In this document: positions 1 through 64,000 of the stretch, piece after piece | How the letters are laid out: each line of letters begins with the position of its first letter | How positions within the stretch are numbered: the first letter of the stretch is position 1 | DNA from: Candidatus Hadarchaeum sp. | GTDB taxonomy: Archaea > Hadarchaeota > Hadarchaeia > Hadarchaeales > Hadarchaeaceae | NCBI RefSeq assembly: GCF_038871235.1 | Contig: NZ_JAVZIN010000001.1 | Location: 1-64,000, forward strand | Direction: 5' to 3' | DNA: 64,000 bases | Position numbers and translations under genes: made by a program | The notes under the pieces: model-generated | What the model was told of the DNA's origin: nothing | The model's database searches: none | What the model saw: the letters and a program-made list of their open reading frames with translations, nothing else

Positions 1-27
1 TATCGGTGGTGCGGTGAGCTTAGGAGC

Positions 28-1449
28 GTTTCAGTGAACAGCCTCATAAAGTGAGGATTGAAAGGATATGAAATGGCATAATCCGCAACATCTAAAATAG
101 GTTACAGTGAACAGCCTCATAAAGTGAGGATTGAAAGCTAAAAAGGCTATCGCATCACGACCAAAGTCCTTGAGTTTCAGTGAACAGCCTCATAAAGTGA
201 GGATTGAAAGAAACAACGGCGGGGGGGGCAAGGGGCGGGCGAGTGGTTTCAGTGAACAGCCTCATAAAGTGAGGATTGAAAGGTGGGTACCTCTGCCTTT
301 TCCAGCACGGCCATAGTGTTTCAGTGAACAGCCTCATAAAGTGAGGATTGAAAGCCCTATATCGCTTTTTCAATATAATATCGGAAATAGTTTCAGTGAA
401 CAGCCTCATAAAGTGAGGATTGAAAGTCGATGCCCCTTTCGTGAACCGTCTGTAACATTGGTTTCAGTGAACAGCCTCATAAAGTGAGGATTGAAAGAAG
501 TATGTTAAACAGACGACCCCTCCGCGCATCCCCGTTTCAGTGAACAGCCTCATAAAGTGAGGATTGAAAGCTCCTGCCACCGCCGCCAGCATCCCGCTAC
601 CGACCAGGTTTCAGTGAACAGCCTCATAAAGTGAGGATTGAAAGCTAAGGTACTTCTGGCGCCACAGGATAAAGATGTCCCGTTTCAGTGAACAGCCTCA
701 TAAAGTGAGGATTGAAAGACTGATAGCCCGCGTGCTCTGAATTTTGTAAAATTAGTTTCAGTGAACAGCCTCATAAAGTGAGGATTGAAAGAACAGAGGT
801 TTGGCTAATGGCCGTGCCCAACTTGGTGTTTCAGTGAACAGCCTCATAAAGTGAGGATTGAAAGGACAAACTATTTTCCCATCTTTGGAGCAATGTCGGC
901 TGTTTCAGTGAACAGCCTCATAAAGTGAGGATTGAAAGAACTATATCCGTGGGTTCCTCAACCCCCGAAGGTAGGTTTCAGTGAACAGCCTCATAAAGTG
1001 AGGATTGAAAGCCGATTATACGTATGTGTTCAAGTAGTGCGTTCTCGTTTCAGTGAACAGCCTCATAAAGTGAGGATTGAAAGAATTTTGCATAGCGGCC
1101 AACGTAAGTCATGGGGATCGTTTCAGTGAACAGCCTCATAAAGTGAGGATTGAAAGGCCCCGTACTGCCTGATAATGATGCCCACAAAACTGCGTTTCAG
1201 TGAACAGCCTCATAAAGTGAGGATTGAAAGTCAGTTTGATATTGGGTAGGTCGGCGTGGATGTTGGTTTCAGTGAACAGCCTCATAAAGTGAGGATTGAA
1301 AGAGAGGGACTGGCGTGCTGGCGAGCGTGTAAAAATCGAGGTTTCAGTGAACAGCCTCATAAAGTGAGGATTGAAAGCTGCCCATTCCTCAGGGCTCAGC
1401 TCCTCCATCTCCGTTTCAGTGAACAGCCTCATAAAGTGAGGATTGAAAG
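28..1449 (+). CRISPR. CRISPR array: 20 repeats of GTTTCAGTGAACAGCCTCATAAAGTGAGGATTGAAAG (37 bp), 19 complete spacers of 34-38 bp plus a partial spacer at 1-27; continues beyond the left window edge
   Basis: Exact direct repeats at 28, 101 (T4A variant), 174, 246 ... 1341, 1413. CCTCA/TGAGG hairpin followed by the 3' ATTGAAAG handle gives + orientation. Confidence 0.99.
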
Positions 1450-1501
1450 AAGATCATTGTCCTAGGCTCAGACAAAATTTCCATACTCCCGATCAAACGA
1501 G

Positions 1502-2869
1502 CTATTTGCCTTTCTTCACGATTTCTTTCAATATTTCAATTTTACCCTCAATTTTTTCCAATAGGATCTCAGTAGTTTTTCTATTCATCGGTGTGGAGAT
1601 GCAGAACATCCCCCGCGGCGAGATGAAGACATCTTCATTGAGCAGGGAGAAGAATAGCAGCTTGGAGGCAGCTTCGTTTGAGGTCATCGCCCTCCGGTAA
1701 TCCACGACTTCTTCGGCGGTGAAGTGGATGTGCCTCAGAGAACCAATCCCAGTCACTTGGGCGGCGATGCCTGCCTCCCAGAAGATTTTCTTCACTTCCT
1801 CGGCAAGAACCTCTCCGATGGCGTTGATCCTGTCGATGGCGGAAGCGTTCAACAGCTTCAGCGTCTCCAGTCCAGCCGCCATCGCCAACGCGTTGCCGTT
1901 AAATGTCCCCGCGTGGTGGATGAACTCCCGCCTCTCCGGTGAGAAGAGCTCCATGATTTCCCGGCGGCCGCCAAAGGCCCCAGCCGGCAGGTCCCCACCG
2001 ATCATCTTTCCCAGTGCAGTGAGGTCGGGGTTGACGCGGAAAAATTCCTGAGCCCCGCCCACGGCCAGCCTGGCCGTCATCACCTCGTCAAAGATCAGCA
2101 GGACATCGTTCTCCTCAGTGATCTCCCTCAATGACTGCAGGTAGCCTTCCTTGGGCGGTATCTGTCCCGCGATGCCCAGCATCGGCTCGACGATGACCGC
2201 AGCCAGCTCCTGCCCGTGTTCCTTGACGATTTTCTCAGCGGCTTCAGCGTTGTTGAACGGGGCCACCAAAACCTCTTTTACCACACTCTTCGGGATTCCC
2301 GGGCCATCGGGGAGACTCAGCGGACGCTCAGCAATCCCCGCCAGCTCCGGCCTCGGACGGGCGCTGATCTCGGCTTCCGGGTGGCTGCCGTGGTAGCCTC
2401 CCTCCATCTTCATGATTTTCTCCTTGCCGGTGTAGGCTCGGGCGGCCCGAATGGCCATCATGGTGGCCTCGGTGCCGGAGTTGCAGAACCTGATCATTTC
2501 CATGGATCTGAACCTACGGCAGATAACTTCGGCAAGGCGGTGCTGGAGTTCCATGGCAGCAGCGCCAGTCCAACCCTTCTCCAGCTGCTCCTCTATCGCG
2601 GCGACTATCCTTGGGTGGGCGTGACCGTGGACGGATGAGGTATAGTTGTTGACGAAGTCAAGGTATTTGTTGCCGTCCACATCGTAGATCCAGCAACCGC
2701 TAGCCCTTTTCATGACGAAGGGATAAGGGCTGAAGTAAACCACGCTGCGGGTGTTGCCTCCGGGCAGAAATCGGCTCGCCAGCTCGTGAATTCTTCTGGA
2801 GTTGGGAGTTCTTCTTCGGTACTCCTGCAGGCACTTCTGCAACGGGTCAGCAACGGGCATAAATTCCAC
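1502..2869 (-). CDS. Class III PLP aminotransferase, glutamate-1-semialdehyde aminomutase-like
   Basis: PGGNTR, NSGTEA, GGYHG, LIFDEVMT, LGKMIGG, AGTFNGN motifs. Confidence 0.85.
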   Translation of the reverse strand: MEFMPVADPLQKCLQEYRRRTPNSRRIHELASRFLPGGNTRSVVYFSPYPFVMKRASGCWIYDVDGNKYLDFVNNYTSSVHGHAHPRIVAAIEEQLEKGWTGAAAMELQHRLAEVICRRFRSMEMIRFCNSGTEATMMAIRAARAYTGKEKIMKMEGGYHGSHPEAEISARPRPELAGIAERPLSLPDGPGIPKSVVKEVLVAPFNNAEAAEKIVKEHGQELAAVIVEPMLGIAGQIPPKEGYLQSLREITEENDVLLIFDEVMTARLAVGGAQEFFRVNPDLTALGKMIGGDLPAGAFGGRREIMELFSPERREFIHHAGTFNGNALAMAAGLETLKLLNASAIDRINAIGEVLAEEVKKIFWEAGIAAQVTGIGSLRHIHFTAEEVVDYRRAMTSNEAASKLLFFSLLNEDVFISPRGMFCISTPMNRKTTEILLEKIEGKIEILKEIVKKGK

Positions 2870-2924
2870 TAATTTATTTCACCTATAAAACTTTAGAGCA
2901 GCTCTAACTAAATGCTAGTGAAAG

Positions 2925-4091
2925 TTAAGGAAGCTTTGCCGCTGACTCGCACACCGCTTGGGCAACCTTTCGGGCAATTTTTCTGTTCACCGCTTGTGGC
3001 AGGATTCTACCCGCGCTAAGCTCCCTTTTTCCCACTAGCCCGGCAATGGCCTCGGCGGCCGCGATCTTCATCTCATCCGTCACCGCTTTGGCCCGGGCGT
3101 CGAGCAGGCCCCGGAAGAAGCCCGGGAAGACGAGGAGGTTGTTGGCTTGGTTGGGGAACTGAGAGCTGCCAGTGGCGACCACGCTGGCGCCGGCCCTTCG
3201 GGCCTCATCGGGAAGTATCTCTGGGTCGGGATTGGTCAGGGCAAAGACGATAGGGTTCCTAGCCATGCTCCTTATCATCTCCGCGTTGAGCAGATTGGGG
3301 ACTGCGGAGACGCCGATGAAGACATCCGCGCCCTTCAGGGCATCAACCAGTCCACCGGTGATGTTTTCCGGATTGGTGATCTTGGCCAGCGCCTCCTTGA
3401 ACCGGTTCATTCCCTCCTTCCTGCCCCGGTAAATGATTCCCTTAGAGTCCACCACGATGATTCTTCTCGCCCCCACCTTGTGCAGAATTCTGGCAATTTC
3501 ATAACCAGCCGAGCCCGCACCGGCGATGATGATGGTCACCTCCTCAAGCTTTTTCCCCACCACCTTCAGCGCGTTGGTGAGCCCGGCGAGGGTGACCACG
3601 GCGGTACCGTCCCCATCGTCGTGGAAAACAGGAATGTTCAGCTCCTTGACCAACCTCTCCTTGATTTCGAGCACCTTAGGGGTCTCGATGTCCTCGAGGT
3701 TAATGCCGCCGAAGTTAGGTGAGACCGCCTTGACGACTTTGACGATTTCTTCCGCGTCCTGCGTGGACAGGCACAGGGGCACCGCGTCCACACCACCGAA
3801 CTCCTTGAACAGCGCCGCCTTGCCCTCCATCACGGGCAGAGCCGCTTCAGCCCCGATGTTGCCCAGACCCAGCACCCGACTGCCGTCGGTGACCACGGCG
3901 ATGGTGTTCCACTTGGAGGTGTAGTCAAAGATGCTCTCCGGATTCTTGGTGATTTCCCGGCTGACCTCGGCGACTCCCGGGGTGTAGGCGAGCACTAGGT
4001 CTTTCTGGGTCTTCAGCGGCACCTTTACCAAAGTGGCAATTTTGCCCCGAAACTTACGGTGCCGGGCCAGCGCCTCTTCCTTCAAGCTCAT
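2925..4091 (-). CDS. NAD(P)-dependent malic enzyme
   Basis: LAYTPGVA, VMEGKA, INLEDI, FHDD, GAGSAG, NPDPEI motifs. Confidence 0.92.
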   Translation of the reverse strand: MSLKEEALARHRKFRGKIATLVKVPLKTQKDLVLAYTPGVAEVSREITKNPESIFDYTSKWNTIAVVTDGSRVLGLGNIGAEAALPVMEGKAALFKEFGGVDAVPLCLSTQDAEEIVKVVKAVSPNFGGINLEDIETPKVLEIKERLVKELNIPVFHDDGDGTAVVTLAGLTNALKVVGKKLEEVTIIIAGAGSAGYEIARILHKVGARRIIVVDSKGIIYRGRKEGMNRFKEALAKITNPENITGGLVDALKGADVFIGVSAVPNLLNAEMIRSMARNPIVFALTNPDPEILPDEARRAGASVVATGSSQFPNQANNLLVFPGFFRGLLDARAKAVTDEMKIAAAEAIAGLVGKRELSAGRILPQAVNRKIARKVAQAVCESAAKLP

Positions 4092-4093
4092 GA

Positions 4094-4753
4094 TTATCCA
4101 TCCTCGCGGGAAATTTCATGGACATCGTTGATAACATCCATTATGGCGCACTCGAGCAGCTTTTCCCCCAAATACCTATCTATCCTGAGTCCCAGCTTCT
4201 CCACTTCCCGGGCCTGCTCCTCCGCCCAGCTGTATTTCTCCCGGACACCTTTCATCCCGATGAAGGCCACCTCAGGATATCTGGAGAAGTCAGAGTGTTC
4301 GGACAGCTTCGATTCATCCACGATTCCAATGGCGGCCCCCATGCTGAGTTCACCGGTGCCCGCGTGCGGCCCCTCAAGGTCAATGATGGTGTTGTTGAAG
4401 TAAAGTCGCATGCCTAGCTCCTCCTCCAGCATCGGTATCCAATTCCGCAGGATCCCGTTGCCGCCGTGGCCGTTGACGATGACGACCCGGTCGATACCCA
4501 GCTCCTGCTTGGCGTAGAGCAGCGCCCGGCGGAGCTCATCCTTGACTTGATCCAGCGTCTGATGCTCGCCTGTGTTTATTTCCGGGAGTTCGTAGGATGA
4601 GCTGAGCACCCCCAGAAACCTCGCCCCGGTGCGCTGCGCTGCCTCCTGCGCCACGTGGGAAGCCAGCCGGGCGTCGGTGTCGGGTGGAAGGGCTGCCCCA
4701 TGCCTCTCTTGGTGCGAGCCCAGCGCCAGAATGCCGACTCCGCCCAACCTCAC
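4094..4753 (-). CDS. arfB: FAPy-nucleotide deformylase ArfB (creatininase family)
   Basis: GSHQERHGAALPPDTD, VNGHGGN, HAGTGE motifs; last gene of the rib operon. Confidence 0.9.
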   Translation of the reverse strand: MRLGGVGILALGSHQERHGAALPPDTDARLASHVAQEAAQRTGARFLGVLSSSYELPEINTGEHQTLDQVKDELRRALLYAKQELGIDRVVIVNGHGGNGILRNWIPMLEEELGMRLYFNNTIIDLEGPHAGTGELSMGAAIGIVDESKLSEHSDFSRYPEVAFIGMKGVREKYSWAEEQAREVEKLGLRIDRYLGEKLLECAIMDVINDVHEISREDG

Positions 4754-5163
4754 ACCTTCTCCAGACGCTTGACCATCTTGACCGCGGCCTCCACGGATCT
4801 TCGGGCGTAGTCGGTTACTCTCTCCAAGGCCTGCAGGCGTGTCATCCCGGGGCCGGAGATGCCGAGCGTGACTGGCTTGCCATATTCTATGGAGAGGTCG
4901 ATGAGTTTTCTCGCCGCGTGCTGCATCACTATCTCATCGTGTTCAGTTTCCCCCTCGATAACAGCCCCCAACGTCACCACAGCATCGACATCGTTCCTCT
5001 GGACCAACTTCTTGGCCGCCAAGGGCAGGTCGTAGACCCCGGGGACGATGACTTCGGCGACGATCTGCGCCCCAAGGAATTCAGCGTGTCTCTTGGCGAA
5101 CTCGATCATCGGCGAGACGATGTCGAAGTTGAACTCCGTGGCCGCTAGACCCAGCTTTACCAA
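4750..5163 (-). CDS. ribH: 6,7-dimethyl-8-ribityllumazine synthase
   Basis: EFN, VPGVYDLP, LGAVIEGETEH, PVTLGI motifs. Confidence 0.97.
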   Translation of the reverse strand: MVKLGLAATEFNFDIVSPMIEFAKRHAEFLGAQIVAEVIVPGVYDLPLAAKKLVQRNDVDAVVTLGAVIEGETEHDEIVMQHAARKLIDLSIEYGKPVTLGISGPGMTRLQALERVTDYARRSVEAAVKMVKRLEKV

Positions 5164-5167
5164 TTTG

Positions 5168-6302
<1,135 letters not shown>

Positions 6303-6306
<4 letters not shown>

Positions 6307-6965
6307 AGGAACACCTCCACCTTGACCGGGTCGCCGTCCTTCAGGCCCATGCTCTTCCTCAGGTTGATCGGGGCAATGATCTCTATGATATCGGTGTGGT
6401 GAGTTCGGTTGGGGATGACCAAGGCTCCTTTTTCACCTTTCAGCTTGGAGGGAAAGAGCTTCACCGGGCCGAAGGTTCTCTCACTGGTCTTGAACCCGGG
6501 CACCTGTTTTGACGGCAACTTTGTCAGCGTTTCCTTAAGCTCCACAGATGTCCGGTCGAGCTTGATGTCTAGGGTACCGGGGTAGGGCAGAAAGCCGAGT
6601 TCCCTTTTGAACTGCTCCGAGTAGCCCGGATGTCCCACATAATAGCTACCTTCGCCCATCCCGGTGACCACGCGGCCGGTGAGAATCATTTTGGCCGGCT
6701 TCTGTTTTAGTATCTTCTCCAGTTCCTGGTGCATCGCCCGCAGTGCTGACATTCCTGTAGGGGTTATTCTGATGAACTGTCCTCGGGGCTCCACCCGGCG
6801 GGAAATCAGCGACTGTTCTTCCAGCTCGGTCAGCTTTCTAATGACGGTCTGCTTTGACATTCCCAAGCGTTTGCTCAGCGAACTGGATGAAATTCTAATT
6901 TCTTCCCTCGTCGCCCCCTCCCCAGCCAGAAGCATCAGCAGCTCGATCCAAGTCTTCTCGGGCAT
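6303..6965 (-). CDS. ribK: CTP-dependent riboflavin kinase with N-terminal winged HTH (RbkR-type bifunctional regulator)
   Basis: N-terminal HTH (SKRLGMSKQTVIRKL); GRVVTGMGEG, PYPGTL, EIIAPINLR motifs. Confidence 0.95.
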
Positions 6966-7006
6966 ACCTACCTCTATGAACGGATGTGCTGCCTCCTTTT
7001 AAAGCT

Positions 7007-7039
7007 TTCCAAAAATGGAACACGTCTAAAAATTGGAAC
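7007..7039. promoter_or_regulatory. Tandem near-palindromes, candidate RbkR operator next to the rib operon TATA box
   Basis: TTCCA-AAAA-TGGAA (7007-7020) and the similar GTCTAAAAATTGGAAC (7024-7039), adjacent to minus-strand TTTAAAA. Confidence 0.45.
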
Positions 7040-7104
7040 AATATGGGGAAAGCGTTGGTGTGGTATTTTCCCTTTCCAGCAACCTTTAAGAGAGGCTCGA
7101 TAAA

Positions 7105-8355
7105 ATGACGTTGGGTGATAGGATAGAGGATTTACCCACGCTGGATGAGGTTGATGTTAAGGATAAGACGGTAATCGTGAGGATTGATATCAACTCGCCT
7201 ATGGATCCCGCGACCGGAAAGATTTTGGATGACACTAGGATCAGGGCCTCGGCGGTGACGATAAAGGAGCTGGCTTCAAGGGGCGCCAAGCTGGTGTTGC
7301 TCGCCCACCAAGGCCGTTTGGGTGATGATGATTTCACCACCTTGGAGCAACATGCCGAACTCTTGAGCCGGGCGACTGGAATAAAGGTGAAGTACCTCAA
7401 GGATCTCTTCTACGGGGAACCAGTGGCCCAAGCGATAAAGGAAATGAAACCCGGTGATGTCATTTTGCTGGAAAATGTTCGCTATCTGGCCGAGGAACCC
7501 GTGGCCCGCCCGATGGAAGAGCAGGCCAAGACTAGGCTGGTCAAGAACCTAGCCCCTCTGGCGCAGATTTTTGTCAACGATGCTTTTGCCGCGGCCCAAA
7601 GGCCTCACGCCTCGATAATCGGGTTTGCCGCGGTGTTGCCCGCCTACGCCGGCAGGGTGATGGAGAAAGAGGTCAAGGGAATGACTCGGGCATTGAACCC
7701 CGAGCACCCCTGCGTTTACATGCTCGGCGGAGCCAAGGTCGAGGACACGGTAAAAATCCTAGAACACTCGCTCAAGAAGGGACTGGTAGACACGGTCCTA
7801 ACCGGCGGGCTGCTGGCTAACATCTTCCTCATGGTCTCTGGAAGGGACATCGGCGGCCCCAACGTCAAGCTGATTTCTGACAAGAGCTACCTCAAGCTGG
7901 TTGACCGCGCCAAGGCGATCTATGCCAACCACGCCTACCTGATAAAGACCCCATTGGACTTCGTCGTCGATGTTCAGGGCAAGCCCAAAGTAATTATGGT
8001 TGAGGAGCTGCCGATGAACGTGGAACTGCTCGACGTGGGCCCGAAGACCATTGCCTACTACTCCAAGTTTCTGGCTGAGGCCAAGACGATAGTTGTTAAG
8101 GGGCCGATGGGTGTTTTTGAGAGGAAGGGCTACGAACGTGGTACCTTGGAGCTGTACCGAGCGGCAGCCAACTCCAAGGCCTTTAAGATCTTCGGCGGCG
8201 GCCACACCGTTACTATCGTCAACGAGGCGGGTGTGGCAAGCAAGATAGACCACGTGAGCACAGGCGGGGGAGCGGCCGTGAGCTTCCTCTCCGGAGAACC
8301 GATGCCGGGAATAGAGGCGTTGCTTTATTCCAAACGACTTAGACAAGGGAGATAA
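7105..8355 (+). CDS. pgk: Phosphoglycerate kinase
   Basis: VRIDINSP, LAHQGR, LLENVR, NDAF, GGAKVED, GPMGVFE, HVSTGGGA motifs. Confidence 0.98.
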   Translation: MTLGDRIEDLPTLDEVDVKDKTVIVRIDINSPMDPATGKILDDTRIRASAVTIKELASRGAKLVLLAHQGRLGDDDFTTLEQHAELLSRATGIKVKYLKDLFYGEPVAQAIKEMKPGDVILLENVRYLAEEPVARPMEEQAKTRLVKNLAPLAQIFVNDAFAAAQRPHASIIGFAAVLPAYAGRVMEKEVKGMTRALNPEHPCVYMLGGAKVEDTVKILEHSLKKGLVDTVLTGGLLANIFLMVSGRDIGGPNVKLISDKSYLKLVDRAKAIYANHAYLIKTPLDFVVDVQGKPKVIMVEELPMNVELLDVGPKTIAYYSKFLAEAKTIVVKGPMGVFERKGYERGTLELYRAAANSKAFKIFGGGHTVTIVNEAGVASKIDHVSTGGGAAVSFLSGEPMPGIEALLYSKRLRQGR

Positions 8356-8358
8356 TTT

Positions 8359-9684
8359 TTGAGGATTGTCATCGTTGGCTTTCAGTCGGCGGGTCTGACG
8401 GCGGCGGCCACGGCCAGGCTCTATAATCGAGAGGCAAAAATCACCGTAATTGAGCGCAGGAGCTACGCCACCTACCATCCTTGCGGGCTTCCTTTTGTCA
8501 TCGGCGGCGAAGTTCCGGAGCTTCGCGATTTGGTGGAGACCGCGCCGAGGCTGCAGGGAATCGATGTGCGTTTGGGCGTTGAAGCCAAGGCCATCAATGT
8601 TAAAGAAAAGACAGTGGAGGTTCTTGACCTCAAGACGCTTCAGGTGGAGAAGATACCTTATGATAAGCTGATTCTGGCCACCGGTAGCGTGGCCCTGAGG
8701 CCGCCGATTCCAGGGATAAATCTGGGCAATGTGTTCAGCCTGAGGACGATTGAGGATGGCGAGAAAATCCTCTCAGCATTGCCAAACTCAAGAAAGGCCG
8801 TGGTGGTCGGAGCTGGCCCCATCGGCGTGGAGACTGCCAGTGCCCTGAAGGAACGAGGGTTGGATGTGGTTCTAATTGAGATGATGCCCAATGTCCTGCC
8901 TGGGATGCTCGATCCGGATATGGCAGGGATAGTGGCCGAGCGCCTTGTCAAGTCCGGGGTTCGCGTCATCTGCTCCAAGGCGGTGAAGGAGCTGCGCGGC
9001 GTGGAAAGGGTCAGCTCAGTAGTTCTGGAGGGGGAGGAGATTCCGACCGATCTAGTGGTAATGGCGATAGGCGTTAAGCCGGACGTTGAGCTTGCCGTGA
9101 GAGCCGGTCTGGCGCTGGGACCGACGAAGACAATAGCGGTTGACGATCATCTCCGGACCAGCAATCCAGATATCTTCGCGATAGGCGATTGTGCTGAAGC
9201 CCGCTGTCTGATCACCAAGAGACCGGTCAGGAGCCAGCTGGCCACCACCGCTATCAGAATGGGCAGGGTTGCTGGGATTAACGCCGCTGGAGGGGATGAA
9301 ATTTTTGACGGTGTTTTGAATGCCGTTGTCACCATCGCTGGCGGATTGGAAGTTGCCTCGGTAGGATTGACCGCGACCGTGGCTGGGGAGGCAGGGATTG
9401 AAGCCGTCTCAGCGCGGGTGAGATGCCTCAACAAACCACATTATTTCCCGGGAGCTGAACCGGTGATGATCAAGCTGGTCGCGGAGAGAAAGGGACAGAG
9501 GCTTCTGGGCGGTCAGTTCCTCGGTACCGGTGCCGCGGAGCGGGCCAACAGGCTGGCGCTGGCGATCAGGAAGGAAATGACGGCAAAGGAGTTCTCCAAA
9601 GTTGATTACTGCTATGCACCGCCGGTGAGCGACAGCATCGATCCCATGGTGGTGGCGGCTGAGGCGCTACTGCGGAGAAGGTAA
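8359..9684 (+). CDS. FAD-dependent pyridine nucleotide-disulfide oxidoreductase (NADH oxidase / CoA-disulfide reductase family)
   Basis: YHPCGLP redox Cys, ATG, VVGAGPIG, AIGDC, YAPP motifs. Confidence 0.9.
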   Translation: MRIVIVGFQSAGLTAAATARLYNREAKITVIERRSYATYHPCGLPFVIGGEVPELRDLVETAPRLQGIDVRLGVEAKAINVKEKTVEVLDLKTLQVEKIPYDKLILATGSVALRPPIPGINLGNVFSLRTIEDGEKILSALPNSRKAVVVGAGPIGVETASALKERGLDVVLIEMMPNVLPGMLDPDMAGIVAERLVKSGVRVICSKAVKELRGVERVSSVVLEGEEIPTDLVVMAIGVKPDVELAVRAGLALGPTKTIAVDDHLRTSNPDIFAIGDCAEARCLITKRPVRSQLATTAIRMGRVAGINAAGGDEIFDGVLNAVVTIAGGLEVASVGLTATVAGEAGIEAVSARVRCLNKPHYFPGAEPVMIKLVAERKGQRLLGGQFLGTGAAERANRLALAIRKEMTAKEFSKVDYCYAPPVSDSIDPMVVAAEALLRRR

Positions 9685-9693
9685 GCGGAGATC

Positions 9694-10251
9694 ATGCTGG
9701 TGATTGAGCATCTGGAGCCGAAGCTCAGCGAGTGGCTTTTCATCGAGTATTCCAACTCGGCGAGGATCGCTGGAGAGGACTTGTTGATAACCAACGTCAG
9801 AAGGGCCACCGATTATCGAAAGCTATCCCAGATCACAAGGGTAGAGAGAAAAAGCGCGCTTGAGCTTTTCCAGCAGGATGAGATAATAGTACTGGATCCT
9901 TTGGCCAGAAAACCATTTTCACCGGAAGACCTCGAGAGCAGATCCTTGGTTCTGATCGGAGGAATCTTGGGAAATGATCCGCCCTTGGGTCGGACGAGAG
10001 AACTGCTGTCCAAGAAGTTGTCCCGGGCCTTAAAGCGCAATATCGGCCGGCACCAGTTCGCCATCGATGGGGCGGTCCACGTCGCCAAGCAGATAATCTC
10101 GGGAAAGAAGTTGGAGGAGATACCGGTCCAGGTGGGTTTGGAAGTGCCGATTGAGCCGGGATATTCGAACATTCTCCCCTATGCCTTTCCGCTGGTTGGG
10201 GGAAAACCGTTGATCGCGGCCGAACTCATCGATTATCTCAGGAGACATTGA
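9694..10251 (+). CDS. SPOUT-class methyltransferase (Sfm1/DUF431-like)
   Basis: VIEHLE...W..IEY, LDP, IGGILG.DPP.GRT, QFAIDGAV motifs. Confidence 0.85.
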   Translation: MLVIEHLEPKLSEWLFIEYSNSARIAGEDLLITNVRRATDYRKLSQITRVERKSALELFQQDEIIVLDPLARKPFSPEDLESRSLVLIGGILGNDPPLGRTRELLSKKLSRALKRNIGRHQFAIDGAVHVAKQIISGKKLEEIPVQVGLEVPIEPGYSNILPYAFPLVGGKPLIAAELIDYLRRH

Positions 10252-10315
10252 GCGAAGACGAGAAGGATAGGAAAAAGCAAATAGATTAATGCTGGAGCCG
10301 GGAAATAATTTCGGT

Positions 10316-10450
10316 AGCCCGGTGGGGTAGACCGATTAAGATCGGGCCCAATGGTCAATCCTGCGGGCCTTTGGAGCCTGCGACGGCGGAGGGATATCCC
10401 GCCGAATTCGAAAGTCGACGGGTCGACCGAAGTTCCGCCCCGGGCTACCA
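10316..10450 (+). tRNA. tRNA-Gln(UUG) with three BHB introns (15/16: 10331-10351; 53/54: 10390-10406; 59/60: 10413-10433)
   Basis: Spliced product AGCCCGGTGGGGTAG-TGGTCAATCCTGCGGGCCTTTGGAGCCTGCGACGGCGG-TTCGAA-TCCGCCCCGGGCTACCA is a 76-nt cloverleaf with A1-U72 and encoded CCA. Confidence 0.93.
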
Positions 10451-10529
10451 CAAAATTTTTCAACGTCCCTTGACCGAAAGTCAGGTCCGTCAATCTTTTT
10501 TGCAGCCACGCCACCTTTAACTTGGTAAT

Positions 10530-10958
10530 GTGATGAAGGGAGAACTCCGTTTCATCGGGACTGTGGAGAGGATTGAGAACGAGGAGGCGGAGATCGCCAT
10601 TTTTCCCGAGTTTTGTCCCGGCCTCAGGGGCATCGAAAACTACTCCCACCTGATAATCCTTTATTGGCTTCACCAGCGGGATACCGCCGAACAGAGGCAG
10701 GTTCTGCAGGTTATACCCAAAAGACACCCTGGGGCACCTCTGGTCGGTGTCTTCGCCTCACGGAGCCCCACTAGACCTAACCCCATCGGCATGTGTGTGG
10801 TGGAGCTCATCAGGGTGGAGAACTGCAGGTTATGCGTGAAGGGTTTGGATGCGGTTGAGGGGTCCCCGATCGTCGATATCAAACCTTATCTGCCTCGGGC
10901 TGACTCGGTTCCCGGAGCAAGGGCGCCCGAGTGGATGTCCCACGGACCGACCACCTAG
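10530..10958 (+). CDS. tsaA: tRNA t6A37 N6-methyltransferase TrmO/TsaA family
   Basis: YSHLIILYWLH, GVFASRSPTRPNPIG, GLDAVEGSPIVDIKPY motifs. Confidence 0.93.
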   Translation: MMKGELRFIGTVERIENEEAEIAIFPEFCPGLRGIENYSHLIILYWLHQRDTAEQRQVLQVIPKRHPGAPLVGVFASRSPTRPNPIGMCVVELIRVENCRLCVKGLDAVEGSPIVDIKPYLPRADSVPGARAPEWMSHGPTT

Positions 10959-11677
10959 CGCCCTAATTTTTTAACAATGCGTTTCAGACTCCGCGCAAAA
11001 TGAGTTTTCAGCAGTTCTTCCGGGTGACCCAGAGTTTTTTCCACTTCAGGGTCAAAGGGAAGCCGACCCAAAAAGTTAGCTTTGAAGGTACCGGTTTTCC
11101 CGATTTTTGAGCTAGGGGGGTGCATGTTCTCCACCAAGCCCAGGGTCGGGACCTTGAGTTCTTGAAGAAGTTGAACCAGCCTGGCCACCGTTTTCACCGC
11201 CAATTTCGACGGCGTGGTGACGACGAGGAACTCTCCCCTTTTAATCAGGCGGATGATGTCTAAGACCTCCTCAGCGATTCCCGGGGGCACATCCACCACC
11301 AGATAATCGAGCTGGCCCCATCGGGTAATGGTCAGCAGTTCCACGAAGACGTTCGAGGCCTCCTCGCCCCTCAGTGGCAGCGGCCGGTCCCCGATGTAGT
11401 AAACCAGCGACATGAACTTCACTCCTTGAACCACCGGAGGTATCAACCCCATTTCCTCAGCAGGTACCGCGTCTGTCGCCCCAAGGATGATGTGGCAAGA
11501 GGGGCCGTGGAAATCCAGATCCAGCAGGCCAACCTTCTTGCCGTCTCGGGCCAGCAGCAGGGAGAGAGTAGTAGCGATCAGGCTCTTTCCCACCCCACCT
11601 TTCCCGCTGGCCACGACGATGATCCTCTTGACCCCGCCGAGCCGTTCGTCGATAATGGCGAGGCGCGGGTCCGGCAC
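10955..11677 (-). CDS. Mrp/NBP35 family P-loop ATPase
   Basis: SGKGGVGKS, LLDLDFHGPS, DYLVVDVPPG, GLVENM motifs. GTG start chosen at VPDPR; ORF extends to 11710. Confidence 0.9.
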   Translation of the reverse strand: MPDPRLAIIDERLGGVKRIIVVASGKGGVGKSLIATTLSLLLARDGKKVGLLDLDFHGPSCHIILGATDAVPAEEMGLIPPVVQGVKFMSLVYYIGDRPLPLRGEEASNVFVELLTITRWGQLDYLVVDVPPGIAEEVLDIIRLIKRGEFLVVTTPSKLAVKTVARLVQLLQELKVPTLGLVENMHPPSSKIGKTGTFKANFLGRLPFDPEVEKTLGHPEELLKTHFARSLKRIVKKLGR

Positions 11678-11679
11678 CT

Positions 11680-12081
11680 CTACGTTGAAATCCTGATGTA
11701 GTCTACCCATACTCCCCTTCCTCCGGTTACCTCAAAATCGGGGCTGCGGCAGCGGGGGCAGCGGATGAAAGCATGGGCCAAGTCGGGGACGAAGTGGATG
11801 GCTTCGGACTCATCGGACCCAACCTCGCTGGGGTCCAAGTTCCACTCGTGCCCGCAGGCCCGACATCTGAAGCGTGATTCTTCCATCTCCAACTTGATTT
11901 CGGTTTTCTCCAGCAAGGTGCCCTTGGTCAGCTCCCGGAGGGCATGGTTGAAGATCTCGGTGTCGATGTTTTGCAGTCTTCCCAGCTTTATCTTTGCCTC
12001 GGAAACCATCTTGGCACCCTTCTCCTTGGCCACCGCGAGCATGGTGGAGACGACGGCCTCGGCTAAAGCCCATTCGTGCAG
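11680..12081 (-). CDS. hypA: Hydrogenase nickel incorporation protein HypA (probable CTG start)
   Basis: (M)HEWALA N-terminus, CRAC and CPRC zinc motifs, GGRGV; coupled to mrp. Confidence 0.93.
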   Translation of the reverse strand: MHEWALAEAVVSTMLAVAKEKGAKMVSEAKIKLGRLQNIDTEIFNHALRELTKGTLLEKTEIKLEMEESRFRCRACGHEWNLDPSEVGSDESEAIHFVPDLAHAFIRCPRCRSPDFEVTGGRGVWVDYIRIST

Positions 12082-12252
12082 GCAACCACCGCTTTCACTA
12101 GGTAAAGGACTATTTAGACGGTTTCGGAGCCCCCTCAACTAACTTGGCTCATTTACGCGGAGCTGTTTTTCAGGAACGTTGGCAGGGTTAACTTGTTGGT
12201 TTAAGGGAAGCAATCTCAAGGTATTTTTATCCTTTTGAGGTAGTAATCTTGT

Positions 12253-12385
12253 AGCCCCGTGGGGTAGACCCGCAGGAGGCGGGGCCCATCGGTCAATCCT
12301 GGCGGGCACCGGCAGGCCGCAATCTGGACCCGCTGACCCCGGTTCGAAATCGACAGCGTCGACGAGAATCCGGGCGGGGCTACCA
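12253..12385 (+). tRNA. tRNA-Gln(CUG) with three BHB introns (15/16: 12268-12289; 32/33: 12308-12322; 59/60: 12349-12368)
   Basis: Spliced product AGCCCCGTGGGGTAG-CGGTCAATCCTGGCGGGC-TCTGGACCCGCTGACCCCGGTTCGAA-TCCGGGCGGGGCTACCA is a 76-nt cloverleaf followed by a T-run. Confidence 0.93.
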
Positions 12386-12472
12386 TTTTTTCAATGCGAT
12401 TGAATAGCGAATTCACACCGCGTTAGTGAAATAAGGTTGTAAAAGTGGGGCAAAGCTGTTGAATTCCGAAGC

Positions 12473-12706
12473 TCAGACGTCGATGACGATGGCGGTATTG
12501 GTGTCGACCACTCCTTTGATTTTGTGAATACCTTCGACCACCGCCCTGCTCAGGGTATCCATGCTGCTGGTATCAACGTGAACGATGATGTCGTAGGGCC
12601 CGGTGACAACATGGACATTTTTTACGTCTTGCAGCTTCTTTATCTCCTTGGCCACCTGCTTTACCTTCCCAATGGCCGCGGTTACCAAAATGTATGCCTG
12701 TACCAC
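12473..12706 (-). CDS. Stand-alone Lrp/AsnC ligand-binding (RAM) domain protein
   Basis: AYILV...GK, VTGPYDII, GVVDTNTAI pattern. Confidence 0.9.
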   Translation of the reverse strand: MVQAYILVTAAIGKVKQVAKEIKKLQDVKNVHVVTGPYDIIVHVDTSSMDTLSRAVVEGIHKIKGVVDTNTAIVIDV

Positions 12707-12762
12707 AAGCTCACCTCAACGTTATTTCGCCCCGGGATTTTAAAGAGCTTTCGAGCGTAAAC

Positions 12763-12954
12763 TCAGAGCTCCTTTATCGCCAGCTTCTTGTTTAGGACGA
12801 GTTCTGCGGACCGGACCACGGCGCCGCCCGAGCCTATCGCCCTCGCAGCTTGGCCCTTGGGCACATAGACCAGAAGCTGACCCTCATGCTCCTCAACCTT
12901 TTCCACACGAACTCCCAGCATCGTCTTCAGTTTTTCCACAATGCTTTGATCCAC
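12763..12954 (-). CDS. Small KH-domain protein (NusA-like)
   Basis: ARAIGSGGAVVR GxxG loop; GGAG ribosome-binding site. Confidence 0.75.
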   Translation of the reverse strand: MDQSIVEKLKTMLGVRVEKVEEHEGQLLVYVPKGQAARAIGSGGAVVRSAELVLNKKLAIKEL

Positions 12955-13281
12955 TTGCTCATCTCCACGATATTTTAGTCAACCCTTTATAAATCCTATT
13001 CACCGGTTTAGCTCCAAATGGCTTAAGATTGTTTTGACAAAATTTTCTGTAAATCGGTGTGATCATTAAACTCTCACGTTGATTGTTGCAGTTTAAAAGA
13101 TCCCAACTCTAAGACACCCGTTAAACTGCAGCTTTGTTGCGCGGTCTAACTTCCTGATATCATAGCCAATTAAATACGACACAATGTTTCATTCCGCCTT
13201 GACCTTTGGTGCAGGTTGGTTAATAAGTGAAAAACTAGCGAACTGTTCACACAAATTCAGAGCAATTTACCCTTGGGTTCA

Positions 13282-13980
13282 TCAACCAGCCGAGTATTCT
13301 AGGTTCAGGCTCCACTTGCCGGCCAACAATTGGTTCAGCTCCTTCCAAACGCCAAGCACATGCCCAGCTCCCACCACGCAGACTACCCTCTTTCCCGAGA
13401 GCAGAAATTCCGCCAGCCTCATTGCCATGTAGCGGTCCCTCTCCGAGATCAGGATATCGTAGGCCCTCGGCGAAAGCTTCCTGAACTCCTGCAGCAGATT
13501 TTCGACCACTTGTTCCTCGGTGATTCGACTCAGCTCAAAACCTTTTCCTAATGGAAGCAGGCTGACGATCAGGTTTCCGAAGAGCCTGAGCTTCTCCCGC
13601 GCCGGCATCCCGCTGACGAGCCTGTTGAGCGTAATTCCGATGTCTCTATCGATGAGATGCACTTGCGCCCCGATTTCCCGGGCCTTCTGAACCGCGGCGA
13701 GCATCTCCTCCCCTGCTGCGACCCCTGTTTGGCGGGAGAATTTTCCCTGAAGGAGTAGAATCAGCGCGGTTAGTAGCCAGGCTTCTGGGCCAGCGCGCCA
13801 GAAGTCAAGAATTCCAGCTCTTGTGCCACGCGTTAGCGCCAGATAACGGGCGGGATCCAGCTCCACCGCGACGAGGTCGGGACGCTCAGAGGCGATCACT
13901 CCTTTGGCCTCCTCAACACTTTTCGGCAGCACGTGGGCCACACCGACAATGGTGAGACGATCGCCAATTTTCTTAATCAC
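13282..13980 (-). CDS. TraB/GumN (PrgY) family protein
   Basis: VGVAHV, VAVELD, GEEM, LIDRDI, LISERDRYMA, VVGAGH motifs. Confidence 0.92.
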   Translation of the reverse strand: MIKKIGDRLTIVGVAHVLPKSVEEAKGVIASERPDLVAVELDPARYLALTRGTRAGILDFWRAGPEAWLLTALILLLQGKFSRQTGVAAGEEMLAAVQKAREIGAQVHLIDRDIGITLNRLVSGMPAREKLRLFGNLIVSLLPLGKGFELSRITEEQVVENLLQEFRKLSPRAYDILISERDRYMAMRLAEFLLSGKRVVCVVGAGHVLGVWKELNQLLAGKWSLNLEYSAG

Positions 13981-14632
13981 GCTGGGCACCCGCAGTCCGG
14001 TAGACGAGCAGGACATCGCTGCCCACTCTGGATATCTTGGAGAGCCTGAGCCTGACCCCATTCTTTACTTTGCAGAAACCATCTCCACCGACCAAGGTTT
14101 TGGCCGCCGCCCCGCCGACGATTCTGGGCGCCACGGTGACTTGGATCTCGTCCACAAGCCCCTGCGAGATCATGTTCCAGTTCAGCGTTGAGCCACCCTC
14201 AAGCAGCAGCTTCCTGATTCCCCGCCGGTAGAGTTCTTCGAGGAGCCATTGCAGGTCAATATTCTCCCCGTCAGAAATGATGATTTCAGCCCCAGTTTGG
14301 CGCAGCCTTTCGACCTTTTCCTTATCGGCTGCCCTCGAAACAGCCACGATGGTTCTGGCCGAGTGATCCAGAATTTTGGCGTTGGTGGATATCCTCGCCA
14401 TTCCATCGACCACCACCCGGATGGGGTTTCTTCCCTTCACGCGGCGTACGGTCAGCGAGGGGTTATCGGCCAGAATGGTTCCAGCACCGACCATGACGGC
14501 GTCCATCTTGGCCCTGAGGCGGTGGAGGCGGGTGAGATCGGCCTCGGATGAGATCTTGCTGTCCCCGCACGAGGTCGCTATTTTTCCATCCAGCGTCATC
14601 GCAGCGTTCAGGATCACGTACGGTCGGGGCAT
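13973..14632 (-). CDS. arfC: 2,5-diamino-6-ribosylamino-4(3H)-pyrimidinone 5'-phosphate reductase (Rib7/ArfC)
   Basis: AMTLDGKIA, DAVMVGAGT..DNPSL, LLEGG motifs. Confidence 0.93.
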   Translation of the reverse strand: MPRPYVILNAAMTLDGKIATSCGDSKISSEADLTRLHRLRAKMDAVMVGAGTILADNPSLTVRRVKGRNPIRVVVDGMARISTNAKILDHSARTIVAVSRAADKEKVERLRQTGAEIIISDGENIDLQWLLEELYRRGIRKLLLEGGSTLNWNMISQGLVDEIQVTVAPRIVGGAAAKTLVGGDGFCKVKNGVRLRLSKISRVGSDVLLVYRTAGAQRD

Positions 14633-14845
14633 GGTCTCATCGAGATTTATGTCCGCTGTCTTTTAAAATACGTTTAATTTCGTTTCTGGTGGTCAAAAAT
14701 GATCACGATTTTTTTCTTGGGGTAAATTATTTTCACAAAATTACGGTTGATTGGCACAATTTTCACAAATTTCCTTAAGTAGCTTGATGGTCATCTTTCT
14801 CTCGGAGGTTAATTGGAGGCGCTACAAAGGCAAGGAGGTGAAAAG

Positions 14846-14911
14846 GTGAAGAAGAAGGTCAAAGGTGGCGCGTCCAAAGCCGCCCGCAATCGCCCAGAAG
14901 GGTGGGACTAG
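14846..14911 (+). CDS. Putative 21-aa basic peptide MKKKVKGGASKAARNRPEGWD
   Basis: Perfect GGAGGTGA Shine-Dalgarno just upstream of GTG; upstream TATA-like TTAAGTA; downstream hairpin plus T-run. Confidence 0.45.
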   Translation: MKKKVKGGASKAARNRPEGWD

Positions 14912-15286
14912 TCTTTGCTCTGTGAACAGGCCAAGAGATCAGTTGGGATTTGACGGCAGGTCTCGGCCCCTGCCCTTTTTATCAATTTTGGCAAGTTGAA
15001 AAAATGGGATCAAAAGATACTGTTCAGATGGGGGATTGCTTTTCAAGTTGTCTGGATGACTGCATTGCCTCGACGATCCCGGGATGATTGTGGCGATGTG
15101 GCCGAAAGGCCGAGATATGGTTCAAGAATGAGAAGGAAGCCAGCAAGATAGTGGAGCTGGTGCGCCAAGCCAACGTCTTGAACCAGAAACCGTTGGTCTA
15201 GGACGAGTTGAGGTTCATCGCCCAGCATCCTGAAATTTGTCGCGAAATACTGACTATATCGCCCAAGTAATTACAGTTAGATAGTA

Positions 15287-15364
15287 TGGGGCCAGGGCCG
15301 GGATTTGAACCCAGGTCGCAGGCTCCACAGGCCCGAATGTTAACCAAGCTACACCACCCTGGCC
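15287..15364 (-). tRNA. tRNA-His(GUG), intron-less, encoded G-1 and CCA
   Basis: GGCCAGGGTGGTGTAGCTTGGTTAACATTCGGGCCTGTGGAGCCTGCGACCTGGGTTCAAATCCCGGCCCTGGCCCCA folds as a cloverleaf with C73. Confidence 0.97.
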
Positions 15365-15537
15365 ACAGATGAATTTTGTCCTTTTTTCTTATTTAGGTTT
15401 GAAGTCGTGAGATTTTGTGCCTTTAACTTTATATAGCAACCGATGATTTTCGAGGCCTCCAAAATCGAGTTTTGGGGTAACGAAAGGTATTTTAGCGAGC
15501 CTCGTGAAGCAGAAACGGAAACTTGGAGAGACAGCGC

Positions 15538-17763
15538 ATGAGCGTGAAGTTTTCTGTGGTGGGAAAGCCGGTCCCCAAGCTTGACGCGGTTAAACTTGCC
15601 ACGGGTAAGGCGGAGTTTTTGGACGATATCAGGCTGCCTGGAGCGCTCTCGGTGAAGTTGCTCGGCAGTTCATGTGCCCATGCCCGGATAAGGAGGATTG
15701 ACGTGAGCCGGGCGGAGAGGCTTCCGGGAGTGAAGGGTATCGTCACCTACAAGGATGCACCGAGGGTTCCCTTCAACCCGGGCGTCTACTACATCCTGCC
15801 CAAGGACAAATACATTTTCGACGAGAAAGTGCGCTTTGTCGGGGAGCCGGTGGCGGCCGTGGCGGCGGTGGACGAGGACACCGCCGAGGAGGCAGTCTCG
15901 CTGATCAATGTTGAGTATGAGGAGTTGCCGGCGGTTTTTGACCCAGTCGCAGCCATGGACCCCAAGGCGCCCAAAATCCACGACACCAACATCGCCGCTC
16001 ACATCACTAGGGAGTGGGGAAATGTTGAGAAGGGCTTCCGCGAGGCGGATCGCATTTTTGAAGGCAAGTACACGACCGGAAGGCAGGCGCACGCCCCGAT
16101 TGAGCCCCACGCCTGCGCGGCCTCTTATGAGTTGGGAAAGCTGACCGTCTGGACGACCAGCCAGATTCCCTTTCACGTTCGTTCCATCTTGTCTGAGGTC
16201 TTCGGTTTGCCCCAGCACAGGATCAGGGTAATCACCTCCTTCGTGGGTGGAGGCTTCGGCGGCAAGGACGAGGTCATCCTTGAGCCCATCTGCGCCCTGT
16301 TGGCGATCAAGCTCGGCGCCACCGTCAAGTTGAGGCTGAACCGTGATGAGGTCTTTTACACGACCACAACCAGACACCCCTCGATAATCTGGTTGAAGAC
16401 AGGGGTGAAGAAGGATGGGACCTTGGTGGCGAGGCAGGTAAAGGCGATCCTGAACACGGGTGCCTATGCTTCCCACGGGCCCTCGGTGGCCGGCGCTATG
16501 AGCACGAGGGAGCTGGGTCTTTACAAGTCGCCCCACGTGAGTTTTGAGGCTGATGTAGTCTACACCAACAGCCCCACGGCCGGAGCCTTCCGCGGCTATG
16601 GAAACCCGCAGCAGAGCTTTGCCGTGGAATCGCAATTGGATGAAATCGCCGAGGAACTGGGCATCGACCGCGTGGAGCTGAGGCTGAAGAACACCATCCG
16701 CAGCGGTGATATAAACCCCGGGACCGGTTTGAGGATTGAGAGCTGCGGGCTGGAGGAGTGCATAAGGAGGGCCACGGAAAGGATAGGCTGGCGGCAGAAG
16801 TCCCGAGACATCGAGAGTGGCAGGTTGAAGAACCGCGGTCTGGGCATCGCCTGCCTGATGCACAACAGCGGTGCCTTCCCCTACATCAAGGAATCATCTT
16901 CAGCGATCGTTCAGATCAACGAGGATGGCTCGGTGCAGGTGATGACGGGGGCGACCGACATCGGGCAGGGGATCACGACCACCATCGCCCAGATGGTGGC
17001 GGAGGAGCTCGGCGTGAATTTGGAGAGCATAGCGGTTTCCCGTCCCGACACCGAGTTTGTTCCGGTGGACCGGGGAACCTACGCCAGCGGAGAGCTCTAC
17101 ATCAGCGGTCAGGCGGCGAGGCTGGCCGCCGCGGATGCCAAGCAGCAGCTACTAAAGAAGGCAGCCGAGGTGATGGAGGCCAAGCCCGATGATTTAGAGA
17201 TCGTTGGCGGTGTAGTTCGGTTGAAGAAGAATCCGCAGGTGGGAAAGACCATTCGAGAGATAGTCGGTGAGGTGGCGATAGTCGGCAGGGCCTCATACAT
17301 GCCGCCGAGCAACGCCCCGCTGTTTGGCGCCATGTGCGTGGAGCTGGAGGTAGACCCAGAACTCGGCAGCATCAGAGTGCTGAATATTACTTATGCAGCC
17401 GACGTCGGTCGGGCGATCAACCCCTTAATAGTTGAGGGACAGATCGAGGGCGGGGCAGTGATGGGGTTGGGCTTCACTCTCACCGAGGAGTTGGTTCTGG
17501 ACAGCAATGGTCGGGTGATCAACAAGAACTTCACCGACTACAAGCTTCTCCATGCGTCAGATTTGCCGCGGATAGAGCCCATCATCGTTGAATCCCATGA
17601 GCCAACGGGACCATTCGCCGCTAAGGGGGTTGGTGAGCCTGCCTTGGTTCCAGTGGCTCCAGCCATAGCCAACGCTATATACCAGGCGGTCGGCGTCAGG
17701 ATAAGAGATCTGCCGATAACTCATAATAAAATACTGAGGGCCCTAAAAGACCGTTTAAAGTGA
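15538..17763 (+). CDS. Xanthine dehydrogenase/aldehyde oxidoreductase family molybdopterin-binding subunit
   Basis: GGGFGGK, AFRGYG, GQGITT, EGQIEGG, KGVGE motifs. Confidence 0.93.
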   Translation: MSVKFSVVGKPVPKLDAVKLATGKAEFLDDIRLPGALSVKLLGSSCAHARIRRIDVSRAERLPGVKGIVTYKDAPRVPFNPGVYYILPKDKYIFDEKVRFVGEPVAAVAAVDEDTAEEAVSLINVEYEELPAVFDPVAAMDPKAPKIHDTNIAAHITREWGNVEKGFREADRIFEGKYTTGRQAHAPIEPHACAASYELGKLTVWTTSQIPFHVRSILSEVFGLPQHRIRVITSFVGGGFGGKDEVILEPICALLAIKLGATVKLRLNRDEVFYTTTTRHPSIIWLKTGVKKDGTLVARQVKAILNTGAYASHGPSVAGAMSTRELGLYKSPHVSFEADVVYTNSPTAGAFRGYGNPQQSFAVESQLDEIAEELGIDRVELRLKNTIRSGDINPGTGLRIESCGLEECIRRATERIGWRQKSRDIESGRLKNRGLGIACLMHNSGAFPYIKESSSAIVQINEDGSVQVMTGATDIGQGITTTIAQMVAEELGVNLESIAVSRPDTEFVPVDRGTYASGELYISGQAARLAAADAKQQLLKKAAEVMEAKPDDLEIVGGVVRLKKNPQVGKTIREIVGEVAIVGRASYMPPSNAPLFGAMCVELEVDPELGSIRVLNITYAADVGRAINPLIVEGQIEGGAVMGLGFTLTEELVLDSNGRVINKNFTDYKLLHASDLPRIEPIIVESHEPTGPFAAKGVGEPALVPVAPAIANAIYQAVGVRIRDLPITHNKILRALKDRLK

Positions 17764-18022
17764 CGAATGCGTCGTTGTTGGACTTGTATCGCTCAGTCCA
17801 TATATACTGTCGCTTAAACTACTTAGATCTAAGTTATCAGAAGTAGAATAATTAACATCACCAAAAATAGCTAACGAGATACTATACAAAGTTGAGCATG
17901 ATAAATTGCGTCAAAAATTATTCGGCTAAAACCTGCTTTTTTCTTAGAATAATTCAGATAAAATTCTCGTTAATCTAGCACCAGCGAAAGAAATATGGAT
18001 GGCTTATTTGGCCGCTGAGGGA

Positions 18023-18194
18023 TGGTGCGGGGGGAGGGATTTGAACCCTCAACATTCGGATATCAGACCCAGGAGTCTTCAGTTTTGCCCCTCGAGGGCT
18101 GTCCCCAAGGTCCGACACTATTGAGCCAGGTTTTACCTGGTCTCCCATTTCAATCCGGTGGCCTTTATCCACCAGATGGTTGAGTTACCCCCGC
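18023..18194 (-). tRNA. tRNA-Phe(GAA) with four BHB introns (17/17a: 18177-18148; 22/23: 18141-18120; 30/31: 18111-18084; 37/38: 18076-18062)
   Basis: Spliced product GCGGGGGTAACTCAACC-TGGGAG-AGTGTCGG-ACTGAAG-ATCCGAATGTTGAGGGTTCAAATCCCTCCCCCCGCACCA is a 77-nt fully paired cloverleaf. Confidence 0.92.
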
Positions 18195-18348
18195 ACCTTC
18201 AAATTCTCTGTAGTTTGAAGTTAAAAATGCTACTCTGCGGCAATTGCATCTTCAAACTTTTTTCGATAATCCGAAAAAGGCAGGTATAAGATGTGATTTT
18301 TGATGAAAAGGATATTGATTATAAGTCCGCGCGCGATAACCTAAGCTG

Positions 18349-19695
18349 ATGGTGATGTTTAGTTATAGGGGCGAGGTTGAGAAAATTTTGCGAAGGGCAG
18401 CAGTAAAAGTTGGTGACAAAATTAAGGTCGTAAGCCGCCGCCGAGCCTATATCGGTGTTTTGATGCCCCGCACCGAGCTGGGTGATCCTAATCATCTGGT
18501 TCTCAAGTTGGCCAACGGTTACAACATCGGCGTGAAGGTCGATAGAGACACTGAGGTTACCTTGCTGGAAAGTCAAGAGCTACCAGAACTAGCCGTGCCC
18601 AAGCCAGAGAGGCCCCAGGATCCATCTAAGCCACGGGTGACGATAGTGGGCACCGGGGGGACGATTGCCAGCAGGGTCGATTACCGCACCGGAGCGGTCT
18701 ATCCTGCGTTTACTCCTGAGGACATTTACGGCGCGGTCCCAGAGATAGCCGAGATTGCCAACATCAAGGTCGTTCAGGCCTGCAACGTGTTCAGCGAGCA
18801 CATGACCCCAGACCTCTGGGTGAAGATAGCCCGGGTTGTAGCCAAGGAAATCAACGGCGGGGCTACGGGCGTCGTCGTGGCCCACGGCACCGACACGATG
18901 AGTTATACCGCCGCCGCACTGAGCTTCATGCTCAAAGGATTATTCCGCCCGGTAGTTTTAGTGGGATCGCAAAGGTCCTCTGACCGGCCGAGCAGCGATG
19001 CCGCCTTGAACCTGATTTCAGCAGTCGCAGTCGCCGCCCGGTCGGATATCGCCGAAGTTGTTGTTGTCATGCACGGGTCAACCGAGGACGACTTCTGCTT
19101 AATCCATAGGGGGACGAAGGTAAGGAAGTGCCACACCAGCCGCAGGGACGCTTTTCAGAGCATCAACGACATCCCTCTGGGTATGGTACGAAACGGACAG
19201 ATCAAGCTGTTCCGCGATGACTATCACCGCGCCAGCTCCGAGGGCAGGGTCAGAGTGCAGGGCCGGTTTGAGAAAAAAGTCGCCCTGTTGAAGGCCACAC
19301 CGGGTTTGCCCTCCAGCGTTATCAAAGGTATCGTGGCTTCGGGTGATAAAGGTATCGTGATTGAGGGGACCGGGCTGGGCCATGCTCCCCAATCTCTTTT
19401 CGAGGGAATCGAATTCGCCGGAAAGAGAAAAGTACCTGTGGTGATGACATCGCAGTGCCTCTGGGGGAGGGTTAATATGAACGTCTATTCAACGGGCCGC
19501 GACCTGCTCCAGCTCGGCGTGATCCCTGCCGAGGACATGCTCCCTGAGGTGGCTTGGGTGAAGCTGATGTGGGTTCTGGGCAGGACCAAGGATCCAGATA
19601 AAGTGGCCAAGTTAATGCAGCGAAATCTGACTGGAGAGATAACCCCTAGAACCCGACCCGATGTTTTTCTAAAAACCATCTTCACCTCTGAGTAA
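18349..19695 (+). CDS. gatD: Glutamyl-tRNA(Gln) amidotransferase subunit D
   Basis: LKLANGYNIG, TGGTIASRVDYRTGAV, HGTDTM, GSQRSSDRPSSD, KCHTSRRDAF motifs. Confidence 0.98.
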   Translation: MVMFSYRGEVEKILRRAAVKVGDKIKVVSRRRAYIGVLMPRTELGDPNHLVLKLANGYNIGVKVDRDTEVTLLESQELPELAVPKPERPQDPSKPRVTIVGTGGTIASRVDYRTGAVYPAFTPEDIYGAVPEIAEIANIKVVQACNVFSEHMTPDLWVKIARVVAKEINGGATGVVVAHGTDTMSYTAAALSFMLKGLFRPVVLVGSQRSSDRPSSDAALNLISAVAVAARSDIAEVVVVMHGSTEDDFCLIHRGTKVRKCHTSRRDAFQSINDIPLGMVRNGQIKLFRDDYHRASSEGRVRVQGRFEKKVALLKATPGLPSSVIKGIVASGDKGIVIEGTGLGHAPQSLFEGIEFAGKRKVPVVMTSQCLWGRVNMNVYSTGRDLLQLGVIPAEDMLPEVAWVKLMWVLGRTKDPDKVAKLMQRNLTGEITPRTRPDVFLKTIFTSE

Positions 19696-19705
19696 AGCAG
19701 ATTTT

Positions 19706-20611
19706 TCATATTACCGCTAACCCTCTGAGCACGAATACCGCCGCCACGCTGAGCAGGGTGGGGACGAAAAGGCTCTGGCAGGTTGACTTAACGTCGAGAT
19801 CAAATCTGGAGATGATCATCAGGTTGGTGACAGCTGGGGGCATCAGCGACATGATCAGCAGCGTGTTTCTTACCGCTTCCGTGGGGATGAAGATCACCGC
19901 CAAAATCAGGGCGATAACTGGTGAGATCAACAACCTATTGACGGTGATGATCCCGGTGACGCGGTTGGTGAAGATCAGCAGCGACTCCTTGGAGAGGGGC
20001 AGGATCATGCCGACGAAAATCAGGCTCAGGTAAACGGTCATCAGGCCGAACTGGTGCAGCCAGTAAAAGGCGGCCGTCTCCACAAAGCCCGGGATCACGG
20101 GGCGGGCCAGAAAGCCAAGCAGGAACCCTAGCAGCGGAGGGTAGGTGACAGCCCGGGTGAGCACCTTCTTTTCAAACTTGCCGTGGCCCCAGTAGGAGGC
20201 AAGGAAGACCCCCACTGTGTTGTGAAGAATCATCGTGGGTAGGGAGAAGAGCAGGGCTGCGGAGAGGTCGCCGTAGAACGCGTAGATAAGGGGGAAAGGG
20301 AGGAAGATGTTGTTGAAGAAGGTCGAGTTGATCACGACAGTTCCCAGCTCCTTTGTGTTGAATTTTTTGGAGGAGAGGTAGCTCACGCCGAAACAAAAAC
20401 CAACATAGGTGACCGAGAGCAGCACGATGTTTCCTAGGGTGAGTCCAGACAGGTCAGCTTTGAAGATCTCAGCAAACATCAGAATCGGGGCCATGATGTT
20501 AATGAGAAGGAACTCGAGGTGCTTTGGCTTCAGACCGGACTTGACTTGCCCGAGTAGGATGCCCAATCCCATCAGCGAGGGCATCACCACGATGTTGGTT
20601 AGATCGCTCAA
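19706..20611 (-). CDS. AEC (auxin efflux carrier) family transporter
   Basis: About 10 TM segments; FFNNIFLPFP, YPPLLG, MPPA motifs. Confidence 0.85.
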   Translation of the reverse strand: MSDLTNIVVMPSLMGLGILLGQVKSGLKPKHLEFLLINIMAPILMFAEIFKADLSGLTLGNIVLLSVTYVGFCFGVSYLSSKKFNTKELGTVVINSTFFNNIFLPFPLIYAFYGDLSAALLFSLPTMILHNTVGVFLASYWGHGKFEKKVLTRAVTYPPLLGFLLGFLARPVIPGFVETAAFYWLHQFGLMTVYLSLIFVGMILPLSKESLLIFTNRVTGIITVNRLLISPVIALILAVIFIPTEAVRNTLLIMSLMPPAVTNLMIISRFDLDVKSTCQSLFVPTLLSVAAVFVLRGLAVI

Positions 20612-20799
20612 CTCATCCCTCCGTAGCCTTTAGCCCCTGATTCAAATCATAGTGAAATAAGAATCTCTTTAGCTGATAAGGATATACCTCGGTGGTTCTT
20701 CGATTTTGGGGGATAAATTAGTAGTAGCCAATCATGGGCTTCTTTTGACTTGAAATCTCAGTACCGCAACCTCTTTACTAAAATACTACATCAGCAGAG

Positions 20800-22701
20800 A
20801 TGGATTTGATGGAGAAGCAGAAAATTGATTTCGGAAAAATAGGCCTGCGCGTGGGCTTCGAGATTCATCAGGAGCTGGCGACGTCCAAGCTCTTCTGCAG
20901 CTGTCCCTCCCAGCTCCGTGACGATCATCCAAGCTTTCAGGTCAGGCGGAGATTACGCCCGACCCAGAGCGAGCTAGGCGAGATCGACCGCGCCGCCCTT
21001 GCTGAGGCGATCAAGGGCAAGGCCTTCAGCTATCAGGTATATCCCGACAGCATCTGTTTGGTGGAGCTAGATGAGGAGCCACCTCACTCTGTTAACGAGG
21101 AGGCGCTCGACATCGCGCTCGAGATAGCGCTTTTGCTCAACGCCACCCCTGTTGACGAGGTTCACGTGATGAGGAAAATCGTAATCGACGGCAGCAACAC
21201 TTGCGGCTTCCAGCGAACGATGTTGGTTGCCACCGAAGGCAGCTTCGAGGTCGATGGTAAAAGGATCAGCATCCCGACAATTTGTCTGGAGGAGGATGCT
21301 GCCAGAAAAGTGGGTGAGAGATGCGAGTTGGTTGAATATCGTTTGGATCGGCTTGGTATTCCGCTCGTTGAAATCGCTACCGGTCCCGACTTCAGCGATC
21401 CAGAAACTCCGGCCAAGGCAGCCCTTTACATCGGACAGCTCCTTCGCGCCACAGGTAGGGTGAAGCGCGGCATCGGAACCATCCGTCAGGACATAAACAT
21501 CTCCATCGCTGCGGGTGCCCGCCAAGAGATAAAAGGCGTACAGGAGCTGGGTCTCATCTCGACGGTGATTGAGCGAGAGGTTCAGCGGCAACTGGCGCTT
21601 CTGGAGATTCGTGAAGAACTGAAGCGTCGCGGCGCGAAGAGGTTGGAGAAAAAAATTGTCGATGTGACGGAGATTTTTTCAAAAACTGGTTCAAAACTGA
21701 TTCAGAGATCCTTGGCCAGTGGAGGTTCAGTCTTGGCGGTGAAACTGGAGAAGTTCGCTGGCCTTCTTGGTAAGGAGATTCAGCCCGGAAGAAGGTTTGG
21801 AACCGAACTATCCGACCGGGCCAAAACCTACGGCAAGGTGGGTGGGCTCTTTCACACCGACGAACTTCCTAGCTATGGTGTCTCTGCTGAGGAGGTTAGT
21901 CGAATAAGGCAGGAGGTGGGCGCAGAGGAAATGGATGCCGTGGTTTTGATCGCTGACCGCAGGGAAAAGGCGGTGGCGGCACTTGAGGCAGTTGTTGATC
22001 GGGCCAATGAGGCGTTGGCTGGAGTTCCTGAAGAAACGCGTCGGGCTTTGGAGAATGGAAATACCGAGTTCATGCGTCCGCTGCCCGGTGCCAGCCGCAT
22101 GTACCCCGAGACTGACATTCCTCCTATCACAATAACTCCTGCTAGGATTAGAAAGATCAGAAGTCGGCTTCCGGAGCCACCGGAGAAGACCTGCGAGAGA
22201 CTCCTGGAGAAATATCACCTCAGCCAAGATCTCGCCGAACGTCTGAGCCTTTCCGATAACCTGAACCTGTTTGAGGAGCTGGTTACGAGCACGGGAGCAG
22301 ACCCGACCTTGGTCGCGGCGACTCTTGAGGGCACCATTGTCAGCCTGCGTCGTGAAGGAGTTGAGGTCGAGAAGATAACCAAGGAAACCCTCCAGGAGGT
22401 GTTTCGGCGGGTGGCGGGTGGAGACGTGGCCAAGGAGGCCGTCCCCGAGGTGCTCCGGCTGGCCTCGCAGGGAGTCGGCATCAGTGAGGCTGTAGAAAAG
22501 CTCGGGCTCTCCCGTCTTGGCACAACCGAGCTAGAAAGTCTGGTCGCCGAGGTTGTTGCGGAGAATCTGAAGCTGATTCAGGAGAGGGGAACGAGAGCCA
22601 TTGATCCCCTCATGGGCATCCTGATGGCAAAGGTAAGGGGAAAGGCCGACGGAAGAGTTGTACACGAGCTATTAAAAAAGGAGATAGAAAGGAACCTCTA
22701 G
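20800..22701 (+). CDS. gatE: Glutamyl-tRNA(Gln) amidotransferase subunit E
   Basis: GFEIHQEL, KLFC.CP, MRKIVIDGSNT.GFQRT, GIGTIRQD, RMYPETDIP motifs. Confidence 0.98.
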   Translation: MDLMEKQKIDFGKIGLRVGFEIHQELATSKLFCSCPSQLRDDHPSFQVRRRLRPTQSELGEIDRAALAEAIKGKAFSYQVYPDSICLVELDEEPPHSVNEEALDIALEIALLLNATPVDEVHVMRKIVIDGSNTCGFQRTMLVATEGSFEVDGKRISIPTICLEEDAARKVGERCELVEYRLDRLGIPLVEIATGPDFSDPETPAKAALYIGQLLRATGRVKRGIGTIRQDINISIAAGARQEIKGVQELGLISTVIEREVQRQLALLEIREELKRRGAKRLEKKIVDVTEIFSKTGSKLIQRSLASGGSVLAVKLEKFAGLLGKEIQPGRRFGTELSDRAKTYGKVGGLFHTDELPSYGVSAEEVSRIRQEVGAEEMDAVVLIADRREKAVAALEAVVDRANEALAGVPEETRRALENGNTEFMRPLPGASRMYPETDIPPITITPARIRKIRSRLPEPPEKTCERLLEKYHLSQDLAERLSLSDNLNLFEELVTSTGADPTLVAATLEGTIVSLRREGVEVEKITKETLQEVFRRVAGGDVAKEAVPEVLRLASQGVGISEAVEKLGLSRLGTTELESLVAEVVAENLKLIQERGTRAIDPLMGILMAKVRGKADGRVVHELLKKEIERNL

Positions 22702-22760
22702 TTATCAGACTCCCCGCTGTTTATTTTAATCCATACTCACCAGCATAGTTAGGTAGTTGG

Positions 22761-24563
22761 ATGTGCGGCATCGTGGGTTATATCGGCAGCCGTCCAGCAG
22801 CGCCGATATTACTGGAGGCGCTCCGGCGACTTGAGTATCGGGGTTATGATTCAGCCGGAATGGCCACGGTTTTTAAAAAATTGTTCGTCAAAAAGGACCG
22901 AGGGAGAATTGCTGATATTGACCGGAGGCTAAAATTGGCGGAGATGCCGGGCCACTTGGGTTTGGGACACACTCGCTGGGCTACGCACGGCGAGCCCTCC
23001 AGAGTTAACGCTCACCCTCACCTCGACAACTCGGAAAAAATTGCCGTGGTACATAACGGAATTATCGAGAACTATTCAGAAATAAAAAAGTTCCTCCAGA
23101 AACATGGTTATCGTTTCTTTTCAAAGACCGACACCGAGGTAATTCCCAACTTGATCTCCTATTTTGTTGGTCGGGGCTATGATCTGGAGGAGAGCGTTAG
23201 GCGGGCAGCCAAGCGGCTGAAGGGCAGTTTCGCTTTGGCCATTGTCAGTGTGGATGAGCCAGATAGGATCATTGCGGTTCGTCAGGATAGCCCGTTGATT
23301 ATAGGACTCGGAAGCGGAGAGACCTTTTTGGCCTCAGATATACCCGCGATGCTCCAGCACACCAACCGGGTGGTGGTGCTTGAGAACGGCGAGATGGCGG
23401 TACTGGCGCCTGGCCACGTGGTGATTAAAAAGTTCAGTTCCGGTGTCGAGGTTAAACGAAAGCCCATGGTGATCAGGTGGACGGCCGAGATGGCGGAGAA
23501 GGATGGTTATCCTCACTTCACCTTGAAGGAGATCTTTCAGCAGCCGGGCGCTGTTCAAGAAACTCTTCGCGCGCCGTTAGATGAGCTGAAAAAGCTGGCC
23601 AGATTTCTGCTCAGTGCCAAACGGGTTTATTTTGTCGCCTGCGGCACCTCCTTCCATGCTGCGCTGGTGGCGAAATATGTGCTGGCTAAGCTGGCCGAGT
23701 TTCCGGTAGAGGTAGTGATTTCCTCAGAGTTCGGCGAGATTGGCAGTAGCGATGACGAAACGGCAGTGTTGGCCATCACCCAGTCAGGAGAGACGGCTGA
23801 TACGCTGAAAGCGGTTGAGGCCGCCAAGGCTGCTGGGGCAAAGGTAGCCTGCCTGACCAACGTTGTGGGCAGTTCCATAACTAGAATGAGCGACCTAGTC
23901 TGCTATACCTATGCTGGACCTGAGGTCAGCGTGGTAGCGACGAAAACTTTTGCCGCTCAGGTGGCCTACTTGCTGCGGCTCGCCATACAACTGGCTGAGG
24001 AGAGGGAAAGATCCTGTGTGAGGTGTAGGAGCTTGGCAGCTGGGCTGATGTTGCTGCCCGATGACATGCGAAGAGTTTTGGATGGGATAAATTCTCAGGT
24101 GAAACGGCTAGCTCGTCGTCTAGCTAAAGCGGATAATATTTATCTTATCGGGCGCGGGATTGGCTACCCGCTGGTGCTGGAAGGAGCCCTAAAGATTAAG
24201 GAGATCACTTACATCCATTCAGAGGGAATGCCAGCCGGTGAACTCAAGCATGGAACTCTGGCGCTAATCGAGGAGGAGACGCCAGTCATTGCCGTGGTGC
24301 CACCTGGGGAAATGCGGGTGAAGATGGTAAGCAATGTCGAGGAGGTAAAGGCACGTGGGGCCTACGTCATCGCCATAGCCGACAATGGCAAGGACCTCAG
24401 GGAGCATGTCGACGAACTGATATCGATTCCGCACACTGAGGAGTTCTTTAGCCCCCTTCTCTTCATCATCCCGCTTCAGCTGCTCGCCTATTATATTACT
24501 GTGGAAAAAGGACAGGACCCCGACCGACCCCGATCATTGGCCAAATCGGTCACGGTGGAGTAG
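22761..24563 (+). CDS. glmS: Glutamine-fructose-6-phosphate aminotransferase
   Basis: MCGIVG, LEYRGYDSAG, GHTRWATHG, QSGETADT, ELKHG, LAKSVTVE motifs. Confidence 0.99.
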   Translation: MCGIVGYIGSRPAAPILLEALRRLEYRGYDSAGMATVFKKLFVKKDRGRIADIDRRLKLAEMPGHLGLGHTRWATHGEPSRVNAHPHLDNSEKIAVVHNGIIENYSEIKKFLQKHGYRFFSKTDTEVIPNLISYFVGRGYDLEESVRRAAKRLKGSFALAIVSVDEPDRIIAVRQDSPLIIGLGSGETFLASDIPAMLQHTNRVVVLENGEMAVLAPGHVVIKKFSSGVEVKRKPMVIRWTAEMAEKDGYPHFTLKEIFQQPGAVQETLRAPLDELKKLARFLLSAKRVYFVACGTSFHAALVAKYVLAKLAEFPVEVVISSEFGEIGSSDDETAVLAITQSGETADTLKAVEAAKAAGAKVACLTNVVGSSITRMSDLVCYTYAGPEVSVVATKTFAAQVAYLLRLAIQLAEERERSCVRCRSLAAGLMLLPDDMRRVLDGINSQVKRLARRLAKADNIYLIGRGIGYPLVLEGALKIKEITYIHSEGMPAGELKHGTLALIEEETPVIAVVPPGEMRVKMVSNVEEVKARGAYVIAIADNGKDLREHVDELISIPHTEEFFSPLLFIIPLQLLAYYITVEKGQDPDRPRSLAKSVTVE

Positions 24564-25511
24564 CTAGATCAGCAGCTTGCCTTCCTTCATCAGTAGTTTC
24601 CCATCCAGCTCAACGGTGGGCTTCTTGAAGATGCCGTCGATGTGGATGCCTGCTTTGACCTTCCCCCCGAAGGTGGAGTTGTCACCCAGTGCCACATGAC
24701 AGGTTCCAAGTACTTTTTCATCCTCAAGAACCTGTCCGATCAACCGAGCCTTGGGATTAGTTCCGATGCCGAACTCAGCTAGGTTCCGTGCCTTTGGCCC
24801 GGCTTCGTTCAACATTTTCCTCAGTTTTATGGCCGATGACCCAGCTATTTCTTCAGCCACTCCCCTCTCTATCACTATCTCAGTTCTACCTGTAGTCGTG
24901 TCGATAATTGATCCGTCAACGACAACCTTTCCCTCTCCGGTTCCCTCAACCGGAGCGATGAAAGCCTCTCCAGCGGGCAGGTTGCCGAAATCACCCGGGC
25001 GATGGAAGATACCCGTGTCTGGATGAGCTCTCCTCCCTTCAATGCTGAATTTCAGGTCTGTCCCCGCTTCTGTTTTGACTTCAACTTCCGACGCTCGGTC
25101 AAGAAGAGCGGCAATTTTATTAGTTAGCCGAGCCACCTCACGGTAGTCAGCCAGCATGGCTCCTCTCTGCATCATCTCTTCCGTGATTCCAGGCATGGTG
25201 GCTACTCTGGCTCCAGCCTTACAGGCCCGTAAACGCGCTTGCGTGTGGGTGAGAGAATAGGTGGTCGGGGCAATGACCACGTCAAAATGAGTCATGGCCA
25301 GAGCTACCGGTTCAGGCGGCTCCTGCCCGTGTCTTTTGCCCACGGGCATGCAGATTAACGTCACCGCTGCTCCGCGCTTCCTAGCGACATCAGCAATCGT
25401 TTCCGCGATTTTCATCCTAAGTGGATCGGTGACGATAAGCACTTTTTCGTTTCTTCGAATCTTCAGACAGGTGTCTACTACCATTCTGGCGCCGCGGATC
25501 ATGGGGTTCAT
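24564..25511 (-). CDS. Aminopeptidase (thermophilic metalloprotease M29-like)
   Basis: NLPAGE, AEFGIGTN, EDEKVLGTCHVALG, HIDG motifs. Confidence 0.88.
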   Translation of the reverse strand: MNPMIRGARMVVDTCLKIRRNEKVLIVTDPLRMKIAETIADVARKRGAAVTLICMPVGKRHGQEPPEPVALAMTHFDVVIAPTTYSLTHTQARLRACKAGARVATMPGITEEMMQRGAMLADYREVARLTNKIAALLDRASEVEVKTEAGTDLKFSIEGRRAHPDTGIFHRPGDFGNLPAGEAFIAPVEGTGEGKVVVDGSIIDTTTGRTEIVIERGVAEEIAGSSAIKLRKMLNEAGPKARNLAEFGIGTNPKARLIGQVLEDEKVLGTCHVALGDNSTFGGKVKAGIHIDGIFKKPTVELDGKLLMKEGKLLI

Positions 25512-25522
25512 GAGAATACCAA

Positions 25523-25837
25523 CTAGATAAGTCCAGCTTTGAAGAGTTCCTCCCGAAAAGATGACAGGATCTCCCGAATAGCTCCCTCTTCCGCCGCGTG
25601 AATTTCAATGTAACCGTTGGGGAACAGTAACAGGTAATTGCCTCGTCTCAGGGTGAACTTTACCACGTTCTTCTTGGAGGTAGTTATGGGTTTAACGTTG
25701 GGAAGTCGCTTCAAGACCTCAGCGATGTCCACCGGCTTGTTAATTTTCGAGGTGGCTCTTAGTGATTTTATTTTGGGAACATCGAAGATATCATGAATGC
25801 GCGGCATCTCACTTACGGATGGGCTGCTTTCTTCCAC
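25523..25837 (-). CDS. Hypothetical protein resembling a single TBP (TATA-binding protein) repeat
   Basis: Pattern KI..L.AT..I...VDI.EV...LPN...LLLFPNG.I.I.AA.E..I..I......L.K.GL follows one archaeal TBP repeat. Confidence 0.6.
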   Translation of the reverse strand: MEESSPSVSEMPRIHDIFDVPKIKSLRATSKINKPVDIAEVLKRLPNVKPITTSKKNVVKFTLRRGNYLLLFPNGYIEIHAAEEGAIREILSSFREELFKAGLI

Positions 25838-25874
25838 CTTAACCCCTGCTTGAGTTAGACCGAGAACATTTAAA

Positions 25875-26081
25875 TTATACGCGCTTGGCGGCCAGCCTGA
25901 TGTCCACGTCGCGCACGGTTCTTCTTCCGGCGTGTTCAGCTAACTTAGCCGCTTCGCTGGCGATCTGCATCGCTCGCTCTTCAAGGACCTCTGCGAGCGC
26001 AATCGCGGCCTCCTCGCTAACCCGCTTGGCTCCGGATTTCCTTATTACTCGATCTATAGCCGCTATCGGCAATTCAACCAT
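25875..26081 (-). CDS. Archaeal histone (HMf family)
   Basis: ELPIAAIDRVIR..GA.RVS, AEHAGRRTVRDVDI motifs; GGAGGT ribosome-binding site. Confidence 0.97.
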   Translation of the reverse strand: MVELPIAAIDRVIRKSGAKRVSEEAAIALAEVLEERAMQIASEAAKLAEHAGRRTVRDVDIRLAAKRV

Positions 26082-26362
26082 TTTTCTACCTCCTCCGTTT
26101 GTTCCAGCCATTTAAGAGCAATTTTTCTTTATTTAAGGCACTATTTAAAGCTATCTGATTAATATTAACTTGCTAAGCATTTTTCGGCTGAAACAGAATG
26201 TTTTTAGTTGATTTAACGTCTAGAATTTAATGAATAAAAATTTAAAATTTTTCTCAACGGGTAACAAGGCCCTGATTTAACAAAAAGTCACTTGTTCTCA
26301 TTAAAAAAATAAAATATTTTTCTTGAAGGTGAAAAGTTAACTTTACAGTAGAAAAAACGACT

Positions 26363-26926
26363 TTAATTGGAATTTAGAATCCTTTCAATTTCGTCAGCGA
26401 CTTTTTCCGGAGGTAAATCAGTATTTAGGACGTACCAGCCCTCCCCAGCCAGTGTTAACGCCTTTTTTCTCACCTTTACTATTTCGTCGTGGGTCTCGAA
26501 CATTTCTTGGATTTTTCTACCTTTTATCCTTCTCAGACATTCCTCAGGGGAGACATCGAGAAAAAACATGAACCGAGAGGTGGGCAACAGGATCTTGAAG
26601 AATTTATAGGCTAGCTTGTCGAGAGGAGAGGGAAGATAGGCTGTGCCCATGAGATATCTAACCATGATCAGGGTGTCGCATTTTCTATTGTAGTATTTAA
26701 ACAGGGACCTGATGACGTCCAAGGCGTAGAAGAGTGAGGCCTTAATTCGGTCCGATTTGCCGCCGGCCAATAGCGCTGTTTTTGCCATTCTGCCGAACCA
26801 GTTGTCTTCACTGGGGTGTGATCTGACGACAACCCTCTCTCCTTTTTTCTCATATTTTCTACGGATAATCTCGGCGTGGGTGTCCTTTCCCGAGGCATCT
26901 AGGCCGTCGATAACGATAAAGCGCAC
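26363..26926 (-). CDS. Thymidylate kinase-like P-loop kinase
   Basis: FIVIDGLDASGKDT, FFLDVSPEECLRRI motifs. Confidence 0.85.
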   Translation of the reverse strand: MRFIVIDGLDASGKDTHAEIIRRKYEKKGERVVVRSHPSEDNWFGRMAKTALLAGGKSDRIKASLFYALDVIRSLFKYYNRKCDTLIMVRYLMGTAYLPSPLDKLAYKFFKILLPTSRFMFFLDVSPEECLRRIKGRKIQEMFETHDEIVKVRKKALTLAGEGWYVLNTDLPPEKVADEIERILNSN

Positions 26927-26939
26927 ATTATCACCACGG

Positions 26940-27623
26940 TCAAATAATAGTGAGATACCAGCACAGCGCCGATGCTATTAGTGGAACGGTCAAGTTGTCT
27001 AGGCCTCTGGGGGTCAACATCTCGATGATGGTGGCGATGAGACAGACCGAGAAGAGAACAGTCAATAGTTGCAGTGTTATTGGCAGAGAGTAAAAGATGG
27101 CGTTAACCAGAAGCATCGGCATGGTTGTCAAGAACATGGCCAGAGATCCCTCAAGGCTCTTTTTGTCCTGGAAAATCTGAAAGGAGTGTCTGCCGAAACG
27201 AACGCCGATGATCGAGGCAAAGCCATCGCCGTAGGACATAGCCAGTATGCCCACGCCGACTACCCAGAGATGTTCGAAGAACAGGTAGGCGAGCACCGTC
27301 CAAGAAATAGCATAGTACATTAGACCAAACCCGTGGCCAGCCTGAGAAACCCTGCTTTTACTTTTGATGGGTGAACGGGGGCTGATGAGGAAGGTAAAGA
27401 CGATGAATGGAGCGGCGGCACCGAAAACCATGGCTTCCTTGGTTTGAAAGATGGGAAGGATAAAGACGATGTTGCCAACCATGATGTGGAGTATTTTTCT
27501 GCTTATGGTAGGATACTTGGATAGGATTTTTTCCGAGAGCACGAGCAGAAGGCCAACGTAACCGTAGACGAATAAGATACCCGCGGCATCTTTTGGGAAC
27601 ATTTTTTCACCTAAAGGCGCCAA
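26940..27623 (-). CDS. Dolichol/phytol kinase-like membrane protein (CTP-transferase 1 family)
   Basis: SRKILH, YGDGFASIIG, KKSLEGS, GLDNLTVP motifs. Confidence 0.88.
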   Translation of the reverse strand: MAPLGEKMFPKDAAGILFVYGYVGLLLVLSEKILSKYPTISRKILHIMVGNIVFILPIFQTKEAMVFGAAAPFIVFTFLISPRSPIKSKSRVSQAGHGFGLMYYAISWTVLAYLFFEHLWVVGVGILAMSYGDGFASIIGVRFGRHSFQIFQDKKSLEGSLAMFLTTMPMLLVNAIFYSLPITLQLLTVLFSVCLIATIIEMLTPRGLDNLTVPLIASALCWYLTII

Positions 27624-28464
27624 TTAGAAAGGCGAGAAGGCCGATGATCATCGAAACCAGCGTCATCTTCCTATATCTTGCCAGAGGTGGATTTTTCCTA
27701 AAAGCAATGGCGGCCGCGATATAAATGAAGAAGATGTCGGTCAGACAAACGAGGAAGAGATAGAGAAAGTTTCCATAGTATGAAGTAGACTTCAGCCAGA
27801 AGGGGACGAAGCTCAGGGCTACAGCGATGAGGTAGAAGACTGCCGCTATCCGGCAGGCGTTTTTCTCACCGATGTAGAGCGGCAGGGATTTAACCCCCTT
27901 TGACCTGTCTCCAGCCACGTCCATCGTATCTTTCATTATCTCCCGTCCCTCACCGGCCAAGAAGGCGATCAGAGATAGGATCCAAACGGCGGTGGGTATT
28001 GTCGGTGAGACGACTGCAGCCCCGAAGAGAAAGGGAACCGCCATGATGTAGGCGATGTATAGATTACCGAGAACTTTCGTCTTTTTCAGTCGCAGATCAT
28101 ATAAGATGGCGAAAGCCCCGGTGGCGATAGCGATAGCGAAACACTGTAAGTTGACCAAGAAGGAAACGAGTATGCCCAAGGGAAAGAGAAGATAAAAGAT
28201 GACGAGAGCGACCCTTGGTTGTAGGTCCCCCCTCACCAGCGGCCTGTCCATCCTTTTGTTTTTTCGGTCTATTTCTAGGTCGACGTAGTCGTTCAGCGCG
28301 AAGGTGCTGGCCTCAAGAAAAAGAGCTGTTAGAAAGGAAAAAACCAACTTAGTTAAGTTAGGCAGGTAACCACTGTTTGCGATCAGGGCACCGATCAGAA
28401 CGGCCACGAACAGCATCACGCCGTGGTCGAGGCGCATCAGGTCGTAAAGTGCTTTAGCTTTCAT
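27607..28464 (-). CDS. UbiA-family prenyltransferase (digeranylgeranylglyceryl phosphate synthase-like)
   Basis: NDYVDLEIDRKNK..RPL and REIMKDTMDVAGD motifs; multiple TM segments. Confidence 0.9.
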   Translation of the reverse strand: MKAKALYDLMRLDHGVMLFVAVLIGALIANSGYLPNLTKLVFSFLTALFLEASTFALNDYVDLEIDRKNKRMDRPLVRGDLQPRVALVIFYLLFPLGILVSFLVNLQCFAIAIATGAFAILYDLRLKKTKVLGNLYIAYIMAVPFLFGAAVVSPTIPTAVWILSLIAFLAGEGREIMKDTMDVAGDRSKGVKSLPLYIGEKNACRIAAVFYLIAVALSFVPFWLKSTSYYGNFLYLFLVCLTDIFFIYIAAAIAFRKNPPLARYRKMTLVSMIIGLLAFLIGAFR

Positions 28465-28549
28465 TAGAATAATTATCATAAATTTAGGGTAAATATTTTT
28501 TGAAGTTGGCCAGACGCTTCTCGACAGAAATTTAAGCAAGCCCCGCCTA

Positions 28550-29581
28550 ATGAGCAAAGGTGGAAGCTTGCCCTGTATGATAATCGCCGGAGGGCAGTGG
28601 GGGGATGAAGGCAAGGGAAAGATCGTGGCCTACCTTGCGCTCACCGATAGACCTAAGATAATTGCCCGGGCTGGAGTTGGCCCCAATGCCGGCCACACGG
28701 TTAACTATAAGGGCAGGACCTTTGGCTTGAGGCAGATTCCTTCGGGCTTCGTCTATGAGGGTGCCCGGCTGCTGATCGGTCCCGGGGTGCTGGTCAATCC
28801 AGAAGTGGTTCTGAAGGAGCTGGAGATGACGGGGACGGCGAATAGGTTTGGGGTTGACAGGAGATGTGCTGTTATTGAGCCAGCCCACATCGAACAGGAC
28901 ACGAAGTCGGAATATCTTCAGGGAAAGATTGGCACCACTGGAACTGGTTGCGGGCCAGCGAACGTGGCGAGGGTTAGTCGCACCGCCAAGTTGGCCGAGG
29001 AGGTGCCTGAGCTCAAGCCCTTCCTTGCCGATGTCCCGGCAGAGCTGAACGAGGCAATAGATCACGGGAGTCTTGTGTTTGTTGAGGGCTCACAGGGCTT
29101 TGGACTGTCGCTGATCCACGGCACTTATCCTTACGTCACCAGCAAGGACACCACAGCGTCAACACTCGCTGCCGATGTTGGTGTTGGGCCAACCAAGGTA
29201 GACGAGGTCATGCTTGTTTTCAAGGCCTATACGAGCCGAGTTGGTCTCGGTCCCTTTCCAACTGAAATTTCACAGGAAAAAGCCGAGGAGCTTGGCATAG
29301 TCGAGTTTGGAACAGTCACCGGAAGGCGCCGGAGAATCGGCCTGTTTGACTTCGCTCTGGCCAAGCGCGCCGTCATGATAAACGGTGCCACCCAGCTGAC
29401 GCTAACCAACTTGGACCGAATGTTCAAGGGAGCCGCGAAGGTGCGAAGGTGGAGAGATCTTCCTAGTGATGCAAAAGATTACGTTGACAAAATTGAGAAA
29501 GAGCTGGGCGTGCCCGTGACTATCATCTCCACGGGAAGCGAGGTAGAGGATGTAATCGACCTGCGTTCGGAGAAACTCTGA
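28550..29581 (+). CDS. purA: Adenylosuccinate synthetase (short archaeal type)
   Basis: [47 protein letters not shown] motifs. Confidence 0.98.
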
Positions 29582-29590
29582 GGCGGTAAT

Positions 29591-30145
29591 TTGGGTCGCT
29601 TGATTATCGCGGTCAGCGGAACTCCCGGCACGGGAAAGTCTGAGTTCTCCAAAAAGCTCGCCGAAAAGCTGCAGGCAAGGTTACTGAGTCTCAATGATTT
29701 CATCGAGGAGAATAAGATTTACACCCTCGACCCCGACGGCACTAAATCTGTGGATATTCAAAAGCTACGAAAGTGTTTTGCTAAAAAGGCACGCGATTTA
29801 AGTGGAACGGTGGTGGTGGAAGGAATCTTAGCACATCTGCTACCGAAGAAAATTGTTGACCATGTGGTGGTGCTGAGGACACACCCCAAGGTGCTGGAGC
29901 TTAGACTGAGAAGGAGAAATTATGCGGATGCGAAAGTGAGGGAAAACGTGGATGCCGAGGCCTTAGACGTGATCCTCTGGGAGGCAGTCGAGGCTCACGG
30001 TGTCGATAAGGTCCACGAGATAGACACCACAAATCTAAGCCCAGAAGAAGCCGTGAATCAGTTTTTGCTGGTAATGGAGGGAAAGGTGGTCGCAAGGCCG
30101 GGCAAAGTCGATTGGCTTGAAGAACATTTCAAGATAGTAGAGTAA
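29591..30145 (+). CDS. Adenylate kinase AK6/Fap7-like
   Basis: SGTPGTGKS, VVEGILAH, RNY...KV.EN..AE motifs. Confidence 0.88.
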   Translation: MGRLIIAVSGTPGTGKSEFSKKLAEKLQARLLSLNDFIEENKIYTLDPDGTKSVDIQKLRKCFAKKARDLSGTVVVEGILAHLLPKKIVDHVVVLRTHPKVLELRLRRRNYADAKVRENVDAEALDVILWEAVEAHGVDKVHEIDTTNLSPEEAVNQFLLVMEGKVVARPGKVDWLEEHFKIVE

Positions 30146-30196
30146 AGTTTATCAATTAGTTCATCATCAGTTAACCGACGGGATCGAGGGGAGAAT

Positions 30197-31057
30197 ATGA
30201 GCGGGGTAACCAGAACGGCGCTGCTGATGGGCGTGCTTACCGCAATGTTGCTGCTCGTTGGTGTTGCGGCGAGCTATCTGACCGGGATCCCGATGGCTCA
30301 GAGCTTAGGTTTCTTCGTCATGCTCTCAATCATAATGAACCTTTCGATGTATTGGTATGCCGACAGGTGGGTGCTCAGCATTTACCGGGCCAAGCTGGTT
30401 AGCGAGGCCGAGCAGCCCAAACTTCACAACATGGTCTCCAAGCTGGCGGCTGAAGCTGGATTACCCAAGCCCAAGGTCGCCGTAGTCCCGATAGATGTCC
30501 CCAATGCCTTTGCGACGGGCAGATCGCCATCGCACGCGGTCGTTGCGGTGACTAAGGGCGCCCTGGACCTCTTGGATGACGATGAGCTGGAAGGTGTGCT
30601 GGGACACGAGCTTTCCCACATCAAAAATCATGACATGCTGGTGAACACGATGGCCGCCATAATCGGAGCCGTGATAACTTATGTTACCTACTTTACCATG
30701 TTCAGCGGCCGTAGAGATCGAGACAGCGGGGCGGGGCTGTTGGCCCTGCTGCTGCTTTTGGTTGTGCCCTTTGCGGCCGCGCTCGTCAGACTTTCCATCT
30801 CCCGCGGGCGCGAATATGCGGCTGACGAGGATGGAGCGAAGATATCCCGCAAACCTCTGGCTCTGGCCAGTGCCCTGAGGAAGCTGGAGACTGCAGCGAG
30901 AAACAGGCCCCTCAAGCAGGGCAATCCTTCTACGGCACATATGTTCGTCGTTAATCCATTCCAAGGCATAAACATCGCCAGCCTATTTTCAACGCACCCT
31001 CCAACCCAGCAGAGGATAGCTAGGTTGGAGAACCTCGCCAGATTAATACAGGCTTAG
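30197..31057 (+). CDS. htpX: Zinc metalloprotease HtpX
   Basis: PNAFATGR, GHELSH, SRGREYAAD, FSTHPP motifs. Confidence 0.96.
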   Translation: MSGVTRTALLMGVLTAMLLLVGVAASYLTGIPMAQSLGFFVMLSIIMNLSMYWYADRWVLSIYRAKLVSEAEQPKLHNMVSKLAAEAGLPKPKVAVVPIDVPNAFATGRSPSHAVVAVTKGALDLLDDDELEGVLGHELSHIKNHDMLVNTMAAIIGAVITYVTYFTMFSGRRDRDSGAGLLALLLLLVVPFAAALVRLSISRGREYAADEDGAKISRKPLALASALRKLETAARNRPLKQGNPSTAHMFVVNPFQGINIASLFSTHPPTQQRIARLENLARLIQA

Positions 31058-31227
31058 AAACCGAGCACACCTGCTCCAGCGACGTGAAGGAGAATAACAA
31101 AAATAATTACTGCGGCAGTGAAGGCTAGAACACTTTTTGGCGAGATTTTTATTCCGCTACCCTCCTCCTGAAAATACCTTATCAGTCCGGCTCCCGTCGG
31201 CGGCAGTCTTTCCTCGTTCCTCGGCAT
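31054..31227 (-). CDS. secG: Preprotein translocase subunit Sec61beta/SecG (57 aa, below the ORF-track cutoff)
   Basis: Hand translation MPRNEERLPPTGAGLIRYFQEEGSGIKISPKSVLAFTAAVIIFVILLH...; AGLIRYF and KISP signature plus one TM helix. Confidence 0.93.
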   Translation of the reverse strand: MPRNEERLPPTGAGLIRYFQEEGSGIKISPKSVLAFTAAVIIFVILLHVAGAGVLGF

Positions 31228-31328
31228 GTCAAACCCGTTTTCCTATCCAGTCTAGCCCTCTTAAATCTTTTTGAATAGAAAATCAGAAAAAAATAAGTTG
31301 GAGAAATGGAAAAAATGATGTTGCGGGG

Positions 31329-31508
31329 GTGAAGTACACGAGCACGAAAGCCGTTTTATGGATTAGTGTGGTGTGCTTCTTTGTGGTGGTATTGTTCTTT
31401 GATAGAATCCAAACCATGTTTAAAAATATTTTTCGTGAGCTGAGAAGAAAGCTCACCAGAGGACGAGATCCTTACTGGTATGAGTTGAAAAAGCGCGAAG
31501 AATCCTAA
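31329..31508 (+). CDS. Small hypothetical single-TM protein (59 aa)
   Basis: Hand translation MKYTSTKAVLWISVVCFFVVVLFFDRIQTMFKNIFRELRRKLTRGRDPYWYELKKREES. Confidence 0.5.
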   Translation: MKYTSTKAVLWISVVCFFVVVLFFDRIQTMFKNIFRELRRKLTRGRDPYWYELKKREES

Positions 31509-31638
31509 TTTTTACCAAAATTAATTATTAGCACGGAGAAAAATGATATAGCTGTGTCAAGTTAAAACAGAATTTTCTCAAGCCAACAAGGCTATTTTTC
31601 AAATAACGTTTCCCTTGAAGAAAGCATAGACGTTTTAG

Positions 31639-32160
31639 TCAGTCGTCATGTGGTATGAATTGCTTTTGAGCCTCAACAATTTCGGCGCTATTTTTAGCCC
31701 TGCTGTAGGCCTCCAGCGGCTCCCGATTTAGCTCTAGAAAGACAGGGCCCCATTTGAAACCGGCGAGAATCTCATTAGCCTTCTCCTTTTCACCGAAAAT
31801 GAAGAGTGCCGCGGCCAGCGCCTCGGCGGTGCTCAGGGTGGTAGGTTTCCCGTAATGCGTTGGGTTTGCGGCGAGAAGATAAGGCAGGCTTCTTGGCCGG
31901 AACCAATTTTTCACTCTGGAGACCTGGTCAATTTTTTTCCAGGAACAGTCGAAGGCAATCAACCCATATTTTCTTGCTAGTTCAGCATCCTCTTTTGAAA
32001 GTGCCTTTTCGGCAAAAGGAGTTAGTAAGACGCCGCCCCTGGGTAGCTCTTCAACCCTGAAGACTATTTCAACTTTGCCTGCTCTACACAAGCGCAGTGC
32101 CGTACATCTTTTCGGGTCGCATTCTCGGGCATGATATACCGTGATTTGCATGGACATCAT
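31639..32160 (-). CDS. tsr3: 16S rRNA aminocarboxypropyltransferase Tsr3
   Basis: ECDPKRCTA, DCSW, RSLPYLLAANP..YG, LSTAEA, FKWG..FLELN motifs. Confidence 0.96.
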   Translation of the reverse strand: MMSMQITVYHARECDPKRCTALRLCRAGKVEIVFRVEELPRGGVLLTPFAEKALSKEDAELARKYGLIAFDCSWKKIDQVSRVKNWFRPRSLPYLLAANPTHYGKPTTLSTAEALAAALFIFGEKEKANEILAGFKWGPVFLELNREPLEAYSRAKNSAEIVEAQKQFIPHDD

Positions 32161-32233
32161 TGATGATAACAGGTTTCCTCATTTAGTTTTTAAATGTTTA
32201 ATCCGCTAGATTTCATGGCTGCGAGGTCGTTCG

Positions 32234-33316
32234 ATGAATTCCTACGAGAGGGTTATGAAAATCCTGCTCGGCATGAAGGAGGAGGTCGACAGAATCCCCT
32301 GCGTCAACTTTGCCAGCGTGGCCACGGTAGATTTCATGAAGGCCACAGGCTCTTTTTGGCCCGCCGCTCACAAGGATCCGGTGAAGATGGCCAAGCTATC
32401 CTCAGCCGCTCACAGGCTTTGCGGCTTGGACAATATCACAGTACCATTCTCCACGGTTGTCGAGGCGGAGGTCTTGGGCGCCGTGATCGATTATCGCGAG
32501 GACAGGGTAAGATGGCCCTCCATCAAGGAATTTCGGGTGAAAGAAATCTCTGATCTAAAATTCCCTGAGGACGTTGCCAAGGCTGGGACCGTCCCGGTGA
32601 TAACCGAGGCGATCAAGCTGCTCAAAGAAGAGTTTGGTGGCAGGGTTCCAGTCAACGCTTTTCTGGTGCCGCCCTTTACCAGCCTGAGCAGCTACTTGGT
32701 AGACACCATTTCCTTTTTGAAATGCTTGATAAAGGAGCCGGAAAAAGTTCATGACCTCTGCACCGCCGTCTTGGACGTTTATATTGAGATAGCAGAACTC
32801 TATCAGGAAGCTGGTGCCGATGTTATCACCCTTCACGAGATGGGGGCCTCCAACGATAACATCTCTCCGGACCATTTTGATGAGTTTGTCAAGCCCTATC
32901 TGAAAAAGATCATCGGCCGCTTGTCCGTGCCCACCGTTTTGAACATCTGTGGGTCGGCAGTGAGAATAGTGGATAAGATGGCAGAGTCCGGTCCCAGCGC
33001 CATCGCGGTGGACGAGCGAACTTCCCTTCGTGAGGCCAGAAAAGCGATCGACAGGGTTAGGACAGGGGCACCGCTGATCGGCAATATATCCGCTTACTGG
33101 GTGATTCATTTGGGCCCGGTTGAAAAGATAAGGGAGGCCGTGGGGAAGGCCATTGGCGAAGGTGTTGATATGGTGTCTCCAGGGTGCGATTTCTGGTTGG
33201 AAACACCGACCGAGCACATCAGGGCCCTTGTGGAGACCACTAAGGAGCTGGGAAGCCCTCCACCTTGGTTGGGAGGAAAATCTCGCGCCATAATGGATAA
33301 AGAGAATGCCGGATAA
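32234..33316 (+). CDS. MtaA/CmuA (UroD-fold) methylcobamide methyltransferase family protein
   Basis: WPAAHKDP.KMA, VPF...VEAE.LG, ISP..F.EF..PY, ICG, LIGNIS, SPGCD motifs. Confidence 0.85.
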   Translation: MNSYERVMKILLGMKEEVDRIPCVNFASVATVDFMKATGSFWPAAHKDPVKMAKLSSAAHRLCGLDNITVPFSTVVEAEVLGAVIDYREDRVRWPSIKEFRVKEISDLKFPEDVAKAGTVPVITEAIKLLKEEFGGRVPVNAFLVPPFTSLSSYLVDTISFLKCLIKEPEKVHDLCTAVLDVYIEIAELYQEAGADVITLHEMGASNDNISPDHFDEFVKPYLKKIIGRLSVPTVLNICGSAVRIVDKMAESGPSAIAVDERTSLREARKAIDRVRTGAPLIGNISAYWVIHLGPVEKIREAVGKAIGEGVDMVSPGCDFWLETPTEHIRALVETTKELGSPPPWLGGKSRAIMDKENAG

Positions 33317-33337
33317 GTCGCCATTGGAGCTGGTAAA

Positions 33338-34477
33338 TTGGCCCGGGAAATACTGTCGAACGCCGTGATTTTGACGGGAAGAGAGTTAGAAATAACACGG
33401 GGCTACATGGTGATTGAGGACGATGTGATCAAGGAAATTTCCGAGGGCTCTCCCCAGAGGCGAGCGGTGAATCTAAACGGTGGTTTTATCATACCTCCTT
33501 TCATCAACGCCCATACTCATGTGGTGGATTCGGTAGCCAAGGAGCTTTATCTTGGCAAAAATCAGACCCAAGTAGTTGGTCCGCAGGGTTTAAAGTTCCG
33601 GGTGCTGGAGCGAAGCGCACCAGTCCAGAAGGCACAAGCCACGAAGGCCACGCTGCAGGATATGCTGGCCACCGGAACCCTTGCTCACTGTGATTTCAGA
33701 GAGGAGGGTGTCGATGGCGTGAATTTTCTGAGAGGAATTATTTTGCCCCCGTTAACTTCAATTATTCTGGGTCGATTCTCCAAAGTTGAGGAGATGCTGA
33801 AGGTGCTTTCAATATCAGATGGTTTGGGTATTCCTAGTTTGGACGCATTTTCTGAGGAGGTTTTGGAGGAAGCATCTGTAGCTGCGCGTGAGGCCAAGAA
33901 ATTTTTCGCAGTTCATGTTGCCGAGAATGCTCATGAGGTGCTGGCGTTCAAAAAAAAGCATCACCGAAGCGAGGTGGAACAGGCCATCAAACTCAGGTTT
34001 ACTTTTGTCGTTCATGCCACCCACTGCAGCGAGGAGGAACTTTTGAGGCTAAAGGCAAATAAGACCCCTGTGGTTTTTTGTGCCCGTTCCAATAGCCTGT
34101 TGGGAGTTGGTGTGCCACCGATTAATCTGGCTTTGAAGACAGGTACTGAATTCTTCCTCGGCACCGACAATGCAATGGTCTGCCAGCCCGACATGTTTGA
34201 GGAGATTTCCTTCGCATGGAGATGCCTCCGCCGAGACAACACCGCAGCGGGCTCTGAGGAGGCCAAGTCGTTGCTTGCTGCAGCCACGGTTAAACCCCTC
34301 AGCCTGTTCAACTTACCCTGGGGTCCGGTTGAGGAGGGCCAGAAAGCCACCTTTTTGATTTTAGCTAGGAAGAGCAATCTCCTCCATCTTTCCGATGTTT
34401 ACGCAGGTTTAGTCAACCGGGCTCGTGCCGACAACATAAGGGCTATCTATTTTAACGGCAAAATAATTATAAGTTGA
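33338..34477 (+). CDS. Amidohydrolase family deaminase
   Basis: FINAHTH, VHVAE, VHATH, C.RSN, LGTDN motifs. Confidence 0.88.
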   Translation: MAREILSNAVILTGRELEITRGYMVIEDDVIKEISEGSPQRRAVNLNGGFIIPPFINAHTHVVDSVAKELYLGKNQTQVVGPQGLKFRVLERSAPVQKAQATKATLQDMLATGTLAHCDFREEGVDGVNFLRGIILPPLTSIILGRFSKVEEMLKVLSISDGLGIPSLDAFSEEVLEEASVAAREAKKFFAVHVAENAHEVLAFKKKHHRSEVEQAIKLRFTFVVHATHCSEEELLRLKANKTPVVFCARSNSLLGVGVPPINLALKTGTEFFLGTDNAMVCQPDMFEEISFAWRCLRRDNTAAGSEEAKSLLAAATVKPLSLFNLPWGPVEEGQKATFLILARKSNLLHLSDVYAGLVNRARADNIRAIYFNGKIIIS

Positions 34478-34536
34478 TAACCCTAAACAAATACTATAAA
34501 ATATCAGCGAATGATGTTGAATCTGGAAGCGATAAC

Positions 34537-35373
34537 ATGAAAGTAAAGGACGTAATGACTAAAGAGGTCAAGTGGGTAGAAGTTCCGGGGTCACGTTCTG
34601 ATGCCTTGGACCTGCTCAGAAAGCTAGGCGTCAGCGCCGTCCCAGCGGTGAAGCGCGGGACCGATGAGCTCGTGGGGATGGTCACGTTGCGCAAGCTCTT
34701 TGAGCACCCGGACGAGGACCAGCTGGCAATGCTGGTCGACCGAGAGGTACCAACGGTTACTCCTGATGAGAACATTGAGGAGGCTGCCATGAAGTTCCTA
34801 AAGTCAGGGGTTAGGAGGATGCCTGTTTTAAAGGATGGAAAACTCGTCGGCGTCATCACGGTCAGGGATATCGTTTACCGCGCGATAGCCGAGTTAGGCA
34901 TAGAGCGCCCGGCTTCGGATCTCATGCGGAAGCACGTCTTCGTTGTCTGGGAAGGCACACCAATCAGGGCAGCCATTGAGATAATGGACTTGGCGGGCTT
35001 CAGAGGCTTGCCGGTGATAAACGAGAATGGTGCCATGGTGGGAATAATAGATGATTATGATATCATTAAAGTCAGCGATGTTGAGGTTGGATCAAAGGTC
35101 AGCCAGATGGCGGGAAGAAGCGAGGGAGACAGCTGGACTTGGGACAGCGAAGACCGTGTGTATATCACCAAGAGCATGTTAAAGGTCCCGGACAAACTGG
35201 TAAAGGATGTCATGACCAAGGAGCTAGTCACCATCACTAGGAAGACCCCGATTAGCAGAGTGGCTCAACTGATGAAACAGAACAAAGTCGAGCAGACGCC
35301 GGTCGTTTCATCTGAGGGCAAACTGGTAGGTATAGTACGAGATATTGATCTACTCCGCGCGCTGACGGAGTGA
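34537..35373 (+). CDS. CBS-domain protein (two CBS pairs)
   Basis: Repeated VKDVMTKE, PV....KLVG(I/V) motifs. Confidence 0.92.
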   Translation: MKVKDVMTKEVKWVEVPGSRSDALDLLRKLGVSAVPAVKRGTDELVGMVTLRKLFEHPDEDQLAMLVDREVPTVTPDENIEEAAMKFLKSGVRRMPVLKDGKLVGVITVRDIVYRAIAELGIERPASDLMRKHVFVVWEGTPIRAAIEIMDLAGFRGLPVINENGAMVGIIDDYDIIKVSDVEVGSKVSQMAGRSEGDSWTWDSEDRVYITKSMLKVPDKLVKDVMTKELVTITRKTPISRVAQLMKQNKVEQTPVVSSEGKLVGIVRDIDLLRALTE

Positions 35374-35388
35374 TGGATTTTCAAATTT

Positions 35389-36921
35389 TTGGTGCTTGAA
35401 GTGAAAGACAAGTCAGAGGAAATGATGGAGCTGGTCCGCAGACGGGGCTTCATCTGGCCATCTTTCGAGATCTACGGTGGGGTCGGTGGCTTTTACGATT
35501 TTGGCCCGCTGGGGTCGGTGTTGAAAAATAAGATAATTCAAAAATGGCGTGAGTTCTATCTCATTGGGGAGAACTTCTTCGAGATAGATTCACCCAGCGT
35601 CATGCCGGAAGAGGTGTTGAAGGCCAGTGGCCATGTTGACCATTTCGTCGATGCGATGGTGGAGTGCAAAAAGTGTGGAAATTCTTTCAAGGCAGTCGAC
35701 GTTGCCCGCGAGGCCACAGGCAAAGATATCGAGGGCATGAAGGAGACAGAGATGGACGAGTTCTTTACCAAAAATAGGATTAAATGCCCAGATTGCGGCG
35801 GTGAACTGGGGAAAGTTTTTCTCTTCAATTCTATGTTTCGCACGACCATTGGTCCAGGCAGCCAGAGAGTAGGCTATCTGCGACCAGAAACTGCCCAGGG
35901 TATATTCATTGATTTTAAGCGGCTCCAACGCCATGCCCGTGGGAGACTGCCCTTTGGGGTGATCCAGATTGGCAAAGGTTACCGCAATGAGATATCACCT
36001 CGTCAGGGCATAATCAGACTACGTGAATTCACCATGGCCGAGGCAGAGGTGTTCTTCGACCCCGACAATCCGCATCACCCAAATTTTTCCTGCTTTGCCG
36101 ATGAAAAAATTCGGCTGTGGCGGGCTGAGGATCAGATAAAGGGGGAGGAAAGAGTAGTGGAGGTCACCGCGAGGGAGGCGGTAGAAAAAAACTACATTCA
36201 CAACGAACTCATCGCCTACTATGCGGTTTTGACCAAAAAATTCCTCGAGGAGCTAGGCATACCTTATGAGCACATAAGATTCCGGGAACAGAAACCGTGG
36301 CAGAGGGCACATTATTCCAGCGAAACCTGGGACGCCGAGGTCTACACGGAGCGTTTTGGCTGGGTGGAGGTCGCCGGAATTGCCAACCGCACAGATTATG
36401 ACCTCTCGCGCCACGCAAAGTTCAGCGGCGAGGATTTAACGATGACGGTTGGTGAGGGCAGTAGGAAGATAATCTGTCATGTGGTCGAGCCCTCCTATGG
36501 GATCGACCGGCCGCTCTATTGCGTCCTCGAGCATGCCTATGTTGAAGAAGGTGATCGGAAATATCTTCGGCTGAAAAAGTGGTTGGCCCCAGTTGAGGTC
36601 GGCGTGTTTCCACTGCTCAAGCGAGATAGACTGCCGGAGAAGGCCTTGGAGGTGCAGTGCCTATTGAGGTCCAGAGGGTTACTGGCGGAGTACGATGATT
36701 CAGGATCGATTGGCAGGCGCTATGCGCGAGCAGATGAAATCGGCACACCTTACTGCGTGACGGTCGATCATCAAACAATGGAGGATGGTACAGTCACTGT
36801 TAGGGATAGGGACTCAACCAAGCAGATCAGGGTCAGCATCGAAAAACTGCCTGATGTTTTATCATCGCTTCTTCGCGATCAAATCAATTTTGAAAAGGCC
36901 GGTACTCCGGTTAAAAAATAA
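35389..36921 (+). CDS. glyS: Glycine-tRNA ligase (alpha2 type)
   Basis: FEIYGG, YDFGPLG, YLRPETAQG, RNEISPRQG..RLREF, EPSYGIDR, SIGRRYARADEIG motifs. Confidence 0.98.
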   Translation: MVLEVKDKSEEMMELVRRRGFIWPSFEIYGGVGGFYDFGPLGSVLKNKIIQKWREFYLIGENFFEIDSPSVMPEEVLKASGHVDHFVDAMVECKKCGNSFKAVDVAREATGKDIEGMKETEMDEFFTKNRIKCPDCGGELGKVFLFNSMFRTTIGPGSQRVGYLRPETAQGIFIDFKRLQRHARGRLPFGVIQIGKGYRNEISPRQGIIRLREFTMAEAEVFFDPDNPHHPNFSCFADEKIRLWRAEDQIKGEERVVEVTAREAVEKNYIHNELIAYYAVLTKKFLEELGIPYEHIRFREQKPWQRAHYSSETWDAEVYTERFGWVEVAGIANRTDYDLSRHAKFSGEDLTMTVGEGSRKIICHVVEPSYGIDRPLYCVLEHAYVEEGDRKYLRLKKWLAPVEVGVFPLLKRDRLPEKALEVQCLLRSRGLLAEYDDSGSIGRRYARADEIGTPYCVTVDHQTMEDGTVTVRDRDSTKQIRVSIEKLPDVLSSLLRDQINFEKAGTPVKK

Positions 36922-37840
36922 GCATATAAGTTATCGGTAGCACGATGAAAAGTGAGAGCAGAGTGGTGTAGAAAATAATTGCGCTGTACATCTTCAGGTC
37001 CAGCTTGTAGTTCCAAGCCAGCATCATGTTGAAAAATCCTGGCGGCATTATCGATTGAACCAGCGATGGTCGTGGCGTGATGTCGGTCTGCAGGCTCAGG
37101 CCCAATGCTAAGATTAGCCCATAGGTCACCAGCGGACCAATGATGAACCTCATCAACGAGACCATCGTTATGTCCTTCACGTATTTTCTTGGGCTAGCGA
37201 TAGGCATCTGGTACCCCACGAGCAGGAGCATGAGTCCGAAGAAAGGTTTGGTTAAATAGGCGTCAAAAAATTCTCTGGCGACAGTCGGAAGCGGCGCGCT
37301 GAAAGCGACGAAGAGCAAGGCGACGATTAATGCAAAAGCAGCAGGAAAAGTGATGATGTTTTCGATCACGGACCCAACAGTGATTTTCTTTCTCACCGCT
37401 GTTGCCGCCAGCATTACTCCCAAAACAAGATGGGGGACGGAGATGCCGATCGCATAAAGAGCCGCCGGCCCAAGCCCGTTTAACCCCCTGACGTCAAAAA
37501 ACGCATAGATGACTGGAAGGCCCAAGAAAGTGACGTTTTGAAATGCCGAATTTAATGAGATAGCAACCATCGTTTTTCTATCATCTCCGCAAATCCTCGA
37601 CACAGCTACTGAGGCCACAAAACAGACGCCCATGGTAAAAAATGCCATCACGAAGGCGTTGCCCATTATGGCCAATTCAATGAGGCTATAGCGAGATATC
37701 GAGACAAAAACTACCGTTGGCAATATTACCCATATAACTAGGGTGTTGAGAATACCAAACGCTTTGTCAGCAACAGGTTTCAGGAATTTTAAGGGCTTGA
37801 TTTGATGGGTAATTGCTCTGGCGAGAATTCCGGCCACCAC
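36911..37840 (-). CDS. AEC family transporter (true start probably further upstream)
   Basis: Multiple TM segments; FQNVTFLGLP, FPA, MPPG motifs. Confidence 0.82.
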   Translation of the reverse strand: MVAGILARAITHQIKPLKFLKPVADKAFGILNTLVIWVILPTVVFVSISRYSLIELAIMGNAFVMAFFTMGVCFVASVAVSRICGDDRKTMVAISLNSAFQNVTFLGLPVIYAFFDVRGLNGLGPAALYAIGISVPHLVLGVMLAATAVRKKITVGSVIENIITFPAAFALIVALLFVAFSAPLPTVAREFFDAYLTKPFFGLMLLLVGYQMPIASPRKYVKDITMVSLMRFIIGPLVTYGLILALGLSLQTDITPRPSLVQSIMPPGFFNMMLAWNYKLDLKMYSAIIFYTTLLSLFIVLPITYMLIF

Positions 37841-37902
37841 GATTGAAAAGACATAGAGGGCGGTGCTGAAGAACGTCTCGAGCGTTGTTTCAACCCTATA
37901 GG

Positions 37903-39252
37903 TTATCGTTGTTGATCCTTTTCAACCTTCTTCAGTGACTCCTCAAATATTTCAAAGCCAACATCCGCCTGTTCCTCTGTGAGTATAAGTGGAGGCGCAA
38001 GCCTGAGCGATGAGGCACCTGCGCCCAGCAACACTAGTCCGTTCTTAAAGGCTTCCTCTATCAGCGCATTTCTGAAGTCCTTTGCGGGTTTCTTTGTGTG
38101 TCTGTCTTCTACGAACTCTATCCCAATCATCATACCCCTCCCGCGAACGTCACCAATGATTTCGTGGGATTCAGCTAGTTCCTTGAATCTCTTAAGCAGA
38201 TATCCACCAACCTTCGCCGCGTTCTGATCGAGCTTTTCCTCCTTCAGTATGTCCAATACTGCCAAAGCGGCCTCACAAATGACTGGGTTCCCACCTAACG
38301 TATTTTCATGCGCGTTAGGATCCCAGTCCATGAGTTCGGCGCGAGCGATTGCGGCACCACATGGGAGCCCCGCCGCCATCGCTTTAGACACAACCATAAC
38401 ATCCGGTTCTACTCCCACATGATCTGATGCCCACCACTTCCCGGTTCTACAGAAACCTGTCTGAACCTCATCCACAACGAAAATTATGTTGTTTCTCTTG
38501 CAGAGCTTAGCAAGCGTAGGCAAGTAGTCGTCAGGCGGGACGATGTATCCTCCGGCCCCCTGTATCGGCTCGATGAGCATGCAGGCGACATCGTCTGGCG
38601 GAACTACCTTCTTCAGAATAGTTTCCTCTATGAATTCTATACAGGCAAGTCCGCATCCCGGATATTCCTGCTTGAACGGGCAGCGGTAGCAATATGCGTA
38701 AGGCACATGGTAAACCCCCTGCATCATCCCTTTGAAGTGCCGGCGAGCGGAGACACTTGTTGTAGTCAGAGCTAGTGATCCCATTGTCCTCCCGTGAAAT
38801 CCGCCAATGAAGGCAATCACATAATAGTTGCGGGTTTGCCACTGAGCTATTTTCAGCGCACACTCAACCGCCTCCGTGCCGGAGTTGCCAAGAAAAACTC
38901 GCTTTTTGAACTTGCCCGGGGACAATTCGCACAATCGCTCCATCAGCTCGACCTGTGGGAGCGTATAAAAGTCGCAACTGTTTACAAAAATCAGCTTCTC
39001 TGCTTGGCGCTTAATGGCTTCGACGACTTTGGGATGTTTATGTCCAACGTTGGTCACAGCAATTCCGGAGCTGAAATCTAGAAAAATATTTCCATCAATA
39101 TCCTTTACCCATACCCCCTCTTCTTCCACCCCCACCAACGGGGCGGTCCTTGTCAGAGAAGGCGAACTCACAGCATGATCTCGCTCAATAAACGCTTTAG
39201 CCTTTGGCCCAGGCGGGTTCACAATAATTTTTGGTCTTTTCAAATTTTTCAA
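37903..39252 (-). CDS. Class III aminotransferase (4-aminobutyrate/acetylornithine family)
   Basis: PPGPKA, NSGTEA, FHGRT, EPIQG.GGY, DEVQTG..RTG, SKAMAAG motifs. Confidence 0.92.
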   Translation of the reverse strand: MKNLKRPKIIVNPPGPKAKAFIERDHAVSSPSLTRTAPLVGVEEEGVWVKDIDGNIFLDFSSGIAVTNVGHKHPKVVEAIKRQAEKLIFVNSCDFYTLPQVELMERLCELSPGKFKKRVFLGNSGTEAVECALKIAQWQTRNYYVIAFIGGFHGRTMGSLALTTTSVSARRHFKGMMQGVYHVPYAYCYRCPFKQEYPGCGLACIEFIEETILKKVVPPDDVACMLIEPIQGAGGYIVPPDDYLPTLAKLCKRNNIIFVVDEVQTGFCRTGKWWASDHVGVEPDVMVVSKAMAAGLPCGAAIARAELMDWDPNAHENTLGGNPVICEAALAVLDILKEEKLDQNAAKVGGYLLKRFKELAESHEIIGDVRGRGMMIGIEFVEDRHTKKPAKDFRNALIEEAFKNGLVLLGAGASSLRLAPPLILTEEQADVGFEIFEESLKKVEKDQQR

Positions 39253-39375
39253 TTATTGTTCCTCCTTCACTCCCGCATGTTCCCTGATAAATTTTTTCTG
39301 TTGTATAAAAGCGTTTGTCTCCTCAATCAATATAGAAAAAAATATATTATAAAGTATAGATATACTTAAATAGAT

Positions 39376-39912
39376 ATGTTCTATTGTATTCTATGGAGGG
39401 CTGACATGTCTCCTGTAAAAAAAGAGGATGTTTATGGTCTATTTTTACAAGAAAAGCCAAAAGAAATAATTGTTTACCTAAAGAAGGAAAATAAACCTCT
39501 TTATACTTCAATAATATCTAAAAAAGTAGATTCTACATATGCACACACGTTTAACATCATTTCTGAGCTGGAAAAGCTAAAATTAGTTTCTTTTAAGGAA
39601 TCGGGGAGAATAAAGCTAGTTAAATTGACAGAACTGGGCGAGGAAGTGGCCAAGACCATCATCAACCTCTTGGATCTTTTGAAGTTGGCAGAATTGGAAA
39701 AAGAGCTTTTTAAAATATATGACAAGGAAATAAAAGGAAAATTGAGGGAACAAATGAATAAAGAGTCGATAAATAGGCAATTAAATAAGTTAAAGGATGA
39801 AATAAACACATCTTTCAAGGAAAGTCCCGAAAATATTTCTATCTTGGCTAAGAAGCTATTGAAAAAAATTGACGGCATATTGGCGGAAGTTTTCGGGTAT
39901 ATTCCTGGATAA
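39376..39912 (+). CDS. Winged-HTH transcriptional regulator (MarR-like), AT-rich
   Basis: YTSIISKKVDSTYAH...LEKLKLV...GRIKLVKLTELG. Confidence 0.8.
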   Translation: MFYCILWRADMSPVKKEDVYGLFLQEKPKEIIVYLKKENKPLYTSIISKKVDSTYAHTFNIISELEKLKLVSFKESGRIKLVKLTELGEEVAKTIINLLDLLKLAELEKELFKIYDKEIKGKLREQMNKESINRQLNKLKDEINTSFKESPENISILAKKLLKKIDGILAEVFGYIPG

Positions 39913-40157
39913 AACAGATCTTCTAGGGTGTAAAAATGACTCTTGTAGAGTAACAATCCGAAAAGAGTGGGTTTCTGAAAATAAAATTTTTGCTTGCTGG
40001 ATCCCCATGAAGTCGGTTATTTACCCTGTATAAGGTAATTCAAAAATAGGAAAAATCGGTGCTCATGAAAGAAAAATACCCTTAAAGAGTGTTAAAATTA
40101 CCCACCATAAGGCTTAAATATTGAAATTACTCATTAATAAAGTGAAAATTACTTAGG

Positions 40158-40517
40158 ATGAGTGATAGTTTGGAAGAAAGGGGAGGGGCAGAAAAACTGT
40201 TGGCGCTGGCCTATGGAAATCATCCCAAGAGTTCATCCCTGAAGCCGGAAGCGTTGAAGGTGATGAGATCGCTAAGGGAGGGCGCGAAGAACATCGATGA
40301 GCTAGCGGCAGTGTTGGGGTTGGATCTAAAAACGGCCGGGGGGCGCAAGCATTTTTATGTGCTGATGAAACCATTGCGGGAGACTGGGATGGTCGCCACG
40401 AGAAAGTCAGGGGGCAAGACAGTTTACTATCTGAGCTATGATGGGTTCAACCAGTTTCTCCGCGACATAAGAAAGGAGGCCGAGTATTGGCTGGTCCCTG
40501 AGGCGCATCAAGGTTAA
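40158..40517 (+). CDS. Winged-HTH domain protein
   Basis: KNIDELAAVLG...LRETGMV..RK.G...YYLS. Confidence 0.7.
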   Translation: MSDSLEERGGAEKLLALAYGNHPKSSSLKPEALKVMRSLREGAKNIDELAAVLGLDLKTAGGRKHFYVLMKPLRETGMVATRKSGGKTVYYLSYDGFNQFLRDIRKEAEYWLVPEAHQG

Positions 40518-40527
40518 AATAGGGGGA

Positions 40528-40875
40528 GTGTTAGTAAAAGGCGGTGGAAATTTGACCCGCAAGACAGGCAAGATGGCCGTGAAGGCCAGACAACTGGCCC
40601 GTTCCGCGAAGCTGGCCAGGTACAAGCGTGAGCTGTCACAGGCTGGGGTAAGCCTGAGCCTGCCCAAGCCTTCGAAAAAGGCCTTGAAAGAGAAGGAAGA
40701 GGAACTCAAGAAGCTTTACATGGAGCTCGTCCCGCAGAAAGCGGAGGAGAAAACCGAGGAAGAACAGCCCGTTGAGGAGCAAACTGAGCAGGCTTACGAA
40801 GAACAAACCGAAGAGGAGCAGCCAGGGTCTGAGGAAGACACCGGTTTTGAGGATCAAGACCAGTATGACACCTGA
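40528..40875 (+). CDS. Hypothetical protein with basic N-terminus and acidic tail
   Basis: Open frame within a + strand gene run; strong compositional polarity. Confidence 0.65.
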   Translation: MLVKGGGNLTRKTGKMAVKARQLARSAKLARYKRELSQAGVSLSLPKPSKKALKEKEEELKKLYMELVPQKAEEKTEEEQPVEEQTEQAYEEQTEEEQPGSEEDTGFEDQDQYDT

Positions 40876-41434
40876 GCGCAGACGATTGAGGCTAGCCGGA
40901 GTCTGCGGAATTGCGGCACCGGTAGTGGCTCTTTTGTTCATCTTCTCAGCGATATCGCTTTCGCCTTGGTTTAGCTGGACGGCGAATGCCCTCAGCGATT
41001 TGGGCGTTGGAGAAGCCGCTCTAGTCTTCAACTCTGGATTGGTGCTGGGAGGATTTCTGGCGACGGTTTTTGCCGCGATAATGCTCTCGATCTATCAAGA
41101 TAGAATCCGGCGCGTGGGTGGTTTGGTTTTTTTACTGGGCACCATCTCCCTTATCGGAATCGGGATATTTTCCGAGGCGGCAGGGCGAATCCACTTTTAC
41201 TTTTCAGTGGCCTTTTTTGTGCTGGTACCTATCTCCTTCTGGATTTTGGGTATCGGCATATTGCGCTCGGGTCATAAGAATTGGGGGGTGCTGACGGTCG
41301 TACTTGGAGTAGTTGGTGCCCTGCCCTGGGTTTACCACTGGACCGCCGTGGCGATTCCTGAGCTGTTATCGGCCCTATGTTTTACTGCTTGGAGCCTCGT
41401 CCAAGGTGCGAGGTTTTACTTAGGCCGGCCATAA
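40865..41434 (+). CDS. DUF998-like membrane protein
   Basis: SPWFSW..NALSDLG, FNSGL, IGIF.E, H...S..FF motifs. Confidence 0.85.
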   Translation: MTPERRRLRLAGVCGIAAPVVALLFIFSAISLSPWFSWTANALSDLGVGEAALVFNSGLVLGGFLATVFAAIMLSIYQDRIRRVGGLVFLLGTISLIGIGIFSEAAGRIHFYFSVAFFVLVPISFWILGIGILRSGHKNWGVLTVVLGVVGALPWVYHWTAVAIPELLSALCFTAWSLVQGARFYLGRP

Positions 41435-41442
41435 CCGTCGAT

Positions 41443-42165
41443 TTAAAAAATCGTCTGTGAAGGAAAAACAGATCTCAAGCATTTCTGCGTGAAAAACCAG
41501 TGTTCAAAGAGTTTTTTCTCCATCTCCCGGTAATTACTGAACTCACTGCTAACTAGCGACCAGAACCCTTTACCGTGACCCCTTTCCCGCAGGTGAGCTA
41601 CTTCATGGCAGGCCAAGTACCAGACCAGTTCCTTGGGCAGAAGAACGAGTCGGAGGTTAAAGTTCAAATTACCCCGGAAGGAGCAGCTGCCCCACTTGCT
41701 CCGGTGTCTTTTAATGCAGACCCTCCTGAAGTTAACCCCAAATCGGGCGCTGTAGTAAGCCACCGCTTTATGTAGTTCCTCGGCGAGCATTTTCTTGAGC
41801 ATGGCCGCCAGTCTTTTTTTCTGAATAGCGTCGTCTAGGTCTAGTTCAATTATCCTCTTTATCGGATCAAAGACCAATGATTTGCCCCGTTGGATTTCGA
41901 AGAATTCTCCGAAGATGGGCAGAGTGTTGGGCCCCACCGTCTGTTTGCTCAACCTCTCAAGGGCGGACTTTATTTGTAAGTGTTTTTTTGAGATCCAACC
42001 AATTTTTTCCCTGAGCAGGGGGGTTTCATCGCCCCAGCCTAGCGGAAGGACGATCAGCAGCTCTCCAGCCCTGAATTCCAGCCGCGGGTTTCTAATTCTC
42101 CGGTGTTCGACTGAGTAGGGTAGAAGATCTCCATTGACCCGAATGAATTTCTCGTTTTTTACCAT
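41443..42165 (-). CDS. YgjP/DUF45 metallopeptidase-like protein
   Basis: SKWGSCS, NFNLRL, HEVAHL, H...FW motifs. Confidence 0.9.
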   Translation of the reverse strand: MVKNEKFIRVNGDLLPYSVEHRRIRNPRLEFRAGELLIVLPLGWGDETPLLREKIGWISKKHLQIKSALERLSKQTVGPNTLPIFGEFFEIQRGKSLVFDPIKRIIELDLDDAIQKKRLAAMLKKMLAEELHKAVAYYSARFGVNFRRVCIKRHRSKWGSCSFRGNLNFNLRLVLLPKELVWYLACHEVAHLRERGHGKGFWSLVSSEFSNYREMEKKLFEHWFFTQKCLRSVFPSQTIF

Positions 42166-42228
42166 GCCTTCACCAGCGAGCTTTATTTGAATTATTCCCG
42201 GATAAAATAAAACGAACGAACGCCTATA

Positions 42229-42882
42229 ATGACTGGGGCGGATGCGATGGTAAGGATAATCTCCTTTGACTTAGACGGGACCTTGGTGGACTGGACGTTC
42301 GCCGACGCCTTCTGGTTTGATTGCATGGCTAGGTTGTACTCGGAGCGCTGGGGCCTGAGCGTCCCAGAGGCGCTTCGTGAAATCAGGAGAAGATATGATG
42401 AGGTAGGCATGGACAATCTGGCTTGGTACAACATCGGTTACTGGTGGAAGGAGTTCGGCTTTGAAGGCAGCTGGAGAGAATTAATCGAGGAGTGTCGTCC
42501 TAAGGTCAGGCCGTACCCAGATGCTCGGGAGGCGCTGGAGCGACTTCACCAGAAGTTCAGGCTCATCGTCATCACGAATGGCATCAGGGAGCTGGCCGAG
42601 GTCGAGGTTAAGGAATCGGGTTTTGAGAAATATTTCGACCGGGTTTTTTCTGCAACCACAGACTTTGGTTTGGTGAAAAAGACCGGGGAGTTCTACCTGA
42701 AGGTCTTGGCGGAGATGGACGCCCCTGCCGACGAGGTGGTTCACATCGGCGATAACTACGTTTTTGATTACTTGGCGCCGCGGGAGGCAGGAATAAAGGC
42801 CTTCTTTCTCGACCGCGAGGGAAAGCACTCCGGAGATTTTGTCGTCCGAGATCTTCTGGAGTTCACAAGTAGACTGCTGTAG
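42229..42882 (+). CDS. HAD-superfamily hydrolase
   Basis: FDLDGTL, ITNG, HIGDN..FD motifs. Confidence 0.92.
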   Translation: MTGADAMVRIISFDLDGTLVDWTFADAFWFDCMARLYSERWGLSVPEALREIRRRYDEVGMDNLAWYNIGYWWKEFGFEGSWRELIEECRPKVRPYPDAREALERLHQKFRLIVITNGIRELAEVEVKESGFEKYFDRVFSATTDFGLVKKTGEFYLKVLAEMDAPADEVVHIGDNYVFDYLAPREAGIKAFFLDREGKHSGDFVVRDLLEFTSRLL

Positions 42883-42977
42883 GGCGGTTCACAAGCCTTT
42901 ATTAAACAGTTGCTGAGTTTTGGAGATAAGATAGACGCCACGTGGAGAAATTTAAAATACTAGATAGCCTACTTTAG

Positions 42978-43703
42978 CTAACCCACTGTTTTATTGGGAA
43001 CATTGGGTATCGGTTCGCCACCTTGAGTTAGATTGATGATCTTGGCCCCAAGCTCGGAGGAGAGCCAGCCAAGCAGCTCCCTGCATATTTCCAGCTTGAG
43101 TAGCTTGCGCGCTCTATTTTTCCTGCCGGAGTACTTCCCTATCTTTGTGCCGAGGTTCATGCCAGCGAGGTAGATCTCTTTCGCTCCCAGTTCCGCGGCC
43201 ATGAAGGCGGCCCGATCACCGTCCGTGAATCCACCGAAGTTGAAGAGTTTTCCAATTGGTTTTGTCTGGGTGGTGCCAATTATGCGCTCTAACAGCCTGG
43301 GGACGTATTTGCGGAGCCGGGCAATGTTATCTCCGTGACCGTGGACAACTAACCAGCTGCCATTTTTCCAAGCTCTAAGTTGGTCACCGATGGCGCCATC
43401 AAGGTCGGTGACGATGATTTCAGGATTTCGATATCGAATAACCGCCGATGTGGCTCCATCTGCCGGGATCAGGACTTTGTCCAGATAGCCCGCCCGTTTA
43501 AGCCTTTTCAAATCCTCTTCAAGCGATGGACCAGCCCCCAAGACGAGGCACTCATGACCCCTGATAATTTCTGCTAGCCTCTTGAGGTTTGGCTCCGGCA
43601 AAAGGCAATTCAGCAACTTGGCGGCTTCTAGATCCGCCTGCTCATCCAGCTTGAGTTTTTCCACGATCTCATGATACCAAGGTCTCCATTTCTCCCATTG
43701 CAT
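42978..43703 (-). CDS. mptE: 6-hydroxymethyl-7,8-dihydropterin diphosphokinase (DUF115)
   Basis: GAGPSL, ADGA, VTDLDG, HGHGDN, GTTQ, NFGGFTDGDRA motifs. Confidence 0.9.
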   Translation of the reverse strand: MQWEKWRPWYHEIVEKLKLDEQADLEAAKLLNCLLPEPNLKRLAEIIRGHECLVLGAGPSLEEDLKRLKRAGYLDKVLIPADGATSAVIRYRNPEIIVTDLDGAIGDQLRAWKNGSWLVVHGHGDNIARLRKYVPRLLERIIGTTQTKPIGKLFNFGGFTDGDRAAFMAAELGAKEIYLAGMNLGTKIGKYSGRKNRARKLLKLEICRELLGWLSSELGAKIINLTQGGEPIPNVPNKTVG

Positions 43704-43709
43704 CAGGTC

Positions 43710-44081
43710 TCACCCCACGATCTCCAGCTCTATCTTCTCTCCCTGGTGGTTGTAAGCCTTCCAGGATTTTTCGTCGTAAGGAGAGGCGACTATTATGTGG
43801 ACACGGCCGAACTTCGCGAACAAGAGAAGGTCGTCCTCAGATGGCGTGGCTGCTGGTGAGGGGTGACTGTGAACGGTGCCGCAGGCGCTGGGGTCAATTG
43901 GCAGCATGTGGAGACGGAGGACCGCGGATTCCTCCGAGGAAAGCGTCCCGGGCAGCACCAGCACCTCCTTTATCACACCTCCTTTTGCCCTCAGAACTCC
44001 GGCAAACTCCCTAGGGTAGCTGGAGCGCGAAACCGCCAGGATGAATTTCAGCGTTTCCCGGTCAATCTTGTCGACCTTCAT
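43710..44081 (-). CDS. JAMM/MPN+ metalloprotease
   Basis: YPREFAG.L and HSHP....PSEDDL motifs. Confidence 0.92.
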   Translation of the reverse strand: MKVDKIDRETLKFILAVSRSSYPREFAGVLRAKGGVIKEVLVLPGTLSSEESAVLRLHMLPIDPSACGTVHSHPSPAATPSEDDLLLFAKFGRVHIIVASPYDEKSWKAYNHQGEKIELEIVG

Positions 44082-44092
44082 TTCAGACACCT

Positions 44093-45958
44093 TTAAAGCC
44101 CGCCGTAAATCGTTTCGTATTGGGCCAGCACCTCTTGCCATGTCTCCTCGATCCTTGAGTAGATGTTGTTTTCGTATTCCTGCCTCCTGAAATAACCTGC
44201 AGTGGGATCGGCGAAAAGCCAGCCCTCGCCAAAGATATAAACCTCGGCCCAGGCGTGCCCCACGAGGTATTTTCCCTCGGAGGTCACACCAGCGATATCC
44301 GAGAATGGCGGTTCAACCTGGTCAAAGATCAGGAAACCGGTGACGCGTCTAGCTGGCAAGCCGGCAGTTCTCATGAGGGCTAAGTAAAGATTGGCTTTAT
44401 CCAAGCACTTCCCGGTTCTCATCTCCAAAACCTCTTCCGAAGTGAACCAGCCTAAGACTAGAGGGTAGGGATACGATATGTTTTTGTAGACCCATCCGCA
44501 GGCATTTTCAGCGAATTGTTCGGCTGCCCCGGATTGTCTTAGCTCTGAGATAATTTGATTCACCCTGTCTGTCCCTGTGATGACGTACTTTTCTCCGAGT
44601 GTGAAATAAGCCAGATAGGCCGGAACTTCAACGCCGCCCTTCAACAGAAATCCCGTGGGTGTGGGTAAAAATTTCAATTGGCCGGGCAAGATTCCTTGTT
44701 CTCGGTGGGAGGAAATGGCCCGGAGAAAGGTGAGCAAGGCGTCTCTGGGTCTCACGCTGCCGATCGGACTGTCAATGCTCTCGGGCGATTTCCCGGTCGA
44801 GTTGATGCGGTCGCGGACATCTCGGGCCAGAGCCACCAGTTCCTCTGTGGTTAGTGTTTTCAGGAAGGCGTCCCAGTCTCCTTTTTCAGCTTCTGGTGGC
44901 GTCACGGGGATGGGGTTTTTGCCACTGAGCAACGGCCCAGTGCCGTTTTCGTAAATTTTGATGATTTGCAGCGCCGAATAGTAAAGCAGTTGATGGGTTG
45001 AGAGGTTAAGCTCGATTCCATCCAGAAAAACGTCATATGAGTTTCTTTCCCTTCCAAACTTCATCTCAGCAGCTATCCCAGTCGCGATATCCTCAAAGCT
45101 CACAGGCGGTGGAACATCCGTGTACTCAATGCTGACGAACCTAGTATTTTCTAAAAGTTCCTCAGCCGAGATCGAAAGGGGGTGGGAAGTAACTGTGAGA
45201 AGATCTTCCATCACCACGGCCTGTGCCTCCTCAACATCAGTGATGTGAAAGATGAAGGTTTCCTTAGTACCGCCGCCGAAGTCAATGATATATCTGAAAG
45301 TCGCGTCTCTAGGACTGACAATTTTGGCCCCATAGGGCAGGAGGTAGGTCATTGTGGAAACGATGTTGAGCTGGCAGACCTCAGAGGGGTCATTGGAGAA
45401 GAGGGAAAGGCTGCCCTGCAGGTCCTTGATCTGGTTCAAAGTGTTGCGGGCATAGGTCTCTGCATCAACGGGCTCGATGGTGATCTTCCATAGCCCGTTT
45501 TCCCAGTGGGCCAGTTGCGTTACCGTCCATTCTGCCGTTATCCTAAGATCATTGCCCACTCCTAAGTTAACGAGGTCGCAGCGGGTGACCTCGATCTCTT
45601 GGCCAAAGACGGCGTAGGAGCCCTTCAGCTCCGCGATGTACATTTGTCGGGCATTTTCTATACCAATTCCATGAACTAGAGTACCGCCAATTGTCCCGCC
45701 CGTAAAGGACAAAACGTTTAGATCGGTGAATTCCGATGCTGGCATCACCATGTTCCATTCCGCTTCTGCACCGCCGCCTTCCGCTATTCTGAAAATCGTG
45801 TTCTCATAGTAGTAGAATACCTTTGACTTTTCTTCCGGCTGGGGCAACGGAGATCTCGTCAGAATCTGGATGCTTACGGCCGATACCAAAATGACGGCAA
45901 AACTCACGATTAGGATAAGTAGCCCTGCCGTCACCTTTCTCGTTTTACCTACCTCCAA
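44093..45958 (-). CDS. Membrane-anchored transglutaminase-like protein with pseudomurein-binding-repeat-like segments
   Basis: N-terminal TM; GKCLDKA / GHAWAEV / ADPT Cys-His-Asp triad; PMBR-like middle region. Confidence 0.8.
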   Translation of the reverse strand: MEVGKTRKVTAGLLILIVSFAVILVSAVSIQILTRSPLPQPEEKSKVFYYYENTIFRIAEGGGAEAEWNMVMPASEFTDLNVLSFTGGTIGGTLVHGIGIENARQMYIAELKGSYAVFGQEIEVTRCDLVNLGVGNDLRITAEWTVTQLAHWENGLWKITIEPVDAETYARNTLNQIKDLQGSLSLFSNDPSEVCQLNIVSTMTYLLPYGAKIVSPRDATFRYIIDFGGGTKETFIFHITDVEEAQAVVMEDLLTVTSHPLSISAEELLENTRFVSIEYTDVPPPVSFEDIATGIAAEMKFGRERNSYDVFLDGIELNLSTHQLLYYSALQIIKIYENGTGPLLSGKNPIPVTPPEAEKGDWDAFLKTLTTEELVALARDVRDRINSTGKSPESIDSPIGSVRPRDALLTFLRAISSHREQGILPGQLKFLPTPTGFLLKGGVEVPAYLAYFTLGEKYVITGTDRVNQIISELRQSGAAEQFAENACGWVYKNISYPYPLVLGWFTSEEVLEMRTGKCLDKANLYLALMRTAGLPARRVTGFLIFDQVEPPFSDIAGVTSEGKYLVGHAWAEVYIFGEGWLFADPTAGYFRRQEYENNIYSRIEETWQEVLAQYETIYGGL

Positions 45959-46955
45959 TGTCGGCTCGTGCCCTTCTCACCGCTTCGACCATGTTTTTCA
46001 GCTTGGCCACGGCCTCTTCCTTGGAGCGGGTCTTCAGGCCGCAGTCTGGGTCTATCCAGAGCTGCTCGGGTTGGAGAACTTCTAGGGCTCTTTTGATCCT
46101 TCTCTCGATGGTTTCCACACTTTCCACCTCGTGGGAATGGACGTCCAAAACCCCGAAGGAGAGGTCTTTGGTGAACGGATGCACCCGGAATAGCTCAACG
46201 AGGTCAAGTTCCGAATTCGACATCTCTAGGTCGAAGTTGTCCACCGGCAGCTTGAGCATCTCCGGGTAGATGAATTCAAAAGCGCCGTAACAGATGTGGC
46301 AGATGAAATAGGCGTCGATGCCACGGGTAACAGTCTGAATGGCTTCGATGGCGAACTCGGAGAGTTCCTCGGGCCTGGCCGATATTGCCGGTTCATCAAT
46401 TTGGATTATCTTGGCTCCAGCATTGGAGAGGGCCTTGACTTCCTGGTGCAGTGCCTTGGCCAGCGCCAAACAGGCATCCCGCCTTGAGGGATAGTATTCA
46501 TTGAAGGACCAGTCCATCATGGTGTAGGGCCCGGTTATCATGCCTTTGAGCGGCTTCTTCGTCAGGCCTTGGGCGAATTTCCACCAGTCCACCGTGATCG
46601 GGCCTTTCCACCTGATTTCACCCGCGATGACGGGCTTTCGGTAGTAGCGGTTACCGTAGCTGCGGACCAGCCCACTGGTCTTGAACCCCTCCAAGTGTTC
46701 GGCAAAATAGGCGGCCATGTCCCCGCGGTACATCTCCCCGTCGACGAGGACATCGATGCCCAGCTCCTCTTGAGTCGCTATCCACTCTTCCGTTGCCTTT
46801 TTCTCCAGCGCCCTGAGTTCAGCTGCTCCTATCTTCTTCGCCGAGAACTTCTGCCTAGCCTCAAGAATGTAAGGGGGCTTGGGCAGGCTCCCCACTGAAG
46901 TCGTGGGCAGTAGCGGCAGATTGATTCCGAGTCTCTCCAGTTTTTCCCGCATCAA
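45945..46955 (-). CDS. metE: Cobalamin-independent methionine synthase, catalytic (C-terminal) half
   Basis: PTTSVGSLP, DGEMYR, TGPYT, QIDEPA, HICYG, PDCGLKT zinc motifs. Confidence 0.9.
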   Translation of the reverse strand: MMREKLERLGINLPLLPTTSVGSLPKPPYILEARQKFSAKKIGAAELRALEKKATEEWIATQEELGIDVLVDGEMYRGDMAAYFAEHLEGFKTSGLVRSYGNRYYRKPVIAGEIRWKGPITVDWWKFAQGLTKKPLKGMITGPYTMMDWSFNEYYPSRRDACLALAKALHQEVKALSNAGAKIIQIDEPAISARPEELSEFAIEAIQTVTRGIDAYFICHICYGAFEFIYPEMLKLPVDNFDLEMSNSELDLVELFRVHPFTKDLSFGVLDVHSHEVESVETIERRIKRALEVLQPEQLWIDPDCGLKTRSKEEAVAKLKNMVEAVRRARADIGGR

Positions 46956-47944
46956 ATCATCCTCCTCATCCCCTCAGCGACTGCGGCCACAACCTTAAGT
47001 TTTTGGAACGCGATTTCCCGCGGCAGATAGTCACCGAGGCCGCAGGAGGGATTTATGTAGACAGTGTCGCCTTTCAGGGACGGGAGCATCTGTTGTAGTT
47101 TCTCTAGCAGTTCTTCAGGTCTTTCCAGTTTAGTGTTTCTGCCGTCGATGAATCCCAATCCGATATCCTTGTCACAGCCCTGCTCTTCTATCACCTGAGG
47201 GAGCCTAGGACTGTAGGTAAAGTCTAGGCCGATTACGTCAATGGGAAGTTCAAGCATTTTTTCATAAAGTGGGGCCACGTCGCCGAAGTAGGTGTAGAGA
47301 GCCAAGTAGGAACTCCCCTTCTCTCCTGCGATGATTTCCACGGCTTCGCTGAAAAGTTCGAACTCTTCCGGATGCTTTAGGATGGCCGGTTCGTCGACTT
47401 GGATTATTTCGGCACCCTCCTCTTTCAAATCCTTCACCTCAGCCGCGATGATTTCGGCGAAGTTCCTAACGATTTTTTGAAGGCCCAGCCCACTCCTGTC
47501 AATCGAAAGCTTGGCTAACGTGTAGGGACCGGTCAATACCGGCTTCACCGGCTTTTTGGATACCTTCTTGGCAAAGGAGAACTCTCTCCTCAGCACCGCC
47601 CCACGCCGCGACAGCTTGCCCTCAATCACCGGCTGCCTGAAGTAAAAATTGGTGTCGAAGAACCGGAGTAACCCGTTGATCCTACAGCCATTGATCGCCC
47701 TAGCTAGGTGGGAGATTGGGTCGTACCAGCGTACCTGACCATCGGTGACGAGATCCAGCCCGGCCTTAATCTGTTCCTCAATAACTTCTTGAGTAATCTC
47801 ATCTTGGATTTTTTCAAATTCCTCCGTCGTGATCTCGCAACGCTCCAGCCGGGCGTAGGCTTGGCGGTGGCGCTGTTGTTCGGGACGATCGCCTATGCGG
47901 GGATAGCTCCCGGCACTGGTGGCCACAATCTTCATTTGAATCAT
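46952..47944 (-). CDS. MetE N-terminal-half homologue (split MetE partner)
   Basis: GSYPRI, TDGQVRWYD, RFFDTNFYFRQP, GPYT; lacks the HxC zinc motif. Confidence 0.85.
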   Translation of the reverse strand: MIQMKIVATSAGSYPRIGDRPEQQRHRQAYARLERCEITTEEFEKIQDEITQEVIEEQIKAGLDLVTDGQVRWYDPISHLARAINGCRINGLLRFFDTNFYFRQPVIEGKLSRRGAVLRREFSFAKKVSKKPVKPVLTGPYTLAKLSIDRSGLGLQKIVRNFAEIIAAEVKDLKEEGAEIIQVDEPAILKHPEEFELFSEAVEIIAGEKGSSYLALYTYFGDVAPLYEKMLELPIDVIGLDFTYSPRLPQVIEEQGCDKDIGLGFIDGRNTKLERPEELLEKLQQMLPSLKGDTVYINPSCGLGDYLPREIAFQKLKVVAAVAEGMRRMI

Positions 47945-48003
47945 ATTCGATATTTTCTTGAGAGTTAAATAGATACTCGATGAAGATAGAAGAGGGGGTA
48001 AAC

Positions 48004-48612
48004 ATGGAGATAGGGAAGAAATTCTATCCACATCCGAACCTGAAAAAGGTCTACTTTAGTTATCTGGCGCTTGCGGCCGCGGTGCCTCTGGCAGTTTGTC
48101 TGTTTGTTCTCTACGCAGCAGCGACCTATGCCCCAGAGCTCTGGCGCGGGAGCTGGCCCTATCTGATGTTGCCACTGGCGGCAGTGGTGATCATCATCGC
48201 CTTTGTTATCTATTGGATTCAAAAGTACTACGCCTCCATCTCGTACACGCTGACTTCCGATGAAGTGCTGGTCGAGCGGGGGGTCTGGTGGAAGATGAAG
48301 CACACGGTCCCCTATGCGAGGGTGATGTCGATAGACGTCATTCAAGGCCCGTTGTCCAGAAAATTTGGAATCGGCTCGGTGCAGATATACACCGCCGGAT
48401 ATACGGGTCCGGTAGGTGGAACCTCAGGACCCGGCTCCAGAGGCGCTGAGGCGTCAATCTGGGGTGTGACCAACTTTTTGGAGATAAGGGAGACCATATT
48501 GAGACATGTTAGAAGCAGGCCGTTATTCGGCGTGTCGGGCAAAGCACCCGCTGACGTTGGGACGGAGATATTGAAGGAACTGAGAAGCATAAGAAGAGCT
48601 CTGGCAAGGTGA
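48004..48612 (+). CDS. Membrane protein with bacterial PH domain (YdbS-like)
   Basis: Two TM segments, then Y.LT...V.VERG, VPY.R, QGPL.R.FG.G.V.I.TAG. Confidence 0.85.
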   Translation: MEIGKKFYPHPNLKKVYFSYLALAAAVPLAVCLFVLYAAATYAPELWRGSWPYLMLPLAAVVIIIAFVIYWIQKYYASISYTLTSDEVLVERGVWWKMKHTVPYARVMSIDVIQGPLSRKFGIGSVQIYTAGYTGPVGGTSGPGSRGAEASIWGVTNFLEIRETILRHVRSRPLFGVSGKAPADVGTEILKELRSIRRALAR

Positions 48613-48625
48613 ACTGGGTGAGTGG

Positions 48626-49546
48626 ATGGGCGAAGGGAAAGGTTACGGAAAAGTGATACTCTTCAATGAACACTTTGTCGTCTACGGCGTCCCTTCCATA
48701 GTGTCCGCCATCGAGAAGGCAACAGTTGCTAGGGTCGAACGAGGGGAGGGCTCAGGTTGGGTTCTGGATGACCGCAGGCCAGCCACGCCCGGTTACAAAG
48801 AGGAAAAGCAGGAGCAGCAACGCGATTCCATTGAGCGGGTTCTGAGGGCTGCCGGGGTGGATCTATCCAAGATCTCACTCAAAATAACCTTAGCGGGTGA
48901 CCTGGTAGCTGCCAGCGGAATTGGAGCGAGCGCGGCCTCTTGTGTGGCTCTAGCTAGGGCTCTTTCCCAGGAGTTTAACCTGTCTTTCTCGGATGAACAA
49001 ATCAACCAGATTGCCTACGAGGGTGAGAAGGCCTATCATGGGAATCCTTCCGGAGTGGACAACACTGCCGCGACCTATGGTGGGTTGCTCTGGTTCATCC
49101 GTGGAAAGCCGATAGAAAGGATCTCGATAAAGCGCCCGGTTGAGATAGTGATGGGCAACACTGGTCTAGTCGCCAACACCGAGGCGGCTGTGGCTGGAGT
49201 CAGGGAACGCCGCCAGAAGAACTCGGTTAAATATGAGAAGATTTTCAAGGAGGCGGAGGAACTGGCCTATATAGCGAGGAAGGCGCTTGTGGACTATGAC
49301 CTTAGAACGGTCGGAATGCTTATGGACAGAAATCACCAGCTTCTGCAGGCGATTGAGGTTTCCTGCAAAGAGCTGGATTTCTTGGTCGAGCTAGCCCGGG
49401 AAAATGGCGCCTACGGGGCGAAGATGACGGGCGGCGGACTGGGTGGCAACATGGTGGCGCTCACCCCAGGCAAGGACCTTCAGGAAAGGGTGGCCCGGGC
49501 TATAATAAAGGAGGGCTTTGAGGCCCTGATGATGCGGATAGGGTGA
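48626..49546 (+). CDS. mvk: Mevalonate kinase
   Basis: GKVILFNEHFVVYG, SGIGASAA, HGNPSGVD, GAKMTGGG.GG motifs. Confidence 0.94.
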   Translation: MGEGKGYGKVILFNEHFVVYGVPSIVSAIEKATVARVERGEGSGWVLDDRRPATPGYKEEKQEQQRDSIERVLRAAGVDLSKISLKITLAGDLVAASGIGASAASCVALARALSQEFNLSFSDEQINQIAYEGEKAYHGNPSGVDNTAATYGGLLWFIRGKPIERISIKRPVEIVMGNTGLVANTEAAVAGVRERRQKNSVKYEKIFKEAEELAYIARKALVDYDLRTVGMLMDRNHQLLQAIEVSCKELDFLVELARENGAYGAKMTGGGLGGNMVALTPGKDLQERVARAIIKEGFEALMMRIG

Positions 49547-49550
49547 TGTC

Positions 49551-50822
49551 TTGGATCTGCGCAGTTTTTTAAAAGTGCTTGATGAAAGGGGTCTGCTCAC
49601 GAGGATCAGGCGCCCCGTCGACACAAGGTATGAGATTTCGACCCTGATGAGGCTCAGAAATGATCGGCCACTGCTGTTTGAAAACGTCAAGGGATTTTCC
49701 ATGCCCGTGGTAGCTAACCTTTGCTCCACGCGCGAGCTGGTGGCCTTAGGCCTAGGCATAAAACCCAATGAGATCATCTCAAAGCTGGCTTGGGCGATTG
49801 ATCACCCGAAGGAACCCAAGCTGGTTAAAGCTGAGGGTTATCGTGAAGTTTCTGCCGACCTCACCCAATTTCCGATATTGCTGCATTATCCGTTCGACGG
49901 AGGACCTTACCTTTCCTCAGCCGTGGTAATCGCGCGGGACCCGGAACTCGGTTTAAATGCTTCTTTCCACAGGATGATGGTGGTCGGAAAGGACAGAGTG
50001 GTGGTCAGGATATTGCCGCGCGATTTCGATGCCTTTCTCAAACGCGGGAATAAGGAGTTCGCCATCTGCGTCGGCTGTTCGGTTCCGGTGCTGGTTGCAG
50101 CGGCGGTCTCGGTGGAACTGGGAAAGAGCGAGCTGAGCATCGCCAATGCGCTGGGCGAAACCAACCTGATTGAACTGGGGGGACACAAGGTACCAGAAGC
50201 AGAAATAGTGATGATTGCCGAGATGACGGGGGAGGAGCAGGAAGAAGGCCCGTTTGTTGACCTCACGGAGATCCCCGACATGGTGAGGAGGCAGCCGGTG
50301 GCCAAAATCAAGAGGGTGTTTGTCAGGGAGGGGGCCGTTTATCAGGCGCTGCTTCCGGGAGGTCTGGAGCACAAGACGCTGATGGGCATGCCACGGGAGC
50401 CGACGATCTTTCGCGAGGTTAACAGTGTCTGCGAGTGTAAGGATGTTTATATTACCCCTGGTGGCTGCTCATGGCTCCACGCCGTGGTCAGCATAAAGAA
50501 GAAGAACCCGGATGACGGCAGAAAGGCGATTGAGGCGGCGTTCAGGGGGCATAAATCCTTGAAGCACGTCTGGGTGGTTGACGATGACATCGACGTTCAC
50601 AACCCGCATGAGGTCGAATGGGCAATGGCCACGAGATTTCAGGGTGATCGGGACATCATAATGAAAAAGGAACCGGGATCTTCTCTTGACCCCTCATCGG
50701 ACATGAAGACGAGGATGACTACTAAGATGGGCTTTGATTTAACGGTGCCTTGGGGAGAAGGTCAGAAAGGTTTCTTCAAGCCAGAGCCCCCGTTGAAACT
50801 GGACTTTGATAGCTATCTGTAA
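49551..50822 (+). CDS. UbiD-family decarboxylase (likely anhydromevalonate phosphate decarboxylase)
   Basis: DGGPY, N.SFHR, EGPF, VDDDID, GSSLDPS motifs; follows mvk. Confidence 0.9.
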   Translation: MDLRSFLKVLDERGLLTRIRRPVDTRYEISTLMRLRNDRPLLFENVKGFSMPVVANLCSTRELVALGLGIKPNEIISKLAWAIDHPKEPKLVKAEGYREVSADLTQFPILLHYPFDGGPYLSSAVVIARDPELGLNASFHRMMVVGKDRVVVRILPRDFDAFLKRGNKEFAICVGCSVPVLVAAAVSVELGKSELSIANALGETNLIELGGHKVPEAEIVMIAEMTGEEQEEGPFVDLTEIPDMVRRQPVAKIKRVFVREGAVYQALLPGGLEHKTLMGMPREPTIFREVNSVCECKDVYITPGGCSWLHAVVSIKKKNPDDGRKAIEAAFRGHKSLKHVWVVDDDIDVHNPHEVEWAMATRFQGDRDIIMKKEPGSSLDPSSDMKTRMTTKMGFDLTVPWGEGQKGFFKPEPPLKLDFDSYL

Positions 50823-51045
50823 ATTATAAAACGATGTTAAGTGTTGGCACTACCGGGGGAACCAAGTTCGAGTATCAACAGCGGATGTTATTGATCTGCA
50901 CACGTGTGCACAGTCTAAATAGTCGAGTTGCAAAAGTACAAAAGATAAAATTTAAAAAATCTGGTAAATTAAAAAGGTTATAGTCGCGGGAATTTAACGG
51001 CTTGAAATGATACCGTTTGAGATCAGTTTTTCTGAGGTGGGTGTA

Positions 51046-51558
51046 ATGGCTGCGGAGATGAAGATGGAGCCGGAAACACAGAAATTGCAGGAGAAACTGG
51101 CGGAACTGCAGAAAGAGATGGAGGAGAAGACCAAGCTAGCTGAGGAGAGGTTGAACCAGCTGAAGTACCTGCAGGCCGATTTTGAGAACTACCGGAAGAG
51201 CTTGGATCGGGAAAAAGAGCAGATCATTGAGCTGGCAAACGAGTGTTTAATCAAGGATTTGCTGGTCGTGCTGGATGATTTCGAGAGGGCCCTGCAGTCG
51301 ATGAAGGAAGGAAAGGACAAGGAGGGGCTTTCCATGCTTTATAAAAACTTTTTCAAGATTCTGGAACAGCACGGGCTGAAACCGATTGAAGCGCTGGGGA
51401 AGAAGTTTGATCCCTACTATCATGAGGCGGTCTTGCGGGAAAAGTCGGATCGGGAGGAGGGGACCATCCTCGAGGAGTTTCAGAGGGGGTATATGCTTAA
51501 ATCTAAAGTTATCAGACACTCAAAAGTGAAAGTCGCTGAAAAATCAACTGAGGGGTGA
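51046..51558 (+). CDS. grpE: Nucleotide exchange factor GrpE
   Basis: [25 protein letters not shown] motifs. Confidence 0.97.
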
Positions 51559-51562
51559 TTTC

Positions 51563-53431
51563 ATGGCCAAGGAGAAGATTATCGGGATAGATCTCGGCAC
51601 CTCGAACAGCCAGGCCGCGGTCGTGATTGGAGGCAAGCCCACCATCATACCTTCTGCTGAGGGGGCCACCGTGGCCGGGAAGATGTTTCCCTCAGTGGTG
51701 GCGTTCACCAAGGACGGGCAGCTGCTGGTGGGAGAGCCGGCGAGAAGACAGGCTGTTTCCAACCCTGAAGGGACCGTTATCGGCGTGAAGAGAAAAATGG
51801 GGACGGACTACAGGTACAAAATTTATGGAAAGGAATACACTCCACAGCAGATCTCGGCTTTCATCCTGCAGAAGATAAAGAGGGACGCCGAGGCATTTCT
51901 CGGAGAGGAGGTCAAGAAGGCAGTAATCACCGTACCGGCTTACTTCAATGATAACCAGAGAACGGCGACCAAAGATGCCGGAACCATCGCCGGTCTGGAG
52001 GTGGTGAGGCTGGTCAACGAGCCCACCGCGGCGGCGATGGCCTACGGTCTGGACAAGGAAGGCGAGCACAAGATCCTAGTCTTTGACTTCGGCGGTGGCA
52101 CCCTTGATGTCACCATCATGGAGTTTGGTGAGGGGACTTTCACCGTTCTGTCGACCTCGGGAGATACCCAGCTCGGCGGCACCGACATGGACAACGCCAT
52201 CATCGATTGGATCGTGGAGAGGTTCCGGGAGCAGGAGGGCATCGATCTGAGGAAGGACAAGATGGCGATGCAGCGGATCAGGGAGGCCGCGGAAAAGGCC
52301 AAAATTGAGCTCTCCACCGTCCTTGAAACTGAAATAAACTTACCCTACATAACCGCGGACAAGGACGGGCCAAAGCACCTCTCCATGAAGTTGACCCGAG
52401 CCAAACTGGAGCAGCTGGTTGAACCCATCATCAACCGATGCATCGGTCCGATTGAGCAGGCGCTTGCCGATGCTAAGTTGACTAAGGATGATATTGACAA
52501 GGTGATACTGGTCGGGGGCCCCACGAGGATGCCCTGCGTCCAGAGGTTTGTGGAGGAGAAGATCGGCAAGAAGGTAGTGAGGGGGATTGACCCCATGGAG
52601 TGCGTTGCCATGGGCGCCGCCATTCAGGGGGCAATCTTGGCCGGGGACATCAAGGACATTGTTCTGCTCGATGTCACGCCGCTCACCCTAGGGATTGAGA
52701 CGCTAGGAGGTGTGATGACCCCAATCATCCCAAGGAACACCACGATACCGGTGAGGAAGAGCCAGATCTTCACCACTGTTTCAGATTTCCAGACGGCGGT
52801 AACTATCCACGTGTTGCAGGGAGAAAGGACGATGGCCGCCGACAACACCAGTTTGGGTAAGTTCAACCTCGTGGGCATTCCTCCCGCCCCCAGAGGGATA
52901 CCTCAAATCGAGGTCACCTTTGACATCGACGCTTCAGGGATTTTGCACGTCTCGGCGAAGGACCTCGGCACCGGAAAGGAACAGAAGATCACGATAACGG
53001 CATCGACGAAGCTTTCGGACAAAGAGATCGAGCGGATGATCAAGGAGGCCAAAGAGCACGAGGAGGAGGACCGGAGAAAGAAGGAGGAGGTTGAGTTAAG
53101 GAACAATGCCGACTCTCTTATCTATACCACGGAGAAGACCCTTTCCGAACTCGGGGAGAAGCTGAGCCAGGAGCAGAAAGAAAAGGTTGAGTCAGCGGTG
53201 AAGTCGCTCAAGACGGCGCTGGAGGGCAAGGACGTGGGCAAGATCAGGGAGGAGATGGAGAAATTACAGAAGGTACTGCAGGAGGCGGGAGCCGCCATCT
53301 ACCAAGAAGCGGCGCGAAGGTATGCTGAGGAGCAAGCCAAGCAAAAGGCAGGATCAGAAAAGGCGGAGGACAGGGAAAACGCAAAGAAAAAGGACAAAGT
53401 GATCGACGCCGACTTCAAGGTGAAAGAATAA
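51563..53431 (+). CDS. dnaK: Chaperone DnaK
   Basis: [38 protein letters not shown] motifs. Confidence 0.99.
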
Positions 53432-53448
53432 TTTCCCTTTAGATTAAT

Positions 53449-54555
53449 ATGACCAAGAAGGACTACTACGAGATCCTAGGGGTGAGCAGGGATGCCAGCC
53501 CCGAGGAGATAAAGAGGGCCTTTCGGCAGCTGGCTAGAAAGTACCATCCTGATGTCAATCCTGGGAACAAGGAGGCCGAGGAAAAGTTCAAGGAAATAAA
53601 CGAGGCCTTCCAAGTCCTAAGCGACCCGCAGAAGCGGGCCCAGTATGACCAGTTTGGCCACGCCGCCTTCAGACCTGAGGACTTGGCTGGCTTCAGGTGG
53701 CCGAGCTTCGATGACCTATTCAGGGATCTGGGCTTTGGTGACATCTTTGACGTTTTTTCCGGCTTTGAGGAGAGGGAACGGGCCAGAGAAGGGCGGGACC
53801 TGAGCCTAGAAGTGGAAATTTCACTGGAAGAAGCCTTCCGCGGGCTGACCACGACCATTGAGGTTCCTCATTTTTCCGAATGTTCGGCTTGCAATGGGAC
53901 GGGGGCAAAACCAGGATATCTGAAGAAGTGTAACAATTGCGGCGGCACCGGTGAAATCAGGAGGATCCAGAGAAGTGCTTTTGCTCAGGTCGTCAACATA
54001 ACCACCTGCCCCAGATGTCGGGGAACGGGAAAAGTGATCGAACGGCCCTGTGAGGCCTGCCGGGGAAGCGGTAAGGTCAAGAAGGTCAAAAAGATCGAGG
54101 TCAAGATTCCGAGGGGCGTCAGCGATGGACAGTATCTGAGGATCCCAGGTGAGGGTGAACCGGGTGAGCGGGGTGGTCCTCCGGGTGATCTCTACGTGGT
54201 GGTTAGGGTAAAAGAACACGAGATCTTTGAAAGACATGAAGATGACCTCTTCTGCCTGACCACGATAGACCTTGGCACCGCTATTTTTGGTGGGGAAGTT
54301 GAGGTGCCGACGATAAACGGAAAAGCTATCCTGAGGATTCCTCCCGGAACACAGAGCCACACTGTGTTCAGGCTGAGGGGTCTGGGAATGCCCAACGTCC
54401 GCACGGGAAGAAGAGGCGATCAGCTGGTAAAGGTGGTCGTAGAGATACCGGAAAGGGTACCGAAGGAGAAGGAGCCCTTGTTCAGGGAAATTTTCGAGAA
54501 AAAAGCGAAGACTAAGAGGGGGTTCTTCGAGAGATTGAGGGAGCGCGTCGGCTAG
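53449..54555 (+). CDS. dnaJ: Chaperone DnaJ
   Basis: J domain with HPD; four CxxCxGxG repeats. Confidence 0.99.
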
Positions 54556-54621
54556 CGTTCCGTCTTCTGCCCCTGCAGGAAAAGAGATTAAATTAAGCGG
54601 GTTCTATTTTTAGCTGATTTC

Positions 54622-55809
54622 ATGTATTTGACGAAGGACCAAGAACGCATGCTCTCGGGCGAGGAGGGTGAGGTCGTCGAGAGGATGTTCCGGCTGCTGG
54701 TGCGGCTGGGGGATATCTACGGTGCCGACCGCATGATTCCCATCGCCTCGGCTCAAGTCGCCGGTGTTTCCTATAAGTCGATTGGAGACCCGGGCCTCGA
54801 GTTCTTGGAGGATATAGCAGCCAAGGGCGCCAAGGTAAGAATTCCCACGACGCTGAACCCCCCCGGCATGGACCTCGTTGACTGGAGGGAGCTTGGCTTT
54901 CCGGAGGATTTCGCCGAGAAGCAGTTGCGAATAATGGAGGCCTTCAGGAAGATGGGCATCATGATGACCGCGACCTGCACCCCATATCTCGTGGGAAATT
55001 TACCGCGCTTCGGGGAGCACATCGCTTGGTCGGAGTCCTCGGCGGTTTCCTTTGCCAACTCAGTGATCGGAGCGCGGACGAATCGGGAGGGTGGACCTTC
55101 AGCGCTGGCGGCGGCCATCTGCGGACTGACGCCCAACTACGGCTTGCACCTTGACGAAAATAGGAAACCTAGCTACCTGATTGAGGTCAAGGCCGAGTTG
55201 AGGAACACCTCAGATTTCGGTGCTCTGGGTTATCATGTGGGTAAGATCGTCAAGGATAAAATTCCTTATTTCCGGGGCATTAGGGAGGCAGATGTGGACC
55301 AGCTGAAGGCGCTGGGAGCGGCAATGGCGGCCTCAGGGGCCGTAGCACTCTACCACGTCGAGGGAATTACTCCCGAGGCCAAACAGATGGATATCTCGGG
55401 CTTGGAGAGGGTTGAAGTTGGAGAGCAGGAGCTCCGTGCGGCTTATGAGAAGCTCAACACTGGTTCGAGCCCGGACATCGTCATCCTCGGTTGCCCCCAT
55501 GCCTCGCTTAAAGAGATCGCGACGCTGGCCAGCAAGCTGGAGGGGAAAAGACTCAGAAAGCCGGTTTGGATCTGTACCTCGCGTGCAACCAAAGAGGCGG
55601 CAACCAGAATGGGGCTGACGGGAGCCATAGAGGCGGCCGGAGGAAGGGTTGTTGCCGACACCTGCACCGTGGTTTCACCGATCGAGCGAATGGGTTACCG
55701 GACCGTCGGAGTCGACTCCGGGAAGGCGGCGAACTACCTCCCGGGGTTCTGCAAGCAACAGGTGGTCTTCAAGAGCCTTGATGAATTGCTGGAGGAAATG
55801 ATGGCATGA
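54622..55809 (+). CDS. Aconitase X catalytic subunit (phosphomevalonate dehydratase large subunit)
   Basis: GVSYKSIG, TCTPY, WSESSA, NSV.GARTNREG, GCPH, DTC motifs. Confidence 0.92.
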   Translation: MYLTKDQERMLSGEEGEVVERMFRLLVRLGDIYGADRMIPIASAQVAGVSYKSIGDPGLEFLEDIAAKGAKVRIPTTLNPPGMDLVDWRELGFPEDFAEKQLRIMEAFRKMGIMMTATCTPYLVGNLPRFGEHIAWSESSAVSFANSVIGARTNREGGPSALAAAICGLTPNYGLHLDENRKPSYLIEVKAELRNTSDFGALGYHVGKIVKDKIPYFRGIREADVDQLKALGAAMAASGAVALYHVEGITPEAKQMDISGLERVEVGEQELRAAYEKLNTGSSPDIVILGCPHASLKEIATLASKLEGKRLRKPVWICTSRATKEAATRMGLTGAIEAAGGRVVADTCTVVSPIERMGYRTVGVDSGKAANYLPGFCKQQVVFKSLDELLEEMMA

Positions 55810-56195
55810 AGGGACGGATGATTAGCCCTGGAAAGGCGGCTGGTGAGGCCTTGGTTTCGAGATCCCCGCTCAGCTTCTACGGTGGCATCGATCCCAAGAC
55901 AGGAATAGTCATTGAAAAAGGTCACGAGCTTGAGGGTGAGTGTGTCAAGGATAAAATTCTGGTTTTCCCTCAGGGAAAGGGTTCAACCGTGGGCTCCTAC
56001 GTCATTTACGGGTTGAAGAAGAACGGCGTGGCCCCGGCGGCAATAGTGAATCAGGAAACGGAAACCATCGTGGCGACGGGAGTCATCTTGGCCGGGATAC
56101 CCTGTGTCGACAAAATTGATATAAATAAAATCAGGACCGGAGACAAGCTGGTGGTCGACGCCGACAACGCGACCGTGGAGCTAGTTCAAGGCTGA
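55806..56195 (+). CDS. Aconitase X swivel subunit (phosphomevalonate dehydratase small subunit, DUF126)
   Basis: LSFYGGIDP.TG, GKGSTVGS, APAA motifs. Confidence 0.92.
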   Translation: MKGRMISPGKAAGEALVSRSPLSFYGGIDPKTGIVIEKGHELEGECVKDKILVFPQGKGSTVGSYVIYGLKKNGVAPAAIVNQETETIVATGVILAGIPCVDKIDINKIRTGDKLVVDADNATVELVQG

Positions 56196-56204
56196 TTTAA
56201 TTTG

Positions 56205-59200
56205 TTAGATTTTCTTGGATAGCCTGTCCAATATAATACCGACCGCTATCACCAAGAAGACCAGAATCAGGCCGGGGATTATGATCAATTCCAGAGGCAC
56301 AGGTGGCACCCCCAGAGGCGGCACGGTTGGCTGAGGTGCTGTAGGTTTGGGAGTTGGCGTCGGGGATGGGGTTGGTGTTGGCGTGGGCGTTGGAGTTGGT
56401 GTGGGGGATGGGGTTGGGGTAGGTGTAGGTGTGGGCTGGGGCGGTGCGAGCGGTGGAGTGGGACTTCCAAAGATGCCGAACAGCGTCAGGTGGTTGACCC
56501 ATCCCGAAACGGTGTTGTTCGCCGTATCTACGACGATGTTATCACAAGGATGCCAAGCGTTGTCGGTCGAACTCCACCAGTAGATCTTCAGCGAGGTCTC
56601 GTCCATTCCCGCCACATCTTCATCGGTGTAGTGGAAGGTGATACGTATGTTTTCCGCTATGTTCTCAGAAGTGCTTATATCCACAAACAACCCCGCCTGA
56701 AGCAAGCCCTCAGGAAGAGTAACCCCGGAGAGGTTCGTTATCACGGTTATCGAGACCTCACCGGCTTGAGCAGCGTCCAAGGTGATGTCGGCCACGCTCG
56801 ATAAGCTGACAGTATTAGTTCCTTGTACGACATTCTGAGACGTCTGTTTTGAAACGGTATTTTCAAAGGGAGCCGTGAGCCAAAGCGCGTAGTTCACGTT
56901 CGCGCTGACGTTGTCTCCTGTGCCCGGACCGACTCCGCCCGGCCCGCTGGAGTGACCCCACCAGTTGTAGCGGGCGTTGAGTTCTCCATCACCACCGTTG
57001 TAGATCCCGTAGTTACCCGCTTTGGAGTTGCCGACGATGTCATTGTGGTTCACAGTTATTCCCGTGCTGTTAACTCCAGTCTCAACGTGAATCCCAGAGC
57101 CCACCTCTGTGTTGTTTGTGATGCGGTTGAAGCGAATTATGGCAAATGAGGTGCTCCCATCAATATATATTCCGTGGGCATTGTTGTCGATGTAGTTATT
57201 CTTGATGAAGTTCCTGTAAGAATTGTTCAGATAGATACCGTAGCTGGAGTTGTTTGAACATGTGTTTTTGAGGATATTCGTTTTTTCAAAGCTTTGTATG
57301 TAGATGCCGTAGTAGTTGTTCTTGCACGTGTTGTTTTCAATGGTGGCGTTGTCCTCGGTTCCATCCGAATACACGTAGATGCCGTAACCGTTGGTGTTGT
57401 TATTGCTGTCGTTGTTCCTGAGAATAGCGTTGGACACGCCGTAAGCGTATTCCAAGTAGATACCACCGTCATTGTTGTTCTCGCAAGTGTTGCTCACAAG
57501 TACTGCGTTGTCTGAGGAATCTCCAGAATATATGTAGATCCCGTAGTCGTTGTTGGGGCATGTGTTGTTCTTGAGGGTGGAGCTGAGTAGGGGGTATGCC
57601 GCTATATATATGCCATCGTAGTAGTTGCCCTCGCAGGTATTGTTCTCGAGCGTGGCACTTTCGGAAAAGCTCTCCGAATATATATAAATACCATAGCCGT
57701 CGTTGTTTGAGCATGTGTTTTTGTTTATCGTGACAAGTGATAGGTAGTCACAACCTATGTAAATACCATCCCCACCCCCCTCGCCTTCACCGTTATAATT
57801 ACAAATGTTGTTCTCGATGGTGGCGTTGTCTATGGGCACATAAGAATGCCAAGAACCCAAGAAGATGCCTTCGTAGTAGTTGTTGGAGCATACATTATTG
57901 CTCAAGGTGAGGTTAGAGAGTGAATCATAGCTCCTTACGTGGATACCGTGCCAATCATTGTTGGAGCAAGCATTGTTCATGACGATGATGTTTGATAAGA
58001 AATTGGAGCTTCTTATGTGGATGCCATTCAAATCATTGAATTCGCAGGTGTTGTTTTCAAGTGTGATGCCGTCGCAGGATGTTGGATATATGCCGATGCC
58101 AGAATAAACGTTGTTAGAGCAAGTGTTGTTGTCGAGTATAGCGTTTGAAAGAGAATTGCACCCTATGTATATGCCGTAACCGTTAAGGTTGTTAGAGGAT
58201 GTGTTGTTCCTGATGGTGACGTAAGACAGGTCACCATTTGTGTTCAGGTAGATTCCATGGGAGCCGTTGCCCTCGCAGGTGTTGTTCTCTAGCGTGGCTT
58301 CGACCTGAGAGTCAGAATATATGCAGATTCCGTAGCCGTTGGTGTTGTTGGAGCACGTGTTGTTGTACAAGGTGTTGTTTGTGGAGTAGTACAGCTCGAT
58401 GCCATTAGCGGAGTTATATTCGCAGGTGTTGTTCTCGACGATGGTGTTATCTGAGTGCTCCAAGCAGATACCATCGCCGGAGTTGTGTGAGCACACGTTA
58501 TTCCTGATAGTGGCGTAGGACAATGTTACTACGGAGGGATAGGATAGATAGATGGCGTGGCTGGAGTTATATTCGCAGGTGTTGTTTTCAATAGTGGCGC
58601 TCTCCGAAGATCCAACTGAAAATACGTAGATGCCATAGCCGGAGTTGTTTGAGCAAGTGTTTTTGTTCAATGTTGCGTTGAGCAGAGGAGCCGAGCTGTA
58701 ATATATGTAGACTCCGTATGAGTTATATTCGCAGGTATTGTTTTCAAAGACAACGTTGTTCGAAGATTCACTCGATGACAAGTAAATGCCGTAGCCATTG
58801 ATATTGTTCGAGCAAGTGTTGTTTCTGAACGTGGCATTGAGTAGGGTGGTGGAGGAGTAATCTACATATATGCCTGAGGAACCGTTGCCCTCACATAGAT
58901 TGTTCTCGAGAACGACGTTGTCCGAGGATTCATCCGCGTATATGTAGATGCCGCTGTCGTTGTTATAATCGCATGTGTTGTTGTCTATGACGTTATAGTC
59001 TGAATCATTCAGGAAGATGCCGTAGCCACTGGTGTTATTGGAGCATGTGTTGTTGATCAGGTTATCGTGGGACGAGGACTCCATGTAAATTCCGCAGCTG
59101 ATGTTGTTCGAGCAAGTGTTGTTCTCAATGATGATTTCTACCGAGTTGTATATGTACATGCCGTAGTCGTTATTCTCGCAAGCATTGTTGGTCAGGTTAT

Positions 59201-59601
59201 CGTAAGACGAGTAGTGTGAGTAGATGCCGTAATTGTTGTTTGTGCAGGTGTTGTTCTCGATTTTTCCATTCCTAACGTTATACAAGTAGATTCCGTGGTG
59301 GGAAACTCCTCCGTTCTCGATCAAGCAGTTCCGGATGACAAAATATTTAGTCGTGTTTTCGATCCATATTCCGTGTGCGCTCGACGCGTCGATGGCCCAG
59401 TTTTCGATGATGTAAGGATCGTCAACGGTGCCAGAGCCGCCGCCGTTGACGCCGTTCTCCGGGTTAAAAAAAATCGTCGTTCTCAATGAAGATCGGTCCC
59501 CGTGATGAAGGTTGAGCTTGGGATTTAGGAAGAAAGGTAAGTATCAGCAACGTAAAGAGACAAATTGTCCCCAAATAAGGGATCAAAAGCCTCTTGTTCG
59601 T
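56205..59601 (-). pseudogene. Large cell-surface parallel beta-helix (NosD/CASH-type) protein; signal-peptide segment out of frame at a T8 run (59466-59473), apparent ACG start
   Basis: Body ORF 56205-59486 with many GIY..N.T...NNTC repeats, PT-rich linker and C-terminal TM. Upstream frame reads (M)NKRLLIPYLGTICLFTLLILTFLPKSQAQPSSRGPIFIENDD after GGAGGAGG. Confidence 0.7.
56343..56440 (-). repeat. Pro-Thr low-complexity linker (degenerate 6-bp repeats)
   Basis: Encodes PQPTPTPTPTPSPTPTPTPTPTPTPSPTPTPKPT. Confidence 0.85.
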
Positions 59602-59951
59602 GGCTTAACCTCCTCCTTTAAGCTACAGCTCGGAATTGCTAGGCGAGCATTCGGAGTTTTCGTAGCTATGGAGTGGATGCGGCTAGGCGATAGAAAGATC
59701 AATGGTAGTGGTCCGACCGCGGCAAAAATCATCTTATTGATATACACGTTTCCAGATCTTTACCTTTTACGTATTTATTTATGAAAGAAGAACTATTTAA
59801 GGAGGTGAGTAGTTAACTTTGACCAAAATTTGGCACAAGAATAATCCTTAGACCAACGTAGTTTAAATGACGCATTAATAAAGGTTTCAATTAACATCTA
59901 ATTGAGATTTTCTAGACTGCCCGCTATCTTCGGGTTGTCAAAAATTAAAAA

Positions 59952-61136
59952 TTACAGCTTTTTGGCGAACTCCTTCCCGAACTCGAAGCTCCTCTGCAGC
60001 TCCTCTTTGTTCGGCACCCAGTTGACGGATAATCCCGGCAGGACCAGCTTCATCCCCGCCTTCGTCAGCGATTCTTCGATGTGCTTCACCGCCCCGCCGC
60101 CCCAGCCGTAGGAGCCGAAGGCCGCGGCCACCTTACCTCGCGGTTTCAGGCCCACCAGATCCTCAAGGAAGGGTGCCACCGTCGGTAAGATGCCGTTGTT
60201 AATGGTGCCCGAGCCCACCACCAGCCCCCGGGCGTCGAGGAGTTCCTTGACGACATCGCTGCGGTCGGAGCAGGGAAGCCGGAACAGCATCACCTCCACC
60301 CCCTCGCTCCTCAGCCCCTCGACCATCGCTTTGGCCATCTTCTCGGTGCTGCCCCACATCGTGTCGTAGACGACCAGCACCTTTCTCTTCGCTTCACCCT
60401 TGGCCCAGCTGATGTAAGCTTGGACGATCTTCATCGGGTCCTTTCTCCAGATGACCCCATGGCTGGGCGCGATCATGTTGATCTTTAACCCAAGTTTCTG
60501 AATTTCCTCAATCTTCCTCAGGATCAGGGTGCTGAAGGGCCAGAGGATGTTGGCGTAGTACTTGGCGGCCTCGGCCATCAGCACTGCCTCATCTACCTCG
60601 TCGTCAAAACGGCCCGAGGAGGCGAGATGCTGGCCGAAGGCGTCGTTGGGCAGCAGCAGCGCGTCCTTCTCGATGTAAGTAAACATGCTGTCGGGCCAGT
60701 GCAGCATCGGCGCCTCAATGAACTTCAAGGTCCTGCTGCCGAGGTTGAGCTCATCCCCTGTCTTGACCACCTGAAAGTCCCAGTTACCGAAGTAGTGCTT
60801 CTCCAGACCTGCCTTGCACCTGGCCGTGCCGATGACCTTGGCCCGTGACGCGTGTTTCAGGACCTCGGCAATCGCTCCGGAGTGGTCGGTCTCCACGTGG
60901 TTGGCGATGATGTAGTCTATCTTTGCGGGGTCGACCACCTCCTTTATCCTCTCCATCATCTCCCCGGCGAACGGACCGTAGACGGTATCCACCAGGGCGA
61001 TCTTCTCATCCAGAATCAGGTAGGCATTATAGGTCGTGCCGCGGTGGGTGGTGTAGGTGAAACCATGGAAGTTTCTAATATTCCAGTCCACGGCCCCGAC
61101 CCAGTAGATGTCCTCCAAAACTTTAACCGGTGGCAT
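59952..61136 (-). CDS. fprA: Flavodiiron protein (A-type flavoprotein)
   Basis: GTTYNAY, NHVETDH, LHWPD, NDAFGQH, PSHG, YDTMWGST, FGSYGWGG motifs. Confidence 0.95.
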   Translation of the reverse strand: MPPVKVLEDIYWVGAVDWNIRNFHGFTYTTHRGTTYNAYLILDEKIALVDTVYGPFAGEMMERIKEVVDPAKIDYIIANHVETDHSGAIAEVLKHASRAKVIGTARCKAGLEKHYFGNWDFQVVKTGDELNLGSRTLKFIEAPMLHWPDSMFTYIEKDALLLPNDAFGQHLASSGRFDDEVDEAVLMAEAAKYYANILWPFSTLILRKIEEIQKLGLKINMIAPSHGVIWRKDPMKIVQAYISWAKGEAKRKVLVVYDTMWGSTEKMAKAMVEGLRSEGVEVMLFRLPCSDRSDVVKELLDARGLVVGSGTINNGILPTVAPFLEDLVGLKPRGKVAAAFGSYGWGGGAVKHIEESLTKAGMKLVLPGLSVNWVPNKEELQRSFEFGKEFAKKL

Positions 61137-61245
61137 GCAAACTTCCAAAGCTAATTAATTTCCTGAGGATAAATGTCTTGCTCTGCGTGGATTAGTTCAC
61201 CGTTAATGGTTAAGGAGCCGCGAGAGAAGTGGGTTCGGTGATATA

Positions 61246-61482
61246 ATGACTGGGCCGGCGGAGAGCAAGATAGAAATTCCAGCGAAAGTTTACATCCACA
61301 AGCGAGACCCGCTCACGCGCTCGAAGATCCCCCACATCGACATCGAGGCACCAATCTTGAATGAGATCATAAGACCGAATGAGTCCACCTACGCCAGCGG
61401 CAAAGAGGGCGGGGTCTTCATAGGACTGAAGCGCGAGATGTTGGCCAGGCTGGAGCGCCTATTTGAGGAGCTGGAAAAATAA
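61246..61482 (+). CDS. Hypothetical protein
   Basis: GGTGA ribosome-binding site, host-like codon use, no recognised motif. Confidence 0.7.
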   Translation: MTGPAESKIEIPAKVYIHKRDPLTRSKIPHIDIEAPILNEIIRPNESTYASGKEGGVFIGLKREMLARLERLFEELEK

Positions 61483-61514
61483 AAGGATTAATAGCGCTAG
61501 GAAAGATTTAGCTT

Positions 61515-61589
61515 GGGCCCGTGGTCCAGTGGTCAAGACACTACCCTCACACGGTAGATACCGGGGTTCGAATCCCCGCGGGCCCACCA
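61515..61589 (+). tRNA. tRNA-Val(CAC), intron-less
   Basis: GGGCCCGTGGTCCAGTGGTCAAGACACTACCCTCACACGGTAGATACCGGGGTTCGAATCCCCGCGGGCCCACCA cloverleaf. Confidence 0.98.
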
Positions 61590-61662
61590 GAGACTGCGCG
61601 CGTGCTTTATGACTCCTGGGGAAGCCACGCTCGACAGATTTTGACGAGAACGAGGCGAGATC

Positions 61663-61950
61663 ATGAGGCATTTTCCCCTCTGGTGGGTCATCCATACCGA
61701 TGAGGAGAGGAGAAGATTGAAGAAAGAAATCTCCAAATGCGGCATAAGGGAGCCCATCAAGGTTTCGAAAATCGGCGGCGTCATCATCGATGGAAATTTG
61801 CGCTATGAAATTGCCCGGGAGCTTGGAATTGAAGTTCCGTTCACCTACGCCAGCGTTAGCGATTGGTTTTATCTCGCTTTCCTGAACACGAAGCGTTTGT
61901 TAAGAGTTCTCTACTTGAAAATGAAGAAATCAACAGGATCGTCTCGATAA
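61663..61950 (+). CDS. Small ParB/Srx N-terminal domain protein
   Basis: L...I...GIREPI.V......IIDGNLRY..ARELG motif. Confidence 0.8.
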   Translation: MRHFPLWWVIHTDEERRRLKKEISKCGIREPIKVSKIGGVIIDGNLRYEIARELGIEVPFTYASVSDWFYLAFLNTKRLLRVLYLKMKKSTGSSR

Positions 61951-61985
61951 AGATTTGGACTGATAGGACCAAGTGATCTGAGAGC

Positions 61986-62519
61986 ATGAAAATTGAAATC
62001 GTCGCTATCGGCAGTATACCAGACCTACTCCTTCAGCGACTGCCAGCAATGCTGATCGAGACATTCAAGCCTCTTGCTGATGAATGTGGGGTAACTACAC
62101 GGAAGAGTATCCCATCGACCGCGTTTGATGCTCAGCGTCGGCAGTACCGAGCTGAGAGTGTTCTTCGCCATTTGCTTTTTGGAGCGGATAGGGACAATGT
62201 CATCCTCGGGATTGTTGGCGTGGATCTTTACGTACCGAAACTTAATTTCGTTTTTGGGCTGTCTCAACTCTTGGGACGAGGGGCTCTGGTATCAATACAT
62301 CGTCTGAACCCTAGTTTCTACGGGCAAGCTCCGGATTTTGAGCTACTTTGGAATCGAACTCGGAAAGAAGCAATTCATGAGCTGGGCCATGTCTTCGGAC
62401 TCAACCACTGTGATGACCCGAAGTGTGTTATGAATTTTTCAAATAGCATTCTGGAGGTAGATAGAAAATCTTCCCATTTTTGCTCCAGATGTCGTGCGAA
62501 GCTCCTCCATCGGTTTTGA
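61986..62519 (+). CDS. amzA: Archaemetzincin
   Basis: NFVFG, HELGHVFGLNHC....CVMNFS, FCSRC motifs. Confidence 0.95.
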   Translation: MKIEIVAIGSIPDLLLQRLPAMLIETFKPLADECGVTTRKSIPSTAFDAQRRQYRAESVLRHLLFGADRDNVILGIVGVDLYVPKLNFVFGLSQLLGRGALVSIHRLNPSFYGQAPDFELLWNRTRKEAIHELGHVFGLNHCDDPKCVMNFSNSILEVDRKSSHFCSRCRAKLLHRF

Positions 62520-62525
62520 AAGATG

Positions 62526-63323
62526 TTATCCTGTCTTCTTCAACCTGATTTTAAGGTGGGCGTGAGCACCGAGATCTTCAGCGAGATTTCCCAAGTTCTT
62601 TGCGATTTCAAGAACACCAGCGCTACCTACGTAGCAGAGAACCTCGCCCGGGCCGACTTCGCCGAAGGTCCTGACGAACTTCGCGGGCAAATTTTTCCCG
62701 GATATTTCTAGCTTTAAGACGTCGCCAAGTCTCGCAAATGTTTCGATGAGATTACGACCGATGTTGGTCAGAAGATTCCCAAATCCATCGATAGCCACCA
62801 CCTCTCCGCTTATTTCCCCTCCCACCATTTCTGCCTCTGCCAAGTCCAATTTTTTCAGATTTGGCAGAACGGGACCCACCTCCGATGTCCTGACCCCCAA
62901 ACTCAGATGCGCGGCTACTGGGGCAAAGACGTCGCGCCCGTGAAAGGTGGCAGATATACTTTCCCTCATCAGCTTTCGATTGGTCAGCTCCCTGATCTCC
63001 TTCACACCAAACCGCCGGGCAACCAAGGTGAAAACCCCATTGTCAGGGCCGATGAAGTGAAAATCGTTATTAGTGCGGAGCAGAATGTCCCTCCTCTCTG
63101 TACCAACTCCGGGATCCACCACGACGACGAAAATGGTTCCGTTTGGGAAAGTTTCGGCGGCGTTTACCAGCATGAACGCTGCAGTGAAAATATCATGCCT
63201 AGGCACTTCATGGGTAATGTCAACTATCGTCACTTTGGGATTTATTGAAAGTATTGCTCCTTTCATTGCCCCAACGAAGTAATCCTTTTCCCCCAAATCC
63301 GAGAGAAGAGCTATAACCGGCAT
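62526..63323 (-). CDS. SAM hydroxide adenosyltransferase (DUF62, chlorinase/fluorinase family)
   Basis: LLSDLG, DITHE, VVDPGVGT.R, GPDNG, SATFHGRD.FAP, IDGFGN motifs. Confidence 0.94.
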   Translation of the reverse strand: MPVIALLSDLGEKDYFVGAMKGAILSINPKVTIVDITHEVPRHDIFTAAFMLVNAAETFPNGTIFVVVVDPGVGTERRDILLRTNNDFHFIGPDNGVFTLVARRFGVKEIRELTNRKLMRESISATFHGRDVFAPVAAHLSLGVRTSEVGPVLPNLKKLDLAEAEMVGGEISGEVVAIDGFGNLLTNIGRNLIETFARLGDVLKLEISGKNLPAKFVRTFGEVGPGEVLCYVGSAGVLEIAKNLGNLAEDLGAHAHLKIRLKKTG

Positions 63324-63381
63324 GTTTCGCCCAAAGATTATTTTGGAGAAGTTAATAATTTATCAGCTTTCAAAATGAATT

Positions 63382-63861
63382 GTGATGATATTGGTTTTCT
63401 GCGGGCCACCGGGTTCAGGCAAGACGGAGATTGCCCGAAAGCTCGCCGAGAAGCTTAGCGGTTCCAAGCTCATCTCAACTGCTAATTTCAGGAGAAAGGT
63501 TTATCGGCACCTGTTTGCTGAAGTGGAAAGGTACATCCGTTCGGCAAAATATCTCATCTTGGATGGGACCTTTTACAAACGGGCTTGGAGGGACGAAATT
63601 GAAGAGATTGCGAAAAGAAATGGTGAGAAGACCATCACCATTTATCTCAGATGTTCGCTGCCAACCTGCCTGAAGAGAAACGAGCTCAGGAAGGATAGGA
63701 TTGATGAAAAGGCAGTTCGCATCATACACAGCCAGATGGAGGTTCCAGAGTCTCCAGAAATCGTCATAGACACAGATACTTTGGTGGCTGATGACGCTGT
63801 TGACTTAATATTAAAGTACATGGCCTCAAGGGTCGGTTTTTCAGGCGACGGCGGGACTTAA
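63382..63861 (+). CDS. P-loop kinase (AAA_33-like)
   Basis: GPPGSGKT, ILDGTF, CLKRN motifs. Confidence 0.85.
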   Translation: MMILVFCGPPGSGKTEIARKLAEKLSGSKLISTANFRRKVYRHLFAEVERYIRSAKYLILDGTFYKRAWRDEIEEIAKRNGEKTITIYLRCSLPTCLKRNELRKDRIDEKAVRIIHSQMEVPESPEIVIDTDTLVADDAVDLILKYMASRVGFSGDGGT

Positions 63862-64000
63862 TTAACGGGGGGTCCTAATGGTCGGACTTTGAGCCCTGCC
63901 ATGCGTTTTTCCATGTGCTCGGGAACTGAACAGGGCAGATACGTCAGCAATAAAGTCTTGAGTTCATCCACCGAGATTCCGCCGCCGCACTTAGGACACT
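63858..64000 (-). CDS. 3' end of a CDS running off the window (CxxC-containing)
   Basis: Hand translation ...CPKCGGGISVDELKTLLLTYLPCSVPEHMEKRMAGLKVRPLGPPVN*. Confidence 0.4.
   Translation of the reverse strand, partial: CPKCGGGISVDELKTLLLTYLPCSVPEHMEKRMAGLKVRPLGPPVN

Follow-up and report, generated by a model that had tools for sequence, protein, structure and literature searches.

Multi-intron tRNA-Gln and tRNA-Phe genes and a single alpha-type splicing endonuclease in a Hadarchaeum genome

Three interrupted tRNA genes and the anatomy of their introns

The window analysed here, a 64,000-nt stretch of a Hadarchaeum genome (Hadarchaeota, formerly Hadesarchaea; kingdom Methanobacteriati), carries five tRNA genes. 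ARAGORN and Rfam found only two of these in the window, tRNA-His and tRNA-Val, and see both intact, as the initial annotation had described them. The other three were parsed by a procedure in which BHB-like segments are enumerated and the cloverleaf remaining after their removal is scored; two independent scripts reproduced the parse identically. The genes, assigned by this parse and by BHB anatomy unless marked otherwise, are listed below with the extent of each intron's central, inner and outer helices.

10316-10450 (body to 10447), + strand: tRNA-Gln(UUG), three introns, encoded CCA
10331-10351, + strand: Gln(UUG) intron 1, 21 nt, D-loop 15/16, relaxed HBh' (central 4/4, inner 5 bp, outer 0)
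10390-10406, + strand: Gln(UUG) intron 2, 17 nt, 53/54, full hBHBh' (central 4/4, inner 3 bp, outer 3 bp)
10413-10433, + strand: Gln(UUG) intron 3, 21 nt, T-loop 59/60 (central 4/4, inner 5 bp)
12253-12385 (body to 12382), + strand: tRNA-Gln(CUG), three introns, encoded CCA
12268-12289, + strand: Gln(CUG) intron 1, 22 nt, D-loop 15/16, relaxed HBh' (central 4/4, inner 5 bp, outer 0)
12308-12322, + strand: Gln(CUG) intron 2, 15 nt, anticodon loop 32/33, relaxed (central 4/4, inner 2 bp, outer 1 bp)
12349-12368, + strand: Gln(CUG) intron 3, 20 nt, T-loop 59/60, full hBHBh' (central 4/4, inner 5 bp, outer 5 bp)
15287-15363, - strand: tRNA-His(GUG), intron-less (ARAGORN, Rfam)
18023-18194 (body 18194-18026, CCA 18025-18023), - strand: tRNA-Phe(GAA), four introns, encoded CCA
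18148-18177, - strand: Phe intron 1, 30 nt, D-loop 17/17a, relaxed (central 4/4, inner 8 bp, outer 1 bp)
18120-18141, - strand: Phe intron 2, 22 nt, D-stem 22/23, relaxed (central 4/4, inner 6 bp, outer 0-1 bp)
18084-18111, - strand: Phe intron 3, 28 nt, anticodon stem 30/31 (central 4/4, inner 8 bp, outer 2-3 bp)
18062-18076, - strand: Phe intron 4, 15 nt, canonical 37/38 (central 3/4, inner 2 bp)
61515-61589, + strand: tRNA-Val(CAC), intron-less (ARAGORN, Rfam)

All ten introns share one plan. A central 4-bp helix pairs the exon immediately 5' of the 5' cut with the intron's own 3' end (in Gln(UUG) intron 1 the exon partner is the 5' strand of the D-stem), this helix lies between two 3-nt bulges on opposite strands, and the intron hairpin closes the inner side. 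Cuts placed in the bulges give back the mature tRNA sequence. The central helix is complete in nine introns and 3/4 paired in Phe 37/38, and the inner helix has 2-8 bp. Five of the ten show the strict form (outer and inner helix each at least 2 bp) when the other introns are removed; in the remaining five the outer helix is 0-1 bp, making these relaxed HBh' motifs. The outer helix of Gln(UUG) intron 3, the T-stem, grows from 0 to 5 bp when intron 2 is taken out, and that of Phe intron 4 from 1 to 5 bp when intron 3 is taken out.

The parse thus agrees with the initial annotation on the number of introns (three, three and four), on nine being non-canonical (only Phe 37/38 occupies the canonical site), on lengths of 15-30 nt and on several motifs being relaxed. 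Its remark that the introns start with A holds for all ten here, with boundaries guided by the BHB, but not as a rule: only 25 of 44 introns genome-wide do so, and the same introns in relatives start with A, T or G. Four of the boundaries can slide by 1-3 nt with the product unchanged.

The spliced products of the three genes match 11/11 scored conserved positions with at most one stem mismatch, none in tRNA-Phe and U13-U22 in each tRNA-Gln, and all three fold into clean cloverleafs; the acceptor of tRNA-Gln(UUG) has the pair A1-U72. In 150 shuffles of the interior of each gene, with the acceptor ends left in place, the real score was never reached (0/150 per gene; real scores 72, 74 and 76, shuffle maxima 48, 48 and 52). 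The parser presupposes BHB introns, so the BHB statistics depend on the parse. Evidence of another kind comes from a related genome (G024, locus L017), whose intron-less tRNA-Phe has the same sequence as the Phe exons; judged by this match, the orthologue is evidence independent of the parser.

Genome-wide search and variation across Hadarchaeales

The genome (1.2 Mb, 16 contigs, 94.75% complete) yielded 180 acceptor-pair candidates that were parsed, 35 of which scored at least 65 and are tRNAs, all others scoring 59 or less. In total, 44 introns were parsed in 26 of 41 (63%) parsable tRNA genes; 26 of the introns are non-canonical. In tRNA-Asp the acceptor 3' strand is among the interrupted sites. 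Similar introns are common only to isoacceptor pairs, and there is thus no sign of wide intron transposition. Standard finders fared poorly. The whole-genome Rfam tRNA search missed both Gln genes and touched the Phe gene only as an 18-nt T-arm match (14.1 bits, E 3.4), the two further 'Phe' calls of ARAGORN prove on parsing to be Arg-UCU and Arg-UCG genes, both with two introns, and two Pro genes were labelled Leu and one Leu gene Thr. Many genes in such genomes, among them three of the five in the window, are missed or mislabelled, so that tRNA-based completeness estimates and codon-usage inferences for Hadarchaeota will be wrong unless the methods are intron-aware.

The three interrupted genes are very probably functional and the sole genes for their tRNAs, judging from sequence and conservation. 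If they were decaying copies, working Gln and Phe tRNAs would be encoded elsewhere, an idea encouraged by the failure of standard finders to recognise these genes. The initial annotation had itself named an otherwise complete, intron-less set as the case in which they would be non-functional; this is contradicted, as ARAGORN, Rfam and the intron-aware scan found no other Gln or Phe gene in the 94.75% complete genome, a level at which a gene missing from the assembly is possible. The exons are moreover conserved across 20 genomes and identical to the intron-less orthologue, the CCA ends are encoded, and T-runs lie 3' of both Gln genes. We give decay almost no credence. Chimeric joins made in assembly or binning might be suspected, since the assembly consists of 16 contigs and the closest relatives with a name are metagenome-assembled genomes; however, the same interrupted genes occur in four other genomes of the genus at 93-100% identity (the range found for the tRNA-Gln(UUG) copies), and diverged versions occur in other genera, so that an artefact is scarcely conceivable.

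Across 20 genomes, tRNA-Phe has four introns in eight, the two anticodon-arm introns in ten, only the two D-arm introns in one, and no intron in one. The exons are conserved, while the intron hairpins change with pairing kept, as in Phe intron 1, where bases have changed and pairing is retained. Relatives of tRNA-Gln (38 gene copies in 25 genomes) are 73-156 nt long; the 15/16 insert is present in 35 of the 38 and three are intron-less, a count made partly by eye. On these comparisons the multi-intron trait is one of the whole order Hadarchaeales, with single introns gained or lost between genera, and the earlier suggestion of a lineage-level trait is upheld by the recurrence of the interrupted genes. 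The order offers a natural series of one tRNA with 0, 2 or 4 introns on conserved exons, and presence or absence across genera could serve to date intron gain and loss.

A published idea (cited in PMC3488258) is that selection maintains such introns for their interruption of the tRNA sequences at which viruses and plasmids integrate. Their positions in the D-arm, anticodon arm and T-loop, and in the acceptor 3' strand of tRNA-Asp, would suit such a role, and a 40-nt exact copy of the tRNA-Arg(UCU) 3' end lies on another contig, as integration would leave. The copied fragment is, however, the intron-free 3' part and so uninformative on protection, and neutral gain and loss fits equally well with the intron number of tRNA-Phe, which is 0, 2 or 4 among related genomes. 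We regard selection for protection as unlikely.

The splicing endonuclease and a proposed splicing scheme

EndA is encoded by one ORF of 179 aa with PF02778 and PF01974, each matching once in the genome. It is 89-91% identical to Hadarchaeum/Hadesarchaea records (89% to a Hadarchaeum yellowstonense record), which places the genome in Hadarchaeum and, as had been surmised, not in Thermoproteales. Tyr115, His125 and Lys156, the catalytic residues, occur in 121/121 aligned homologues, and the protein aligns near-gaplessly to the M. jannaschii enzyme (1a79). Neither phmmer nor a 121-sequence profile found a second subunit among 9,964 six-frame ORFs of at least 50 aa (next best E at least 2.4). Two architectures are contradicted by these results: (alpha-beta)2 with a Crenarchaea-specific loop (CSL), as there is no beta subunit and no CSL insert, and an epsilon2 three-unit protein of ~390 aa, as the ORF has 179 aa (the homologue search covered 98-314 aa). 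The initial annotation had associated relaxed cleavage at non-canonical sites with (alpha-beta)2 or epsilon2 enzymes; a single alpha-type gene was found instead.

Judging from the gene content of the genome, EndA is presumably a homotetramer. A beta-like structural subunit might be too diverged for recognition or lie in an unassembled part of the genome, giving an (alpha-beta)2-like enzyme; the completeness of 94.75% leaves room for this, and the best solved-structure match is the heterotetramer-type enzyme of M. kandleri (5x89, E 1e-49). The single EndA among the ORFs, the one match to each Pfam family and the scoring of Hadesarchaea as alpha4 by Kaneta et al. (PMC5829648) make a heteromer very improbable.

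We propose that the homotetramer would cut in both bulges and that RtcB, also encoded in the genome, would ligate the exons after cleavage. The cut chemistry and ligation of the EndA and RtcB families are established. The one metatranscriptome containing any part of this stretch left the tRNA genes uncovered. Since an outer helix is missing from half of the ten sites, and no Gln or Phe genes other than the interrupted ones were found, the one EndA would have to accept relaxed HBh' motifs at non-canonical sites, which supports the broad-specificity enzyme supposed at the outset. The outer helices of Gln(UUG) 59/60 and Phe 37/38 exist only without the neighbouring intron, which suggests a preferred splicing order at these two sites; if so, some introns of the Hadarchaeales series would be recognisable only after removal of a neighbour.

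Alpha4 enzymes were formerly taken to cut strict BHB motifs only (PMC5829648), which, with five relaxed sites out of ten, speaks against this scheme. Inserted loops offer little help. EndA lacks an insert of CSL size (at the CSL site, alignment with the A. pernix alpha subunit 3p1z_B leaves gaps of 5 and 4 residues) and one of ASL size (the 5-residue ARMAN-2 Tyr-His insert is not there). The 'L3' loop of Kaneta et al. 2018 is defined as a specific loop of the C-terminal domain, placed between the catalytic Tyr and the catalytic His, with N. equitans and ARMAN-2 as examples. In our EndA the Tyr-His loop equals that of the M. jannaschii alpha4 enzyme in length; ARMAN-2 has 5 residues more, and records from Thermoplasmata, Hydrothermarchaeota and Methanoperedenaceae have 1-2 fewer. 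Its length and R-G-x-x-P-G pattern are those of Woese-, Pace-, Parv- and Nanoarchaeota MAG EndAs. Thus, relaxed specificity is unaccounted for by inserts of CSL or ASL size. That a 179-aa alpha4-type EndA without a CSL- or ASL-size insert routinely cuts helix-poor HBh' motifs at more than ten tRNA positions is a tentative proposal, which we put forward with considerable doubt. If it is true, the source of relaxed specificity lies outside the inserted loops known so far, candidates being the short R-G-x-K-P-G Tyr-His loop shared with DPANN enzymes and an invariant G-K-P-L-x-G-G loop of the N-domain.

Comparison with known systems

Marked tRNA gene disruption has been reported for Hadesarchaea by Kaneta et al. 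2018 (PMC5829648). The initial annotation was therefore right in substance but not in novelty, its own account allowing that the lineage might already be known for such tRNAs. What seems new is the detail: presence or absence of the same introns across the order (0, 2 or 4 in tRNA-Phe), and two introns that gain an outer helix only after a neighbour's removal. Per-gene maps, order-wide presence and absence and splicing-order dependence were not found in the accessible part of the PMC5829648 text. The closest case there, Hadesarchaea archaeon YNP_N21, is of the same lineage and likewise has multiple-intron tRNA genes and a single alpha-type EndA, described as alpha4-type with an 'L3' loop; the present genome is a different one at species level.

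Thermoproteales also have many tRNA genes in which several introns, BHB or relaxed-BHB, occupy non-canonical sites, and ~70% of their tRNAs have introns (a figure quoted in PMC11291895), against 63% here. Their EndA is (alpha-beta)2 with a CSL, whereas here one gene is present, without a beta subunit and without the CSL (a 9-residue gap against A. pernix), and wide intron transposition is unsupported. Gene by gene, the parse confirms Thermoproteales-like levels of tRNA disruption in a lineage that belongs to none of TACK, Asgard and DPANN and whose EndA has the simplest architecture. Textbooks tie substrate range to subunit type, a connection that this finding makes less secure, as Kaneta et al. 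2018 (PMC5829648) have argued before.

ARMAN-2 and other DPANN EndAs (epsilon2 with ASL; alpha4 with L3) similarly go with relaxed-motif introns outside the anticodon loop, but unlike that of ARMAN-2 the present enzyme is not three-unit and has no Tyr-His insert. Methanopyrus kandleri, another lineage outside TACK and DPANN, has a relaxed D-loop intron: its tRNA-Glu(UUC) combines an HBh' intron at 20b/21 with a canonical one, and its EndA is a loop-less (alpha-beta)2 enzyme (PMC5829648). That two-subunit enzyme has a constrained specificity and very few such introns to cut, whereas the Hadarchaeum genome has 26 at non-canonical positions.

Three interrupted tRNA genes

With default tRNA finders, the window has just two tRNA genes, tRNA-His (15287-15363, minus strand) and tRNA-Val (61515-61589, plus strand). 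Direct inspection of positions 10000-18500 gave three further tRNA loci, each of 130-169 nt, with an acceptor stem of seven perfect pairs and, after the discriminator base, a CCA encoded in the gene:

10316-10447: tRNA-Gln(UUG), introns at 15/16 (21 nt), 53/54 (17 nt) and 59/60 (21 nt)
12253-12382: tRNA-Gln(CUG), introns at 15/16 (22 nt), 32/33 (15 nt) and 59/60 (20 nt)
18194-18026, minus strand: tRNA-Phe(GAA), introns at 17/17a in the D-loop (30 nt), 22/23 (22 nt), 30/31 (28 nt) and 37/38 (15 nt)

All segments of 11-60 nt with bulge-helix-bulge (BHB) geometry were enumerated, and the cloverleaf was scored after deletion of up to four segments. By this geometry, four exon nucleotides that stop 2 nt short of the 5′ cut pair with four intron nucleotides that stop 2 nt short of the 3′ cut. 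A second, independent method, an arm-by-arm dynamic programme with strict BHB rules (looser ones produced spurious tiny D-arm introns), gave an identical parse of all three genes. The real parses scored 72, 74 and 76 versus maxima of 48, 48 and 52 when the interior was shuffled with the acceptor ends fixed, and none of the 150 shuffles per gene matched the real score. The re-parse confirmed the counts of the initial annotation: 10 introns of 15-30 nt, nine of them non-canonical and each beginning with A, with tRNA-His and tRNA-Val uninterrupted. One metatranscriptome contained 5% of the sampled words; eight contig pieces could be placed, none over the Gln or Phe genes and with no joints among them, and it has no bearing on splicing.

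The window is C1:1-64000 of a genome that comprises 1,205,095 bases in 16 contigs (completeness 94.75%, contamination 0.88%). No additional Gln gene was found by ARAGORN with intron search or the Rfam tRNA model across this 94.75% complete genome, and the two other ‘Phe’ calls of ARAGORN (C9:63237 and C10:2631) proved on reparsing to be the two-intron genes Arg-UCU and Arg-UCG. Apart from the three interrupted loci, the genome thus yielded no Gln or Phe gene. In both Gln genes the first pair is A1-U72, which we take to be the identity rule for Gln-tRNA made by transamidation; together with a GatD gene beside tRNA-Phe, this is consistent with formation of Gln-tRNA by that route. Judged from the sequence, the multi-intron genes are real and functional, and the support for them is good.

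The GatD gene, for a subunit of the archaeal Glu-tRNA(Gln) amidotransferase (18349-19695, plus strand; Pfam), lies head to head with tRNA-Phe, and a gene with a TrmO-type tRNA methyltransferase domain (10530-10958, plus strand; Pfam) lies downstream of tRNA-Gln(UUG). The remaining neighbours are ordinary housekeeping genes (ParA/NUBPL-type NTPase, HypA, AsnC-type domain, RibD_C and molybdopterin oxidoreductase).

tRNA introns across the genome

Rfam matches and an acceptor-stem-anchored scan were combined to give 41 parsed tRNA genes. In the scan, 648 acceptor pairs were reduced to 282 by a T-arm filter and 180 were parsed; the 102 longest spans were processed in part, and nothing scoring at least 58 was seen among them. 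Among the 180 parsed candidates, 35 loci scored at least 65, every one a tRNA, and the rest scored at most 59. The scan is blind to genes without U8 or with an acceptor-stem intron; tRNA-Asp and tRNA-Asn were located by hand. Genes for Trp-CCA, Thr-GGU, Arg-CCU, Leu-UAA and a third CAU tRNA were not found by Rfam or the acceptor scan in the 94.75% complete genome.

The initial annotation had considered that the remaining tRNA set might be intron-less. It is not: 26 of the 41 genes (63%) carry introns, 44 in total. Fifteen genes have none, 13 have one, nine have two, three (Tyr and both Gln) have three and one (Phe) has four. Eighteen introns lie at 37/38 or can be slid there, and the other 26 lie elsewhere (8/9, D-arm, 29-33, 42-44, 53/54, 59/60 and 68/69). 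Since only 25 of the 44 begin with A, this start is frequent but not a rule. Val-GAC, Leu-CAA and the second intron of Lys-CUU have weak BHBs, and their parses are less secure. For comparison, one study quotes the share of intron-bearing tRNAs as ∼15% in archaea generally, 70% in Thermoproteales and 92-95% in some Asgard genomes (PMC11291895).

Three further interrupted genes on the contig of the window (C1) were:

C1:about 83288-83383, minus strand, outside the window: tRNA-Asp(GUC), 21-nt intron in the acceptor 3′ strand (68/69)
C1:83700-83833, minus strand: tRNA-Tyr(GUA), introns at 37/38, 43/44 and 59/60
C1:about 117230-117378, minus strand: tRNA-Asn(GUU), 16-nt intron at 8/9 and 60-nt intron at 37/38

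The Asp 68/69 intron has a good BHB (central helix 4/4, inner helix 5 bp, outer helix 2 bp), and finders give this gene a mismatched acceptor stem. The ARAGORN calls for Tyr and Asn are incorrect. With intron search, ARAGORN also misidentifies C9:63237-63341, C10:2631-2736, C4:54770-54888, C10:43377-43468 and C2:136948-137065: besides the two ‘Phe’ that are Arg genes, two ‘Leu-UAA’ are Pro-CGG and Pro-UGG, and one ‘Thr-GGU’ is Leu-CAA.

When 41 of the 44 introns, all but the three of Asn and Asp, were compared all against all, resemblance did not extend beyond isoacceptor pairs (Arg-UCU/UCG, Gly-CCC/UCC and, to a weak degree, the third Gln intron). Wide intron transposition of the kind seen in Thermoproteales was rejected, because likeness was confined to these pairs; inheritance through gene duplication would fit the shared introns better than transposition among unrelated tRNAs.

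The tRNA-Arg(UCU) 3′ end (C9:63309-63348) has an exact 40-nt duplicate on another contig (C13:23689-23728, minus strand), which comprises the variable region, the T-arm, the 3′ strand of the acceptor stem and a 7-nt flank, with no adjoining 5′ half. Elements that integrate into tRNA genes leave duplicates of this kind.

Splicing motifs and the splicing endonuclease

The central helix has 4/4 pairs in nine of the 10 introns of the Gln and Phe genes and 3/4 in Phe 37/38, and the inner helix, the hairpin of the intron itself, has 2-8 bp. With the other introns deleted, the outer helix has 2-5 bp for Gln-UUG 53/54 and 59/60, Gln-CUG 59/60, and Phe 30/31 and 37/38, and 0-1 bp for both Gln 15/16 introns, Gln-CUG 32/33, and Phe 17/17a and 22/23. 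The relaxed motifs suspected initially are thus borne out, five of the 10 introns being of the HBh′ form. In both Gln 15/16 introns, which lie in the D-loop, the 3′ end mimics the D-stem 3′ strand, pairing with nucleotides 10-13.

Two outer helices depend on a neighbouring intron. That of Gln-UUG 59/60 is the T-stem, which has 0 bp with the 53/54 intron in place and 5 bp once it is excised; that of Phe 37/38 goes from 1 to 5 bp upon removal of 30/31. Because these helices are completed by excision of the neighbour, certain introns may be spliced in a preferred order.

The genome has a single gene for EndA, the tRNA splicing endonuclease:

C10, locus L001:1474-2013, minus strand: EndA ORF, 179 aa, PF02778 and PF01974

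When 9,964 six-frame ORFs were searched with this protein and a 121-sequence profile, no second EndA-like gene emerged (next match E at least 2.4). As to enzyme architecture, where the initial annotation had looked to subunit composition and a specificity loop, the result is one 179-aa gene with neither a second subunit among these ORFs nor a Crenarchaea-specific loop. All 121 of 121 homologues have the catalytic Tyr115, His125 and Lys156, and neither the Tyr-His nor the N-domain loop varies in length among them.

EndA was also compared with solved structures and, separately, with 17 named EndAs from other lineages. Among the structures, the alignment with the M. jannaschii α4 enzyme (1a79) is almost gapless, the Hadarchaeum loops being no longer; compared with A. 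pernix 3p1z_B, the Crenarchaea-specific loop is missing (gaps of 5 and 4 residues); and ARMAN-2 has a 5-residue insert between the catalytic Tyr and His that Hadarchaeum lacks. Among the 17 EndAs, those from Woese-, Pace-, Parv- and Nanoarchaeota MAGs have a Tyr-His loop of equal length and share an R-G-x-x-P-G pattern with Hadarchaeum, whereas the loop is 1-2 residues shorter in the Thermoplasmata, Hydrothermarchaeota and Methanoperedenaceae records. The alignments agree with a candidate L3-like motif, after the ‘L3’ loop of Kaneta et al., that Hadarchaeum would share with DPANN EndAs; relative to M. jannaschii it is no insertion.

Two reports place the ASL at residues 158-168, including K161, and a second ARMAN-2/N. 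equitans loop at residues 240-247 (PMC3488258, PMC3239211). Lys36 of the Hadarchaeum enzyme, present in 119/121 homologues, sits in an N-domain loop equal in length to the ARMAN-2 ASL region. A role as specificity lysine (as K44/K161) is weakened by the same Lys in Thermoplasmata, Hydrothermarchaeota and Nanohaloarchaea records, and Lys36 is only a candidate.

In these enzyme families, EndA cleaves in both bulges and RtcB ligates the exons; a gene of the RtcB exon ligase family is present. We propose that the single EndA would assemble as a homotetramer, accept relaxed HBh′ sites and cut in both bulges, that RtcB would join the exons, and that some introns may be processed in a set order. What the sequences show directly are the BHB motifs, the cloverleafs recovered on intron removal, their conservation among relatives and the presence of genes for EndA and RtcB.

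Relatives and published work

The closest EndA relatives, 89-91% identical, are labelled ‘Hadesarchaea archaeon’, ‘Candidatus Hadarchaeum sp.’ and ‘Candidatus Hadarchaeum yellowstonense’, and NCBI taxonomy places the genus in Hadarchaeota, kingdom Methanobacteriati; an MSBL1 record, from a sister lineage, has 62% EndA identity. The organism is thus not one of the Thermoproteales, in line with the initial annotation, which had called it not obviously so.

The proposed comparison among relatives gave tRNA-Phe genes with 0, 2 or 4 introns in 20 genomes of the same order, own included.

Intron content of tRNA-Phe in 20 genomes
All four introns: 8 genomes (own, four of the same genus at 96-99% identity, three of other genera)
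30/31 and 37/38 only: 10 genomes
Two D-arm introns only: 1 genome
No intron: 1 genome (G024, locus L017)

In the intron-less gene of G024, the five exon-equivalent stretches are identical to the exons of our genome. Across relatives, the exons are nearly constant, and the intron hairpins vary in sequence with pairing kept; the first base is A, T or G. The D-loop and 30/31 introns have a constant AAA end (TGAAA, CAAA) wherever present, in all genera seen (L003-L022), and the remainder varies.

The tRNA genes of Hadesarchaea archaeon YNP_N21 were predicted by Kaneta et al. 2018 (PMC5829648), and the lineage was already known for such tRNAs. The idea of an intron-rich lineage with a broad-specificity EndA was therefore right in outline but not new, having been published for the same genus. 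In the accessible literature on Hadesarchaea/Hadarchaeota tRNA introns, we found no per-gene intron maps (Figure 7 and the supplement of PMC5829648 aside), no 0/2/4-intron tRNA-Phe series across Hadarchaeales, no neighbour-dependent BHBs in Hadarchaeales and no statement for Hadarchaeota of an EndA without any CSL- or ASL-size insert. Within that literature, these details are apparently unpublished.

For tRNA-Gln, 38 copies of 73-156 nt were collected from 25 genomes. Three are intron-free, and the other 35, read by eye, have an insert straight after the D-loop GTAG (15/16). The 32/33, 53/54 and 59/60 introns are restricted to some genera of one family (f1). An extra D-arm intron, missing in our genome, occurs in some lineages (g8 and three others). 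Such an extra intron of ∼20 nt was seen by eye late in the D-loop/D-stem of Gln(UUG) at L028 (G021), L029 (G014), L036 (G037), L041 (G013) and L046 (G028); in G021 and G014, these genes have four introns and reach 155-156 nt.

Follow-up and report, generated by a model that had tools for sequence, protein, structure and literature searches.

How is a tRNA assembled when its T loop is broken by two introns that leave only six nucleotides between them, and does the sequence dictate which of the two is removed first? This question is raised by positions 10316–10450 of the window, by which we mean the whole stretch of 64,000 nucleotides analysed here from Candidatus Hadarchaeum sp. (assembly GCF_038871235.1, contig NZ_JAVZIN010000001.1). 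A preliminary description of this DNA had read the locus as a tRNA-Gln(UUG) gene with three introns, and had proposed that the overlap between the two T-loop motifs imposes an order of splicing. Our preferred reading, to which we assign a probability of roughly 0.7, is that the three insertions are BHB introns spliced by EndA and RtcB, that the two T-loop introns are removed sequentially, and that removal of the 53/54 intron first is the likelier, but unenforced, order.

A tRNA-Gln(UUG) gene in four exons

On its sequence, the locus at 10316–10450 on the forward strand is a genuine tRNA-Gln(UUG) gene, split by three short introns predicted to be protein-spliced. The gene and its flanking elements are laid out as follows.

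10280–10291, + strand: A/T-rich block AATAGATTAATG, about 25–36 nt 5′ of the mature end; kept in the upstream flank of L001–L007 and partly in that of L010
10316–10330, + strand: exon 1, tRNA positions 1–15 (acceptor 5′ strand, positions 8–9, D-stem 5′ strand, A14 and G15), placed by the ARAGORN cloverleaf of the spliced form and by block 1–15 of the motif-free alignment
10331–10351, + strand: intron 1, 21 nt at 15/16, with a relaxed HBh′ motif
10352–10389, + strand: exon 2, positions 16–53 (D loop, D-stem 3′ strand, anticodon arm with UUG at 10371–10373, variable loop, T-stem 5′ strand), placed by ARAGORN and the motif-free alignment
10390–10406, + strand: intron 2, 17 nt at 53/54, with a strict hBHBh′ motif
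10407–10412, + strand: exon 3, the 6-nt micro-exon TTCGAA, T-loop positions 54–59, placed by the spliced cloverleaf and the motif-free alignment
10413–10433, + strand: intron 3, 21 nt at 59/60
10434–10450, + strand: exon 4, positions 60–76 (U60, T-stem 3′ strand, acceptor 3′ strand at 10440–10446, A73 at 10447, encoded CCA at 10448–10450), placed by ARAGORN
10456–10460, + strand: run of five T just 3′ of CCA, read from the sequence

The exons measure 15, 38, 6 and 17 nt and are separated by insertions of 21, 17 and 21 nt. When the exons were joined by script, ARAGORN called the resulting 76 nt as tRNA-Gln(ttg) with a full cloverleaf, comprising a 7-bp acceptor stem, a 4-bp D stem, the anticodon loop CUUUGGA, a T stem GGCGG/CCGCC, the T loop TTCGAAT, A73 and the encoded CCA. 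The gene coordinates, the intron positions 15/16, 53/54 and 59/60, and the intron lengths of 21, 17 and 21 nt proposed in the preliminary description proved exact, and the spliced form is a clean tRNA-Gln(ttg). An alignment of the spliced sequence to relatives that uses no motif information places the insertions at the same three positions, and in relatives that lack intron 3 (L008–L010) the micro-exon TTCGAA runs straight into position 60.

The unspliced gene escapes standard tRNA finders. ARAGORN made no call on the unspliced stretch, its intron option included, and Rfam at its gathering score returned no match at the locus, the His and Val tRNAs being the only ones listed for the window. 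Across the whole genome, the RF00005 model gave 39 matches (34 above the cut-off), none of them at 10316–10450. The host assembly (G000) spans 1.2 Mb in 16 contigs and is 94.75% complete; Gln is absent among its 36 ARAGORN calls made with the intron option. The only Gln candidates that we found in this genome are the locus at 10316–10450 (UUG) and a tRNA-Gln(CUG) gene 1.9 kb downstream, which makes the former the sole detectable candidate tRNA-Gln(UUG) gene in the 94.75%-complete genome. Since standard finders miss that one candidate, annotation pipelines would score the genome as lacking this tRNA.

The flanks look like those of a separately transcribed gene. The upstream block AATAGATTAATG is possibly an archaeal TATA/BRE promoter element. 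Archaeal transcription termination occurs at T runs, and the five T at 10456–10460 are a likely transcription stop. Together, the conserved A/T-rich block upstream and the T run after CCA would fit a separate transcription unit.

Available sequencing data bear on neither expression nor splicing order. A search with window positions 9500–13000 returned three sequencing runs that contain 5–6% of the sampled words; all of these matches are contigs (88% likeness) in which no splice joint is visible, and none is RNA over 10316–10450. One contig, from a run that is probably DNA, lies on part of exon 2 and was considered as a spliced product; we rejected it as a relative's gene because its T arm, which has no introns, carries a different T stem. 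A contig from an RNA library covers 12304–12385 of tRNA-Gln(CUG) with nine differences and the introns in place, a pattern in which precursor and DNA are indistinguishable.

The tRNA-Gln(CUG) gene is itself interrupted three times.

12253–12385, + strand: tRNA-Gln(CUG) gene
12268–12289, + strand: first intron, 22 nt at 15/16
12308–12322, + strand: second intron, 15 nt at 32/33
12349–12368, + strand: third intron, 20 nt at 59/60

Unspliced, it is missed by both ARAGORN and the Rfam tRNA model; spliced by script, it is called cleanly by ARAGORN as tRNA-Gln(ctg). At 15/16 and 59/60 its introns are similar to the ones in the UUG gene. A genome-wide regular expression for T-loop introns gave eight matches, five of which have no ACCA tail and were dropped as probable chance. 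Beyond the window, at 83697–83833 (− strand) of contig 1, the same search picked out a third gene, which has an ACCA tail and an intron of 21 nt at 59/60. The 36 ARAGORN calls also contain oddities, namely Stop(tta), a four-base anticodon (gcta) and Gly(acc), as well as duplicates of Phe(gaa), Leu(taa), Arg(ccg) and Ser(cga); some of the odd calls may be mis-parsed intron-bearing genes.

BHB motifs of the three introns

We compared each intron with the standard motif geometry, which consists, on each strand, of a helix, four central bases, a three-base bulge cut after its second base, and a helix. In all three introns the four central pairs are standard (4/4) and the bulges are in register, and each has at least one flanking helix of at least 2 bp: the inner helix only for intron 1, both helices for intron 2, and the inner helix for intron 3, joined by the outer one once intron 2 is gone. 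These are the sequence features of archaeal protein-spliced (BHB) introns, and we treat all three insertions as putative members of that class.

The centre of intron 1 pairs GGGT (10325–10328) with GCCC (10346–10349), and its inner helix pairs CCGAT (10332–10336) with ATCGG (10341–10345) over 5 bp; it has no outer helix because G9 faces G17. Intron 2 is the most complete. Its 3-bp outer helix joins CGA (10381–10383, tRNA positions 44–46) to TCG (10408–10410, positions 55–57), its centre joins CGGC (10384–10387) to GCCG (10401–10404), and its inner helix joins GGG (10391–10393) to CCC (10398–10400), with bulges GG|A and AA|T54 and 10/10 pairs standard. Every helix of the strict BHB that had been claimed for the 53/54 site was found. 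For intron 3, the centre pairs TTCG (10407–10410, positions 54–57) with CGAA (10428–10431), the inner helix pairs GTCGA (10414–10418) with TCGAC (10423–10427), and the bulges are AA|A and GT|T60. The T stem (10385–10389 with 10435–10439) serves as the outer helix of this intron and abuts the centre only after intron 2 has been removed. The sequence bears out two further points of the preliminary description, that the TTCG/CGAA centre of the 59/60 intron reuses bases of the 53/54 motif and that its outer helix becomes contiguous only without the 53/54 intron, this helix being the T stem.

We then asked how these helices are kept among 12 orthologues with both T-loop introns, which make 10 distinct rows. 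Paired cells amount to 98.4% for the 53/54-motif fold and 98.0% for the fold with the T stem and 59/60 motif; with partners slid by 1–3 columns the values fall to 21–55%, a contrast that overstates significance because the rows are closely related. The inner helix of intron 1 shows two-sided changes in 3/5 pairs across the 10 distinct rows, and that of intron 2 has one compensatory pair (AU in 6, GC in 4). Two pairs of the 53/54 centre change one-sidedly to G-U. The helices of the 59/60 intron are 96–100% paired; their substitutions are all one-sided G-U changes, and two cells are unpaired at the pair that closes the loop. That the 53/54 outer helix is invariant is uninformative, since each of its strands falls on conserved tRNA positions whose letters do not differ in intron-free relatives. 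Across 13 genomes, bulge and loop letters vary freely while the exons are near-invariant.

Overlap of the T-loop motifs

The two T-loop motifs compete for the same letters. T54 (10407) is the third, unpaired base of the 53/54 3′ bulge and belongs to the first pair of the 59/60 centre; TCG 55–57 (10408–10410) serves as outer helix for 53/54 and as central helix for 59/60; and 10385–10387 lies both in the 53/54 centre and in the T stem that is the outer helix of 59/60. With these bases shared, two complete motifs cannot coexist, and because the strict motifs exclude each other the two introns are probably excised separately, one after the other.

The preliminary description had gone further, holding that the two folds are mutually exclusive and enforce removal of 53/54 before 59/60. 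Exclusion stands for the full strict motifs. Enforcement is not supported, since the motif cores (central plus inner helix) are disjoint, at 10384–10404 and 10407–10431, the 15/16 intron is relaxed, no energetic preference is conserved, and each T-loop intron is found alone in relatives. The 59/60 motif depends on removal of 53/54 for its outer helix only; the other two helices can already form in the primary transcript, with predicted probabilities as high as 0.82 in some orthologues, and may be enough for cutting, depending on the enzyme.

Splicing enzymes

The genome encodes a single small EndA, at 38604–39140 (− strand) of contig 10 (L031:1474–2013). This ORF of 179 residues carries both endonuclease domains, PF01974 (E 3.5e-33) and PF02778, and adjoins an ORF that we take, from its translation alone, to be tryptophanyl-tRNA synthetase-like. 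Its closest relatives in named records come from Hadesarchaea and Candidatus Hadarchaeum assemblies (89–91% identity), which places the genome in Hadarchaeota. The ligase RtcB is present on G000:C2 (PF01139, E 2.6e-181). Searches of the 94.75%-complete genome with EndA itself, NF007085 and NF007086 found neither a beta subunit nor a second EndA; a weak PF01974 match on contig 12 was rejected as a second EndA, being a LigD primase-polymerase-like protein.

EndA, about 180 residues from a single gene, with both the N- and the C-terminal endonuclease domain and no fused unit, has the predicted make-up of the alpha4 type. It differs in length from the M. jannaschii alpha4 EndA by only two residues over the matched span, and the insert found near residue 40 of the A. 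pernix alpha subunit is absent from its alignment. The 'L3' insert reported for Hadesarchaea EndA was not located in the alignment to M. jannaschii EndA and solved structures. The tRNAs of this genome nonetheless carry relaxed, non-canonical introns despite a single 179-aa EndA without a loop insert relative to M. jannaschii, which agrees with what the text of Kaneta 2018 (PMC5829648) reports for Hadesarchaea. According to the same text, alpha4 enzymes were held to need a strict motif. The 15/16 intron has no outer helix, and the enzyme must therefore accept relaxed motifs.

Intron states in relatives

A 14-nt anticodon-arm word occurs in 40 of 66 Hadarchaeota genomes. The relatives were parsed by aligning the spliced sequence with cheap long gaps and without motif information, so that intron boundaries come from gap placement and may be off by a base where letters repeat. 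Of the 40 word-bearing genomes, 39 were parsed as tRNA-Gln(UUG) (loci L016, L023, L026–L028 and L100–L133) and one, G032 (score 50.6), was left out. Their introns are distributed as follows.

No intron: 11 genomes
20/21 only: 3 genomes
15/16 only: 5 genomes
15/16 and 20/21: 4 genomes
15/16 and 53/54: 1 genome (G003)
15/16 and 59/60: 1 genome (G057)
15/16, 20/21 and 59/60: 1 genome (G009)
15/16, 53/54 and 59/60: 5 genomes (own genus, the window's included)
15/16, 20/21, 53/54 and 59/60: 8 genomes (second genus)

The 53/54 and 59/60 introns occur together in 13/39 genes, from 2 of 20 genera. The exact T-arm signature pattern was present in 12/66 genomes and the reversed pattern in none; the thirteenth gene with a double T-loop interruption (G048) has a G-U pair in its 59/60 centre. 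In a smaller pass, 23 of 30 loci agreed with these results; the others were three without a UUG loop and four junk parses (scores 27–32).

In the T loop, 53/54 stands alone in G003, and 59/60 in G057, G009 and the tRNA-Gln(CUG) gene. Each motif thus works on its own, to judge from these solitary occurrences. The 53/54 intron is confined to genes with a GGCGG T stem, and 59/60 is also found in tRNA-Gln(UUG) of another sequence type and in tRNA-Gln(CUG). Because genes with 59/60 only carry similar introns while 53/54 sits in one T-stem type, the distribution suggests that 59/60 is the older intron and that 53/54 arrived in a gene already bearing it.

The same orthologous gene exists in nine intron states across the phylum, with zero to four introns. 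Members of one genus-labelled set (g8) have none, two or four, and the intronless tRNA-Gln(UUG) genes are of a different acceptor and T-stem type. The spread, taken without a tree, points to a tRNA-Gln(UUG) gene that has been rapidly gained and lost, or replaced. The four-intron form, found at L094:1389–1547 (G014) and in seven other g8 genomes (L088–L093, L107), presents a second case of interacting motifs. Here GTGG in the exon pairs with CCAC or CCGC in the intron to make the central helix of the 20/21 intron, and this helix spans the 15/16 junction G15|T16, so its fourth pair exists only once the 15/16 intron has been removed. This predicted dependence of 20/21 on 15/16 is clearer than that within the T-loop pair.

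Order of removal

The best-surviving alternative to our reading, though still somewhat unlikely, is a strict obligatory order of 53/54 then 59/60, which would arise if the endonuclease needs a complete hBHBh′ motif with an adjoining outer helix. The motifs invite it, 53/54 being strict in the primary transcript and 59/60 strict only after 53/54 has been removed, and so does the enzyme, a single M. jannaschii alpha4-like EndA with no beta subunit found, of the type held to need the strict motif. Folding of the full-length window precursor likewise gives probabilities of 0.55–0.83 for the 53/54 centre and only 0.02–0.10 for the 59/60 centre. However, the enzyme cannot be strict, given that no outer helix flanks the 15/16 intron of this RNA, and in Hadesarchaea alpha4 enzymes go with marked tRNA disruption, according to the text of PMC5829648. 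The cores do not overlap, and the 13 orthologues show no conserved energetic preference: at 37 °C seven give the higher probability to the 53/54 centre (G000 and G001 alone by a substantial margin) and six to the 59/60 centre. The 53/54 outer helix that a strict enzyme would read reaches a probability of at most 0.08 in the full-length window precursor and at most 0.04 in growing 5′ prefixes, and folding of these prefixes gave no kinetic head start for the 53/54 motif.

We are more doubtful still of a second reading, that the overlap of the T-loop motifs is a selected device by which the 6-nt exon is never exposed on both sides, with a hard-wired order of 53/54 then 59/60 if EndA needs a strict T-arm motif. 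Were it true, the RNA would never let go of a fragment that is too short to remain bound at high temperature, and the T loop, together with its modification by analogy to C. merolae, would be complete only at the last step.

A third alternative, that 59/60 leaves first or that the order is random, strikes us as distinctly improbable. On this account the T stem would form across the 53/54 insertion as a three-way junction and present 59/60 for cutting, after which 53/54 would leave from its strict motif. Energies of hand-drawn folds lend it some weight. At 37 °C the strict 53/54 fold came to −41.0 kcal/mol, the fold with both cores to −47.3 kcal/mol and that with the T stem, the 59/60 motif and the intron-2 hairpin to −49.2 kcal/mol, the lowest of all; this sequence, highest energy first, holds from 37 to 75 °C, and at 85 °C no two of the three differ by more than 1.4 kcal/mol, the T stem plus 59/60 fold staying below the strict 53/54 fold throughout 37–85 °C. 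In the isolated T arm, the T stem has a probability of 0.84–0.91, and the 59/60 centre (0.12–0.29 at 37–60 °C) equals or exceeds the 53/54 centre (0.09–0.14) in probability from 37 to 75 °C. The six of 13 orthologues in which the 59/60 centre is the more probable also favour this account. Against it, a 17-nt branch opposite the 3′ bulge would part the outer helix from the centre, and the full precursor of the window gene rarely predicts the 59/60 centre at all.

Cutting at both T-loop sites simultaneously is also compatible with the energy models, in which the both-cores fold is competitive; for G021 and G056 the predictions put the two central helices at 0.70–0.80 together. Since neither the isolated T arm, nor the prefixes, nor the 13 orthologues show a clear preference for 53/54, we do not count the energy models as evidence for any order. 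Which T-loop intron leaves first is not fixed by the sequence.

Highly improbable, finally, is that we are dealing with a tRNA-like sequence that has decayed or has no function, or that the T-arm insertions have other boundaries, such as those of one composite insertion: standard tRNA finders do reject the locus, but the genome has no other Gln(UUG) candidate, the locus splices to a perfect cloverleaf, its near-invariant exons contrast with variable intron loops and bulges in 13 genomes, the same T loop is uninterrupted or broken at one of the two sites only in relatives, and single-insertion boundaries would cost the T loop its conserved TTC.

We return to sequential, unenforced removal of three BHB introns. 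In this route, a transcript with three BHB introns would be cut by the single 179-residue EndA and rejoined by RtcB. The 15/16 intron would be handled independently of both T-loop introns, and the latter would be removed in turn: cut, ligate, refold, cut, ligate. Such a sequence would keep the 6-nt exon from release as a free fragment. If both introns were cut before ligation, this exon would be held by three or four pairs, on one side to an excised intron, and would probably be lost. Removal of 53/54 first is the more likely course, because its motif is the only strict T-arm motif in the primary transcript and because its removal recreates the 59/60-only substrate of relatives, which would be the ancestral one. 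When 53/54 was removed in silico, the minimum-energy fold at 60–85 °C indeed contained the T stem and the 59/60 motif.

The significance of the locus is modest, as a clean and conserved example of a tRNA that finders miss. Its most useful by-product is the intron series: one gene with 0, 1, 2, 3 or 4 introns, together with a small single-subunit EndA, would be convenient for testing what a BHB motif needs and whether overlap imposes an order.

Comparison with known systems

The layout of adjacent introns at 53/54 and 59/60, the ordered removal of nested introns and the heavy disruption of tRNA genes in this lineage are already in print, and the locus represents no new class. In literature on multi-intron, nested or ordered tRNA splicing we found no description of the tRNA-Gln of Hadarchaeota in the text consulted, and the supplement of PMC5829648 may list it. 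That paper (Kaneta 2018) describes, in its text, heavily disrupted tRNA genes with an alpha4-type EndA in Hadesarchaea, which is the same lineage; the text gives no gene-level description.

Multiple introns are known from other phyla as well, with two or three per tRNA in the archaea Pyrobaculum and Thermofilum (PMC3218864) and up to five intervening sequences per gene reported in the text of a 2026 preprint on Asgard archaea. These surveys agree with our case in that many non-canonical, multiple introns are missed by standard annotators and have been gained repeatedly along the tree; unlike here, overlapping T-loop motifs are not discussed in the portions of text on which this comparison draws.

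The closest counterpart is the pre-tRNA-Pro(GGG) of ARMAN-2 (Candidatus Micrarchaeum acidiphilum), with adjacent T-loop introns at 53/54 and 59/60 (Fujishima 2011, PMC3239211, Fig. 1C legend). As stated there, its introns lie at exactly the two sites seen in Hadarchaeum and enclose the same 6-nt exon, positions 54–59, and the authors describe the T-loop introns as having the strict hBHBh′ motif. The two differ in that ARMAN-2 is a member of DPANN with a three-unit epsilon2 endonuclease and the gene is one for tRNA-Pro, whereas Hadarchaeum has one 179-aa alpha and the gene is for tRNA-Gln, with a third intron at 15/16 in addition to the pair described for ARMAN-2.

The tRNA-Ile(UAU) of C. merolae likewise carries three BHB introns (D-, anticodon- and T-arm), one of them in the T loop (PMC3728597, PMC9602550). 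Its order of removal was followed by RT-PCR of intermediates and related to the free energy of the motifs (Soma 2013, PMC3728597; Nagato 2022, PMC9602550), and its T-arm intron is reported to block formation of pseudouridine-55. In contrast to Hadarchaeum, C. merolae is a eukaryote, and as described there its motifs fold independently without shared bases and a single intron occupies the T arm.

Ordered removal has been reported for nested archaeal pre-tRNA introns (Sugahara 2007; Tocchini-Valentini 2009, as relayed by PMC3728597 and PMC3978253). Those systems, as summarized in these two papers, resemble ours in having several BHB introns in one pre-tRNA; in them, as it would here, removing one refolds another into a full substrate. 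The Hadarchaeum introns differ in lying side by side, and of the 59/60 motif only the outer helix waits for the 53/54 intron to leave.

Follow-up and report, generated by a model that had tools for sequence, protein, structure and literature searches.

Archaeal tRNA genes carry 'up to three introns' according to a 2015 review (PMC4390854), and the tRNAscan-SE 2.0 paper, which also describes the ordered removal of overlapping introns, gives 'two or three' per gene (PMC8450103). Multi-intron tRNAs of the Thermoproteales, such as tRNA-Glu(UUC) of Pyrobaculum calidifontis and tRNA-Pro(UGG) of P. islandicum (PMC4390854), resemble the tRNA-Phe gene of Candidatus Hadarchaeum sp. analysed here in their short BHB-type introns, located at both canonical and non-canonical sites, in their colinear exons and in their relaxed motifs. 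They also include neighbouring motifs that form only after the removal of another intron (PMC8450103). However, these genes have up to three introns, whereas the Hadarchaeum gene has four. Moreover, the Thermoproteales belong to the Thermoproteota and the Hadarchaeota to the kingdom Methanobacteriati, and the Thermoproteales EndA combines alpha and beta subunits with a Crenarchaea-specific loop, in contrast to the single, apparently alpha-type gene found here.

Larger numbers are reported in an October 2026 preprint, a computational census of Asgard archaea, which gives 'up to five in a single gene'. As in the Hadarchaeum genome, most Asgard tRNA genes are interrupted and D-arm introns are often missed by annotators. 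Introns there lie preferentially at BHB-competent sites and are gained and lost among close relatives. The Hadarchaeota form a different phylum, with genomes of ~1.2 Mb, and each of the Hadarchaeum boundaries is fixed by orthologs that lack the intron concerned. Within the phylum itself, disrupted tRNA genes and an alpha4-type EndA have already been noted for Hadesarchaea (YNP_N21 tRNA set, PMC5829648); the main text of that paper contains no per-gene intron counts and leaves tRNA-Phe unmentioned. Among eukaryotes, Cyanidioschyzon merolae has a tRNA-Phe(GAA) with introns in the D-stem and at 37/38 and a tRNA-Ile with three introns, the maximum in this organism, some of whose tRNA genes are permuted (PMC3728597). 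RT-PCR showed that its introns are removed in order, the 37/38 intron last (PMC3728597). Splicing is thus demonstrated by experiment in C. merolae, whereas for the Hadarchaeum gene it is deduced from sequence. The main texts of the literature searched in full hold no four-intron archaeal tRNA-Phe and no per-gene intron counts for Hadarchaeota (supplements may list such).

The window, that is, the whole stretch of DNA analysed (64,000 nt at the start of contig NZ_JAVZIN010000001.1, assembly GCF_038871235.1), includes a 585-bp gap between two plus-strand ORFs (15523-17763 and 18349-19695). This gap is the home of the tRNA-Phe gene, which is read from 18194 down to 18023 (Table 1). With exons (E) and introns (I) denoted by their lengths, its order is E17, I30, E6, I22, E8, I28, E7, I15, E39. 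The evidence supports one colinear tRNA-Phe(GAA) of five exons, with apparent BHB-type introns at positions 17/17a, 22/23, 30/31 and 37/38. A split or permuted gene is ruled out, the five exons being colinear and on one strand within 172 nt. The gene stretch is present in the sequencing runs of 8 studies (22 runs listed) and is therefore not an assembly artefact. Very probably this is a functional gene, apparently the only one for tRNA-Phe(GAA) in its genome, whose four introns would be cut at BHB motifs by EndA and whose exons would be joined by RtcB.

Table 1. Parts of the interrupted tRNA-Phe(GAA) gene, with positions in the window. Helix strands and bulges are given as DNA; bulges are those of the 5' and 3' sites of each intron.
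Feature	Position	Strand	Length (nt)	tRNA position	Content
Whole gene	18023-18194	minus	172		CCA genomically encoded (18023-18025)
Exon 1	18178-18194	minus	17	1-17	Acceptor 5' strand, U8 A9, D-stem 5' strand, D-loop start; positions 12-15 (TCAA) form the intron 1 central-helix strand
Intron 1	18148-18177	minus	30	17/17a, D-loop	HBh'; central helix TCAA/TTGA (4/4), inner 8 bp, outer 1 bp; bulges CCA and AAT
Exon 2 (micro-exon)	18142-18147	minus	6		U17a G18 G19 G20 A21 G22
Intron 2	18120-18141	minus	22	22/23, D-stem	Central helix TGGG/CTCA (4/4, one G-U), inner 6 bp, outer 0-1 bp; bulges AGA and ATA
Exon 3	18112-18119	minus	8	23-30	
Intron 3	18084-18111	minus	28	30/31, anticodon stem	Central helix TGTC/GGCA (4/4), inner 8 bp, outer 2-3 bp; bulges GGA and AAA
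Exon 4	18077-18083	minus	7	31-37	Anticodon GAA inside
Intron 4	18062-18076	minus	15	37/38, canonical	Central helix CTGA/TCTG (3/4), inner 2 bp; bulges AGA and ATA
Exon 5	18023-18061	minus	39	38-76	Anticodon stem 3' strand, variable loop, T arm, acceptor 3' strand, A73, CCA
A/T-rich box TTTTTAA	18221-18227	minus			27-33 nt upstream of the first base of the tRNA

Once cut and joined according to this map, the 172 nt yield a product of 77 nt, which ARAGORN recognises as tRNA-Phe(gaa) [1,77] with four paired stems and a CCA end. RNAfold also returns a cloverleaf for the joined exons (-30.8 kcal/mol). The exon and intron lengths, the four insertion sites and the fully paired 77-nt cloverleaf had all been proposed by a sequence-only reading, and are borne out both by this product and by the orthologs. 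In the spliced product, the anticodon GAA lies in a 7-nt loop (CUGAAGA) with U33 and a purine at position 37, GGG stands before A21 and the discriminator base is A. We take a GAA anticodon loop with U33 and purine 37, together with G20 and A73, to be the Phe identity elements, on the strength of work on yeast and E. coli.

The gene is invisible in its unspliced state to ARAGORN and to Rfam/Infernal, in the window as in the genome, as the same reading had anticipated for standard finders; the window locus has no match to RF00005 at E<=1. The Infernal check that it had suggested for the spliced sequence can be read from an intronless ortholog (G024, locus L015), which is letter for letter the same as the joined exons of the window and reaches 69.6 bits on RF00005 (gathering cut-off 29).

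Parses other than this one were sought with a heuristic excision solver of our own, which removes BHB-like segments and tests the remainder for a cloverleaf. For the tRNA-Phe gene it returns five cloverleafs with four excisions and none with three or fewer; when the internal 137 nt were shuffled 20 times, no shuffle had a solution with up to four excisions. The four further parses, with cloverleaf scores of 14-15, are the basis for supposing a functional gene with another exon/intron map, in which the D-arm boundaries would be shifted (7- or 11-nt D-loop) or the introns would be fewer. On sequence alone, the junctions can be moved by 1-2 nt in introns 2, 3 and 4. Even so, such a map is extremely improbable: the alternatives include central helices of 3/4, the map of Table 1 being the only one of the five with 4/4 in each of introns 1-3; it alone reproduces the intronless orthologs exactly; and the total lack of parses with three or fewer excisions argues against a smaller number of introns.

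With the map of Table 1 retained, the four introns can be compared as splicing substrates. In the frame used, the 4-bp central helix pairs exon positions -6 to -3 of the 5' site with intron positions -6 to -3 of the 3' site. All eight junctions, with boundaries set by the intronless orthologs and considered here for geometry only, lie between the second and third nucleotides of a 3-nt bulge, and every intron has a flanking helix of at least 2 bp. The BHB geometry first described for the locus, with its central helices, 3-nt bulges cut after the second base and inner hairpins, is therefore as claimed. Introns 1-3 do not possess both flanking helices of the strict hBHBh' motif. They are of the relaxed HBh' class (nomenclature as quoted in the 2026 Asgard preprint), because their outer helices are nearly absent (0-3 bp). 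The motif of intron 4 is weak in this genome, in its central as in its inner helix, and at +3.9 kcal/mol its local BHB fold is disfavoured relative to a rival hairpin (-4.0). For introns 1 and 3, the local BHB fold sits at the local energy minimum or close to it; for intron 3 it is the minimum-energy fold itself (-14.0 kcal/mol). The global minimum of the precursor (-77.0) differs from the all-BHB fold (-67.6, with BHB 1-3 enforced), a difference not weighed as evidence either way. A blastn-short search with the four introns against their own genome gave self-matches only; no further copies of the introns came to light.

The distribution of the four introns was followed in a panel of 66 Hadarchaeota genomes, of which 51 yielded a Phe gene and 15 did not; the genome of the window is G000, of genus g1. 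Throughout the 51 located genes, insertions are confined to the same four sites. All four introns are present in nine genomes: G000, G001, G002, G006 and G007 (g1), G018 (g12), G019 (g2), G009 (g3) and G043 (g9). Introns 1-3 are found in two (G042, G045), the D-arm pair of introns 1 and 2 in two (G010, G037), intron 2 alone in two (G033, G064), introns 3 and 4 in 22, and at least intron 3 in one (G057). The full gene could be read and is intronless in nine genomes, and in four others exons 2-4 are contiguous, the rest of the gene not having been read. Intron 1 is thus missing from the 22 two-intron and the nine intronless orthologs, and intron 4 from the three-intron orthologs. Genus g9 alone includes Phe forms with 0, 2, 3 and 4 introns. 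The filled and empty states of the four sites in such close species constitute a natural series for the question of tRNA intron gain and loss. Nine loci were identified when a pattern scan was run over the prokaryotes at one genome per species, all in sequences entitled Hadarchaeota, Hadesarchaea, Hadarchaeum or Hodarchaeaceae. The gene from Candidatus Hadarchaeum yellowstonense YNP_45, which is among the nine, is identical to that of G002, a member of the window's genus.

Conservation of the motifs was assessed in an alignment of the 11 three- and four-intron Phe genes. Pairing holds in 93.6% of the cells for the BHB helices of introns 1-3, compared with 31-58% when partners are slid, and the central helices of these introns are completely (100%) paired in every one of the 11 genes. 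Changes on both sides occur in nine helix pairs. For example, exon nucleotide 15 covaries with its partner in intron 1 (A-U in 6/11, G-C in 5/11), and the inner helix of intron 2 includes two pairs with compensatory changes. Between genera, exon identity is 84-93% versus 57-70% for the introns, and the exon changes leave the stems paired. Within the genus, all 74/74 exon positions are identical across five species, versus 91-99% identity for the introns.

These comparisons bear on the possibility that the locus is a decaying pseudogene and that Phe codons are read by a tRNA-Phe elsewhere, either unassembled or too disrupted to be recognised. The genome is 94.75% complete, first-pass scans do miss heavily disrupted genes (tRNA-Gln, tRNA-Tyr and initiator tRNA-Met were located only with a T-loop-intron scan), and the sequencing runs that include the stretch comprise none on record as RNA, all of which would leave room for decay. 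Nevertheless, a pseudogene would hardly be expected to keep its exons unchanged over five species while its introns differ, to keep its stems paired through the exon changes between genera, or to accumulate compensatory changes in its intron helices. Furthermore, each of the nine four-intron genomes has no strong Phe match other than this five-exon arrangement, and four kinds of scan yielded no other candidate. A decaying gene is accordingly a very improbable explanation.

The tRNA-Phe(GAA) gene at 18023-18194 is apparently the only one of this genome. The earlier reading had named the presence of another such gene among its checks, and none was found in the assembly, which consists of 16 contigs; a second Phe gene could lie in the missing part. 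A blastn search of the genome with the mature sequence detected exon 5, exon 1 and T-arm look-alikes and no second Phe, a scan of the genome for anticodon arms gave chance matches alone, and T-arm scans, including a version allowing for a T-loop intron, gave no further Phe candidate. When long introns are allowed, ARAGORN makes two 'Phe' calls (C9:63237 and C10:2631), whose products of 97-99 nt have long extra arms. These are mis-parsed, the solver reading them as tRNA-Arg(TCT) and tRNA-Arg(TCG), each with two introns.

The enzymes expected to process this precursor are both encoded in the genome. RtcB is found at C2:119502-120809 (601.7 bits). EndA is represented by one gene (C10:38604-39140, 179 aa; PF02778, 78.2 bits; PF01974, 115.5 bits), whose nearest solved structures are those of M. 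kandleri (5x89), ARMAN-2 (4fz2) and M. jannaschii (1a79). Judged by its sequence, the protein is of the alpha type, in agreement with the alpha4-type EndA noted for Hadesarchaea (PMC5829648): it is a two-domain subunit (N- and C-terminal) of ~180 aa, and the genome has no other EndA-like gene. Alpha4-type EndAs are reported to accept only full BHB motifs, and broad specificity has been tied to inserted loops, the Hadesarchaea EndA being reported to carry one, L3 (PMC5829648). Here, the alignment to 1a79 (residues 15-179) is gap-free in the C-terminal domain; no insertion is present there relative to the M. jannaschii protein and no L3 was recognised, the text of PMC5829648 giving no position for this loop.

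Since the outer helix is missing in three of the four motifs, it is conceivable that the introns are spliced as mapped and not by a lone alpha4 EndA, tolerance for HBh' motifs being conferred by an unrecognised structural subunit, a cofactor or a feature of EndA such as L3. The reported link between inserted loops and broad specificity, together with the L3 of Hadesarchaea (PMC5829648), points in this direction, and other lineages have divergent beta subunits. However, the genome has a single PF01974 gene, and among the 59 of 66 panel genomes with any match to this family, 56 have exactly one. Moreover, the EndA query is sensitive enough to reach the beta-like half of M. kandleri EndA (81 bits) and retrieves nothing else, and hence no EndA paralog, from its own genome at E<=10, and its alignment to 1a79 shows no gap in the C-terminal domain. 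A helper or specificity loop of this kind therefore seems unlikely, although it keeps a real share of the probability. If, as we prefer, EndA acts alone, an alpha-type enzyme would apparently process three HBh' motifs, in the D-loop, the D-stem and the anticodon stem, and the locus could serve to test how EndA architecture relates to substrate range.

A splicing route can be proposed on this basis. A precursor of about 172 nt would be transcribed, and introns 1-3 would fold locally as three HBh' hairpins. Each pair of sites would be cut by the single alpha-type EndA, possibly acting as a homotetramer that tolerates relaxed HBh' motifs, and sealed by RtcB. The removal of intron 3 would precede that of intron 4, since the intron 4 motif is closed by the anticodon stem, which does not exist until exons 3 and 4 have been joined: removal of intron 3 extends this outer helix from the 1 bp of the precursor to 5 bp. 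The dependence of the 37/38 helix on prior removal of the 30/31 intron, and the overlap of the motifs in general, had been recognised in the sequence-only reading and hold on closer analysis. Thus, the joint between exons 3 and 4 is needed for the intron 4 motif, C32 and U33 are shared by the short outer helix of intron 3 and the central helix of intron 4, and U17a is at once the third nucleotide of the 3' bulge of intron 1 and part of the first pair of the intron 2 central helix. Exon 2 corresponds exactly to the 4-nt strand of the intron 2 central helix plus the two exon-side bulge nucleotides. Cleavage and ligation would probably alternate around the micro-exons of 6-8 nt, because a micro-exon between two introns would be lost if both were cut before ligation, exon 2 then being a free hexamer. 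Given micro-exons of 6, 7 and 8 nt together with shared motif nucleotides, cleavage and ligation would thus be expected to follow an obligatory order. Both the splicing itself and its order are, at this stage, what we infer from the motifs.

Four of the sequencing runs are labelled METATRANSCRIPTOMIC but marked as probably DNA (X14, X15, X16 and X20), and no spliced joints occur in them. In X14-X16, the unspliced form (18023-18192/18197) is represented by contigs of 170-368 nt with 3 differences, and the contigs of X20 represent the two-intron form of a relative. Some short contigs of these runs stop at the ends of the gene, with loose ends of 18-20 nt that are reverse-complementary to each other. 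An adapter, a repeat-graph effect or a tandem copy could each produce such ends, from which nothing is drawn here.

The tRNA-Phe gene is not isolated in its genome. According to the heuristic solver, the other located tRNA genes comprise 14 without introns, 11 with one, seven with two and three with three, the last being those for Trp, Gln and Tyr. Two loci were left unsolved (C2:136948-137065 and C6:45465-45558), C3:74507-74735 is likely a false gene generated by the solver, and the boundaries of tRNA-Gln are provisional, since ARAGORN accepts many alternative excisions. Run on the genome, ARAGORN and Infernal/Rfam report no tRNA-Phe, initiator tRNA-Met, tRNA-Gln or tRNA-Tyr. Because these programs miss them, Hadarchaeota genomes will seem to lack essential tRNAs.

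The initiator tRNA-Met (C11:14227-14437), mapped by comparison with orthologs, has five intervening sequences. They are located in the acceptor stem at 4/5 (16 nt, central helix 4/4), at 30/31 (22 nt, 4/4), at 37/38 (34 nt, 3/4), at 45/46 (31 nt, 4/4) and in the T-loop at 59/60 (30 nt, 4/4), the last with a full hBHBh' motif. Each of the five is lacking in some ortholog, and the product spliced in script is a tRNA-Met(cat) for ARAGORN. The ortholog in G009 has six intervening sequences. The description of a four-intron gene as exceptional, made on the view that three is the usual maximum, must therefore be tempered: the tRNA-Phe is above the classical maximum of three, but not above the latest claims, with up to five introns reported for Asgard genes in the 2026 preprint, nor above the initiator tRNA of its own genome. 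The literature check proposed at the outset for tRNAs with four or more introns thus removes the claim of a record. The tRNA-Phe is a well-supported addition to the multi-intron archaeal tRNA genes, in a lineage where the phenomenon had been noted only generally.

A broader proposition, to which we attach about even weight, is that the Hadarchaeaceae hold the most densely interrupted colinear tRNA genes yet mapped junction by junction (four introns in Phe, five in the initiator, six in the G009 initiator; micro-exons of 4-8 nt; presence varying within the genus), served by one alpha-type EndA with neither a beta subunit nor a recognisable specificity loop. If this were true, the rule restricting alpha4 EndA to strict BHB motifs would fail in this family, and a strict alternation of cleavage and ligation would be required.

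Around the tRNA-Phe gene, a scan for sigma-70 promoters and terminators returned nothing, such a scan not being applicable to archaea. The TTTTTAA box upstream of the gene is possibly an archaeal TATA element, on the spacing that we would expect for one.

The intron load of the tRNA genes in the genome of the window (G000 in the 66-genome Hadarchaeota panel) extends to other isoacceptors, and the initiator tRNA-Met(CAT) gene carries five intervening sequences of the bulge-helix-bulge (BHB) type. Its first exon is just 4 nt long, and the corresponding splice helix draws on two nucleotides of the leader. The gene was undetected by ARAGORN and Rfam. In the ortholog comparison, each of its five insertions is missing from some ortholog. 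Five intervening sequences also occur in the initiator genes of G002, G006, G007, G010 and G012, and the ortholog of a related genus (G009) has six, of which the D-loop insertion fits the BHB frame poorly, with 2 of the 4 central pairs.

Multi-intron tRNA genes of G000 (contigs C1, C4, C11) and the G009 ortholog
Gene	Location	Strand	Intervening sequences (nt)	Remark
Initiator tRNA-Met(CAT)	G000:C11:14227-14437	+	five, BHB type: acceptor stem 4/5 (16), 30/31 (22), 37/38 (34), 45/46 (31), T-loop 59/60 (30)	outside window
Initiator tRNA-Met ortholog	locus L096 (G009:C41, about 5338-5602)		six: acceptor stem (18), D-loop (28), 30/31 (20), 37/38 (36), 45/46 (30), T-loop (26)	related genus
tRNA-Gln(CTG) candidate	window 12253-12385	+	three: D-loop (22), anticodon stem/loop (15), T-loop (20)	relaxed solver
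tRNA-Tyr(GTA)	G000:C1:83700-83836	-	three: 37/38 (17), variable region (22), T-loop (21)	outside window
tRNA-Trp(CCA)	G000:C4:29590-29745	+	three introns	solver

A conserved 6-bp hairpin lies directly upstream of initiator tRNA-Met (loci L075-L104; for example G000:C11:14203-14226), with a 5' arm that copies the six nucleotides at the 5' end of the tRNA. It is found in genomes with and without the acceptor-stem intron.

The co-occurrence of the tRNA-Phe introns was read from the orthologs in loci L001-L073. Of the 15 genomes having intron 1 or intron 2, 13 have both, and G033 and G064 possess intron 2 without intron 1; introns 3 and 4 also co-occur, with G042 and G045 as exceptions. Since forms with 0, 2, 3 and 4 introns are present within the single genus g9, the comparison of these sequences suggests that intron turnover is fast.

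Three further genes of this genome are read as having three intervening sequences each. The one in the window, undetected by ARAGORN and Rfam, is probably a tRNA-Gln(CTG), with boundaries that derive solely from the relaxed version of our heuristic intron-removal script (the solver), ARAGORN accepting other excisions as well. The tRNA-Tyr(GTA) gene was detected only by a scan permitting T-loop introns. In tRNA-Trp(CCA), as parsed by the solver, a 41-nt intron contains GATGATGA and CTGA, which we take to resemble box C and box D. Euryarchaeal tRNA-Trp introns are known to carry guide RNA, to which this candidate would by analogy correspond.

An orphan 3' tRNA piece comprising the T arm, acceptor strand and discriminator is located on another contig (G000:C13, about 23680-23725, minus strand). 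Its sequence matches the terminal part of tRNA-Arg(TCT) exactly, no 5' half is present within 320 nt, and the sequence upstream is coding-like; the piece may be an integration-site remnant. Immediately downstream of the gene for EndA, the splicing endonuclease, and in the same orientation lies an ORF of 376 aa; the reading frames of EndA and this ORF adjoin, at 1474-2013 and 343-1473, respectively, of locus L040 (G000:C10:37128-40385).
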